From: Podarcis gaigeae
Lineage: Eukaryota
NCBI GenBank assembly: GCA_964106915.2
Contig: OZ066916.1
Length of the DNA stretch: 64,000 nucleotides
Direction: 5' to 3' (one strand)
Under the pieces are notes generated by a model that was not told where the DNA came from, searched no databases, and saw only the letters and a list, made by a program, of their open reading frames with translations. Made by a program: the position numbers and the translations under genes. Shown in pieces: positions 1-64,000 of this stretch. The number at the start of each line of letters is the position of its first letter. Positions within the stretch are counted from its first letter, which is position 1.

Positions 1-615
1 AGTGGTGAGAATTACTTGCTCAATAAATTATTATAATAATTATTTATATGGCCCCTACTTCTACATAAACAGAAGTAAACATAAAGGAACCCTGCCAGAA
101 GGCTCACAGAGTAAAAGATACAGAAACAGAAATTGAATTCAGCAGAAAGATCAACAGTAAAAAATAAATTTAAAAAAAGGTTGTCAGAGAAAGGCAGAGT
201 AAAGGAAGAGGTCTTCAAAAGTTATTTAAATAAAAGCAAAGAAGAAGCAAAACAAATATCTGTAGGAACAAACTCTAAACATAAAGGACAAAATAATAGC
301 TAACAGAAGAACCAGTATAAGAGATAAGAGGACTGAGTTGTGGTTTAACAAAGAGAGAACAAAGAAAATGAGGAGGAATGCACAACTGAAAAGAAGATGA
401 AAGATGTCTGTGAGCAAGGAAATTATTGCCTCCCCTGCTCATTCACTGCCCAGTGGTAAAGCTAGGACTGGACTTTGGAGCTGTAGTCCAGAGCCCTGCA
501 GACTGAGGGGGTGGGATGTGTACATAGAGAGTGGCAGATGGTGCGCCGAGTGGTATATAGGCCCAATGTCAGCACCTGGGGCATGCCAGAACCTGCATGA
601 GCTGATGCTTGCGAC

Positions 616-650
<35 letters not shown>

Positions 651-1365
651 GTAATAATTTATTTGTATTCCACCCTCCCCAGGCTTAGAGTGGCTAACAG
701 CAAGTAAAAATAGCACAGTGTACCTAAAATCACACAGTCAATTAATAAAATTACATTCTAAAATCAATTCAGAATCAAATTAATGGCAACCATTGAGTTA
801 GAGTTCTATGAGGATTACAGAAGGAGAGAAGGAGTCAGACTGTGCCTTGGCCAAAGGCCTGGTGGAACAGCTTCATCTTGCAGGCCCTGCGGAAAGATGT
901 CAAGTCCTGCAGGGCCCTAGTCTCTTGTGACAGAGCGTTCCACCAGATCGGGGCCACGGCCGAAAAAGCCCTGGCTCTGGTCGATGCCAGCCTAACCTCC
1001 CTGTGGCCCAGGATCTCCAAGATGTTTTTATTTGAAGACTGTAACGTCCTCTGTGGGATATACCAGGAGGGGCAGTCCCATAAGTACAAGGGTTCTAGGC
1101 CATATAGGGCTTTAAAGGTTTAAACCAGCACCTTAAACCTGATCCTGTACTCCACCGGGAGCCAGTGCAGCTGGTATAACACCAGGTGAATGTGATCCCA
1201 TGGCGAGGACCCCGTAAGGAGTCTCGCCACAGCATTCTGCACCCGCTGGAGTTTCTGGGTCTGTCTCAAGGGCAGCCCCACGTAGAGTGAGTTACAATAA
1301 TCAAGCCTGGAGGTGACCGTCACATGGATCACAGTGGCTAGGTCAGGGCGAGAGAGGTAAGGAGC
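616..1365 (-). mobile_element. L2-clade LINE, 5'-truncated 3' fragment with (TTA)n tail
   Basis: Peptides VTSRLDYCNSLYVGLP...LQRVQNAVARLLTG...LHWLPV...RIRFKVL and RAFSAVAPIWWNAL...FRRACKMKLF. (AAT)n at 616-658 marks the tail. Confidence 0.88.
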
Positions 1366-2271
1366 CTCTCTAAGGCAATTCATCTCCTAGTGTTAATCTC
1401 ATTCTATGAGCTACTGATGCAAGGCATGGGTCAACTCACAGGAGGATTCCTCTAGTAATACAGTAAGGCTCAGATGCTTCTTAAGGCAATACAAGACCAG
1501 GGCAAAATCTGCCGTTCTTTGAGAACTTCTTTCATCCTGCTTGCCTGTGTTTGTGTCTGAAAGGCCAAGGGAAAGCATGGGTACATGGAGGAGATAAGTC
1601 ATAAGCAAGCACAGTTTGTGACTTTTCACACTACAGTGCAATTTGTGATCATAGGGCACAAATTAAGGCATTAGCTTTGGTTTCCAGGTTCATGGCTTTG
1701 TGGAACCTGACCCAACATGAGGTAGCCTTAACTCTGATCTTCAACCAGGAAGGTATTTTTTTTAATCAATAGCATTTGAGGGATTGTATGCAAGCATATA
1801 GATAAAACCATAGACTTCTGGCATTAAAATGTGAAATTTACAACCAAATAGAGGAAGGATATGGAGATATAAGCTGATAAGCTACAGGTTGCTTATTGAT
1901 AACAATGAAAACACAACAAGAAATATCTTTGAATATGAACAAATGATGAAAGAGTCAAAGGAACAAAAGAAACCAAGAAATAAGAATAAACAGGATTCAA
2001 GAGGCAGATTATGGCTAATTTCTACCTCTACTGTTGGAAGCAATTTGCCTCTGAATACCAGTTGCTGGGAATCGCAAGTGAGAACAGTCATGTTGTGTTC
2101 GGGTCCTGTTTGCTAGCTTTCCATAGGCACTTGGTTGACCATTTTGAGAAAAGGATGCTGAGCTGGGCTGATCCCGCAGCTCTTAAGCACTTATGTTCTT
2201 CTAGCATTATTTATTTACGTATTTATTTAGAACATTTGTACCCTGGTCTTCAGCCAAAAAGGCTCCCAGGC

Positions 2272-2315
2272 TGTTTGTTTGTTTGTTTGTTTGTTTGTTT
2301 GTTTGTTTGTTTGTT
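2272..2315. repeat. (TTTG)n microsatellite
   Basis: Direct reading. Confidence 0.95.
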
Positions 2316-3000
2316 TTAAATGACACACAAGAGGAAAGGGAAAGGGAGGTAAGAGGGGAAAAGCAAACTCAGACAGCAATTCTTAAATTTCATTTCTCAT
2401 AATGACCAGCTGGCCCAGAAGCAGCTCAGAGGTAAGCAGGTACCTGACAGAGCTGGTTTTTCTGCAAAGCTGGTGGGATAAGCCCTGGTTCTCATCTCCC
2501 CACCTTCTCACTATATAGAAGGGTCTGGTGACTTCTGTTTCAGTGTATCTGAAGAAGTGTGCATGCACATGAAAGCTCATACCTAGAACTAACTTAGTTG
2601 GTCTTTAAGGTGCTACTGGAAGGAATTTTTTTGTTTTTTCTCCAACTGAGGCAGCCTGATGAAATGGCTGCTGCCAGGAGAGGAGGCACAATTTGGAAGA
2701 GTAATGAAATGAGAGAAACATCCAAAGGGGAGATATCTCCCTTTAGGAGATGGTGACAAGCGGAGGAAGGATAGGAGAGAATGAAAAAGAATCCAAACTG
2801 ATAGCAAAATAAACAAAGGTTTAGAATGAATAGCAGGCTTCCAGAAAGCCCAATGAGTAAGATGGCAGATGACCTCAGATGCCCTGTGCACAAGGCCCTA
2901 TTCCTCTTTGCATTTGGTGGAATGGTGTGAATTCTCCTTGGTACCATTTTTCCAAAATAGTGTAGCTCTCATCCTGCTCTGGTGAGATGCCGACTGAGTA

Positions 3001-3260
3001 CAGTGGATGCTCGGGTTGCGAACGTGATCTGTGCGGGATGCACATTCACAACCTGCAGCATTTGCAACCCGTTTCTGCACGTCTGCGCACGCACGGGTTG
3101 AGATTCAGCGCTTCTGTGCATGCGCAAAGTGCGATCTAGTGCTTCTGCGCATGCGCGACCGCTGAAACCTGGAACTAACCTGTTCCAGTGCTTCCGGGTT
3201 TCAGCGGTCCACAACCCAAAAAAACGCAACCTGAAGCGTCTGTAACCTGAGGTATGACTG
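3001..3260. mobile_element. Tc1/mariner (Tigger-like) MITE
   Basis: CAGT...ACTG termini flanked by TA on both sides. Related to 56606-56780. Confidence 0.8.
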
Positions 3261-3654
3261 TACTGGTTACAGAATATCTCTCCAAGTGCACAGACTGCAT
3301 GTAAGGCACAAGAAGAAACACACCTTTGCTATTCTAAACCAAAATGGAGGTTAAACCCACTTCCCCAAGTGGTAGGAAAGGCAGCTTGGGATCAGGATTT
3401 GGATCAGAACTGCCGCACTGGGGGAGGTGAATTTAACCCTTCCCATCCAGACTGCATTTCCTTGACTGAAATCCTCCTGCGCAGTTGCTAAGATATGGGG
3501 AAGGGGTACAACATATTTGTTTTTCACTCCATCCCTGGCTAATAACATCTTGGGGTGGGGCACTTTAAATTAGGCAGTGTTGCTGCCTTCTCTCTCCCAG
3601 CCTGCACCCCATTTTGGCTGTAGAATTTTATTAGTTATGGCTGTTTTGACCAAA

Positions 3655-3690
3655 ATAATAAGAATAAGAATAAGAATAAGAATAAGAATA
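3655..3690. repeat. (AATAAG)n microsatellite
   Basis: Direct reading. Confidence 0.9.
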
Positions 3691-5467
3691 GAAAAACCTC
3701 TTGATCTACGTGTGTGAAATTTGGCAGGGTTAATCCCCTCTTGGTGTGCTACTGTGTCTGCAGGTTACATGCACTTACATGTGTGGGGGAAACCCAAAAT
3801 GTTCTGGCCATTTTGGTTTCTCAATGAAAACCAATGGGAGGACTTCAGCTGCAGTTTGGATTTGGTGTCTAGGGCAACACTGCCTCCCCCCAACCAAAAA
3901 AGAAAACCAACAACATGCCAAACAATACCCAAAGCACAATGACGAAGTGGGGTGCTTGCACAGCACTAGTTCAATCAACCTGTTGCAGAGGTTTGACTTG
4001 ATTCACATTTAACTGGTTTTAATATTATTAATAACAACAACAATAATAAATAATAGTAAGTAGAATCTCCACCATGTCCCTGCCAGTCTAGCTATGCAAG
4101 AGGGGATCTCCTGGGTTAACTGAACAATCCAAGCTGTTCAAACATCCATTCACTGCCTTGAACCAAAAACAATTTTCAGAGCTGTGTCAATCACATAGTT
4201 AAATACTTTCCATAAACCCAGACAAGACCTAAACAAGTGTGGCGCTTTCTGCCCATGCTCAAATGCAAACTTACTACTCTTTTTTCTATCCCTTCTGGTT
4301 GCTCATGACTCATGAGTGTTGTCTTCCAAAGGCAGAGGAGAGGGATTTCCAGCCATCAAGGTACATTAATATTTCGATAAGAATATGACTAGGCTTAAAA
4401 TATTAGTAATATTCTCTGATGGCTGGAAACTATTTGTCCAGAGATAGGCCCATTCACAGTAATGAAGATAAGACAAACTCAACACACAAACAGACACACA
4501 ACCCTGTTAAAGGATTGTAATGCTTCATTATGTCAGGGAAGGGGGCATAAATGTATTTTCATATTTGTAATTATGCTGTACAGTATCATTAATCTTTGGT
4601 GTGATTCTGTATTTGTCTAGCAAGGGAACACACAGTCCCATCCATCTAAAAAGACCCATTTGTGTGCAAAAATTCTGCCTTTGGAACCATTAGAAGTCAT
4701 TAAATAGCAATTGGAAGGAGGGGAAAGGCATATAAGAGTCAAAACGTGCTGAGTTTAATGAATACCACAGTCAACACTCCCCCACACCTGCTTATATGTG
4801 ACTGTACGCTTTGCCTATATCCTAGTTAAAGATTCTACTGCGATTGCAAGGGTACTTACAGAAAACTGAATGCAGCAGCCAGAAGCTCATATGAGAGAGC
4901 AAAGCGGAAGTGAATTGTAATCAAGCTTGCATTATATATGGTTTTGATCCCTTTCAGCTGGAATTCCTTTTCTTTTCCCCAATCTCTGCAAGTTCGGACA
5001 TTTTAGATTTGACTCAATCAGTCTTAAGGGCTGAACATTTCAAAGCAGATTTGAAATGAGAGCCAATCTACATGTTACATACAAATTCACATTTTTAAAT
5101 CTGGAGCTTTATGAATTTGGAGCGCAGACAAGTTGAAAGCAGTTCTTAGCCCAAAGCTTTCCCCATACAAGTCTACCTCCACCAGCCCTGTCCACTTATC
5201 CTCTCCTGTCAGTTGCTATGTGTGTGTTTGTCAATAAAAGCCTGGAACTTAATTGGCGGGGGAATGGCTTGGGGACAGGAGTGGCAAAAGGAAAAGAGTT
5301 AAGTACCATATCCCCACTTACTATTTCTAAACTCCAGATGTATCTGGAGTATTTATTTCCTACCTGAAAAGGTCAAAGCATAAAATAATATGTGGGTATA
5401 CTGGTTTCAGGTAGTGGCTGGAGCCCAGGAAGTCATACATGGCAGGGAAAACTGTGCTTTAATATCG

Positions 5468-5506
5468 ATTGATAGATAGATTGATTGATTGATTGATTGA
5501 TTGATT
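5468..5506. repeat. (GATA)/(GATT)n microsatellite
   Basis: Direct reading. Confidence 0.9.
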
Positions 5507-6004
5507 TAATATTTAGATCTCAACACAGAACTGTCTGATATGCAACAGGAGGAAGTCCAAAAGAACTCCATAGCACTACCACATTAGATATTGGTACTAG
5601 AGTCTAAATCTCATTTTTATGTATGTTTTCTCTTCAACTAATAGGATTGAAATAGATATAAAATTAAAGATTTTTATAATACACACACCTTATGTCTATG
5701 TTTTAATACACAAATGGAAAAACCTGCTTGAGGAAAATATATATTTTTCTCCAGCTAATGGATGACAAATGTTAAGGTTTCTGCTATATATGTATGCATA
5801 CGTGTACTATTCTGAAAAGAAATAATTCCTTTCTAACTTTAATGTGATATATTCATTCCAGAATAGTATCTGTATTGCTCTGCTGAATAACAACAAAAAA
5901 ATTCCCTGTATATTTATTTGAGAGGTGACCAATCAAATCTAGTGGGATGCACTTCTAAGTAAACCTTCATAAGATTGGAAAATCTAATCTGAGGCAGCCA
6001 TGAA

Positions 6005-6260
6005 AAGAAGAAGAGGAAGAAGAGTTTGGATTTGATATCCCGCTTTATCACTACCCGAAGGAGTCTGAAAGCGGCTAACATTCTCCTTTCCCTTCCTCCC
6101 CCACAACAAACACTCTGTGAGGTGAGTGGGGCTGAGAGACTTCAAAGAAGTGTGACTAGCCCAAGGTCACCCAGCAGCTGCATGTGGAGGAGCACAGACG
6201 CGTACCCGGTTCCCTAGATTATGAGTCTATCGCTCTTAACCACTACACCACACTGGCTCT
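6005..6260 (-). mobile_element. tRNA-derived CORE-type SINE (Squam3-like) with (CTT)n tail
   Basis: Minus strand starts GAGCCAGTGTGGTGTAGTGGTTAAGAGC (A-box), contains GGGTGACCTTGGGCTAGTCAC and ends in a (CTT)n tail. Confidence 0.8.
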
Positions 6261-6349
6261 CGAGCATTGAAACTGAATGCTCTTTCTACTGGATCACCCA
6301 GAACACATTTCTTTTTAGCTTTACCCATGGCCCCCATGCAGCCCCAGAT

Positions 6350-6667
6350 TGTTGGTTTCTGCTTCCTTCACTGAGCAGCGAAGTGCTTGTCACAAGACAG
6401 TGTTTACATTCCACAGTCAAGTGCTGTTGGGTTTTCTCACGGGAAAGGAGACTGGATGTGACGTACACTGGTTTCCTGTTTTCACTGTTCTTCGCAGTTC
6501 AGTGTGTTCTCTCCGTGCTTTAGAGGAGAGAGAATGCTTTCTCTGCTCCGGCAGAGGCAAGATGTTTTTCTGTAACCTACCAGCTTTGAAGTCTAAATAA
6601 AGCAATATAGAGTATGTGGCACGTATTCCTCATCCTTCCGCTGTGCACGGGACACTGCATATCAACA
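6350..6667 (+). repeat. Copia 5' LTR
   Basis: TG...CA termini, AATAAA near 6596, 7 mismatches to the 3' LTR by manual comparison. Confidence 0.95.
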
Positions 6668-6672
6668 AAACT

Positions 6673-6687
6673 GGTTATGGGCTCCAG
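6673..6687 (+). promoter_or_regulatory. Primer binding site complementary to the anticodon arm of initiator tRNA-Met (half-tRNA priming)
   Basis: GGTTATGGGCTCCAG versus GGTTATGGGCCCAG, the reverse complement of tRNA-iMet CTGGGCCCATAACC. One extra T. Starts 5 nt after the LTR end. Confidence 0.8.
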
Positions 6688-7141
6688 AAGTCGAATCGGA
6701 GTGCCGGAAAAGGATCGGAATGCAGAGGGACAGATCGAAACGGTATCTGCTCTGCGCGTCAAAATGATTGATGAGGTATGTGCTACTGCTCCGGGCAGCC
6801 TGCCAGCTTCTATTTAATGGCTTTATGGCTGGACTTTGAACTTTTAAGGCCGTTTTGCCGGGCTCAGGCAAAGGCTAAAAGGAACAATTTCCTATGCTGG
6901 GGAAATCGAAAGTAACTTTTAAAAGTGCTTTTGGAATAAAGCAGCTGCAGCAGTGACGCAGCATGGATTTAAGGCAGCAGAGAGAAAGCACTTTTGAACT
7001 TGCCTTTGGAATGAGGTTTGAAGCAGCTGCAATTAAGCAGAGTGGCACAGGCTCACAGGCAGAGGCTGTTTTGAACTTGCTTTTGGAATGAAGCAGCACA
7101 GACACAGCTTGTATAAAGCAGCCTGATTTAAAGCAGCAGAG

Positions 7142-10100
7142 ATGACGCAGAAGGCTAATGCCAGAGTCATGATGGCTAGCTGCAGAAGGCTGGCTGAGGC
7201 AAGTGGGGAATTTGATGCCAATCAGCCAAATGCTCAACTCACAGTAGCCAGTGATACTGCCGTGATTCAGAATGAAGCAGACCGCCAGGGTGATAGCTGC
7301 ATGGGCAAGGGGGAGACTTCACAGACGTCATCCCATAGTGCAGTGGAACCACCAGATGGCGCCAAAGCTTTGAAGGCAGTGAAATGCTACTCGTGTGGAC
7401 GTCTAGGCCATATGAAGAGGGAATGCAGATATCCCAGGGCCAAGACAGAGCAGCGCAGCGAAAGCTCATCGCGTGGAAAAGGCCGAGGCAAAGGCAAAGG
7501 TCCGGTGTCCAGGACAACGCAGCACAAGGCAATGGTCTCACGCTTCACTCCAAAGGTTGCAGAGGTCCAGAAGACGTCTAGATCTTTCTTCGTTGTTGAT
7601 TCAGCTGCAACGCATCACATGTGCAACGATAAGCGACTGTTCGTGTCTTTTACACCGCAGGAAGGTGCGATTCACCAGGCGGATGACCACACAATCCCCA
7701 GTAAAGGCTACGGAACTGTTGTTCTTCACAGTTTGGACTTATCGATACAGGATGTGCTTTATGTGCCGGATGCCAAGCATAATCTGCTCAGCGTTGGACA
7801 GCTGAATGAGCGGAAAATTGATGTTTCCTTTAAGAACAAAAGGTGCATCATCACAAAGAAAAATGATTATGTATTGCATGCTGAATATGTTGATCGTTTA
7901 TATGTTTTGTATTTTGATGATGTTGTGCAGGATGACACTTGTTGCATTGCAGGTACTAACAAAAGTTTGCATGCAGAATGTATTCATGATTTTCATCGAA
8001 AATTTGGTCATTTGCATTTTGAGGCAGTATCTAAAATGCCTGCCTTGGTTGAAGGTATGACTATTAAACCCTGCAGGTACCACATGAAGTGCAAGGCATG
8101 CGCAGCAAACAAGGTGAAAATGGCTGCGAAAGGTAAGGTGTCTAGTAGGCAAGCTACAGAACCATACCAGGTTGTTCATGCTGATTTGGTTGGACCACTA
8201 GTGCCCTCTTTGGGTGGAAATAGGTACTTCATGGTTCTCATTGATGCATTTTCCAGATATATTTATGTGTACAATCTCAAGCAGAAATCAGAGGCTTTTC
8301 CTAGGTTCAAGGAATTCTGTGCTTGGTTGGAAAATGTGCATGGTAAGAAGATAAAAATTCTTTTCACTGATCGCGGGGGGGAATTCACTTCTCAGCAGTT
8401 TGAAGCTTTTCTGTCTGAGAAAGGAATTCAACACGATTTGTCTAGTCGTCGCTCGCCATGGCAGAATGGACTGTGCGAGAGGGCAAATCAGACATTGCTT
8501 CAAGGGTTAAAAACCTTGCTGCATGATGCCAATCTTCCAGAGAGTTATTGGGCCGAATCTCTCTCGTGTTTTGTTTACAGTTATAATCGCAGGTTATCTT
8601 CAGCGATTGGTTGTACCCCCTATGAGAAGATGTTTGGCAAGAAACCATACATCAAACACATGAAAATTTTGGGTTCTGACATGTGGGTTCACTCACCACA
8701 AAACTCCAAGTTAGACAAGCGTGGATTGCATGGTATCTTTCTAGGTTATCAGAAAGGGTCTTACAGAATAATGATGACTGACTCTAAGACAATTAAGCTC
8801 ACAAGAAGTGTTGAGTACAATGCCAAGTGGGGGGAGAATGTGGGAATTTTCCAATGTTATCCTGATGACAGTGATGAGACTGAGGATAGTCAAAAGCAAC
8901 CGCAAAAACCCACACCCACTGATGAAGGTTCTGATTCTGAGTCTGAAACTGAATCGGGTGATTCAGAGGATTTCAAGAGTGCGAAAGCCTCTATGCGACC
9001 CTCTGAAAGCTCTGATCAAGAATTGGAGGAACCATTGTTCACAATAGGTCACTTTTCTCCTAAGAAGGAAGAGGAAAGTGTTGAAGACTTAAGGCTAATT
9101 CGCAGATCACAGAGAGCAACAAAAGGCAGACCTCCAAAGAGATTTGCTGATGAGTTTGCTAAGATAGCAGTAACAGCTGTTAAAAGCTCCAAGAAGGTAT
9201 TTGAACCTTCAAGTTTCCAAGAAATCCAGGATTTGGATTCAAAGGAAGCTGAGCCATGGTTAAATGCCATGAAGGCTGAGCTTGATTCCTTAGAAAGGAA
9301 CAAAACATGGGACCTTGTTCCAGTAGTTCCAGGAATGAAACTGCTTGGAAGCAAATGGGTCTTCAAAGCGAAGACTGATCAAAATGGCAAGATAGTCAGA
9401 CACAAAGCCAGATTGGTAGCCAGAGGTTTTGCACAGGTACCAGGTGAAGACTATCACGAGACCTACTCACCCACCGTGAGGTATGAGAGCATTAGGCTTA
9501 TGCTCAAGCTAGCTGCAGAGGAGAATCTACACATTAGTCACCATGATGTGAATACAGCTTTTTTGTACGGATCTCTAGATGAATCACTTTATATGCTTCC
9601 ACCTGATGGCGTACAGGTAAAACAGGGATATGTTTGTGCTCTGAAGAAGTCCCTTTATGGTCTCAAACAAAGTGCACGGTGTTGGCACACAAAACTCACT
9701 GAAGTATTGTTTTCTCTAGGTTTTAAGCAAGGGAAAGCTGATCCATGTGTATTTGTCAAAGAGGAGGGGCAAAAGAAACTGTATTGTTTGTTTTATGTTA
9801 ATGATCTTTTATTCTTTTGGAAGGATGTCACAATGTACAATAATGCCCTAGCTCAACTGAAAGAGCACTTTGACATGAAAGATCTTGGTGAGGTAAACAA
9901 CTACCTATCTCTGGAAATAGAGAGAGATCAAGATGGTAACATTCTAGTACACCAGTCACGTAAAATTGCTGATGTGTTAAACAAACTAAACCTGATGGAT
10001 GCTAACCCTGTAGACACACCGATGACAACAGGTTATCAGGTAGATGACACTGAAGAAGCATTTTCTGACACTACACTGTACAGAAGTGTGCTAGGCAAGC

Positions 10101-10735
10101 TAAACTTCATTGCCAGATGTTCAAGACCTGACATTGCTGTTAGCTGTAATTTGCTAAGCAGACAAGTCAACAATCCTACTGTTAAGGATTGGAAAGCTCT
10201 GAAACGCATAGCACGGTATTTGAAAGGCACTATGCATTACAGACTGAGATTTAACAATCAGAAGTCTGGTGGTCTTGAGATTTTTGCAGATGCAAGTTTT
10301 GGAAGTGACACTACAGACAGGAAAAGTACGTCTGGAGTTTGCTATAAATACAATCAGGGTCTATTTGATTGGTCATGCAAGAAGCAAACAACAGTTAGCT
10401 TAAGTACTTGTGAAGCTGAACTGAATGCACTGTCTTATTCACTTAAGGATTGTGAATGGTTGTTACAATTGTGCAAAGACATGAAAATTCCTGTCAAATG
10501 TCCAATCCAGGTTTACCAGGACAACAAAGCATGTTTGGCTTTGCTGAATTCTGAAGGTTGTAAGCAAAGCACGAAGCACTTGCAATTGAAGTTGCAACAT
10601 GCTAGGGAACATATTCAGAAGGGACTCGTAACGGTGTCCTATATGCCAGGTAATGAAATTCCTGCTGATGTATTGTCCAAGATTGTATCAAGGGATCAAC
10701 ACTGTACCTATGTGCAGAAGTTGGGTTTGTACTGA
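7142..10735 (+). CDS. Copia polyprotein: zinc knuckle, aspartic protease, integrase, RT (YVND), RNase H
   Basis: CYSCGRLGHMKREC knuckle; VDSAATHHM protease; HRKFGH...CKAC integrase zinc motif; DDE core (HADLVGP, TDRGGEF, NGLCER); KARLVARGF, LKKSLYGLKQS and YVND in RT; FADASF, EAEL, DNKAC, ADVLSK in RNase H. Confidence 0.95.
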   Translation: MTQKANARVMMASCRRLAEASGEFDANQPNAQLTVASDTAVIQNEADRQGDSCMGKGETSQTSSHSAVEPPDGAKALKAVKCYSCGRLGHMKRECRYPRAKTEQRSESSSRGKGRGKGKGPVSRTTQHKAMVSRFTPKVAEVQKTSRSFFVVDSAATHHMCNDKRLFVSFTPQEGAIHQADDHTIPSKGYGTVVLHSLDLSIQDVLYVPDAKHNLLSVGQLNERKIDVSFKNKRCIITKKNDYVLHAEYVDRLYVLYFDDVVQDDTCCIAGTNKSLHAECIHDFHRKFGHLHFEAVSKMPALVEGMTIKPCRYHMKCKACAANKVKMAAKGKVSSRQATEPYQVVHADLVGPLVPSLGGNRYFMVLIDAFSRYIYVYNLKQKSEAFPRFKEFCAWLENVHGKKIKILFTDRGGEFTSQQFEAFLSEKGIQHDLSSRRSPWQNGLCERANQTLLQGLKTLLHDANLPESYWAESLSCFVYSYNRRLSSAIGCTPYEKMFGKKPYIKHMKILGSDMWVHSPQNSKLDKRGLHGIFLGYQKGSYRIMMTDSKTIKLTRSVEYNAKWGENVGIFQCYPDDSDETEDSQKQPQKPTPTDEGSDSESETESGDSEDFKSAKASMRPSESSDQELEEPLFTIGHFSPKKEEESVEDLRLIRRSQRATKGRPPKRFADEFAKIAVTAVKSSKKVFEPSSFQEIQDLDSKEAEPWLNAMKAELDSLERNKTWDLVPVVPGMKLLGSKWVFKAKTDQNGKIVRHKARLVARGFAQVPGEDYHETYSPTVRYESIRLMLKLAAEENLHISHHDVNTAFLYGSLDESLYMLPPDGVQVKQGYVCALKKSLYGLKQSARCWHTKLTEVLFSLGFKQGKADPCVFVKEEGQKKLYCLFYVNDLLFFWKDVTMYNNALAQLKEHFDMKDLGEVNNYLSLEIERDQDGNILVHQSRKIADVLNKLNLMDANPVDTPMTTGYQVDDTEEAFSDTTLYRSVLGKLNFIARCSRPDIAVSCNLLSRQVNNPTVKDWKALKRIARYLKGTMHYRLRFNNQKSGGLEIFADASFGSDTTDRKSTSGVCYKYNQGLFDWSCKKQTTVSLSTCEAELNALSYSLKDCEWLLQLCKDMKIPVKCPIQVYQDNKACLALLNSEGCKQSTKHLQLKLQHAREHIQKGLVTVSYMPGNEIPADVLSKIVSRDQHCTYVQKLGLY

Positions 10736-10768
10736 TATTGTACGAACACGCTGCCCAGTGATGTTCAC

Positions 10769-10782
10769 AGAAAGGGGGAGGA
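10769..10782 (+). promoter_or_regulatory. Polypurine tract (plus-strand primer)
   Basis: AGAAAGGGGGAGGA directly abuts the 3' LTR TG. Confidence 0.9.
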
Positions 10783-11100
10783 TGTTGGTTTCTGCTTCCT
10801 TCACTGAGCAGCGAAGTGCTTGTCACAAGACAATGTTTACATTCCACAGTCAAGTGCTGTTGGGTTTTCTCACGGGAAAGGAGACTGGATGTGACGTACA
10901 TTGGTTTCCTGTTTTCACTGTTCTTCGCAGTTCAGTGTGTTCTCTCCGTGCTTTAGAGGAGAGAGAATGCTTTCTCTGCTCCGGCAGAGGCAAGATGTTT
11001 TTCTGTAACCTACCAGCTTTGAAGTCTAAATAAAGCAATATAGAGTATGTGGCACATACTCCTCATCCTTCCACTATGCACGGGACGCTGCATATCAACA
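10783..11100 (+). repeat. Copia 3' LTR
   Basis: Same 318-bp sequence as the 5' LTR, preceded directly by the PPT. Confidence 0.95.
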
Positions 11101-11762
11101 ATACAGATGGCCCCACGCAACCCCTGGGGCAATGCAGCCCTCAGCAAAAAGCAGGCAGGATATTCTTGCTTGAATATATTATGGCTATTATTTTTAAAAT
11201 GCTGTAATATAAAAACAAAATAAGAATAAAACACTTCACTCCTGGCAATGCCTTAGAAGGCAACATTGCACTGCTTATCTTTGACCTCCCATTTTAGGTC
11301 TCTGTTTCAAGCCCAAAGAGGTTCAGACCTCTGAAACTTCATGATGTTTCTAAATTTCTAGACCCTGCTGCTTAAAAGGAGCAAGAAATAGCTTATTACT
11401 ACAAATCTAGTGCCAGAGAGTGCTGTGCAACCAACCGTAAACATTTTAAATTCAATTGCCCTTATGCAAGGAAAGTGTAGGAGACAATTAAATAAAAATC
11501 AATGGTCATACTTGGTGTGGTATTTTCCCCACAGGGTTTTGATTATAAAATGCAGCCCCGGCTAAGCAAATGTGCACCTTTGTGTTTTGTCCCCACCTCC
11601 TCCATGTTGCTGTTTTCCACTGATCTCCCTCAGATCCACTGCAATTGTGGAACAGAGCCACATGGAAGCACGTGGGCTGGAATCAATCTGAATGACAGCA
11701 TGAGCTTCTTTAGCAGTGCTGGCACAACTATCTATGCAGAATAATAAGCTGGTAGGAAGGCA

Positions 11763-12127
11763 GTAAAGGTAAAGGTAAAGGTAAAGGGACCCCTGACCAT
11801 TAGGTCCAATCGTGTCCAACTCTGGGGTTGCGGCGGTCATCTCGCTTTACTGGCCGAGGGAGCCAGTGCACAGCTTCCAGGTCATGTTGCCAGCATGACT
11901 AAGCCACTTCTGGTCAACCAGAGCAGCGCACGGAAATGCCGTTTAGCTTCCCGCCGGAGTGGTACCTATTTATCTACTTGCACTTTGATGTGCTTTCGAA
12001 CTGCTAGGTTGGCAGGAGCAGGGACCGAGCAACAGGAGCTCACCCTGTCACGGGGATTCGAACCGCCAACCTTCTGATCAGCAAGTCCTAGGCTCTGTGG
12101 TTTAACCCACAGCACCACCCACGTCCC
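11763..12127 (-). mobile_element. Sauria SINE (Squam1-type)
   Basis: Minus strand starts GGGACGTGGGTGGTGCTGTGGGTTAAACC, has a B-box-like GGTTCGAATCCC and ends in (ACCTTT)n. Confidence 0.92.
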
Positions 12128-12309
12128 ATGGAAGGGGGTGGTTATTTTAAAAAGAAAGAATGGAAGACTTGCTTCTCATACATAGACCTGAATAGCATTT
12201 CTTACAGAGTTCCATACCTTGTAGGCAATCTAGTACAACTTTTTCACTACACATTTTGTGGAAATATTAATATGGACAACAGTAATCTGAATCCAGATCA
12301 TATATATTT

Positions 12310-12495
12310 AGGAATATAGGTTGCTGATTTATACTGAGTCCAACTATTGGTCCTTCTAGCTTAGTACTGTCTGCGCTGATTGACAGTAGCTCTCGAGGAT
12401 TTGAGGGAGGGTTCCCTCCCAGCCCTACCTGGAGATGCTGGGGATTGAAACTGGGACTTTTGGCTTGCAAAGCAGGTGCTCTGCCAAAGGGCTGT
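12310..12495 (-). mobile_element. Degraded tRNA-derived SINE (Squam2-like)
   Basis: Minus strand TGGCAGAGCACCTGCTTTGCAAGCCAAAAGTCCCAGTTTCAATCCCCAGCATCTCCAGGTAGGGCTGGG is a tRNA-like head. Confidence 0.65.
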
Positions 12496-15008
12496 AGTCC
12501 TTAACTTGTTTTGTGCACACAAGCTGATCTACCCATGTTGCAAGCTATTCCCTGCTTGGAAGTGGTTTCAGTGCAAAACCTTCCCCAACCTATTGCTTCC
12601 AGGTGTTTGGGACCAAAATGTATGTAACTATGTAACTTTGCAACTGTCTGTCTACAGGAATTTTCTGGGGAGTAACAAAATGGTAGATACTTCAAAAGGT
12701 GAGGACAGCTGGAGGAGAGCTTCATATACAAGAGATGATGGCCTAGCAGATATCTGGATCCTAACCCTTTTGGGTTTTAATGATCAACCGGAAATGATTC
12801 GGGAGCCACTGCAGATGCTTCATAACAAGCAATACATCTTGCAGTCTGGCTCTGTTTGGCAACCAAGTTGCCACATTCTAGGCAAGCTGCACTTTCCCTC
12901 AAATAATGTTCAATAATTTCATCAGGTCCGGGGAATGTGACCTAACCAGTTACTGCCAAACTTTTAAATTTCGCAAAAAGCAGAGGATCCTCTCAGTTCC
13001 AATCAAGACCACAGCACTGGGGAATTAATTCTTTCTCTCCCCCCCCCCCGCCCTGTTTACCTGATTTAAAAAAACTGTTCTTACCCATCCTAAAGCTCTT
13101 ATTAAAACTTTTAAGTTTTTGGTTTTTCCTAATGGGCCAAATACTAGCTTTGAGGGGCATTTTCATTTGGAAAACAGTGACATGAGAAAGTGCTTAAGTC
13201 CTCCTCTGATCTGCATTCCCATTCTAAACAGGGATGGTAGGGGCTGCAGCTGCTTTTTTGCAAATATGTTAAGAGACCAGGGCAATCACAGATCTCCAGT
13301 GTATAATTTAGTTTGGCCCACATTCCATCTTAAAAACATTACCCATATCACAAGCGAGCAAGGAATGTTTCATTCGCAGATGTTTGTTTCTGCAGCTCCC
13401 ATTCATTTCAACAGGGATTGTACATGAGATTCTCTATGGTGAGTTTTGCCTTAAATCTGATGGAAGTCCAACAACATCTGGAGGGTATCATATTGGTTAC
13501 TTGCCATGGTTTCTGAAAAACCTGATCACAATATGCTAATATCAAGTCGATTTTTTTAGTAGCACAGAATATCAAAAATAAGATCTTTTGCATAATTCTG
13601 CTCCAATTGCTCCAATTATGCCTCTTTAATTATGTAAGCAGGCAGCACTGTTTTGAAAGATGCCATTGCATTCAGATTACAAGCACCCTGGATACCTGTC
13701 ACTCCATGTGTCAGACCTACTGCACTCCCTGCAAGCCAGCTGTGAAGCAGAAGAGGAAATGACTAAAAATGAACACTAAAGCTCCTCACCAGTTGGTATC
13801 CCTCCACATTTTGTTAGATTGCTCCAGCTTTGTGTTTCCCCCTGTGACATCAACTGTGAATTCACATTGTTTTCAAAATTGGAAACTAATTAGCAATCCA
13901 TTGTGGCAGTAGGCAAGTTACCTCATTCATTACCGTACTAAATGGCTTATTGCCAAGGGAACATTCAGAAGGGAGCCTTTCACATACAGTCCTGCTTGCA
14001 CTCCTGCAGACATAAGACTGGAAGGGGTGGATGTCAGGAAGAAAGGCTAAACAATAAATTAGGTTGCTTTGGCTCAGATTGAATGGATCAAAGGTGAACT
14101 GTAACCAAACTAGGTGCAGGCAGGAGAACCACTAATTCCAATGGGACACAAACACATCCTTTGTCAGTGTGGTTAGGTCACGGGCTTTGGGCATGAGAAC
14201 TCCTTCTTCCCTCTTCTCACTTGTGAGGAGTTGATAGAGGAATAAAAATGCCTTCCTATTCTGGGCAATGGCTTGTGGACATGATTAGAAGAAAAGGAGG
14301 AAGCCCCCCATGGCTCTCTGATGATCCCGGCACATGAGCTTCCACAGAGAAGCTATATCATGGGCCTTCATGTGATTCATGTGATTTTCTCAGGAACATT
14401 CGCATTAGCAGAATTTTCAATTTCTACTGAATTCTCAAATCTCTCTCTCATATCGGTCACTACAGCCACAGCAGGCGCTGTAACTCTCCAACAGTTTGAT
14501 TTTGCCCGCAAAGGGGTCCCCTGAGACAGATGGATGCCAACAACAATCTCAAATCTCATCTGCATGCCTATGTGATCACTAGACAAAAACAAAAACACCT
14601 CCTCTCATTGCTGCCAAACTTTCAGAGCAATCCTATGTATTGTTGCATACGACCTCCATCTCTCATCAGTGCGACATTCCAGGGGTTCTAGGGGGTTCAC
14701 CCAGGGCCTGGTTTCCATGGAATGAGGGACAGCAGAGACTGTGGAGTCTTTATGAAATATGTTTTATTTAAACATATATACAACCCAAGCCTATGATTTA
14801 CATCTTGCTTTTCCCATAACCACACCCTTGGATTCCAGCAGAAATCAGTCATGGCTCTTTCTGCATTCCCAACCTGCTGCCTTGCTTCCAGCTTCTAGGT
14901 TAAATAACTCAACTCTCAACCCTACCTTCATCTTTCTAACTACCAGTAAGTTGAGGAATGGGGAAACATCCATCTGTCCTCTGACATCTGCTACCAAAAT
15001 TACCCATA

Positions 15009-15253
15009 CAGTGGTACCTCGGGTTACAGATGCTTCAGGTTACAGACGCTTCAGGTTACAGACTCTGCTAACCCAGAAATAGTACCTTGGGTTAAGAACT
15101 TTGCTTCAGGATAAGAATAGAAATCATGCTCCGGCGGTGCAGTGGCAGCAGCGGGAGGCCCCACTAGCTAAAGTGGTACCTCAGGTTAAGAACACTTTCA
15201 GGTTAAGAATGGACCTCCAGAACGAATTAAGTTCTTAACCCGAGGTACCACTG
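15009..15253. mobile_element. Tc1/mariner (Tigger-like) MITE
   Basis: TIR CAGTGGTACCTCGGGTTA / TAACCCGAGGTACCACTG with TA TSD. Confidence 0.9.
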
Positions 15254-17980
15254 TACTTGGAGCCACTACCTCGCCAGGAAACTAGCCTGGCTATTCCAGG
15301 AATTTTAATTCTTGCTTAGATTTTAGCATTTGCTGTATCCAAGGATTTGAAGGGTTTCGGCATGCAATCTATGTGCGCGCCCCCGGCAAAAAAACACAAC
15401 TCATAACACTGTGTTGACTCACAAGTCCCACTGTGTTCAGTGGGGATTCCTTCCAAGTTAGTGTGTGCAGGGTTGAAGTGGTAATGTCACAAAAGAGCCC
15501 AAAAGTTGTTTTGTAGTTCATGTGTGATATTTTGTGCTGACATAGCTCCACTGAATTCAATTTCCAAGATAATATCTACCCAGGTCCCAAAGGCTCAAAC
15601 CACCCATGTTTTACTCATTCAAAAATTTGTGCCAGAAATGCCTCCAAACAATGACATTTTTACTTTCACCACAGTATTCATTATGTTGTCCCTACCACTT
15701 TAGTGTAGCAATGACAAAATATAGTTTTCCTATTTGGATACCAATTTCCATTCTCACTGCTTCCTTATGGCTTCAGGCAGAATGAAAGGTATAAGTCAAG
15801 CAGCAGCACAAGCTCTAATATGATCAGGGTTCCAACTCCATACACGGGGAAATTATGAAGGCTGCTTTTAGACACCAGACTGAATTATTCCCCACGAAAT
15901 TCATTGCCACCCTCTCTCTGTCCTTTGTCCCATGGTGGTATAACCCTGTACTTTTATTCAAGTACAGATTATTCTGAAATGTATTGCTTTTCATAAGAGT
16001 GACTGATTGTCAGAGGTCTTTACATTCATTGACAGTCTTTCCTTGAATTTCTTTTTCTCCATCCATCCACAACCCCATTTTCTCTAGGTGTTTAAGAAGC
16101 TCTCTTTCTAACACTCCATCTGTTTCAATCAGCTTTTTGGTGAAACTGTCCTCTAATTTTATATTCGTATGCCTGCCTGTCTGCTTTTTTTCAACTTTCA
16201 GTTGCCGTTTTTTCTGCAGTTCTCCTGCTGTGATACTATCCAAAGACCCACACCCACTGACCATGTGGGGGCAGGACCAGGATACTGCCCACTGGTCCAC
16301 TTCTGTGTGCTATCTTTTGAATAAAGTGTACATGGCATAGACTTTGTTCAGAGCTCCAGGAGAGCTTGCAAGGGTCAAGCATAGTCCATACCTACACAAG
16401 CATACACACGCTCATTGAACAGAGACAAACAGTGTTATCCATTATCAGGAGCCCAACCATGCCCAATTTATTCCATGCTCTCAGATGGTGCCGAAATGTC
16501 CCACCACCCCATGTTTACAAATGGGAGACATACCATGAGAGCCAATCCAACTATAGTTTTAGTCCAGTCAGGCTCAAATGCAGCACCTGGCATGGTGGAG
16601 CAAATGCCAGGGCCCATTGCTACTGACACTGCCCAACCTTTATATGAATAAAATTGCCTTTTTCCCAACAGCTCAGCACCACAAAGAGAAGCAAATGGGT
16701 TACCCCAAAGCCATTCTCATAGAATCGCTCGATGCTTCTCTTTTCAGCATTGGACTGCTAGCCACATCTTGTCCCTGCTGCTGCCTGATGTGGCAGCAAC
16801 ATCCGCTCTGCTACACCCTGGTGAGCAGCTTGTTCACACCTGGATTCTCTTCAGTGTGAAGCCTCATTCATGGAACAGGCAAAATGTCAGATAAGAGAGT
16901 GCAGATGAGCATGAACAACATAAACTCAGTGAGGAGCTTCAGCAGCCATCTAGATTAGGGTACACGGATCAGAAAGTACAACTTCCAGGATGACTTGTCA
17001 CTTATCCCAGCCTTCTCCCCCCCACCCCCGCCAACCAAAGAAAAAAAAAGTTAACCAGTTCCCAACGCCTTGATATAAAATGTTCTATATTTAAAGTATC
17101 CAAGCCAGAGAAATGGTTGTCCAAGCTTTTATCCTCTAAAAGAGGATATTCTGCATCAACCTGATCTCTAAGAACTCAGGCAGCTCCCACCCTCTATTCA
17201 GATTGGCTTTTTCAGGATGTTGTTGTCTGTTTCTAGTGGAGCAGACTTAGATCTTCTGAGATACAGGGAGCATACCTATCAGGCATGAATATATTCAGTT
17301 AGCATGGAATTTCTGGTTCCTCGTGTCAAACCCAGCTTTTAACATTATTCTTCTTCACTTCAAACTGCATCTGATACTTTCTTTGTTGAACCTTCAGCAT
17401 GTTCTGCCTTAGGGTTTTGAACTCCAGAGCCCCCTTGAGGTGTGAGCCTTTGAGTCATTCCTTATATCAGTACTGGAGACTACTGAGGCTTCCTACAATC
17501 TCTGCTTGGTAGCCCCCTGCCTTGCCTAATCCTGTCTAGTCCTAATTCCAGGCCTCGTTTTATCTTAAACTCACAGGTCCTGATCTTGGCTACTTCCTTT
17601 TCCTCAGCCCTGATCATAATCCTATGTATCTGCTCCAATTTTAATTTCTTTATTATAATAATAACATTAAAGCCTTTTTAATGTTCCTTTGCGAGCTTTC
17701 TTTGCAAAGGCTCATATTCCTTAAGCCAGCTTTGTCTTATGGATCCTTGCCAGACAGTCCCTTCCGGGAATACATATATTATTTAGCATAGGCAACAACG
17801 TCATTCCTATACTTTCCAAGTAGACAAGGTAGCTCCAAGGCTTGAAACTACATTCTGCTACATCTGATGCTCTCAGTGGCATCAGATACAGCCCCACACC
17901 ATGGGGGCTACAAGATTGAAAACATGTCTGGGCAACAAGTACATACTGTATATTCTGTCTTATTATTTTATATTGTGTAG

Positions 17981-18121
17981 CACAGGAGTCACCAGTGTGG
18001 TAGCCTCAAGAAGTTGCTTGACTCCAGCTTCCATCATCCCTGATCACTGGCCATGCTGGCTAGGGCTGATAGGAGATGGAGTCCAGCAACTTCTGGAGGG
18101 TATTGTATTGACAACCCCTGG
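17981..18121. mobile_element. Decayed hAT MITE of the GGACTACAACTCCCATCA type (similar relics near 19915-20045, 20320-20575, 27790-27910, 38830-38958)
   Basis: Imperfect fold-back with ...CCATCATCCCTG... and ...GGAGTCCAGCAACTTCTGGAGGG motifs resembling the 46147 family. Confidence 0.6.
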
Positions 18122-18861
18122 TGTAGTAGATAGATATTCACTAGGAAAATCAAGATTCAATCAAGATTCTTAAATGAGAAGCCCAGTGGCTGAGTGTTGG
18201 CTAGTCATTATCTCTCAGCCCAGTCTATCTCTCAGAGTTGCTGTTAAGTATAAAAGTTGTATTGCTCTTACCTCCTTGAAGCAAGGGCAAGATAAAATTA
18301 AAATAAATATTTTGTTGTAAGCTGCCTTATGGGCCATTTTTAAAGCTGGGAATGAAAATGATAATGGCAATAACAGAACAATTTCCTGTAGCTCTTCACC
18401 ATTCCCATTGGTGACATCTGCATAACATCAGAACGCTGCCATTCTTCCTGAGCAGTCAGACATGAAACAAGATATTAACAACTGGTGGCTGCTCTGGTAA
18501 AGCATGTACATATGAGAACGATGGTGAATATATATATAAGCTGCAAGAGATAGTTGAAGATTCAGCACCACCCATCTAAAACATTTTTGAGCTAGAAAGC
18601 ATAGTAATAAGGTAGTTTGTATGGATTACGCCCTACCTCCAGAGCTGATGCAGTTGCTTCCACTCAGACATTTGACAGAGTGCTGAAGTCAATCATCCCA
18701 GCAAATAACCTTTTTTTCTAAATATATATGCATGTGTATAAATAGTAAGGAGGGGTTATCTACGTGCTTATATTGTTTGGTTTTGATGTATACGAGATTT
18801 TACTTGTTTATTTATTTCGGTCCAGTGTCTATCCCAAGCAAGCATAACAGATTGGAATAGG

Positions 18862-19490
18862 TGACAACAAACGAAAAACCTGTCCTGAGCACACACAACC
18901 CAAGAAGGACAAACGGTCAGTTGTTTAATTCTTTATTGACAAAGCACACACTGACAATAGCTCCTAAGATGCACTAAACATGCACACACATGCTTCCGGC
19001 AACTAAATATCTGGCATCCCCTCCCCAGGCCTGTGCTCCAAGCTGCACTGTTGGAGCAACAGCAGGACCATGCCTCCCTACAAATTTAAGTACCCTTGTC
19101 TGACGGGGTGCATGCAAGCAATCCGTGACTTCTCTTACAAGGAGGGTGTCACTGTGTCTGCCTCTTCAAGTCCCTCCTGGTCTTGGGGGACAGTGGGGAA
19201 GGGGACGAAGGCAATTCTACTGCACCCTCTCTCAGGCACAGTCTTCCTCTGCTCCTGGTGTGTCCTGCCCTTCTTTCAGGCCTGGCTCCTGCCCCGCATA
19301 CTGCACCCCCACCCCCATCCCCGACTGCTCAGACTCTTCCAGCCCTGGCTCCTGCTTCACAGGAGGCACAAAAGCCCTTAAATCACCATTCCCTTCCTCT
19401 AGATCAATCTTTGGCCTTTACCACACACTCTTAGGAGCCCTGCCAGTCCCTGGCTACACTAGGCTATTCCAAACCAGTTCTACTCCAACA
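18862..19490 (-). mobile_element. Possible solo LTR (Gypsy/ERV-like)
   Basis: On the minus strand a purine-rich body, then a TATA-like CTTAAAT (~19085), then AATAAA (~18935), ending in CA at 18862. No TSD confirmed. Confidence 0.35.
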
Positions 19491-22400
19491 GAAACCTCTC
19501 ATAATTGAATGTCTTCTTACAGTATTTTGGACTTTTCAGGCCTCTATAAGAAAGGAGCTCTACAGCTGTGGGTTCAGCCACTAATAATACATCCATTTCA
19601 GGGCTCTCTGGGATGGGAGGTTTTCATGTTTCATCAGAGTGGGCCTATTACACGAAAAAGAAAAATTGGTTTCCCCATGCAACCAAAGAAAAGCAAATAA
19701 AGATCCTTTGCCTTGTCATGTCCATAGCTGCACAAGGCAGCAGGCTGACTAAATATTTAAAAGGGAGAGAGAGCAGGATCACATGGACACTGACATCCCC
19801 TAACATAAAATATTCAGAAAGAAGTGTATAGGAAAGAGGCTGTTACCAGCATGCATGCAAAAATCCAAGAGTAGAGTTCTCATCTCTCCCAGCAACACTT
19901 CTCACCTCTTTAGATCAGGGGTGAGGAAAGTGTGGCCTCCAGATGTTGTTCAGATCCCATTAGCCCAGCCAGCACAGTCAATGGTCAGGGATTATGGGAA
20001 TTGTTGTCCAACAGCATCTTAAGGGCCACAGGTTCCATAGCCTTGCTTTAAGGAGATAAGTCTCATGCTTTGAGGACTTTATGGAGTTCTCATATATGCA
20101 TGTTAGTAGCTTCACGGATTTTTTAAAAATGATCCAATGAATGGATAATGGATAATTGAATCTGCCCCGCAAATAGAAACTTCTTTGTGCACTCAGTTTT
20201 TTTGCTCTATCTTGAGTTGAATGTTTAGGAGGAAACATTCCCCCTTACTGGTCCTTTAATATTACTGATGCAGAACATTCTCTTCTTAACAAGTAAACAC
20301 CCACAAGAATTTCCTTATCAGCCCTCCAGATTTTGTTGGATTATGACTTCCACCATTGCTGGCTATGCTGAATGTGGTTGATGAAGATAAAGCCTAACAA
20401 CGTCTGGCAGGTCACAGGACCTTGAGCTATAATCTAGACCAGATTTAGACAATGTGGTGTCTTCCAAATGTTGTGAACTACAATGGCTATCATCCTCATC
20501 CATTGGTCATACTGGTTGGAGCCAATGGGAATTACAGCCCAAAATATCTAGAGGGCCCCACATTGGTTATCACCACAGTATTCTAGACTTTAACATTCAC
20601 AGATAGAAATCCAGTTTGGAATATCAGTAGGTAAAGTAATTATGAGATGTTTTTAAGTGAGAGTGAAGCAGTTGCTGCAAGATACAGATCCAAATGTAAT
20701 CTTTCTTCTGTTGCTTGTGCAAATAAAGCCAAGTCCATTCTGATCTCTGGTTGCAAATCAAAACAGGATTTTTATTTTTTTTTACTGATTTGCACATCCA
20801 TGCAAAAGGACTGATCCCATTCTTATTCAAATAGACACACCATGGGCATCATTGGATTTACCTCTGCTATATTGACATTTTATGGATGATCAGATTCAGA
20901 TTAGCTATCACAAACCTTTATCTCCTGATTTCATGGAAGGAAATGAAATCCAAGCTCTTGATTCCCAATTGGTAACATCTTATGATGCAGCCATGTTGCT
21001 GGGCTAGCACACAAATCTTTTTAAAGTAAACTGTTGACTGATCTACACACTTGACCTCTTTAAGGAAAAGGTGTTTTGTGAGAGCATTATGGTCCTGATC
21101 TCAAAGTGCAGAAGTAGCTTTGGGGATAGTTTCATTGCAACTACCACCTTCCCCTTCCCGCTATGGCTACAGCCAGAAGCAACAAAAGAGAAGGAGATGT
21201 ATAGTCTGCTGGCAAATCGCATTTATAAAGTGAACAAAATGTGTATTTGAAATTGCATGTATTCTCAGGAACCCCACTGTTCAAACTAGTTCCACCTTTA
21301 AGACAGTTCACTATAGACAAAGGTGATTGAACAGTTTACTGAAAAAGCAGAGGCACACCCTAACCAGGAAATCCCACATACTTTCTGTAGTGTACAGTGA
21401 TGCTAAACTGCAATCACAGGCAATTGTCTCAGATATGGCTGTGATGCTCCAGTTGCTATCCAGGCTGATTCCTATGGAGCTGTCCACAGTGCTGAACATG
21501 CAGTTTGCAATAAATACTTGTGGTGTTGAATCCACAACTGTGTGAAGCTGGTGATATAATGTAATAATGATTCTGGCATTGCTGTTTTGAGAGTGTCCCT
21601 TTTATCACTGCATGTTTGTGGCAAATAAGGAGCAGCTGAGAAAACAAAACCTGATTTTGCATGTAATCAAGAGTCAAAATAAAATAAGTCATTCTGGTAT
21701 GCACAACAGGGCAATAAGTGATAACTGTGCCAACCTGGGCAAATCAGTCTATTTCCAGTCTCTGACACTTTCACATATGAAGGTGTGGGTGAGATCAGTT
21801 CATATCAGAATTTGCAAGGACTGGATTCCATATGGAAACCTAATTGTATTTACAGGTGACTGAGCACGCCCTGTAAGTTGACTGTACAGCTCTAACAGGC
21901 AACACATTTTAAAAGATATTTTGAACTGATCCAGGGCTGAAAGGCAGAAACACTGGCTCCAGCCACTGGCACACAAATCAATACACAAGCAAAGGACTCT
22001 TAACCCTCTTCTTTTCCTGCATGGACAGAAACAGAGGACTTGGTCAGGGACCTTCCTGCATTATTCAGTCCAGTCATTCTTTTCAGGACTGAATTCATGT
22101 CCATTTCTCATGTGGACAGCAACAAGGGTATTTCCCAAGTTCTTCACTTATGTGTGTCACCTTGTCAATCCTGTTTTCTTGAAATAAAAAAAAGAGGATC
22201 TTTTCCCAAGCATTTTCCAATTTTGTTCACAATAATCAGCCCAAGCCCAAATCAAGTCTGGGGAAGTTTTCACACCTCTAGTTTAAATACTGAGCTCAGG
22301 GCCAGAGATAGGCATTGATGAACACTTGCTAAGGCCCATGCCCCTAAAGGGTCCCCCACTATTTCTCTCTCCAACCTCATGGTCCTCTTGCTTCTCCTCC

Positions 22401-23130
22401 TCAAAATCACCACCTGTTCACCTACCATCTCCAAGTATACAAACTTGAGCACAAGCAAGGAGATGGGGCAGCATTCTCCACTTCCCCTATGCTCCCCCCC
22501 CAAAAAAAAGAGAGAGAGTTGTGGGTTAGAGGGAGAGACACGGCAAATGAGTGAACTGTGATGCCTTGGAGAAGGAGACATCCCACAAGAGAGGGACCTC
22601 AATGACCACACCTTGCCTAAGGGTCCTTCAAATCCTGTAGTTTGCACAGTAGCGCTGGCTGAGTCTGATGAAATTTTAGTATAAAGCAGCAGGATGACAA
22701 CAAGTTGGTGAAGGCTGGTTTGTGGCTTTGCATACAGTTATGAATTCATTGCTCTATACACATCCAATGTAAATAATGTGTGGCATATGAAACATGAACA
22801 TTTTGAACTATAAGCCAACTATGTTGATCTATTGAATAGGCTACAAGCCATGGAGAAGGTGTGGTGTTCGCTCATAAAGATGGAAATGTTGCACATCAGG
22901 CTTGATGGTCTCTTGAGTGTTGATTGCGACCTGACAGCCAAAATGGAGCAATGAAAGATGTTACATTAGGTTGGTCCAACATGTAGAGTGCTGTGTTTGA
23001 AATCTCACCACAAATTATGAGCATTATGGAGTCCCTCTTAAATGATGTCTTTGAAGATAGGGCAATCCCCTCCTCTGATGTAATTCTTAATACATTAACT
23101 ATTCTGTATAGGTCTAGCTAAACATAAATA

Positions 23131-23364
23131 CAGTAGTACCTCGGTTTTTGAACGTAATCCGTTCTGGAAGACCATTCGGGTTCTGAAACGTTCGAAAACC
23201 AAAAACTCAATAGTCAACAGCTAGGCCTAAGAATCTTGTGCTGAGCAGATGGCATGTTCGACTTTTGAGACATGTTTGAAAACCAAAGCATTTACATCCA
23301 GGTTTATGGAGTTGGAAACCGAAATGTACAACAACAGAGACGCTCAAAAACCAAGGTACCACTG
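23131..23364. mobile_element. Tc1/mariner (Tigger-like) MITE
   Basis: TIR CAGTAGTACCTCGGTTTTTGA / TCAAAAACCAAGGTACCACTG with TA TSD. Confidence 0.85.
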
Positions 23365-23825
23365 TATTCCACTTTTTATTGTCACATTTACTTTATTTGT
23401 TTGTCTCCCTGACAAACAATCAATAATGCAAAAATGTGGCCAATGAATGAATTAAATAAGAATGATTCAATTTATCCAGCTGTACTCTTCCACAAATGGA
23501 AGGAGTGCTTCCAATTTCCTAAGAGTTTTTGATCTAACAGATACCACGACTAACAGGAGAAGGGGGTGATTCTCACCAATTCTCTCCTCCCCTTGCATTC
23601 CCCAGTGCCACCCTGTTCTGGCGTTTTACCTTGATATTCATGAGAAGTAGATTTTCAGGGGCCACTGCAGACTCCAAGAGGAAGAGAAAATATGAAAAAT
23701 CAGATCCTCTTCCATTAACAGGGGCTTTTACTGAACCAAAAGCTCTAATGTGAATGGAAGAATGCAACTGGATCCCATCCAGCAGTTCTTAAGGAAGAAG
23801 CATACTCCTTTGTTTTTTAGATGAA

Positions 23826-24483
23826 CAGGGCCGTCTTTAGCATATGCACCGACGGGGTACAAAGATCCACCCAGCATCCCCAAATTTTGACACGACTGAT
23901 CTCCTGACTAACTACTTCCCACGTTCCCACCTGGGGAAAGGCAAGCGCCAGGCAAGCTCTGCACATGCCCTGGGTGAAAACTGTGTTGCATGTAGGATGG
24001 AGCCATGGAAAAGCCATGTGGAGTGCAGCTCTGCACGCCGGGCTCCAAAGCCCAGCCCAGCCCAGCCTGGGGCTGCATGGCGGGGCTCCTTACATTTCTC
24101 CTTCCTCTCTGGCTGCCTGTTTGGAGCAGCGGGTCAAGGTTGGTCATGCTGGGGGCAGTGTGGAGCATTCTCCTCTGGCATGCCTGGTGCACATGGACAG
24201 TGGCGGTGGCTCACAGATTGGCTGTGCCAGACGGAGGAGCGTTGCATAGTTGGAGCGAGGTGAATCACCACGGGCCCCGTGGCTGAGCAGCCTGGGGAAA
24301 GCGCCAGGATAGGGAGTGGCCTTGCACCACCTTCTCCGCCAAATCCGGCCAATGCAAATTTGGAGCGCTGCTGGAGTCCAGCCGCACAGCCACCGGGGTA
24401 TGGTAGGAGGCAGCCTGGAATCCCCCAGAATTCTGCGCCCGGGTCCCCCGCACCCCTTGCACCCCAGGGTAAAGATGGCCCTG
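23826..24483. mobile_element. Non-autonomous hAT transposon (658 bp, GC-rich)
   Basis: TIR CAGGGCCGTCTTTA / TAAAGATGGCCCTG and a perfect 8-bp TSD TAGATGAA (23818-23825, 24484-24491). Confidence 0.9.
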
Positions 24484-27400
24484 TAGATGAAATACACAGC
24501 AGGCATCACCCATGAAGAGGCATGTTGTGGAAGAAAGAAGGCGGAATGCACCTACACCACCCACTCTTTTAAAAACACATTCATTTTTATAAACAAAAAA
24601 ATAGAAGCCTGGAGCCAATAAATCAGGGTCAGTTTTTAATAAAACTGCTAACGCTAAGGGAGCAGCAAGGGATAAGAAGCTGCCCTTGTGAATGCACCCA
24701 TTACTGGTTGTGTTTAGGAGCCAAACCCTTGAGACCGTTCTTCTGAGACCTCATATGTAACTCAGAACTCAATGATCTTGTCAAGAGCTTTCCAGGACTA
24801 ACTTAACAAGTCCTTGGATTTGAAAGTCATTTTATTCTGCTGACCCACATGAAGAGCAATCGTGTGTACAAGACGCAATAAATCTGAGCATCACATTCCA
24901 AGTGACAGAGGATTTTGAAAGGGGCCATGCTGCACAAAAACCGGCATTACAGAGCAAGCAGTCCCTGCAGGGAAACAGCTTGCAACGTTGACCGCCCTGG
25001 GAAGCAAGCCTAAGGAATTTATCAAAGAAGCGCAAAGGCTGGGCTTATTACAGTCTTCAGTGGAGCTGGAAATTATGTTGTGGCCTCTTTAAATTAAAGC
25101 GCACCACTATGGGAAAAAGTTATATTGCAGTAACGTGCTACAGCAGCACTCAATGCAGTTTGAGGGAAATAGATTGTGAGGAGTGAAAAGAGCAGCCATC
25201 AGAGCAACCTTCTGGCCCTGGCTGCAGCGTAAACTGTAGCCATTTGGAACCGTCTTGCTTTTAAATGCCTAACACTATACAGAAGCCCTCTTTAAAGTAA
25301 AAGCCTTTGTGGCAGGAGAATCCTCTGCTCGGGCCCACTGAGAGGCATATACCTTTGGTTATTACAAGGTGTAAACAGAGAATGACAGCACATTACCTTA
25401 AAATACACTCACATATTTACAGTCTGGAGGATGGGGTGTATGTATGTATGCATGTATGTACTGCATTTACTGGGCTACAAGGCTCTGAGAGCAACTTACA
25501 GAATAAGTAATAGTATAATGTTGTTTACATGTCAAATTGAAAATAAAGGAACCCTTGAGGAACTCTTGTATACACAACTGACAGATGGATAGTTGGAAGT
25601 CACTTTTACTTATAAATCTCTCTCTTTCTTTATTCTGTCATTATTTTTATCTTCATGTGTATGTGTGTTTTCACCTTTCTTTTCCTTTCCCTTTTTTCCT
25701 TTTCTTTTGATTCTGTCTTGGTCATTTAGTGTATTTTGAAAAGCCTTAATAAAACCATATTAAAGAAAAAAAATCAAAACAGCCAAAAATGATCCATAAC
25801 TTGTTGGGGGCACGGGGAAGAATGAGAAGGGTGCTGGACAAAGCAACTAGTTTTATCAGCAGGACACTACCTGGGGAAGAGACTGCCAGTGTGCTGGACT
25901 GGTTAAAGTGTCAGACAAGGGCTGGGGAGAACCCAGGTTCAACCCACACACTCAGACATAAAGCTCAGAGGGGTGGCTTTTGGCCAGCCACCATATTGCA
26001 ACCTAATCTACCTTATGGGGTTGTTGTTAGGGGCAAATGTGGGAGAAGAACCATGTATGCCAACTTGAGCTCACTGGTGAAAATGCAGGATGTAAATATA
26101 ATAAAACAAAACAAAAATTTAAAAACTAAGGTTCCCTCTCTTCTTCTGAGTGGCCCTCTGGCACAGCTGGTGGCTGACAAGCACTGTATAGCAAGAACAC
26201 ATAATGCTGGATATATAATTAAGATATACAGCCAGATTCTATGTGTGGGATCCTGCCTCAAGGGAAGATGTTGGACAATTGCTGTGACCCTCTGGCTATG
26301 CAGTTCTGTTTCTTGGTGGTTCTATTTCATCATTTCCCAAAATGTAAAATAAAAAGGCTGTTGTGTGTAAACATATCAAATTTTTAAAAAATCATCAATA
26401 TTGGCTCAATACCTTTAGTGGCAATTTATTTCTCTTTTAGGTAGTTCAGAAATACATTTTGCTGCTATTGAGGCTTGATTCTTCAGGCGCTGATGCTCAT
26501 CTAGCACAAATCAAATGCTGCCAGAATCATCATCCCCTTACAGAGAGCAACAAGTTAACAACCCATTACATCGCTGCTGAACCTCTTTTCACTCAATGAT
26601 TTGTCATACATTTATAAGCAAAGAGTAGGCACAGCATGATAGCTTTCCTAAGGCAGGCATTTTCATCAAAAGTGAAATAATACAAAATTGCATTTTTCTT
26701 GTCATATCAGAACTGCATAGACAGGGACTGATTAGAACATCACTAAACAACAAGAGGAGACTATTATACCACATGTAATCACATTAAAACCCTCACCCCA
26801 TCTGCCACCCCTTAGTCAACTCATAGAATAAATTATCACCCTGCGGAAGTAAAGGAAACCAATTCTGGCCTTTGACTTGCTGAAAGAAGCTAGGATTTTA
26901 ACAAAATGACTCCAGTTTTGCACACTGCAGGAAACATCACAAAAGCATTTGACCTGCTTTTTGCATTTATGAGACAAAGTGGAGATAGGGAGTTCACATA
27001 TCCCCACCCCAAAGATAAGGTGCATGAACTGAATCACAACTAGAATTTATGTGCCTCCCTTTAGGGAAGGTGGCTGCATTGGTCTTCACTGCAACACCTC
27101 AGAATGGCAAAAGAAGGAAGCAAACCTAGTGGCTGGTTTTTTTTGTTTTTTTTTACCACTCCTTGAAATGTGGCTGGCTGGATCATTTGCAATCCAAAGC
27201 TTGGCTTTAGACACCAGATTGAACACCCTTCAAAAAAAAATCTATCAGCTTGTGCAGAAGATCAAAACCCAGAAAGATCAAGGAGGAAAAGGAAATGAAT
27301 ATTGACATCCATTAGTGAAAGTATCAAAAAGGAATATGGTGTGAAATGAGATTGGGGTGAGGGAGGCTGAGAAATGAACACTTGAATCCAATTGTCTTTC

Positions 27401-28705
27401 ATTGACACTTATAGTTGTAATGCTCATAAAACTTGTGAGAAAGAGGGGAATGATCCAGGCCTCCTTGGGGGCAGAGTGAGCAGCAGCAATGAAGGCATTG
27501 TTGCCTAGACCTCCAATGGATAAAATCAGATCCTGGCCCCTAATTTATTCTGAAGGCTGGGTACCTAAGGTCAGTTTTGAAATCTGACCTTGTGGTCAAG
27601 GCTCTAAAGTTCTGATGAAAAGCATGCACCCCATGAGTCATGTCTTCACTGAGGCTCTTCAGAGTGGCTCCCTAGGCTGTTGTTAGAAATTTATAATTTT
27701 TAAATATAAAAAACAGTAAGCCTACTGTGGTGCCCTGTGAATGAGCGTTTGAAGCCCTGCCTTCACCAGCAGACTCCTCCACAGCCTAGCACAGGAGTAG
27801 GGTCCTCCCAGAGCTACTGAACTACAACTCCCATCAGCCCTAGCAAGCATGGGCCAGGGATGGTGTTGTAGTTGAGCAACATCTGGGGTGCCAAAAGTTC
27901 CCCATGCCTGGACTAGCCACAGAAAATATTGGCCTCATCAGGAGGGGGCAGAACTAAAGCTGGACCCTCCCCAGTTGTCACCTAGCCACCTCACACTGTC
28001 ACCTTAGCTAAATTCAGAAACATCCTTTTCAGATAATGCCAGAGCCCCACACCATGAAGTCAGAGAATGACTTGGGCTCCCCTATATCCTAATGCTGCTT
28101 CAGTGTGCCATCACCCATGGGGTGGAGAGGAGCTCCCAGTCTGGTTGGCAGTCCCCAGCTGCACCCACAAGCTCTGAATAATTTGTTGCATCTACTTTAG
28201 ATTTCAGTTCTGCCCAGTTCCAACACCCAACTCACACAAACAAACAGGCCAGTAGTGGTCTTTAAATCCAAATTATGTTGAGGCTGGTGCACATAGTAAA
28301 GCAGCTGCCTAGGGTGATGGAATCCTGCTGGGTGGCAAACTTTGACTGACTGAATGTTCTATGGCCTTCCAAATGTGATTTGGGGAGGGGAGTTATTGGT
28401 TTGTTTTCATTTTTTTCCTGGTGTATATTGTGTTCTCATTTCATGTTTTTATGTTGTGAACTGCCCTGTGATCTTCAGATGAAGGGAGGCATACAAATTT
28501 AATTAATGATGATGATGCTGGCATGAGACATATTTTGAGGCTCCAGCATGGGCAAAACACCTGTCAGAGTTTCAATATGACTACCAAAGCTCATCAGGAG
28601 AATTTTGCACTCTTAAGTTGTCCCGCAAAATGAAATTTTGGAAGACCCCAAATGTGCTCTATGGGGTCCAAAAGACACATAGGCAACTTCCTCTTTTTAA
28701 AAATA

Positions 28706-28931
28706 CAATGGTACCTTGGGTTAAGTACTTAATTTGTTCCGGAGGTCCGTTCTTAACCTGAAACTGTTCTTAACCTGAAGCACCACTTCAGCTAATGGGG
28801 CCTCCTGCTGCCGCCGTGCCGCCGGAGCACGATTTCTGTTCTCATCCTGAAGCAAAGTTCTTAACCCGAGGTACTATTTCTGGGTTAGCAGAGTCTGTAA
28901 CCTGAAGCGTATGTAACCCGAGGTACCACTG
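28706..28931. mobile_element. Tc1/mariner MITE, same family as 15009-15253 in the opposite orientation
   Basis: TIR CAATGGTACCTTGGGTTA / TAACCCGAGGTACCACTG, TA TSD. Interior is the reverse complement of the 15009 copy. Confidence 0.88.
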
Positions 28932-31900
28932 TACAGCAAGCAAGCTTTCAAGTTATGCAGAAGTCTTCTTCAAATTTTGTTAGAGTGAAATAATTGCCAT
29001 ATAACCAGGGTCACGTTAACCTATCCAAGTTTGCTCCTTTTTCAAAACTTTAGCGCAAGAGATTGGAGCACACTCTTAAATTAATTAGATTACAAAGAGA
29101 CAGGCTGTACCGTAAGGGATTCAATTTGCAAAAATATCTGGAAGCAAAGTAGTGAATAAGAAATTTATATATATTGCCTCTGAGAATACAACCACAAAAT
29201 ATAAATAGGGTACTTTTGCATTTCCAGTACTGTTTGGGCCACACAAAATCCTTAGAAAGTAAAGAACAGGTAAGCAAAGCATAGTAGTCATTATATCAAA
29301 AAAGCTGGAGATTGCTTTTAGAAAGCACACAAGGGTAGAGAGTCAAGTGAAGTCAAATTTGATGGTGCTTACACAGTATTACCCAGAAAGCTGGTGGAAA
29401 TGAACACTGCTCTCCTCAAGCACTTCACTCACCTGGACCTCACAAAATTGCATCCCATTTTTTAGCCACTTGTGCAGTAGGATGCTTAGAGACATACTGT
29501 TCTTGTTCAATTAGGCCCAGGGAGTTCTTTTGACCACAGTAAAGATTGATTCTGGAATTGTGTGTTAGCTGAGACTCCCTAATTCACTTTGGCCTCTTTT
29601 GTCTATTGGTATTATACCACTATTTGGACATTAGTATGGCTTGATCCCTAACAGCTCTTCCCACTTTTCACAAACTAAATCTTTGATTCCTGTGCTCAAC
29701 CAGCTTTATAGCTGTCTGCCTTTTGAAGTGTTCTGGGAACACAGATGAGGCAATCTAATTCCTTATCTTCATGGGAGCCTTGACTTTCACCTCTGGCTTC
29801 CCGTTGAGTGATTTTGGAGCAGCTAAAATATGGTATTTTCAGTCTAGTCATGAGCAGAGATGGAAAGGTTCTCTGTTTGGCCAAAGATCCTGAGTTCATT
29901 ATCTTTTCTTTCTTAACAAGGTCTCATTTTGTTTCCTTCAAGTTTGAATTTCTTCAGGTCATTAATATAAAAAAACCTCACATCTTTTTACAAATAATAT
30001 ACTGAAAATGAATTCATTATCCTGGACAGGGACAATTTTAAACAGTGTCAGCACCAGTTACACCTCAGTTAAAATCTTCTAAAATATATTTTAAAGTATT
30101 ATTCTCTGGTGCATTGTAAAGCATGCTACATTTACACACATATGCCCCCTTTTCTATATACTCCAATTTTGCTGGCAAGGAAAATCTGAAAAAAACAGAA
30201 GACCCTTAAAAAGATTTGTAGCATGACATGTCTGTAAAATCTGGTATGTTAGGTATGTATACATTAGGTAATATATTTATTAGGAAGCAAAATCAGGAGA
30301 GGTGAGAAACTGAAACTGAAAGGGGAGTTGGGGTTCTATAAATGTTTCTGAAATTTGTTCTCTGAAAAGTTGCAATGGCCATTGGTCGAAAGCAATGAAA
30401 ACTTAATACACTGTACAGTGAATATTGATGAACATGTGCACTATCCAATTTTTTAAAAAGTTTAAAATTTTCATAATGGTAAATCAGAGAAACAAAACAA
30501 TAGCCACAATCCAACTAGACCTGACATCAAATGTGTGAATGCATTAAATAGGTTTCCCCCCTCCATCCCAAGTAACAGTTGCATGGGGAAGAACAGGATT
30601 GAGACCATGGTGCACAGGTACGGATATTTGCCCTTTCCTCTGTAGTTTCAGTGAAAAGCCCCACCCAAGCCCCAGAGCTGCTATCACCCCCCCCCCCGAT
30701 GGAAAGCTTCCATTGGCGCCAATTGGTTCTTTGTGGATCTAATAGCATCTTCAGGGAGGGAACATTTTAATCAGAACCACAGTGAGAGAAAGGGTTAACC
30801 TCTGTGCTCTTAGCACACCACAGTCCTAATTCTCATCCCAGTAGGTTACATGGGACACATGACAATGTGTCCATTGAAATTAACTTTGCATTGAGTTATT
30901 GCCAATAGCTGGCTTTGAATAAGCTGTGGATGATGATGATGATGATGATTAACCAAATTAGAGCTCAGCCAAAATTTCTTCAAATACATTTTCCTTAGAA
31001 ACTTTCTCGGGTTTTTCTTGCTCTCATCCAGACCACTGCCCAGAAAAGAAGGTCACTAACTGAATATTCTCTGAGTACTCCACACAGTTGCTGCTGCCGC
31101 TACTTGTAATGACAACCAAAACAAATCAAAACCATTAGAATGGTGCTGCATTACTGCCACTGCTAATAATAAGTCACACCCCTGAAAAACTGTTTTGGAA
31201 TTTCTTCCCCTGGATAAATTTGAAAAAAAAGTCCCACCCCCACCCCCACTCCACTCCATTTCCCTGTCCGCAAATAGCATGGAAAAGTTTGAAAGGTCAT
31301 TTGTACATAGCTCTAGTCCAAATTATATACAATTTACAACTTGTCATGCTGGTTGGTTTGTAGATAGGCATTTTGAGAAATATGACCATTAACACTATAA
31401 AAAAGGGCTTGCCAATGAAGCACAATCAGTACATGACTCTGTACAGTCTACACAGCATGTATTAGAACAAATCATGTGAAAATTAGCTGACATATCTTTA
31501 AGGAGAGGAGTGAGCTGATAAAGATGAAAACTATAAAGAGAACTAATAGTGATGCCTGAATTCACATTGCACAACATTTTCCATCATAATAAATTTCTAT
31601 AGGCTTTTAATGCAAATTAGTTGCTCGTAATGACAGGATGGCCACGAACAATACTAGCACCCTCTACAGATTCTCCGTAGCTATTGCAGATAGGAACCAA
31701 AAAGGTTAGTTATAAGGCCACAAGAGAAAATGGGGAAGTCTAGCAATCAGACCTTACTTAAACAAAAAGCAAATACATTTCCAGAATAGCACTAAAGTTG
31801 ACTTCCAGCAGAGAGGGAATGAGGAATACTGCGCCTCTTTCCAGTCAATAAAACATTTTTCATAGGTCAAAATCGCAAATAGCAGTTGGTAGATCATGAA

Positions 31901-33078
31901 TTCGAAAGAGCTTTAAGCTGTTCGCTAAGGACAGCAATCTATCCACTTAACTTTGGGCAACTAGTTCCTCAAACTTCCATCTGTTTGTTCTTTTTCTATT
32001 ATCTAAAACCAGTTCCAGTTTCTCCTGCCACACATGCCTCTATTGACAGCATCCATCTTTACTAGAGTCCCACAGAAGCCACCACCTGACCGAGTGATTT
32101 ATAGTATCCCTCATGGCAAAGTAAAACACGCAATCATGATGCATCAAGGCTTCCCACAATGAGAAAGAGCTGTCGAGCCCCAAAGGGGCAAAAGCACAAA
32201 TGCAGGTGGAGGAATTTCTAAAGTCCCGGGAAAAAATGCCTGCTGATTGCAACTAGCTTTGGCTTGACTTGCCAATAGTTCTGTCCTCTTAAGCATAAAA
32301 TTGAAATAATGTGGCAGAGTATACTAAAATAGATCTTAACAATAGTGTAAAAGAGCAGAAATCGTATTTAGTTAAAGCAACATAATATGGCCAACTCTGT
32401 CCCTTCGATCTCTGTGCGTCACAAGGATAGCTTCAACTTTCTCCAACACACTTTACACGTTCATATTAAGGTGAAGAGCCTTCAAGTGGGAATAATGTTA
32501 CCTTCTTTGATTTATCTCTCATATCAGTGCAGGCAAGGCCCTGACGCAATCTCACTTTCAGCTGCTGTAGGTGTCTTTCTCAAGCAATAATTCCTGCATT
32601 TCTTCACATGGGTCTTGTGCTCCAGCTCTTTACTATTTAGAGGATATTGCTCTATTCATCCTTAGCTTCATAGCCTCTTTTATGTTTATCTACCACCATT
32701 GCCATATTTCAAGCTGTGCTACTTAAAGATAAGACATTCTGCATCTGATTACCACACTGCTATTTATTTGCTGGCATCTATCCCTCTTGCCATTTGGAAA
32801 TATTTTGCCTGTTTGCTGACAGCTTTCACTACTCTATTATACCAATTGCTGTCACAGAATTAAAAACAGGAACATATCAATGACTCTTGAAGCATAAGCA
32901 TCTAGCCATAGCCAATAGTAGTTTATTTATCTACCAATCTGTTCAGAATTAATACACTGTCAACTATAAAGGTACAGAATAACTCCTGTTATATAGAATG
33001 TGTTGGTGGAAACAGTGGGTAAATCTACCCATTCCTTTCAACATATGTGACATTTTAAAGTCTCCTAGCATTGGAAGG

Positions 33079-33368
33079 AGAATCATATAATCATAGGGTG
33101 GGAAGCCCAACCTCCTGCAATGCTAAAGCATCCATGACAGATGGCCATCCAACTTCTGCCTAAAAACTTTCAATAAAGAAGAGTCCACAACCTCTCAAGG
33201 GAATCCATTCCACTGTCAAAAGTTCTTCCCGATATTAAGTCAGGATCTCCTTCTTTGTAACTTGAAACCATTGGTTTGTGTCCAACCCTCCAGAACAGGA
33301 GAAAACAAGCTTGCTCCATCTTCCATGTGACAGCCCTTAAGATATTTGAAGATGGCTATCCTCTCTCC
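33079..33368 (-). mobile_element. CR1 LINE 3' end (left of the BovB insertion)
   Basis: Degenerate (ATTCTATG)n-type tail (AGAATCATATAATCATAG on +) and typical CR1 3' sequence that resumes after the BovB. Confidence 0.8.
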
Positions 33369-36300
33369 CCCCTTCATGGATCACTGCCTTGCCGTGGCGA
33401 AGGGGCTTGAAGAACTCAGAGAAGCTATGAAATATGCCAAGCAGGGCACCCAAGATGAACAGGTCATAGTGGAGAGTTTTGACCAAACGTGATCCACCTG
33501 GAGCAGGAACTGGCAAGCCACTCCAGTATCCCTGCCAAGAAAACTCCATGGACAAAGGCAACAGACATATAAAAGTTATGACGCTGGAAGATGAGCCCCT
33601 CAGGTCGGAAGGCGTCCAACATGCTACTGGGGAAGAGCGGAGGACAAGTACAAGTAGATTCAGAGCTGATGAAGCGGCTGGGCCAAAGTCGAAAGGACGC
33701 TCAGTTGTGAATATGCCTGGAAGCGAAAGGAAAGTCCAATGCTGTAAAGAAAAATATTGCATAGGAACCTGGAATGTAAGAACCATGAACCTTGGTAAGT
33801 TGATGTGGTCAAAAATGAGATGGCAAGAATAAATATTGACATCCTGGGCATCAGTGAATTAAAATGGACAGGAATGGGTGAATTCAGATCGGATGACCAT
33901 ATCTACTACTGTGGGCAGGAATCCCATAAAAGAAATGGAGTGGCCCTCATAGTCAACAAAAGAGTGGTGAAGGCTGTAATGGGATGCAATCTCAAAAATG
34001 ATAGAATGATCTCGATACGAATCCAAGGCAGACCTTTTAACATCACAGTAATCCAAGTTTATGCACCAACCACTAGTGCTGAAGAAACTGAAATTGACCA
34101 ATTCTATGAAGACTTACAACACCTTATAGAAATGACACCAAAGAAGGATGTTCTTCTCATTATAGGGGATTGGAATGCTAAAGTAGGGAGTCAAGAGATA
34201 AAAGGAACAACTGGCAAGTTTGGCCTTGGAGATCGAAACGAAGCAGGGCAAAGGCTAATAGAGTTCTGCCAAGAGAACAAGCTGGTCATCACAAACACTC
34301 TTTTCCAACAGCACAAGAGACGACTCTACACATGGACATCACCAGATGGGCAGCATCAAAATCAGATTGATTATATACTCTGCAGCCAAAGATGGAGAAG
34401 CTCTATACAGTCAGCAAAAACAAGACCTGGAGCTGACTGTGGCTCAGATCATCAGCTTCTTATAGCAAAATTCAAGCTTAAACTGAAGAAAGTAGGAAAA
34501 ACTACTGGGCCGGTAAGATACAATCTAAGTCAAATCCCTTATGAATACACAGTGGAAGTGAGGAATAGGTTTAAGGATTTAGATTTGGTGGACAGAGTGC
34601 CTGAAGAACTATGGATGGAGGCTCATAACAATATACAGGAGGCAGCAACTAAAACCATCCCAATGAAAAGGAAATGCAAGAAAGCAAAGTGGCTGTCCAA
34701 CGAAGCCTTACAAATAGCGGGGGAGAGAAGGCAAGAAAAATGCGAGAGAGATAGTGAAAGATACAGGAAATTGAATGCAGAGTTCCAAAAAATAGAAAGG
34801 AGAGACAAGAAGGCCTTCTTAAACGAGCAATGCAAAGAAATAGAAGAAAACAATAGAATGGGGAAAACCAGAGATCAGTTCAAGAAAATTGGAGATATGA
34901 AAGGAACATTTCGCACAAAGATTACCATAATAAAAGACAAAAGTGGAAAGGACCTAACAGAAGCAGAAGACATCAAGAAGAGGTGGCAAGAATACACAGA
35001 GGAATTATACCAGAAAGATATGGATGTCTCATATACCCCAGGTAGTGTGGTTGCTGACCTTGAGCCAGACATCTTGGAGAGTGAAGTCAAATGGCCTTAG
35101 AAAGCACTGCTAATAACAAGGCCAGTGGAAGTGATGATATTCCAGCTGAACTATTTAAAATTTTAAACGATTATGCTGTTAAGGTGCTACACTCAATATG
35201 CCAGCAAATTTGGAAAACTCAGCAGTGGCCAGAAGATTGAAGAAGATCAGTCTACATCCCAATCCCAAAGAAGGGCAGTGCCAAAGAATGCTCCAACTAC
35301 CGCACAATTGCACTCATTTCACACGCTAGCAAGGTTATGCTTAAAATTCTACAAGGCAGGCTTAAGCAGTACGTGGACCGAGAACTCCCAGAAGTGCAAG
35401 CTGGATTTCGAAGGGGCAGAGGAACCAGGGACCAAATTGCAAACATGCGCTGGATTATGGAGAAAGCTAGAGAGTTCCAGAAAGACATCTACTTCTGCTT
35501 CATTGAATATGCAAAAGCCTTTGACTGTGTCGACCACAGCAAACTATGGCAAGTTCTTAAAGAAATGGGAGTGCCTGATCACCTCATCTGTCTCCTGAGA
35601 AATCTCTATGTGGGACAAGAAGCTACAGTTAGAACTGGATATGGAACAACTGACTGGTTCAAAATTGGGAAAGGAGTACGGCAAGGCTGTATATTGTCTC
35701 CCTGCTTATTTAACTTATATGCAGAATTCATCATGCGAAAGGCTGGGCTGGATGAATCCCAAGCTGGAATTAAGATCGCCGGAAAAATTATCAACAACCT
35801 CAGATATGCAGATGACACAACCTTGATGGCAGAAAGTGAGGAGGAATTAAAGAACCTTTTAACGAGGGTGAAAGAGGAGAGCGCAAAATATGGTCTGAAG
35901 CTCAACATCAAAAAAAACGAAGATCATGGCCACTGGTCCCATCACCTCCTGGCAAATAGAAGGGGAAGAAATGGAGGCAGTGAGAGATTTTACTTTCTTG
36001 GGCTCCATGATCACTGCAGATGGTGACAGCAGTCACAAAATTAAAAGACGCCTGCTCCTTGGGAGAAAGGCGATGGCAAACCTAGACAGCATCTTAAAAA
36101 GCAGAGACATCACCTTGCCAACAAAGGTCTGTATAGTTAAAGCCATGGTTTTCCCGGTAGTAATGTATGGAAGCGAGAGCTGGACCATAAAGAAGGCTGA
36201 TCGCCGAAGAATTGATACTTTTGAATTATGGTGCTGGAGGAGACTCTTGAGAGTCCCATGGACTGCAAGAAGATCAAACGTATCCATTCTTAAGGAAATT

Positions 36301-36588
36301 AGCCCTGAGTGCTCACTGGAAGGACAGATCGTGAAGTTGAGGCTCCAATACTTTGGCCACCTCATGAGAAGAGAAGACTCCCTGGAAAAGACCCTGATGT
36401 TGAGAAAGATTGAGGGCACAAGGAGAAGGGGATGACAGAGGACGAGATGGTTGGATAGTGTCTTCGAAGCTACCAGCATGAGTCTGACCAAACTGCGGGA
36501 GGCAGTGGAAGACAGGAGTGCCTGGCGTGTTCTGGTCCATGGGGTCACAAAGAGTCGGACACGACTAAACGACTAAGCAACAACAACA
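33369..36588 (+). mobile_element. BovB (RTE clade) LINE, near full-length, disabled by frameshifts and stops
   Basis: APE endonuclease (IGTWNV, LGISE, GDWNAKVG, IDYIL, SDH) and RT (GVRQGCILSP, LRYADD) are spread over ORFs 33479-36435. 3' end GGGGTCACAAAGAGTCGGACACGACT plus a (CAA)n tail. TSD ATCCTCTCTCC / ATCCTATCTCC at 33358-33368 and 36589-36599. Confidence 0.95.
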
Positions 36589-36589
36589 A

Positions 36590-37490
36590 TCCTATCTCCT
36601 CTCACTCTCCTCCTTTCCAGGCTAAACATACCCAGTTCCTTCAAATGGTCCTCATAGGGCTTGGTTTCCACATCCTTGATCATCTTGGTTGCCCTCCTCT
36701 GCATATGTTCCAGCTTGCCAACATCCTTCTTAAATTGTGGCACTCAGAACTGGACAAAGTATTCCAGATGTGGTCTGACCAAGGCATAATAGTGGTACTA
36801 TGACTTCCCTTGATCTGGACACTATACTTCTGTTGATGCAGGCTAGAATAGCATTAGGGTTTTTTTGCTGCTGCATCACACTATTGACTCATGTTAAGCC
36901 TGTGGTCCACTAAGACTCCTAGATCCTTTTCACATGAACTACTGACAATCCAGGTGTTCCCCATCATATATTTGTGCATCTGTTTCTTCCTGCCTAAGTG
37001 CAGAACCTTACATTTGTCCCTACTGAAATTCATTTTGTTAGATTGGAGAACTGGGCCTAAACCATTAAGGTCATTTTGAATCCTGATTCTGTCTTCTGCG
37101 GCATTAGCTACCCCTCCTAGTTTGGTGTCATCTGCAAATTTGATGAGCAGCCCCTCAATTCCTTCATCCAAGTGATTTAGAAAGATGTTGAACAACCGGA
37201 CCCACTTGTCACTTTTTCCAGGATGACGAGGAACCATTAATGAGTGCTCTTTGGGTTTGGTCAGTCAACCAGCTACAAGAAATGAGATTTGTCTGGCATG
37301 ATTTGTTTTTGAGAAACCCATGCTGGGTTTTAGTAATCACAGCATCCTTTTCTAAATCTCACAAACCAACTGTTCTAGGACCTTTCCTGGTATCAATGTC
37401 AAACTCTCCAGTCGGTAATCACCTGGGCCTTCTTTCCCCCCCTTTTTGATGATGGCGGAACATTTGCCCACCTCCAGTCAGGAGGGACCG
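36590..37490 (-). mobile_element. CR1 LINE RT fragment (right of the BovB insertion)
   Basis: Minus-strand peptide LFNIFLNHLDEGIEGLLIKFADDTKLGG...KCKVLHLG...EKDLGVLVDHRLNMSQ is diagnostic of CR1 ORF2. Left boundary approximate to within the TSD, right boundary approximate. Confidence 0.9.
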
Positions 37491-40316
37491 CCGATCAAAT
37501 GAGGAAAGGGAGAGTCATGTATGTCACCTTGAGTTCCGTAGAGGAAAAGGTGGGATATAAATGCAATAAAATGAATAAATAAATAACTTGGACACAGGCA
37601 CCCAGTGATCTTCATGGACAAATGTAAATTTCAACCCCACCCTTCAATGAGAAGATCCATAGTGGCAAATTTCCATGAAAGATAAGTTGTCCATCAATCA
37701 TCATCACCAATCTTGTCTTAAAATGCACAGCTGCACAGAACATTGGGTGTGGTCTAGACAGCATTCTTAATTCCCTGGATTTCTCACTGTCTGGTTGGAG
37801 CCTTGCTCACAGAAATGTCAGGATATATTCTTATTCTTATTATTTTGTGGTGCAACAATAACCAAAAATAATAATAATCCATCTTATTTCAATGGATTCA
37901 AAAGCATGTGCAGTAGTACATTTTCTTAAACTTTGCTTCACCAATACATAGTAAAGGAAATCTTTTCAAATCTCCAAAGAAAGTGTTGTTTTTAATAAAT
38001 ATGATCATCTACAGGAGACACAGCTTTCAATTTTTTTGTGTCTCTCCAGTACTTTAGCCAATTTCCCACGCCTTATATCCCAGCCAACCTTGTATATTTT
38101 CATTAGAATAAAAGTTTCCCTCCCCATTAATCTTGCTGAACAACTAGGCTTTGGGGTTTTTTTATTGCCAGGCTCTATTGCCCATAATTTGGGGGTCCCT
38201 AATTCCTGAATATCCATCACATGTAAATCGATTCTAAGCACTCCCATTACTCACATATTTGGACATGTCAAAGCAAGGCCACAAAAGAGCTGCGGTACCT
38301 CTTAGAATTCCCTTTGCTTTTCACACCAGAGAAGCCAAGGAGATACAAGTGAACAGTAGATTATTAAGGAAACTATTATTCAGGCAAGGCAGGGTGGGGG
38401 GCAGGAAAACTCATTCAGAAAAAATGGATAAGTCAAAACAACAAAACTCCAGGGTCAGATGCGGAAACGTTTCTGAATACCATATGCTAGAATCTGCAGA
38501 AGGGGAGAATGCTCTTATGCTCAGGTCTTGTTTGCAGGTTTCCCATGAGCATCTTTCTGGCCAGCATGAGAACAGGATGCTGGACTAGGTGGGCCATTGG
38601 CCTGATCCAGCAAGGTTCTTCTTAAGTTCTTACAAATAACAAGTGTTTCCAATTGAATACATACCTAGGGTTGTATCTGACTAAGTACTATTCATAGTAG
38701 ATCTGCTGAAATTAATGAAGCTAAGTTAGTCATGTCCATTAACTCAATGGGTGCACTCTGAGTAGGACTAGCATTGGATACCATCCATTGAAATTAGTGG
38801 TCTTAAAAATTAGTCATGGCAATTTATTTCAGATGGGGAGCCTGTGGCCCTCCAGTTGTCCTTGGACTCCAATCAGCCACAGGCAACATGGCCTGGTCAG
38901 GGCTGATGAGAACTGCAATCAAGCAACATCTGGATCACCAGAGGTTCTCCACCCATGGTGAAGCTGCTACATTGCACTGGTTTTCACTCTGCTTAGGTTC
39001 TGGTAGTTACTTCAAGTTGGCTTGACATAACAAGTATGGATAGACTGATGGCTACAAACGGACAGTGATATAAGCATAAACCACACTGTACTTCAAGATT
39101 CTCTTTCCACTTTCAGTAAGTAGCCAGCTGCACTGAGTCTTCCAAGAAGGTTTATGAAGTGTAGCTAATAGCTTTTTCATGTGGTGCAAATTCCCCAAAT
39201 GATGGCATGGCTGGTGCCTGCTTGGAATACATTTCCTTTACATTTTATCTCTTTGGAGTCTGTGTGTCAGTCATTGTTTTACAATCCCACCAAAACAAAA
39301 CTCAAATAGGTTAGCTAGATTGGTAATAAACTTCAATACATTAAGTCATTCATAAGCTGGCTTTTGAAGACTTAATATCAGCCATAATAATCATCCATAA
39401 AGTGTTATTGAATCAGGTCTTAAAACTTAATGCTGCTTTCATTACCCAAGGAGGAAAAGGGTTTCAGATTGGCAGGCGCTGGGAAGAAACGTCAGGCCCC
39501 CATGACTGATCAAAATTTGTTCGTGTGATTTAAAACCTTAATCACTCCCAGAAAGTTTGCTATTCAAAATGTTATCATTTGCACTCCGCAACGAACTCAT
39601 GTCAGTGAGCCTAATCTGTGCATACTGAGAGCAATGACATTGCACCAATAGAAAAACAACGAATTCATTTCCACTTAGAGATGATGTCATTAGGATTAGC
39701 ATGAGGAGGTTATATGTGCCAGTGGTGGAAAAAGGCAACCCAATGGAACCAAAGATGACCCAACCACTCCTGAAAGTGCCTACCCTGCTTTGTGACAACT
39801 AGCACCCAATCACAAATACCCACCTTTTAGGGGAAGGTTGAAGAGAGGGTTGTGGCACAACAACTGTATGTACTCTTGGATGAAACAGCCTTGATTAAGG
39901 ACTTAATTGGCCTTGATCGCACTGATGTACACTGAGAAGGAAAGATGGAGTGCGACCCTGTTATTCTTTCTTGATCTCTCAGTGGTTTTTGATTCCATTG
40001 ACCATCTGAACCAGCTTAGTGGGACAAGTATTGGAGGCACTGTTTTACAGTGGCTCTGATCCTTTCTCATGGTAGGTTTCAGAGAACAGCATTGGGTGAT
40101 TGAATTTTGGGACCCTGGCACTCTCACTCCTTTAGTTCTTTCTGTTATTATTTACATCAACTTCAAACTGCCTGGTCTCATGTTTAAGGTTATCACATCT
40201 CTGGTCCAACTATCAAATTACAAGTTCTTTACAAGCTCATCTTTCACTGTTTTGTTCTTGCAATTTTTAAAATATAAATCTACCTGTTGTTTAATCATTT
40301 TATTGTATGCTGTTCT

Positions 40317-40380
40317 ATAGATACAGATATAGATATAGATATAGATGATATAGATATAGATATAGATATAGATATAGATA
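40317..40380. repeat. (AGATAT)n microsatellite
   Basis: Direct reading. Confidence 0.9.
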
Positions 40381-40564
40381 ACCTATTACAATAAGAAAAT
40401 AAACAATAAAAGATTTACCGTTTCCATCACATTGTAGCATAGATAGTGAACACATGTGGGCACAAGATATGGGACATAATATCCAGATGGTGGAATGGGA
40501 AAAACTATGGAATAATGATATAAAGTTTACAACATCTGTAGCGAATAAAGAAAATTATATGAAA

Positions 40565-40760
40565 ATGATGTCTAGATGTATAAATGATGTCTAGATGTAT
40601 AAATATAAGGAAAGCAAATGTTGGAAATGTAAAATTACAGAAGAGACATTTTTCCATATGTGGTGGGATTGTAAAATCATAAACAAACATTGGGAAATGA
40701 TTTATAATGAGATGATGTTTAAAATAACATTTGTTAAAAAACCAGAAGCTTTCCTATTTC
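40565..40760 (+). mobile_element. L1/Tx1-type LINE ORF2 C-terminal cysteine-rich fragment
   Basis: CWKCKITEETFFHMWWDC matches the CxxC...H.WW.C zinc motif at the end of non-mammalian L1 ORF2. Confidence 0.65.
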
Positions 40761-41429
40761 AGTGCTTTCCTCTTGATATCCCCCCCCCCCCTTTATGGCT
40801 TTAGCCCAGAATTTGTATTCTGTTTGTCTGGTGGCAACTAGGGGTTGTAGAAGGTTTTCGTTTTATTATTGAGACTTAGTCTAGATTTATTTATTTGTTT
40901 TACTTTTATGCCACCTATTTAACTACATTCTCTAGGCAGTTCATAGCATGTAAAAATCAATAAACCAATAAAAAAACACCAACAAAACAAAACAGTTTTG
41001 CACCAGCACAGGCCGCAGGGGCAACTTCAATTCAAGAACCAAAGGAGAGAGAAAATACAGTTTAAAAGCTATTTTTAAAGGCCTGGGAGAACAGAAAGTT
41101 TTTATCTGGTATCGAAAAGAAAATAACACAGGTGCCAGGCAGTAGCAGGTCGCATGATGTGGTGGTGGCACTCACCTGACTGCTGGCTGGTTGTGTTGCT
41201 GCTACTTGCCAGGAGGTTAAAGGAGAAGACACAGGCAGTGGCAAGGTTGGTGCAGTGCAAAAACACCAGCAGAACCAGCAGTGTGTTTGCCCTTTGCCAA
41301 CTTTGCCATCAGTTTGCCCCTCCCCTTGTATATCCAATTAAACAGCAGTGGTGCAACTGACTGGAGGTCGAGTGAGTGCTGCCACCCCACCAGTCTGGTA
41401 CTTACTGTTAAACTGGAAACGTTCCCATA

Positions 41430-41478
<49 letters not shown>
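41430..41478. repeat. (TCTG)n microsatellite
   Basis: Direct reading. Confidence 0.95.
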
Positions 41479-41480
<2 letters not shown>

Positions 41481-44069
41481 TTTTATTGTACTTATTTGAG
41501 CTGCATGAGAGTGGGCACAGACTATATTCCGGAGAAGGCATATCAAAAGAAGGAGAATGACACAGATCAAGTGGATCCACAACATATGGTGAAGTCTGGC
41601 ATAAGTGCAATTAATCAGAGATACATGAAAGTAACCTTTGGAAATAATAGATGGTTGCACCATTGATATAAAGAGCTGACAAGCCACACAAGGGCTGGCA
41701 ATTGCTTTCTAGCCTAATCAAAATTAGTTCTGGGAAATCACTTGTGCCTCTCCTGGCAACTGGCCACACCTCCCTGGGATGACCTGCCTTGCACTTGAGA
41801 ATCACTGGATTTGCATACTCAGCTTCTGTATACAGAAATATCTCTACCAGTTGATCGTGCTGTACACTTGCCATGACAACTAAGCAGCTGAATCACTTAT
41901 TGTTCTGTGGTCGGGTCATTTGGGTGATGGTATAGTGGAAGAAATTATTAATTTATAAAAGCTGTGGGTGATTACAGTCAGTATTTAAATAAAATATTAT
42001 TGAAGTTCTATCTGCAGGTATTCTATTTTCCCTAAAGGATTCTATGAACATCTGGAGAATTTGTAGGATAACATTTTATGCAGGCTGTTTAAAAAAAACC
42101 ACAACCTGTTTATTTGATTATGCTAATAGCTAATTAATTCATACACCTGAGTCAATAGTTGAGAGAAAAACTGACTTCTCTAAAAATGGAAACCTCCCTG
42201 CCTTTTCCTAAGTGTTTAAAAAATGTACTGTATACAACCTAGGCTTCAAAAATGAGCTTAGTTCACCAACACTCTCATTCAGGTCTGCTGAGTAAGAAAG
42301 CACAGCAAAGGAATAAAGGGCTGCCTGAGGACAGGGGCAACCTCTTCTCTTTTGTGAACTTGGATTTGGCTTCCTGTTTAGGAGCCTAACTCCCCATCCC
42401 CTATCGTGATCGATAACCTGGCAGGTGCTGAAAGTCTAAGCACTGCTCAGATAGAAAAAGCAGAGGAAAAGGAAAGGAGAACAACTACCACATACAGAAG
42501 AAATGGCACAGTACATGTGAACCTTTTGCAGCTTTCTTTGTGTTCTCTCAAGACTCCTTTGATAAGATCATTAAAGAATCAGGGACACTGTAAACATTAT
42601 GCATGGTTGGTGTGAACCCAATCACTATTAAAACAGGATACTTAACAAGTAAGCTGTAGACATGGATGAAGGTGTTCCTTCAGTTCTGAAGCTGTCAACT
42701 AGCAATGTTCAACCATTATTAAATGACTCCACAATGATAATTTAACTTGTGAAAATCTGTTGCATGTAAATTCACCATCAGAGTTTATCCTCCATGCTAA
42801 ACACATATGCCAATAAACTTTTAAAAGCACATAATTTTCTATATTTTGCTTTTTAAAAAGTGATCAGAACTCTCTTCCTGAATGATTATTCCCATCCATG
42901 AACCAGTGCTCCTCCAAAACAGTTTGAGAAGGACAACATGGTGCCTCTCCCATTCCATGTCTAAAGGCCAAATAGAATTATATTTCAAACACCCTTGATA
43001 GGACGGTATCCTCTGCAGCATCTGAGGGCAAAAGAGCAGTATACGAGGGTGCAGGGAAAGCTGTCTGCTCCCTGCCTCTCAGCATTTGCCACCTGAGGCA
43101 GCTGCCTTACCCTGCCCAATAGTAGGGCCAGCCCTGCTATGAACTAGAAACATAGTACAGTACACAGAAGGAACCATGAAATTCAAAGCAGCTCTACCAC
43201 ATGGTTAAAAAGCAGCACCTGATAGTTTTCTTTTATGTTAAATTTTTTTAAAAAAGAAATGTCCAGCCAGCTGAATGAAGCAACTGCCCTGGTGCCTGGG
43301 ACAGGTAACAGCATCCTTTAATGGGTCACTGGGTGACCTTGGGCCAGCCACTGCCTCTCAGCCTAACCTACCTCACAGAATTGTTTTGGGGATTAAATGA
43401 AGAGCAAGAGAACTATGTGGCCACATTTTGCTCCCCAAAGAAAATGGTGGGATATACCGGTGTATACCTGTCATATTTGCCAGGTCAATTTCCGTTCTGG
43501 ACATGGGATGGACAAGCAAATACTCTAGTCTACATATTTGCTGGAATTATCTTACCTCCCTAGCTGCCACCTGTCTCTGGAAGTCATTGGGGGTGGGGGT
43601 CACAGGCTAGAGGGCCCTGGACAAGCGCTCTGAAAACTGACCCCAGTGATGTCATTGCATTGTGCAGAAGGACCAGCAAAAACCACCTCACACTCAAGCT
43701 TTGTGTATTATACAGAATGCAAGTAGTCAAGGTACCATAAACCTTTTTGAAACCATTAGTGCTGGCTTGAAGCATTCTGCCATTAAAGCCTCTGTTGAAA
43801 TATGCAGCAAAACAAAGCATCTAGCCCAGAGGTTGAATCAGGATAATGCTGCCCTCACCAGTACTGCTCTTTATAAGCAGGAATGGATGTACTCAGTGTT
43901 TTGCTACCTTTTTATTATTTAAAGTTTACCTACTGATAAGAGAAGCACAGGTGCCATTTTGGGTGAGCATCAGGGTATGTAACGAGCTGTCTTAAGGGAT
44001 TAAATAATTGGCAACTTCCCACCTGTGCTGACATCAGGCCTGACTCATAACAAATTCATCCAATTGTTT

Positions 44070-44480
44070 ATTTTATTTATTAAATTTACATACAGCTCTT
44101 CATCTGAGGATCACAGGGCATTTTGCAGCACAGAAACACAAAAATACATAACATAACTAAACAGTACCCCCTCCCAAGACACACAGAGTTTAAAAAGGCC
44201 ATAGATGATTTAATGCACCAAAGCCTTGGGTGACGAAGTGTGTTTTTGCTTGACACCTAAATATATGTAATGAAGGCACCAGGTGAGTGTCCCTGGGGAA
44301 AGCATTCTACAAATGGGGAGCTGCTACGGAAAAGGCCTGTTCTCATGCTGCCATACTCTGAACCTCTCACAGAAAAGGCACAAAAAGAAGGGTCTCAGGT
44401 TATGATCACTGCGTCTGGGTCAGTTCATACGGGGAGAGGCAGTCCTTGAGGTATTGCGGTCCTGAGCTGTTTAAAGCTTT
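44070..44480 (-). mobile_element. Degraded L2-clade LINE 3' fragment
   Basis: Resembles 840-1120 (AGCATTC...GAAAAGGCC...TTTAAAGCTTTA) and has an (TTTA)-type tail at its left end. Confidence 0.6.
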
Positions 44481-46146
44481 AGAAAATCCTGCCCCCTGCC
44501 TTCTTTTAAAAGGTATCTGAAGCTAAATTTAGCATACCACAGAGGATTTATCATAGTAAAATTGTCATCATCTTTTACTTCAAGAGAAATGTGAGTTCTG
44601 AAAGCTTTTTGAGGAGGAGTGGATCAGGGAGGAAAAATCTTTTCCCCCCCTTCCTATAATCATAAGGGCTACAGCCCTTACTTGGTTGTAAATGAAAACT
44701 GAAGAGGGCCACCAGAATTATGGGTGCCTGAACAACTACCACAAACCTAACACACCCTACTGTTATCTGTTCACATAATACATGTAGGCCAGCTGTAGAA
44801 ACTGACATTTATTATACTTTCTTGGATGGTGGTATCACAGCATAAATGATAACTTTTAAAAATAAATCACATACAACCATATATGCAAATACTGGAATAT
44901 TTTTGGGGGGGGTTAGAATCATGGAAAATTCAGCATTGCTCTGTAAATAGGTTAGAAACGATAGCTTATAAATGTTTTAAAATACTTTCACACTTACACA
45001 AACATTTGAGATTGAACTCAGAGTTTAATTGGGGATTTGAACTCTATTTGAAAGTATTAAGACAACCTGAATTACAGATTCCTTATAAATTTATTTTCTT
45101 CTTATGGTAATACAAAAATTAACTGTTTCACTTCTGGATTTTTAGAAGGCTTGCATTTTTCATAGTTAAAAAGTACGCTGAAAAAGGCTTATGGGAAATA
45201 TCTGCAGGGCAGACTATTCTGTATTCACCATATGCACAGCATTTCTTTCCTTAAACATTTTATTAACCTTCTGCTGATGCAAAATGATTGCTGATCAAGC
45301 AATAGATGGGGGGTCAGTCCTGCAATTATGTTTTGAATTCTATTCAAACATATCTCAGCCAGCATGAAAGGGTGGGGATGGGAGTTGATAAAATGAGTTG
45401 TTCTTGAAATGGGGTCTTTTAGAAGAACAATTAACCTACAATAACTGTTCTGGCCTCCTCTTAAGCCCCTGAATAGTAATCCTTCCTCATTAACTTCAAG
45501 TCTAATTAGCACCAGTAATGAAAACTGCTTCTGAAATAATCATAAGGTCATGCTCCCTTCATCTACAAAGTCTAATAATACCAATTAGTGCACTGGCCAT
45601 TTTGATTTAACCACATGGCCATCCAGTTAGTCAACAGACATGGGCTGGAGGAACCTGTGCACCTGGGATAAGTCACAGCTTGGAATTAGTGAGCAGACTC
45701 GAGTCAAGCCACAGATATGGCCAGATTTTGGCTGGATCTAGACACATCAAAGAAGCATTTCTGTTTTGTCTTTCTTCCCTTCTCCTTGCCACCTGTTTTT
45801 TCCTCTGTTAATGCTCACAGCATTTCTTCTGTGTCGTCCTAAGCATGGCATACAACTTTTCTCAAACTATACACAGCAAGTGGTCTTAGGGAGCAATGGG
45901 TAAGACACTTGTATCCTGTTTGTGGTGTTGTTTTTGTACCAAGCATTTTATGACTGTCAGGTATACCTAAAATTTAGCACCTGCACTATTACTTATCTGA
46001 GATTCTTGTACTCAAAAATCCATAAATAAATGTGCCTGTTTTATTTTATTTTTAAAGAAAGCTGTTGGGGGCTACTAGAATAACAGCAGAACTGGAGGCA
46101 TGGGTTCTTCTTGAGAATGTTATTTGATTTTCTAAAAGATATAGGG

Positions 46147-46278
46147 CAGGCATAGGCAAACTCGACCCTCCAGATGTTTTGGGACTACAATTCCCATCAT
46201 CCCTGACCACTGGTCCTGTTGGCTGGCATGGGTGTTGTAGTCCCAAAACATCTGGAGGGCCGAGTTTGCCTATACCTG
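46147..46278. mobile_element. Palindromic hAT MITE
   Basis: Long TIR CAGGCATAGGCAAACTCG... and a perfect 8-bp TSD ATATAGGG. Confidence 0.92.
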
Positions 46279-48635
46279 ATATAGGGCCTAAAGAGGACCC
46301 CTTTGGTGAAGTGTGAGCTCATGAAGAGCTTCTATTTTCTGCTGGTCTAATACTCCAAGTGAAGAGATTTCAACTAGGTGAAATGTGACCCATTGATTGG
46401 ATCGACTAATAATTTGTTGCAAGCTTCAGATTTGCAAGTTTTTCTTCAGATATGGGCAATCAGGGTGGAAAAAAAGAAATCCTACAAATGCAGCTAAACT
46501 GGAAGATACCTGGCTGAGGCTAGTGCTCCATGAACAAAGAATTATAAAATCATATTGTAGTAATTAATAAGATTACACTCAGTTAGACTTTGCCCAGAGG
46601 AACAGTTATTTCTGCCTTATGGAGAATATGTGATGGAAATTTTCAATATTGCAATCACTTAGTTTGATAAAAGATATAATTCAATTTACTACATATCTCT
46701 CAGTATACGGGATACAATAGTGCCGCTGACATTTCATAGCAGACTTGAGCAGGCACTAACTGAATGGTGCTGAAGGCCAGCTCAGGAAAAGTGTGCACAG
46801 GATCACACCCTTGGAGATGTTGGCACTGGACCTTGGATGGGCAGATCTGCCTATTCTTATTTCTATTAATTTCCTCAGTTTCCCCATCTATCAGTACTCC
46901 ACAGTTCAGTACTCCACATTTGTGGATCAGTTTGCAATTTAATTATTTATTTAAGAAGCTCTTGTGAAAATTCATCAGCATTTTATTGCAGATTTCTACT
47001 AGTATAACACATTTTTGTATGTTAGTTTCGCTAATGTGGGCATTTTTTTGCATACTTTACCCAGGTATATGCATTTTTGTACACATTACTTGGCTTACTT
47101 GGCTGGAGGACTGCACTGCAAAATTTGGAGATGTGCAAATTTGGAAGGATCACTGTGCTTCAGGTTTAGTTCAAGTATTGTTTCAAAAAGTGCGAATTAG
47201 TTAGGTTTACCTTTAAATGCAAACTGAATCAGATTTATTCCCAATATTTTATTTTTGTAACTAAAAGCAGCCTCCTGGAAAGAAATTATGGAGGGGAGAT
47301 GCAGCTTAACTCTTCCCCTTCCAGGCATTTTTGTGCATTCAAAAGCCATATACACATTCCTCAGTGTGCTTTTTATTTCACAGGGGTAAATATATAGGTA
47401 CCTGTCTCTTACCTGCTGCAGGACAAAAAGCAGCAGGAAGTTACCAATTTTCAGTAGAAAATGTCTGGAAGGGAAAAGATTTCATACCACCACCACCTGC
47501 TCATCCTTCACCGCTATTCACAGCTTCTTGTCACTGCTTTCAGTTAAAACAAGGGCATTTCTGAGAAAATACACACATAGTAACATGCAATTTGGCTCTA
47601 AAATGTAGACAGTAAAAGCTACACTTTCAGTTGACACCAGCAATCTGTACACACAAATTGAATTCTATGGGATTATGCCCATGGTTTGTTTGTTAAAAGA
47701 AAAAAAAGAAAAAAAAACATAGATTAGGTCACATTTGTAGTCTAGGTGCATGCTAGTGCCATCTTCTGGATGTAGCCAGAACTACTCAATTAAAAGGAAT
47801 GAATAAACTTGTACAGTCATTTATCAGTTTCTGTCAGTGCCTCCTTTCCGTTTTATCCCAATTTAGAGAATTACCTCTTTCTTGAACTCTCAGTTCCCAG
47901 CAATGTGTTTGTATAAGAAGTTCACCTTTCATACATACAGAAGTCTACAAGTATATGGAGTATTTAGCCAACTCATGTGTTTCGGAGAAAAGCGTTTAAA
48001 TAATAAGATTTTAAACCCTCACTATCATTCAAAGCTGGTTTAGAGAAAGGCAGCATCCTGTGATATTATGAACTGATTCTGATTGCTTCCAGAGGCATGC
48101 TATGGCGCAGTGCTGCATCTGTGAACTGTTTTGCATTAGGGACAAGGGTCCCTTTCTTTGCACTTCATAATGATGAATGTGATTCCTGAAGAGTGGTTCT
48201 CCGGTTCCAACCTCAGCATTGATGTATTAGCTGCCTTCTATGCTCTCACAACTCCACTTCAGCCCCCAAGGAAAAGGATGTGGCAAACAAAACGTCTGCA
48301 CTGTTTTGAAGGTGCCCTGCTCTACCAGACCTGACGAAACCTAGGTATATATCTAGGGTGTGGTCACAACACTGACCACATTGTGTAGAAGCTAACTCAG
48401 CTGCTGTCACTGAGAAGCAAAAAAAACCACACACCTCAGAGCAGGAGCTGCCAGTCTCTTGTGTCCTGTCCCTGGAAAGGAGCTGTTGCATGGCCCCCAA
48501 CCAATTGGAAGTTCATAATAAGGTAATAAATTGCAAGGACGTAACAATGTAAGCGAGGCCTGCTGGATCAAGCCCAAGTCCTGCCTAGACCAGAATACTG
48601 CTCTGACAGTGGCCAACCAGATGCCTCTTAAAATG

Positions 48636-48990
48636 AGGTAAAGGTAAATGGACCCCTGACCATTAGGTCCAGTCGTGAACGACTCTAGGGTTGCGGCGCT
48701 CATCTCGCTTTATTGGCCGAGGGAGCTGGCGTACAGTTTCCGAGTCATGTGGCCAGCATGACTAAGCCACTATTGGCAAACCAGAGCAGTGCACGGAAAC
48801 GCCGTTTACCTTCCCACCAGAGCAATACCTATTTATCTACTTGCACTTTGACATGCTTTCGAACTGCTTGGTTGGCAGGAGCAGGGACCGAGCAACAGCA
48901 GCTCACCCCATCACGGGGATTCGAACCGCCGACCTTTTGACCGGTAAGTCCTAGGCTCTGTGGTTTAACTCACAGCACCAGCCACGTCCC
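48636..48990 (-). mobile_element. Sauria SINE (Squam1-type)
   Basis: Highly similar to 11763-12127. Flanked by a TSD-like TCTTAAA(A)TGAGGTA. Confidence 0.92.
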
Positions 48991-49216
48991 ATCTTAAATG
49001 AGGTACTAGCTTTCAAATGAAGTAACTAAGAAGTGGAGTGCTAATCAGATAGCTTTCAGAAAATGGGCTGAACCAGAGTTCCTTAACCCACTTTGAAATC
49101 ATCAGCAGACAGCTGCCTAACATAAATCAGACGTTCCCTTTGAATTAACAGTGGATCTTTATCAACCCTAGGAGCAGTGTGCTTTCAACATACTGTGCTG
49201 AATCTTATCAAAAAGA

Positions 49217-49219
<3 letters not shown>

Positions 49220-49254
<35 letters not shown>
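49220..49254. repeat. (GT)n microsatellite
   Basis: Direct reading. Confidence 0.95.
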
Positions 49255-49257
<3 letters not shown>

Positions 49258-49733
49258 TTGATTGGTTTTGTTTATTTACTTTGGCCAATGCAGGTGAAAT
49301 AAAATGGTGAGCATACAACATAGCTCAGCGTATCTTTAAAAGGACTCCAAGTGCATCCAAAATATTCAGATAATCATACATCAAGAGAAACAGAAGTGCT
49401 ACTTGCCTAGGATTAAATGAACATGAAGAACCCCACAGACCAATAAGAGAGGCGGTTTTAGGGCAGCACAACCAGTTCCCCAGCACTGGACACCAAGCAG
49501 AGATGATGCCTTGTAAGCACTTGCCCTGCTGTGGGAAGGAGGCATGAGGGCTCTAGGACCCTGCAAGAGCCCACGGTGCAAGAACTAGGGGAGGAGCAAA
49601 TGTTGGCCTAATCCAGGGTGCCAAAGCACCAAAGTCCACCCTTGCTAGTAGGATAATTTTGATTAACAATGTTGGATTAAAAAAAGGCTTGGGATGAGAG
49701 GAAGGTGGTTCAGTGTTTGTGTGCTGTGTGTAC

Positions 49734-49735
<2 letters not shown>

Positions 49736-49775
<40 letters not shown>

Positions 49776-49808
49776 CACACACACACACACACGCATGCAT
49801 GTGTATGT
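49736..49808. repeat. (GT)n-GCGC-(AC)n compound microsatellite
   Basis: Direct reading. Confidence 0.95.
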
Positions 49809-51044
49809 CTGTGAGCCCTATAGCAGGTGTTATTTGAAAGCAGTGTGCTGGTTGTTGTAAAACGTGTGTTGAAAGCATGTAAAAGTAATTTATCACATAT
49901 AATGTAAAGTGGGATACCAGAGTCATGCTTCTGCTGTTGCAGTGAATCTCTTCACAACCATGGTTTTCAGCATAGCAGCCATCACAGAGTTCCAGAACAG
50001 CCACCATCAAAATAGCCCTGTTGCCGTTAATGTACAGGCACAGTTTACTGGCTTCTGCCATCTCTCCCTCGCCACATCAGATAATCTTTTGATTAAGACC
50101 TCCATTTCATGTTATGTGCATGAAGCAGGGAGGGGTTCACACAATTTATGGGCTCCAGGGTTATGCTGGTGCCCATAAATAGCCCTGATGTCTCATATTG
50201 AATGCTAACATCTGAAGAGGAGAAACCTGGGTATATAGGTTGGCTTGCCCTTTTCAGATTTCCATGCTCAACATGCAGACATCAGTAGGCATGAGTAGAG
50301 AAATGTGACTGCCAGGGTAGTTCAGCATCCATTTAATCACATAGAGCCTCCTTGGTATGAGGTGGTTTTAGCTCAGGGCACATCACCAGGGGTATAAAGC
50401 TCAGCAATGGAACATAGCTCAAGGCTATAGCCTAAAAGCATTTGACACAGCAATGTTGCTACAGCTATGCTGTGAGTATGGTCATTGCCTGTATGGAACC
50501 CTATATAAGCAGCATTGTCTAGGAACTCTATATATGCTACATTGCGTTCTGCTGAATGAAGAAAGGCAGGATATAAATGTAAATTTATGCAGTTAGGAAT
50601 ATTGTGAAGTGGCTTGTTCACTCAGCAGGTTGTAGTGGTGTAGCATGCATTTTGCTTACATACTCTGGGCCATGCCCCTGCCTCAACCTAGAAAAGCTCC
50701 CACCATGTAGTAGTGAAGCACAGCCACCATTGTCATGGACTTGCCATGGACCATCATGAGCCTTCTTTGTGGGTGTGAGGTTAGGACATTGCTTTCCGTT
50801 TAGCCCTGCCTCTTCTTCCTTTTTCCATCTCAACTTTTACCAGTTGGTCACCTTTCCATCCAGTTTACATCATGGTCCACTGTAAACTTATTGGTGTAGG
50901 GTGCATCATGGTGCTTAACTATGTGTCTGCTGTTCCTTACAAAACCTGTGTTACTCTCACACAGACATCCACCCAAACACAGTGTGTGCAATGATATGTC
51001 CCATTTTTTTGTGGCATCTCAGTGGGACTTAAACACTTTCCCAA

Positions 51045-51048
<4 letters not shown>

Positions 51049-51089
<41 letters not shown>

Positions 51090-51128
51090 TCTGTGTGTGT
51101 GTGTGTGAGAGAGAGAGAGGGGGGGGGG
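51049..51128. repeat. (GT)n-(GA)n-(G)n compound microsatellite
   Basis: Direct reading. Confidence 0.95.
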
Positions 51129-53128
51129 AATGTGTGCACTGTCACCATACGGAATACATGTGCAGGCCTTTTACCTATGGGGGTGACTTGGATGTTGAGA
51201 CTGGAATGGCTGGACTGCAAGGGAAATTAAACTCTTTTCTGAGAGGAAGCCTTGAGGTTGGTGGCTTCATGCATCACTTCATTCGCTGCCCTTCTCACTG
51301 CTAGTCACTGGCGCCTATGACAAGGGAGGCACTGTGGACTCTTCTTGGCAGCATTTTGGCAGCATCCTTCTGTATTATGTGTGGAAGTAAGTGAGGACCA
51401 GGCTCCATAATATCATCGTAGCCTCCTTACTGCTTCTGCATGTTGATTGATGCCCTCCATGCATGAATATGATGTGCTATTGTCAATACACAATGCCATT
51501 ATTGACTGGTGCTGCTGTAGTTGCCACTGTGGGAATGTCTGTCGGTGGTGCTACATTATTTCTTGTATACTGCTGTTCATGGTTGGTTTTCGGCTTTTGC
51601 TGCTGTGGGTATATATGATTGAGACTAGAGGAGGTGCGCCTATAGTGTAGTGGATTGGCCTGTTATTCTCAAAATGCATTTCTTGCCTAAATATTTAAAG
51701 ACATAAATAACCTCCAGCTATTCCACCTTGTCATTTTAAGCTTTCTGACATTTATTGTTCTGAAGAGAAGAAAGGTCAAACTTATCAAATCTGCATTTAT
51801 GCTTCCATGACATTTTTCTCCAACCAAATTTTTCTGAATTACAGAGGCAAGACAAATGTAGCTCATTTCAGAAAGGACCTTTTTCATCTATGCATGGCCG
51901 CCTATGCCGTAGCACACATTTCTGAATATTCTTTGTTATAAGGGAAGAGTAATAATTCAATCAGTTCAAGAGAAATTTGGGAAACAGTCTTGTGAGGTAG
52001 AGATTGCATTCCAGTTCTGCCACTGACCCATCAACAGTGTAGTCCTATACATGTGTACTCAGAAGTAAGCCACAGTGAGTCAATGGGATTTACACTCAGA
52101 TCCGTGTGTACAGTGCATAGGGTTGTAGCCTAACTACCTTGGGGAAAGGAATTTAGACCTCATTTTCCAAACATAATGACTAGTTTTAGAGTGCCTTCCT
52201 TTCAGGTAAACAAACATACAAAGTGGTTTGAATGCAGCATTCAGATGCTTTGAGCAGTAGGTATGCATGCAGAGTTGTTGCCTCCTGTTGATTTCTAGCT
52301 ATAATTATATTTCTGCTAAATATTTACATAACGCAGTGTCCCTTGAGGGACTGCAAATTTTCAGAAACAGATGTACAAAATAGCCCCAGCTAAAGTAATC
52401 ACTTGAAAAGAAATCTTGTATATTTTCCTATATATTAAACACTGTTCTGACTTGGCTGGTACATTGTGCAATATATTTTTACCTATCAATATTTTAGCAG
52501 GTTGGGTTACTGTTAGGAATTCTAACAAAAGGCAGCCGAATGATAAGCAAACATAAAATTATACTTCAGGAAGCAAACTTCAGATTCCTTGGCACAAGTC
52601 TGTGTTTCCAAGTGTGATGCTCAGAGCCAGAGACAAATCCGTATCACTGGCCTTCAAACAGGAGCTTGAACTTTGAATATCAAATATACGTAGTGACCTT
52701 CGCATAAGCAAGTTGCAGACCGAAAAACGTTTGCTGAAATTAGGTGGCAAATAACTCTGACAAGCCAGAGACATCCATAAGCTACAGATAGGCAGCGTGC
52801 AAACAGGGAACAAGGCTACGGTTTGTCAAATAAATTGTTTTTCATGAAAACTGCTCAGGAAGGGACGGCAGTGGGGAGGAGGGGTATAACTCACTACATT
52901 TCAAAAGGACATTTTATTGAACAGATCAGAGAAAATTCAGGCATCCTGGCTGCTGAATCTACTTGTTCTCCTAACTAAACAAGACGGAAGCATGTATTAA
53001 CTGGAAACTTCTCCAGAGCCAAGTCTATTTGTATGAAACGGAATTCCAACTTTTGGAAAAGTCTTGGAGGGATCATGGATAAGAACCTGCTCAGACCAGC
53101 TCTCTCTTTGGAATTGATGCTAGTTAAA

Positions 53129-53493
53129 GGGACGCAGGTGGCGCTGTGGGTTAAAGCCTCAGCGCCTAGGACTTGCCGATTGAAAGGTCGGCGGTTCGAA
53201 TCCCTGCGGCGGGGTGCGCTCCCGCTGCTCGGTCCCAGCGCCTGCCAACCTAGCAGTTCGAAAGCACCTCCGGGTGCAAGTAGATAAATAGGGACCGCTT
53301 ACCAGCGGGAAGGTAAACGGCGTTTCCGTGTGCGGCTCTGGCTCGCCAGATGCAGCTTTGTCACGCTGGCCACGTGACCCGGAAGTGTCTCCGGACAGCG
53401 CTGGCCCCTGGCCTCTTGAGTGAGATGGGCGCACAACCCCAGAGTCTGTCAAGACTGGCCCGTACGGGCAGGGGTACCTTTACCTTTACCTTT
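53129..53493 (+). mobile_element. Sauria SINE (Squam1-type), CpG-rich and probably young
   Basis: GGGACGCAGGTGGCGCTGTGGGTTAAA...GGTTCGAATCCC...(ACCTTT)3, with many intact CpGs. Confidence 0.92.
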
Positions 53494-55437
53494 AAGCAAA
53501 CGGAAGCATAATAAACAACATGCATATTATAGGTAATGACAATGGGGAAAATAAGGTAATGACAATGGGGAAAATAATCCAATGGTCATAGTGCTGCCTT
53601 GGGAGCTTCCTCCTCTTCTGAAGACACTTTGCATGCATGAAAATGAAGCTTTTCTCTGCCACATTTCCCCAACTGTAAATGTGAATAATTGCATCTCTTT
53701 ACTATACAGGAAAACAGCCTGTACCAACATTTTGGTACACCTATGACTTAAATGTCATGTTTAACTATTCCAGCAGTTTAGAGGGAGACGGACATACAAA
53801 TACTTATGATAGACACCAAGATAAGTCAGAAATAGAGGTCTATACAGTTCTGCTTAGAAATTCCACCAAGCTCAGGTTATGCAGAAACTGCTCTTCATGA
53901 ATAGTTCATAGTGCAGTTAAATTGTTCTCTGAACCTTACTTCTGTGGAGACCATTGAAAACCAATGTGGTCCACTGGGTAGTTGTTGTTTCTATAATTTA
54001 AAATTGGGTTCAAATCCAAGTTGAACTCATCTGTAAATTGAGAATGTTAATTACTGACAAAAATGGGCTATGTAGAACATGAACCAACTAATGGTAGAAA
54101 TACAAACATACACTGCAATTGTATACACTAACATCCTATGGAACTTAGTGGGAACTGAGCAGGTTTGAAGGCAATAGTTGCAAAAGTCATTTGCATATTC
54201 ATATGCAGGTGATTAATAACTGGGCCAACTGAGAATTTTCACACTTTAAACATTAAGCATGCCTACACATTAGACTGACATCAATGAGAATCAATGGGGG
54301 AAATATTCCTTTTGAACTACAGGAAGATTACCAGCTGAGGTTGCATTGCATCTGAAGCTATATCCCATTCAAATGAGGCAAATACAACAGAATTAAACAC
54401 AAGCAAAATAATTGCACAGAGTTGATTTGTAAGAGCCATAGTGAGACAGCAGAATGAGGTAGTTATTGCCCGTAGCTTTCAGGATCTCATTCACAGTTTA
54501 AATATTTCACTCTTAGCACAATTTCTGTTGTCAGGATTACAAAATCAAACAAAAGGAATAGCAGTAAATTAATTATCCATCATGATTATTATCATATGAT
54601 CCAAGACAGGGGTGGGAAATAGCCAGCCTGTTGAGACCACGGAGGGCCATGGAGCCTCACCACCTGAACTGCAGCTTCTACTTCTTAGCCCCCCATCCTA
54701 CCCCATCATTTAGGTTTGAAAACCTAATTCACACCTATAGAAGACTACCTTCAAGCATAATTCCAGCACAGGAACATTTTCAGTGGAATTGCAGCTGAGG
54801 AAGGAGTTAACATTTAATAATGACTTTGCACTAGATATAAACTGATTTGATAGTTGTTTCTGTTCTCCAGGGCAGGGAATGCTGGGGAGCTCTAGCAGAG
54901 AATTCTGAGCATCTTAATCAAAGTATAGTTCACTGGCTTTTTTGTGGGAGGCCATGCTAGTTAAATTGGTATAAGACCAATATATGTGGGTAAAATACGT
55001 AGCTATAGCATTAGTATCTAAAGATTTGTATACACACCACCTGTTGCAGCATTACTCTAGTGCAATTGCTATCAACCCCAAATTGTACTGGAAGTTGGCT
55101 GAATTTACTTCCTAACAGAGTCATTTGCTCCCACCCTCTACCAGGGTGTCATAAAAATGGCCTATCCATAGCACGTGATCCATGTCCTATCCATAGCATA
55201 GAGGACATAAAGATACCTAACCACAAACTAAGAGTGTCTGGTGGCTTCCAGGATTGTGTATGTTTCCTGATCCATGGGGGTCCCACCCACAAGGACAGAT
55301 AATGGTCCAAGCAAGGTGGAGGTCTGTAGCCCGAAGATTCAAAGCAAACAGGAAGGCAAGGAAAGTTCAGCACCTTGGAGAGGGACCAATGTGTGGGTTT
55401 GAAGACCACTGTTAGTGAATCGGCAGAACATCTAAGT

Positions 55438-55573
55438 CAGGCATAGGCAAACTAGACCCTCCAGGTGTTTTGGGACTACAACTCCCATCATCCCTAGCTA
55501 ACAGAACCAGTGGTCAGAGATGATGGGAGTTGTAGTCCCAAAACACCTGGAGGGTCTAGTTTGCCTATGCCTG
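55438..55573. mobile_element. Palindromic hAT MITE, same family as 46147
   Basis: About 52-bp perfect inverted arms. 8-bp TSD ATCTAAGT / ATTTAAGT. Confidence 0.92.
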
Positions 55574-56605
55574 ATTTAAGTTGTCTAAGCAATGCCCTGA
55601 AGCAAAGGGCAAATCTTATAGCCTGGGCTAGGTAGAGGCTCCATTCCCTGAATGCTACATATGGTCAGTTAAAGGGCCCTTTACTGCAGAAGCTGATGTC
55701 TTCTAGACCCTCATATTTCAGTTTGTGGGGATCTCAGAGCTCTCTTGATCTTCCAAGGAGTCTGTGGTCCAAACATCAGGGTCTGATTCAGAGGAAGAGA
55801 CGCAGACTCCAGTGTCCATGACTCTACGTGGCATAGAAAAGAGAGTTGATCCCTCTCATCCTTGGGACTGCCATTGTCAGAAGACTTTCTCTCCAAGGAT
55901 TCCTAGATTCTACATGGTATGGAAGAAATACTACCACCTGCCACAGTGTTAACTTTTTGGCAGCTTGTCCATACTGAATTTTAACTGTGCTATACTTCAC
56001 ACTGAATATTATGTGAAGGAATATAATGTTAACAAATCCTAAGGCTAAACCCTAATGGGTAGGACTATTGCGGAGTCCGCCAGCAGCTATTCAAAATCAG
56101 CAAGGCGTAGACATAGGAGGGCTCCTGCACAGGTACAACACAAAAACATGGACATAAGGAGGAGCCCATCCTTCTAAAACTGATTACCAGGGTGGTGCCA
56201 AGAACAGAGATCTATGGAGAGGGAGCAGGGGGGCATGCAAAACCACCCTCTTTTTTCAGAATTAAAGACCATGGAGGGGGTAGCACCTGAAGGCAGTGTG
56301 GAAGACAGGACATCAAAGGATGATTCGGTAACAAAGCATTCTGAGAGTTACTGCATAGTGAGCCACAGTGACCTACCTCAAGCTACCTAGGAGAACATTC
56401 AGGCAGAGAATTTTCTTGGTGTCAGGAGAACTGTCAACATATTCTATTTCTAGAAGTCAATTACTGTGCCTGTCCCTCTGCTTTACCCCACTAGCCCAAA
56501 TAACAGTCAGCACTGGCAGCAAAGTCCAAATGGAAGATTGCTGGGCAGCAGAGGAAGGTCATTTCACAACACCATGCAAAATTTCATGCTTTTTCTTTGT
56601 AAGTA

Positions 56606-56780
56606 CAGTAGTACCTCTGGTTGCGAATGGGATCCGTTCCAGAGGCCCATTCACAACATGAAAAGCTCGCAACCTGAAGCGCCATATCTGCGTAGGTGTG
56701 CGGTGCGATTTAGCGCTTCTGTGCATGTGTGAGCTGCGAAACCCAGAAGTAACCGTTTCCAGTACTTCCAGGATTGACTG
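56606..56780. mobile_element. Tc1/mariner MITE, internally deleted relative of 3001-3260
   Basis: CAGTAGTACCTCTGGTTGCGAA...GACTG with TA flanks. Shares TAGCGCTTCTGTGCATG with the 3001 copy. Confidence 0.72.
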
Positions 56781-58633
56781 TACTACTTTTGGTTTAGCAC
56801 TAAATTGAGCAACCTAAATACCCAGGAACTTGCCATGGGTGTAAGATGGAAGTACTTATACATCCATGCAACTAATTCCAGCCATCCCATTTGAAGTAGT
56901 TGAATTTCATATACTTTTCATTAATATTACATTTTCTCCAAGTGTCAGATCTTGAACGTAAGGTTGATATATTTATTTGCTATGTTGCGCAAAGGTGTTT
57001 TAACATACACATTTGTTTTTTTCTTCTAATATGGCTATTTTAGCATAGGCAGTATCAAAAAGACAGATGAATCCTGCTCATGGAAGTATAAGCAATGCCC
57101 TTTCATTCCAATTTGGAAAGTTTCAGCAGGGCTTGGAGTAGAATGAAAACCATCTGCTAATACCCATGTCTGGTTGCATTCTCCAATCCACTCTACCATG
57201 ATCTGAGATGAAAGTATGCGCCTACAGACATTCCCAGGCCATGCAAGACCTATCAGCATATGTTTTATAGCTTCCAGGATGTGAAAAGTCTGATGACATC
57301 ATGAACTACTTGATGTGCCAAAGACCTGCTTCCAGATCTCTCTGGACATCTCCAGGTTATGTTAAACCTTACATTGCAAGTTGTTTCAGACCAAAACCCA
57401 CCAAAATGCAATAGGTTCTAAGTCAGAAATCACTCTGCACTAGTTGGCATCCTGGTCCGAAATCTAGTTGTAAACATCAATCAATTCCATCTATATACTG
57501 GTCTCCAACCATTTCCCACTGTTTACTTTGTTCAGGTTGGTATATGTCTCCACCATATTTTCTTATTTCCATGCTGAAATCTAGTGGCCAGTTCTGACTA
57601 CTTAAAACCTGAGGAACTTTGCTACTCATGGTATGTAGAAAGTCTAAATAGGAACCTAGACTGAGGGAATCCTCCAGCACAACATTCCAGGTGCTTTTGA
57701 AGTGTGAGCGTAGCAGTAACTCTAACAAAAATGCAATTACACTCCCATGGCGCCAGAACAGCTTCAGACATAACCCCATATTAAATTAGTATTAGTCTAC
57801 TTGTGTGCTATAGATTAGGAAGAAATGCACCCTCATAGTATGTCTCAAATGGACATACTATGCATTCCTATTAGGAACACTGTTCAACATCTCAATCTGT
57901 CTCATACATCAAAGTGGCATGACCTTCTGAATTGTCTCTAGACTGGCTTCCACTGTCTGTGCTTTAATATGCACCCCTATACACATACACTTTTGAATAT
58001 ATTGGTAACAATTCATCATCAATAAAAGTTAAATCCTCCTTACTATCTACAGATTACTGAAACATCCTAACAAACTTGCTTCAAGGAGCAAATGAAAACA
58101 TTTCTGGAACTATAACAAGCAGATTTGTCTACAGTATAGATGAAATACATGGACCAGTGGTTTATAGATCATTGCCTGATATAGATCATACATTCACTGG
58201 TGCTGGGCTAGAGCTGTCCTTCCAAGGTGGAGGAGCATGCTCACCCACTCCCCTCCACCACGCAGATAACATCTAATGTGAGCAGGGCACTCCATTCACA
58301 AAAATGCCCTATCACACAGACAGGCCTAGTCCAGGTTGTCCTTTCTCCCGAACAGTGTGTGTTCATGAGTGAGGAAGGAGACTGTGTGAACTTGACATCC
58401 ATACGAATAGATGTTTGTGTGGAGCATGTGACTCACACGTGATGCCATTTGCATGGTGGAGGAATTAGAGCTAGCCCCCTCTTCCATCTTGCAAGAGCAT
58501 AACTGTCCCTGGCAAATGTAAGAACCGGGACTTCGTTACTAGAATTATCTAAGGTTATAACGTTTTCTGCATCTTCAGAGTTTGCCATTGCTAAATCTTA
58601 AGGACCTCTTGGCTGTAAACTGGCCCTGTAAAG

Positions 58634-58959
58634 CAGGAGTCAGCAAACCTTTTCAGCAGGGGACTGGTCCACTGTCCCTCAGACCTTATGGGGGGCCAGA
58701 CTATATTTTGGGGGAAAAATAAAAATGAACGAATTCCTATGCCCCACAAATAACCCAGAGATGTATTTTAAATAAAAGCACACATTCTACTTATGTAAAA
58801 ACACCAGGCAGGCCCTACAAATAACCCAGAGATGCATTTTAAATAAAAGGACACATTCTACTCATGTAAAAAGACGCTGATTCCCGGACTGTCCACAGGC
58901 TGGATTTAGAAGGCGATTGGGCCAGATCTGGCCCCCGGGCCGTAGTTTGCCTACCCATC
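58634..58959. mobile_element. Non-autonomous hAT element with internal tandem duplication
   Basis: Ends CAGGAGTCAGCAAAC / GTTTGCCTACCCATC, 8-bp TSD CTGTAAAG / CTGTAAAC, and a ~55-bp block repeated at about 58746 and 58817. Confidence 0.8.
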
Positions 58960-61900
58960 CTGTAAACTGAGAACATTACTGAAAGCTGCAAACACCCTTA
59001 GAAAAAGTCACCATGGCAAAGGTTGCGAACCCCAGCACAGAACCCCCATAACACAAGGGATGTTATGCTTAACTGTTGAGAACTGAGCATTTCATCTAAG
59101 GACTTTTGTTGACACATTCTGCGGGGTGTTCCATAGAGCTTTTGCAGCCATCCTTTAAGATGGCTTTTCTTGCAATCTTTCGCTGTCTTCTTAATAATAC
59201 TTCCCACACACACTGAGGATTATCCTTCATAGAAATCTCTTCCAGAGTGATTTGTTAAATAAGGAAAGGATATAGACTTTAGCTAAGCAATTTTTAAAAA
59301 TAACCTTCAGTGGGTTCTGAGCAGAGGTTGGAGTGACAGTTGAGGCAACAAGAACATTTACTGGAACTTGTTGCTCATTTGAGAGGCAGAGTTCAGCTAC
59401 ACTTTGCTTCCCAGACCATCAATATTTTAATCTCAATCTACACAAAGAACAACTTTGCCAGCCTAAATAAATAAATAAAGTCAGGTTAATTATTAATCTC
59501 AACTTCTGGCAATTGTGAACTACTCACTAAACACGCAATAAGGAAAAGGCTCCTGTTTACCAATGAGAGTGTAAAGGCTTTGCATTGTTGACTTTGGGAT
59601 TGCATTGTTTGCAACATGTTTCCTATTAAGATGAACAACTGCTTACATGTTTTGCAAGGAAGATCTCAGCTATGCCCTTTCTGCAACAACTTGGCTCCTG
59701 CAAACAACATTGGTAGCTCTTGTGTGTAGGTGAGCTGCTGCTTGTAGATTGTGTTATTAACATAGCATTGATTAAATATGCCTTCAAACTAAATGCATGG
59801 TCATACTTAATCATGGAGCAAATATAATATATCTGAAGATATAACTAACAGCAGGTCTGAACTACTGTCAATCCCAGCAACAGAATCACTCAGAAGAATG
59901 GTAGGTAGCGTATGGAAAGAATATTACCCACAGGCGTCCCAAATAGTAACCAGAAGGATCTGTGGGATCTGTTTCTCTGAAAATCACATCTTTGATTGTT
60001 CTGGAATTGAGGGCAGAGCTTCAGCAACATGTTTTTTGTAAAGTGTCTACAGGAGGTCCATCACCATAGCTCAAAAAACTGAGTATAAGCCCTGCTTGTC
60101 CAATTTTTATTTCTGTTAGAATGCTTTCAATCTTGATTGTGCCCACTGAAGTCCTATCAGCAATTTTAAACTTTCTGGACCATTTATTCCTATATAAGAC
60201 AGAAGGTGGATGCTTCATCTTTCATTTCCGAACCAATCGGAATATACAACTCTCTTGAAAGATGTATTTAAGACTGCTCTGCAGGCCATTAACTATGGGG
60301 TTACTAACACTCCACTGATTAGGGTTCTGCATTATAAAATGCTAGCTTATGTCCTTATGGCACATTATAAGGGATATGAGGTTAATTTATACCATAATTT
60401 TACTTAAATGACAGGGAAAAGAAAGAGCTGCAGTCTAGATAGTATCAGCACTCAACATATGGGGAGAAGAAGGGATCTGTTGGGGTTTTTTTTATCAGGA
60501 AATTCAACAGGGAACAAGTGGAACAAGGGGGCATGCAATTCAGTGATCTCTTGCACTGGTCTAACCTTACAGAAGTTAATGAGACTGAATCAATATATAT
60601 GGTCATCAGTCAATCTCTCAGAGGAGGGACAGGCAGTTTCTTCAGTCAGAAGAGACAGGCCCTGCCTGGTCAACCTATTCATGGCCTAGAGAAATTTGGG
60701 AAATGATGTCATTGCAGCCACCAGGATATCTTGCCTAGGCTTCCCTGAACAGAAGATCTCAGCAAGTGCCAATCTCATTCCAAAACAGAAGGACATGTGA
60801 TGGACTTTCATACCGATTTCATCCTGGTAGTGGGAGTAGTGGGAGAATCAAAGTATAGGCTGAATGCAGCTTGCAGGTGTCAACTGGCCACTACTGTCTT
60901 AGAATATAAAAGCATTCCCTTTGGATACAAAAATGTCATTAAAAGAAGAATGATACTAAGAGGTTTCCCCATGTGTATGCTTCTCTTCCAAGAATGTGTC
61001 TCTTGCCCCTGTGCATTGACTTTATGCACTGTCTAGGCATTTTTCCTTAAGAAATAAATTCTGGGACTTTTCAGTATACTCTGCTTGTGCATAACACACA
61101 GTACAGTCTTCACTCCATTTACTCTAAAGTAGCCCAAGGGAGCTCAGAACTACTCTGGAATCAGTAAACTGAAAACTGGCAGTCTGGTATACAATTTAAT
61201 TAAACCTAAATACTTCTGCTTTACAGCAGTTTAGTCTACTTCAATTCATTGGCTGCATAAACTTAAATCAGTAGTTCAACAAAATTGAGGAGTTAGCTGT
61301 TATCCTACTTTATATCCCCATGGTAATCCATAATGTAATTTCTGTAACCTTACAAGCAAACTATGGGGACAAATTTTCATCTGTTTCACTGAATTAATGT
61401 GTCATACATTAAACACAAGGAATTTGAATTACACTGTATCTTACAGAAAACTTTTTAAGGCATGCTGATAACAGTCAGTAGGAATCTATTGATTGAAGGA
61501 ATGTGTTTAAGACACACATACTGGAATGCAGAGATATTGATTTTAATCCAGTAATTAATGGAAGAAGAGATAAATTGAAATGAAGACTGGTCACTGGTCA
61601 TTAATCAGTTGACAGCTTTAGCAGTTATAGACTTACATGAGAGACCAGAGAGACTTGTGAACCACAGCTAAAGAAATACATCCTGCTTATCAACCAACCA
61701 CTTCATAAAGTCTTTTTTTCTAGGCTACAGTTCCTTGAAACTCAAACCACACACAATTTTTCACAAACATGCTTGATCCAATCAAAACTTCGTTTTGTAT
61801 CTCTCTTTTTCCAGGACCAAGAGATTAAAGACCCTCTCTACTCTCTGTCTTGAATAATCCTGTAAGATGTGGTTTACTTTTACTGGGTACATTTAACGGG

Positions 61901-62599
61901 AAATAATTCCCACTGAAATCAGTGGAACTTTCGTCTGGGTAACCAGGCACAACAGTGATTTGTTAGCCAATGACACAAAAATTCAAGGAACCACTTGCAT
62001 CTCCCAAGATAAAATAAACATCTAGAACCAGAGCAGTCCACAGCCCAATTGCTTCTTAGTAGACTAACCGAAGTGCTTTGGAACCAAACTAGATGCTTTT
62101 TAGACCATAGTGATAATGATTACTCATTTATTATTTTCTACAAGAGGGAGAGGGCAGCTTCCTGGTCAAGGGAAGGAAGAACTTTGCCTTTGATAACAAC
62201 CCTTTATGCCACTAAGTGAGAATCAAGGTTCCCAAATAGAGTACTGCAGAGCCTTATGCCCATAAGCCTGCAGTACAATATTTTTGCACTGGACACCACA
62301 AGGCCAACCAATTAAGGGAGAAGAGGAATTTAGACAAGCACAACAGGCATGTAGTTTCCATGCAACTCTTTCAGTTTCATTCAGAGATACACACCCTTTC
62401 CTGCAGTAGTGACTGGTTATTTTAAGATCTGTGCAGAAATTTCAGAGAAGATTACAAACTCTTTCCAGTGGATTTTTGTGATAAGCTACATAACTTCTCT
62501 ACAAGAAGTAGAGTCGACTTTAGAGGCAGCAGCAAAATACCTCCTTAGAGGTTTCTGACATTAGGTTTCCTAATCCAAATCATCCTAGCCCGAAGGGGT

Positions 62600-64000
<1,401 letters not shown>

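Follow-up and report, generated by a model that had tools for sequence, protein, structure and literature searches.

The Copia element in the window, a stretch of 64,000 nucleotides of Podarcis gaigeae DNA, belongs to a very young Copia family, of which it represents a capsid-deleted form. The capsid-encoding partner with the same LTRs that an earlier note on this DNA had predicted was found; it recombines freely with the capsid-less form. Both forms are one recombining pool, in which capsid state is unlinked to variants beyond about 200 bp. On genome sequence evidence, the capsid-deleted form appears likely to spread in capsid particles of the full form while likely supplying its own enzymes. 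That the capsid is borrowed from the full form of the same family seems very probable.

The window copy spans 6350-11103 and is identified as an LTR retrotransposon by two LTRs, a 5-bp target-site duplication (TSD), a primer-binding site (PBS) and a polypurine tract (Table 1). The LTRs, PBS and polypurine tract had been described as preserved and all were located, as was the TSD, CAGAT. The ATG at 7142, the in-frame TGA just upstream (7124-7126) and the 3.6 kb open frame (stop-to-stop 7127-10735, 1202 codons) are likewise as first reported. The domain order of the ORF is PR-IN-RT-RH with an RT of the RVT_2 type (Pfam), the arrangement of Ty1/copia elements. A full pol sets the copy apart from Gag-only or non-coding elements (TR-GAG, TRIM, LARD), and it differs from autonomous Ty1/copia elements in having neither a capsid domain nor an intact RT catalytic motif. 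The LTRs have 7 mismatches over 319 positions, and the copy belongs to the older copies of the family. Near 9794-9808 it has a substitution, private to this copy, in the RT catalytic motif, which is canonical in 137/137 other scorable copies (140 sampled), and so the window copy itself probably no longer supplies RT. The proposal that the element supplies NC, PR, IN, RT and RNase H is supported by constraint on Pol variants across copies but not by the window copy, with its mutated RT motif.

Table 1 Features of the Copia element, in window coordinates
Feature	Position	Strand	Basis or remark
Left target-site duplication CAGAT	6345..6349	+	sequence inspection
5' LTR	6350..6670	+	LTR comparison; 3' boundary approximate
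PBS complementary to host tRNA-Met(CAT) anticodon arm	6672..6687	+	one additional base in window copy
Non-coding 5' leader containing internal repeats plus several upstream ATGs	6688..7141	+	common to capsid-bearing and capsid-less copies
Single ORF, 1197 aa: short Gag N-terminus, capsid remnant, linker, NC, PR, IN, RT, RNase H	7142..10735	+	
Gag N-terminus left of deletion junction	7142..7200	+	7172-7200 resembles the divergent capsid-bearing subfamily (27/29 nt to L216)
In-frame capsid deletion junction	7200..7201	+	net 145 codons shorter than young full form
Drifted remnant of last two predicted capsid helices	7201..7291	+	alignment and Gag model
CCHC zinc knuckle (nucleocapsid)	7382..7429	+	PF00098
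Protease	7589..7816	+	PF22936
Integrase (GAG-pre-integrase, core, SH3-like)	7895..8821	+	PF13976/PF00665/PF25597
Reverse transcriptase	9299..10027	+	PF07727 (RVT_2)
RNase H region	10270..10732	+	presumed from motifs; bounds approximate
Polypurine tract	10769..10782	+	sequence inspection
3' LTR	10783..11103	+	LTR comparison
Right target-site duplication CAGAT	11104..11108	+	sequence inspection

The absence of a capsid, claimed from the outset, was upheld. No capsid or Gag Pfam family was found in the window ORF, and 7142-7432 gave no capsid or Gag match in a Pfam scan at E<=10, a scan that detects PF14223 in full copies. Nine leader frames (44-147 codons, stop-to-stop, both strands) gave no Gag Pfam match at E<=1. 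A capsid hidden in the leader or in another frame is ruled out by this lack of Pfam matches and by the full copies having the same leader. The earlier note had also described about 80 low-complexity residues before the zinc knuckle. Their length is right, the first Cys being residue 82, but they are not filler, since they consist of the Gag N-terminus, a drifted remnant (the last ~35 capsid residues) and the normal linker. Folding the window N-terminus as a single sequence gave a low-confidence model (pLDDT 46).

The full form shows what has been lost. Its Gag matches PF14223 (E 2e-29 to 4e-29, 2/2 copies tested), and the best match of its structural model is the Drosophila copia capsid 8vvw (Foldseek E 5e-5; VIA Z 15.4, rmsd 1.8, 94 aligned, model residues 105-198). 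The model was built from an 8-row alignment and is of middling confidence (mean pLDDT 61), its N-terminal half being poor. The deletion is in-frame and removes about 145 capsid codons (roughly residues 17-161), leaving the start codon, the zinc knuckle and all of Pol. On the model, this corresponds to the predicted N-terminal domain and most of the C-terminal one, whose first three predicted helices are gone. The capsid remnant (ORF codons 13-50) carries common variants, 3 synonymous and 13 non-synonymous, that show no purifying selection.

The flanks of the junction point to its origin. The 29 nt on the left agree at 27 positions with L216, a copy of a divergent capsid-bearing subfamily, and find no match in the young full form. 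The right flank, too, is consistent with the divergent subfamily, and the junction is accounted for by old-subfamily flanks with a 1-nt overlap. The deletion therefore probably arose in the divergent subfamily, whose LTRs are mostly 85-89% and NC-PR 93-96% identical to the window, and later moved into the young one. This order of events is our inference, since the capsid-less copies inspected included none with LTRs of the divergent type. The same flanks rule out the deleted segment being an intron and the junction being foreign filler; matches of 9-14 nt between the junction region and other parts of a full copy were judged incidental. Five copies on contig C1 have neither exact junction, three of them being capsid-bearing variants with a different N-terminus; it was a search with one of these three that brought out the divergent subfamily.

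The capsid-less form is the majority of the family. Exact 21-mers gave 382 capsid-less junctions against 94 full junctions, with 0 for reversed controls, all counts being lower bounds as only exact patterns were scored. The divergent capsid-bearing subfamily contributes 41 more exact matches, which brings the overall ratio of capsid-less to full to about 2.8:1, against about 4:1 within the young subfamily. With the 5' end as DNA query, 35 of 40 scored candidates were near-full matches (90-100% identity), and 30/30 loci inspected from this search had the same short N-terminus. A PR-IN protein search gave 111 matches at 97-100% identity, in which the open frame is most often 1202 codons; 14 of the 111 have the 1347-codon frame of the long, capsid-carrying class.

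The copies sampled were, for the capsid-less form, the first 80 of 382 sites (contigs C1-C3) and, for the full form, the first 60 of 94. Two LTRs are present in 77/80 capsid-less and 60/60 full copies, and these are identical over their first 300 nt in 54/77 and 41/60, respectively. An exact TSD was found in 53/77 capsid-less and 51/60 full copies, and an intact frame in 50/80 and 45/60. The exact 5-bp TSD is missing more often from capsid-less copies (24/77 vs 9/60, p 0.04), many of which have identical LTRs. Among identical-LTR copies the frame is intact in 37/52 capsid-less vs 35/41 full (p 0.14). Independent insertions with their own TSDs and mostly identical LTRs agree with the earlier proposal that the element transposed in its capsid-less state. 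At one place (L130-L133, G000:C2 ~119.01 and ~119.14 Mb), two nearby, oppositely oriented copies recur, TSDs included, as a duplicated block some 130 kb away.

Sequence specific to the capsid-less form is covered in 4/4 public runs under four organism labels (contigs only), one of which may be the assembly's own source. An independent public contig (P0012) encodes the capsid-less N-terminus; its protein diverges from the family just within the protease motif, perhaps because it comes from a splice product or because the contig is chimeric. A protein search with ORF residues 1-240 gave 5 matches, the best being a chimeric gene model of Podarcis lilfordi. Four public runs that are putatively RNA (contigs, most pieces unlisted) contain pieces of the full-form junction, and neither a capsid-less junction nor a leader splice is among the pieces listed.

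The capsid loss lies within the ORF and not in the leader. The leader has, as stated, no long plus-strand ORF (the longest overlapping stop-free stretch is 68 codons). Leader length is practically equal in both forms (median 530 nt capsid-less vs 528 nt full), and the leader is thus the 5' UTR usual for the family. The forms also have LTR subtypes and both PBS variants in common. Complementarity of the PBS to the tRNA-Met anticodon arm, by sequence a hemivirus trait, was supported by 13/14 genomic pattern matches carrying CAT and by ARAGORN, which called tRNA-Met at 2/2 loci scanned. The family resembles Drosophila copia, of the hemivirus type, in its PR-IN-RT-RH order, single ORF, tRNA-Met anticodon-arm PBS and 8vvw capsid fold; Drosophila copia is autonomous, whereas the capsid-less lizard form has no capsid. 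Drosophila copia primes from a half-tRNA. A two-base PBS variant (window equivalent 6677-6678) occurs in 58/95 identical-LTR copies, for example L074 and L153. It mismatches the tRNA-Met anticodon and eliminates one upstream ATG, of which leaders have a median of 11; no tRNA gene matching the variant was found in the genome. A strong splice-donor-like motif in the leader (window ~6774-6782) is kept in 133/135 copies.

Linkage was analysed in 136 rows, which include the window and exclude two segmental duplicates (L132, L133) and three copies missing an LTR. All four combinations with capsid state, each in >=2 copies, occur at 200/279 variable sites, and the mean r2 with capsid state is 0.01-0.02 in the LTRs and pol. 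Among 121 young copies, the r2 of SNPs with capsid state is 0.68 at 25-50 nt, drops to 0.09 at 100-200 nt and is <=0.02 beyond 200 nt. All four combinations occur at 14/14 distant transversion sites, each in >=3 copies. Between the two forms pol differs by 1.3%, a distance intermediate between those found within each form (1.1% and 1.5%). On pol trees the form changes 32 and 34 times, where a single clade would give 1 and shuffled labels about 40. These counts are slightly under random (p 0.007 and 0.04), so that mixing is incomplete and slight structure is left. One copy, L203 (G000:C9:97778416-97784816), joins the first ~118 full-form codons, with the N-terminal half of the capsid, in frame to the capsid-less junction. 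Near-zero linkage and the form changes on the pol trees rule out the capsid-less form as a separate clade. The earlier idea of a helper-parasitic lineage is thus supported in its borrowed capsid, as deduced from genome data, and corrected in its separate lineage.

A test for selection on pol across copies, proposed in the earlier note, showed purifying selection. Shared pol variants have pN/pS of 0.14-0.17 in both forms. Against a neutral expectation from the mutation spectrum of four-fold sites, pol variants found only in young capsid-less copies (30 synonymous, 30 non-synonymous) stand at 0.32 of neutral (p 1.5e-5), those found only in full copies at 0.36, those common to both forms at 0.17 and singletons at 0.46-0.49. 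In 76 scorable capsid-less copies, 25 carry 39 frame-breaking events; one site, a CpG stop, is found in two copies, and one 1-nt frame-breaking deletion is also present in a full copy. Two copies, L125 (34 events) and L128 (7), were left out, as truncation or deletion artefacts had inflated the raw total of 79. Shared frame-breaks are fewer than expected, a modest deficit (p 0.027). Since capsid-less copies make up about 80% of the pool, Pol constraint this strong suggests selection in cis, and we consider it rather likely on these variant patterns that the capsid-less form uses its Pol in cis. Free recombination is a confounder, as purifying selection in full copies would also shape the pol alleles of capsid-less copies.

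This confounder is central to the alternative in which the capsid-less form would borrow enzymes as well as capsid, its pol kept intact by recombinational import and by an open frame that protects or exports the RNA. Near-zero linkage implies that pol alleles pass through full copies, an in-frame deletion would fit a need for translation alone, and broken copies are commoner in the capsid-less form. A pool about 80% capsid-less would then, however, be predicted to share variants near-neutrally, whereas the values seen (0.17-0.32) are like the full-only 0.36. Moreover, no pol-deleted sublineage common to several copies occurs among the 140 sampled. We regard borrowing of the enzymes as unlikely, though it has a real claim to consideration.

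The linkage pattern and the chimera fit co-packaging of both RNAs with template switching. Recombination in bovine ERVK has been argued to reflect the same process, the standard reading, in the relevant part of PMC10924933. Alternatively, the capsid could be borrowed while the forms mix by ectopic gene conversion between chromosomal copies, since four-gamete patterns alone fit either route. Identical LTRs in 95/137 copies mark these as too young for much conversion, yet linkage is lost within about 200-400 nt, and the L203 chimera joins at short microhomology; gene conversion as the source of the mixing is improbable.

Still less probable is that the capsid of this family is unneeded because the Gag of another Copia family is used or replication is shell-free. 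Many capsid-bearing Copia families exist in the genome (>=150 scored PF14223 matches, 1664 candidates), but 12 inspected copies of other families share about 30% Pol identity with this one and no similarity at the DNA level, and the sequence exchange observed is with the same-family full form. Shell-free replication runs against established knowledge that capsid is required for LTR retrotransposition (PMC3977881). A post-insertion deletion at the window locus, or an assembly artefact, can be dismissed, since 382 copies spread over many contigs, with TSDs that differ, carry the loss, hundreds of independent insertions in all; it also appears in independent public runs, and is thus neither chance nor private to the locus.

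We propose that the full form would supply the capsid and that capsid-less RNA, having identical cis signals, would be co-packaged with full-form RNA. The NC-Pol product of the capsid-less form would bind its own RNA and enter the borrowed shell, and the founding of further copies would need an open, working Pol frame. Template switching would shuffle all but about 200 bp around the junction. The deletion would have had a single origin in the divergent subfamily and been recombined onto younger LTR and pol backgrounds. More tentatively, this old single deletion might be a selfish allele in a freely recombining vertebrate Copia population, one that has outlived subfamily turnover, persisted in several related species and reached ~80% frequency with its enzymes in cis. 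Were this so, the family would act like a two-component virus, with a frequency-dependent balance between shell makers and shell-less enzyme makers.

The freeloading strategy is already known from BARE-2, Tos17 and IAP 1-delta-1. Barley BARE-2 cannot make Gag; it travels in the particles of BARE-1 and is the predominant one, according to the portions of PMC3735527, PMC4350172 and PMC9744471 that deal with it. As far as those portions go, the lizard form resembles BARE-2 as a Copia subfamily that lacks capsid, keeps its other genes and outnumbers its partner. On the same portions, BARE-2 cannot express Gag at all, whereas the lizard form has an in-frame internal deletion, after which the start codon is still in frame with nucleocapsid and Pol; and packaging in partner particles has been shown for BARE-2, whereas for the lizard form it is deduced from genome data. 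Unlike BARE-2 and BARE-1 as there described, the lizard forms are a single pool with no linkage beyond ~200 bp, in a vertebrate host. The rice Copia element Tos17 has lost all of gag including the zinc knuckle yet transposes (two reference copies), its proposed helper being Lullaby, of a different family with 57% DNA identity (PMC3977881). Like Tos17 and RN304, also of rice, the lizard form has intact LTRs, PBS and PPT and a long pol ORF without capsid (PMC3977881); unlike Tos17 it keeps NC, and its helper is ~99% identical in pol. With BARE-2 and Tos17 it shares the loss of capsid with the pol frame kept, multiplication while defective and a capsid-encoding partner with the same cis signals.

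Among vertebrate LTR elements, the mouse IAP 1-delta-1 (ERV-K class) also has an in-frame internal deletion, and its fusion protein acts in cis; the element dominates new insertions, in the relevant part of PMC6466679. By that account the IAP deletion removes part of gag and pol, both then needed in trans, and the element is retrovirus-derived, not Copia. In the C/D pair of bovine ERVK[2-1-LTR], the defective form makes up ~85% of the family and recombination is pervasive, read as co-packaging, in the corresponding part of PMC10924933; its D elements are there without intact ORF, whereas the capsid-less lizard form has its whole Pol frame conserved. No description of an animal Copia of the capsid-less, Pol-keeping kind was found in the open-licence literature. 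The lizard form differs from these precedents in being a vertebrate Copia, in having lost only the capsid, in frame and with NC and Pol retained, and in a deletion that segregates like an allele beside its helper. It offers a vertebrate example of a Gag-borrowing Copia with ~500 very young copies and an identified, nearly identical helper. The capsid deletion is a built-in marker, so that recombination rate, the cis or trans use of Pol and a stable cheater-to-helper ratio become measurable from genomes and populations. There is also a warning for annotation: intact LTRs and a 1200-codon ORF do not guarantee that an element is autonomous, and most members of a family may be of the defective form.

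Several minor observations were made in the genome and window. Copia copies are strongly enriched on G000 contig C32, which is possibly a non-recombining sex chromosome; they come from this family, above all its divergent subfamily, and from others. The window contains a frameshifted LINE with endonuclease and RVT_1 domains at 33799-36435 (+), which we take to be probably RTE/BovB-like. A GC-rich 278-codon frame at 62647-63483 (-) has a signal-peptide-like start and no Pfam match, and is likely the first exon of a host gene. A SINE-like repeat of ~300 bp occurs in three copies (11773-12072, 48636-48935 and 53149-53494), and there are several MITE-like inverted repeats, at 46136-46284 and 55427-55578.
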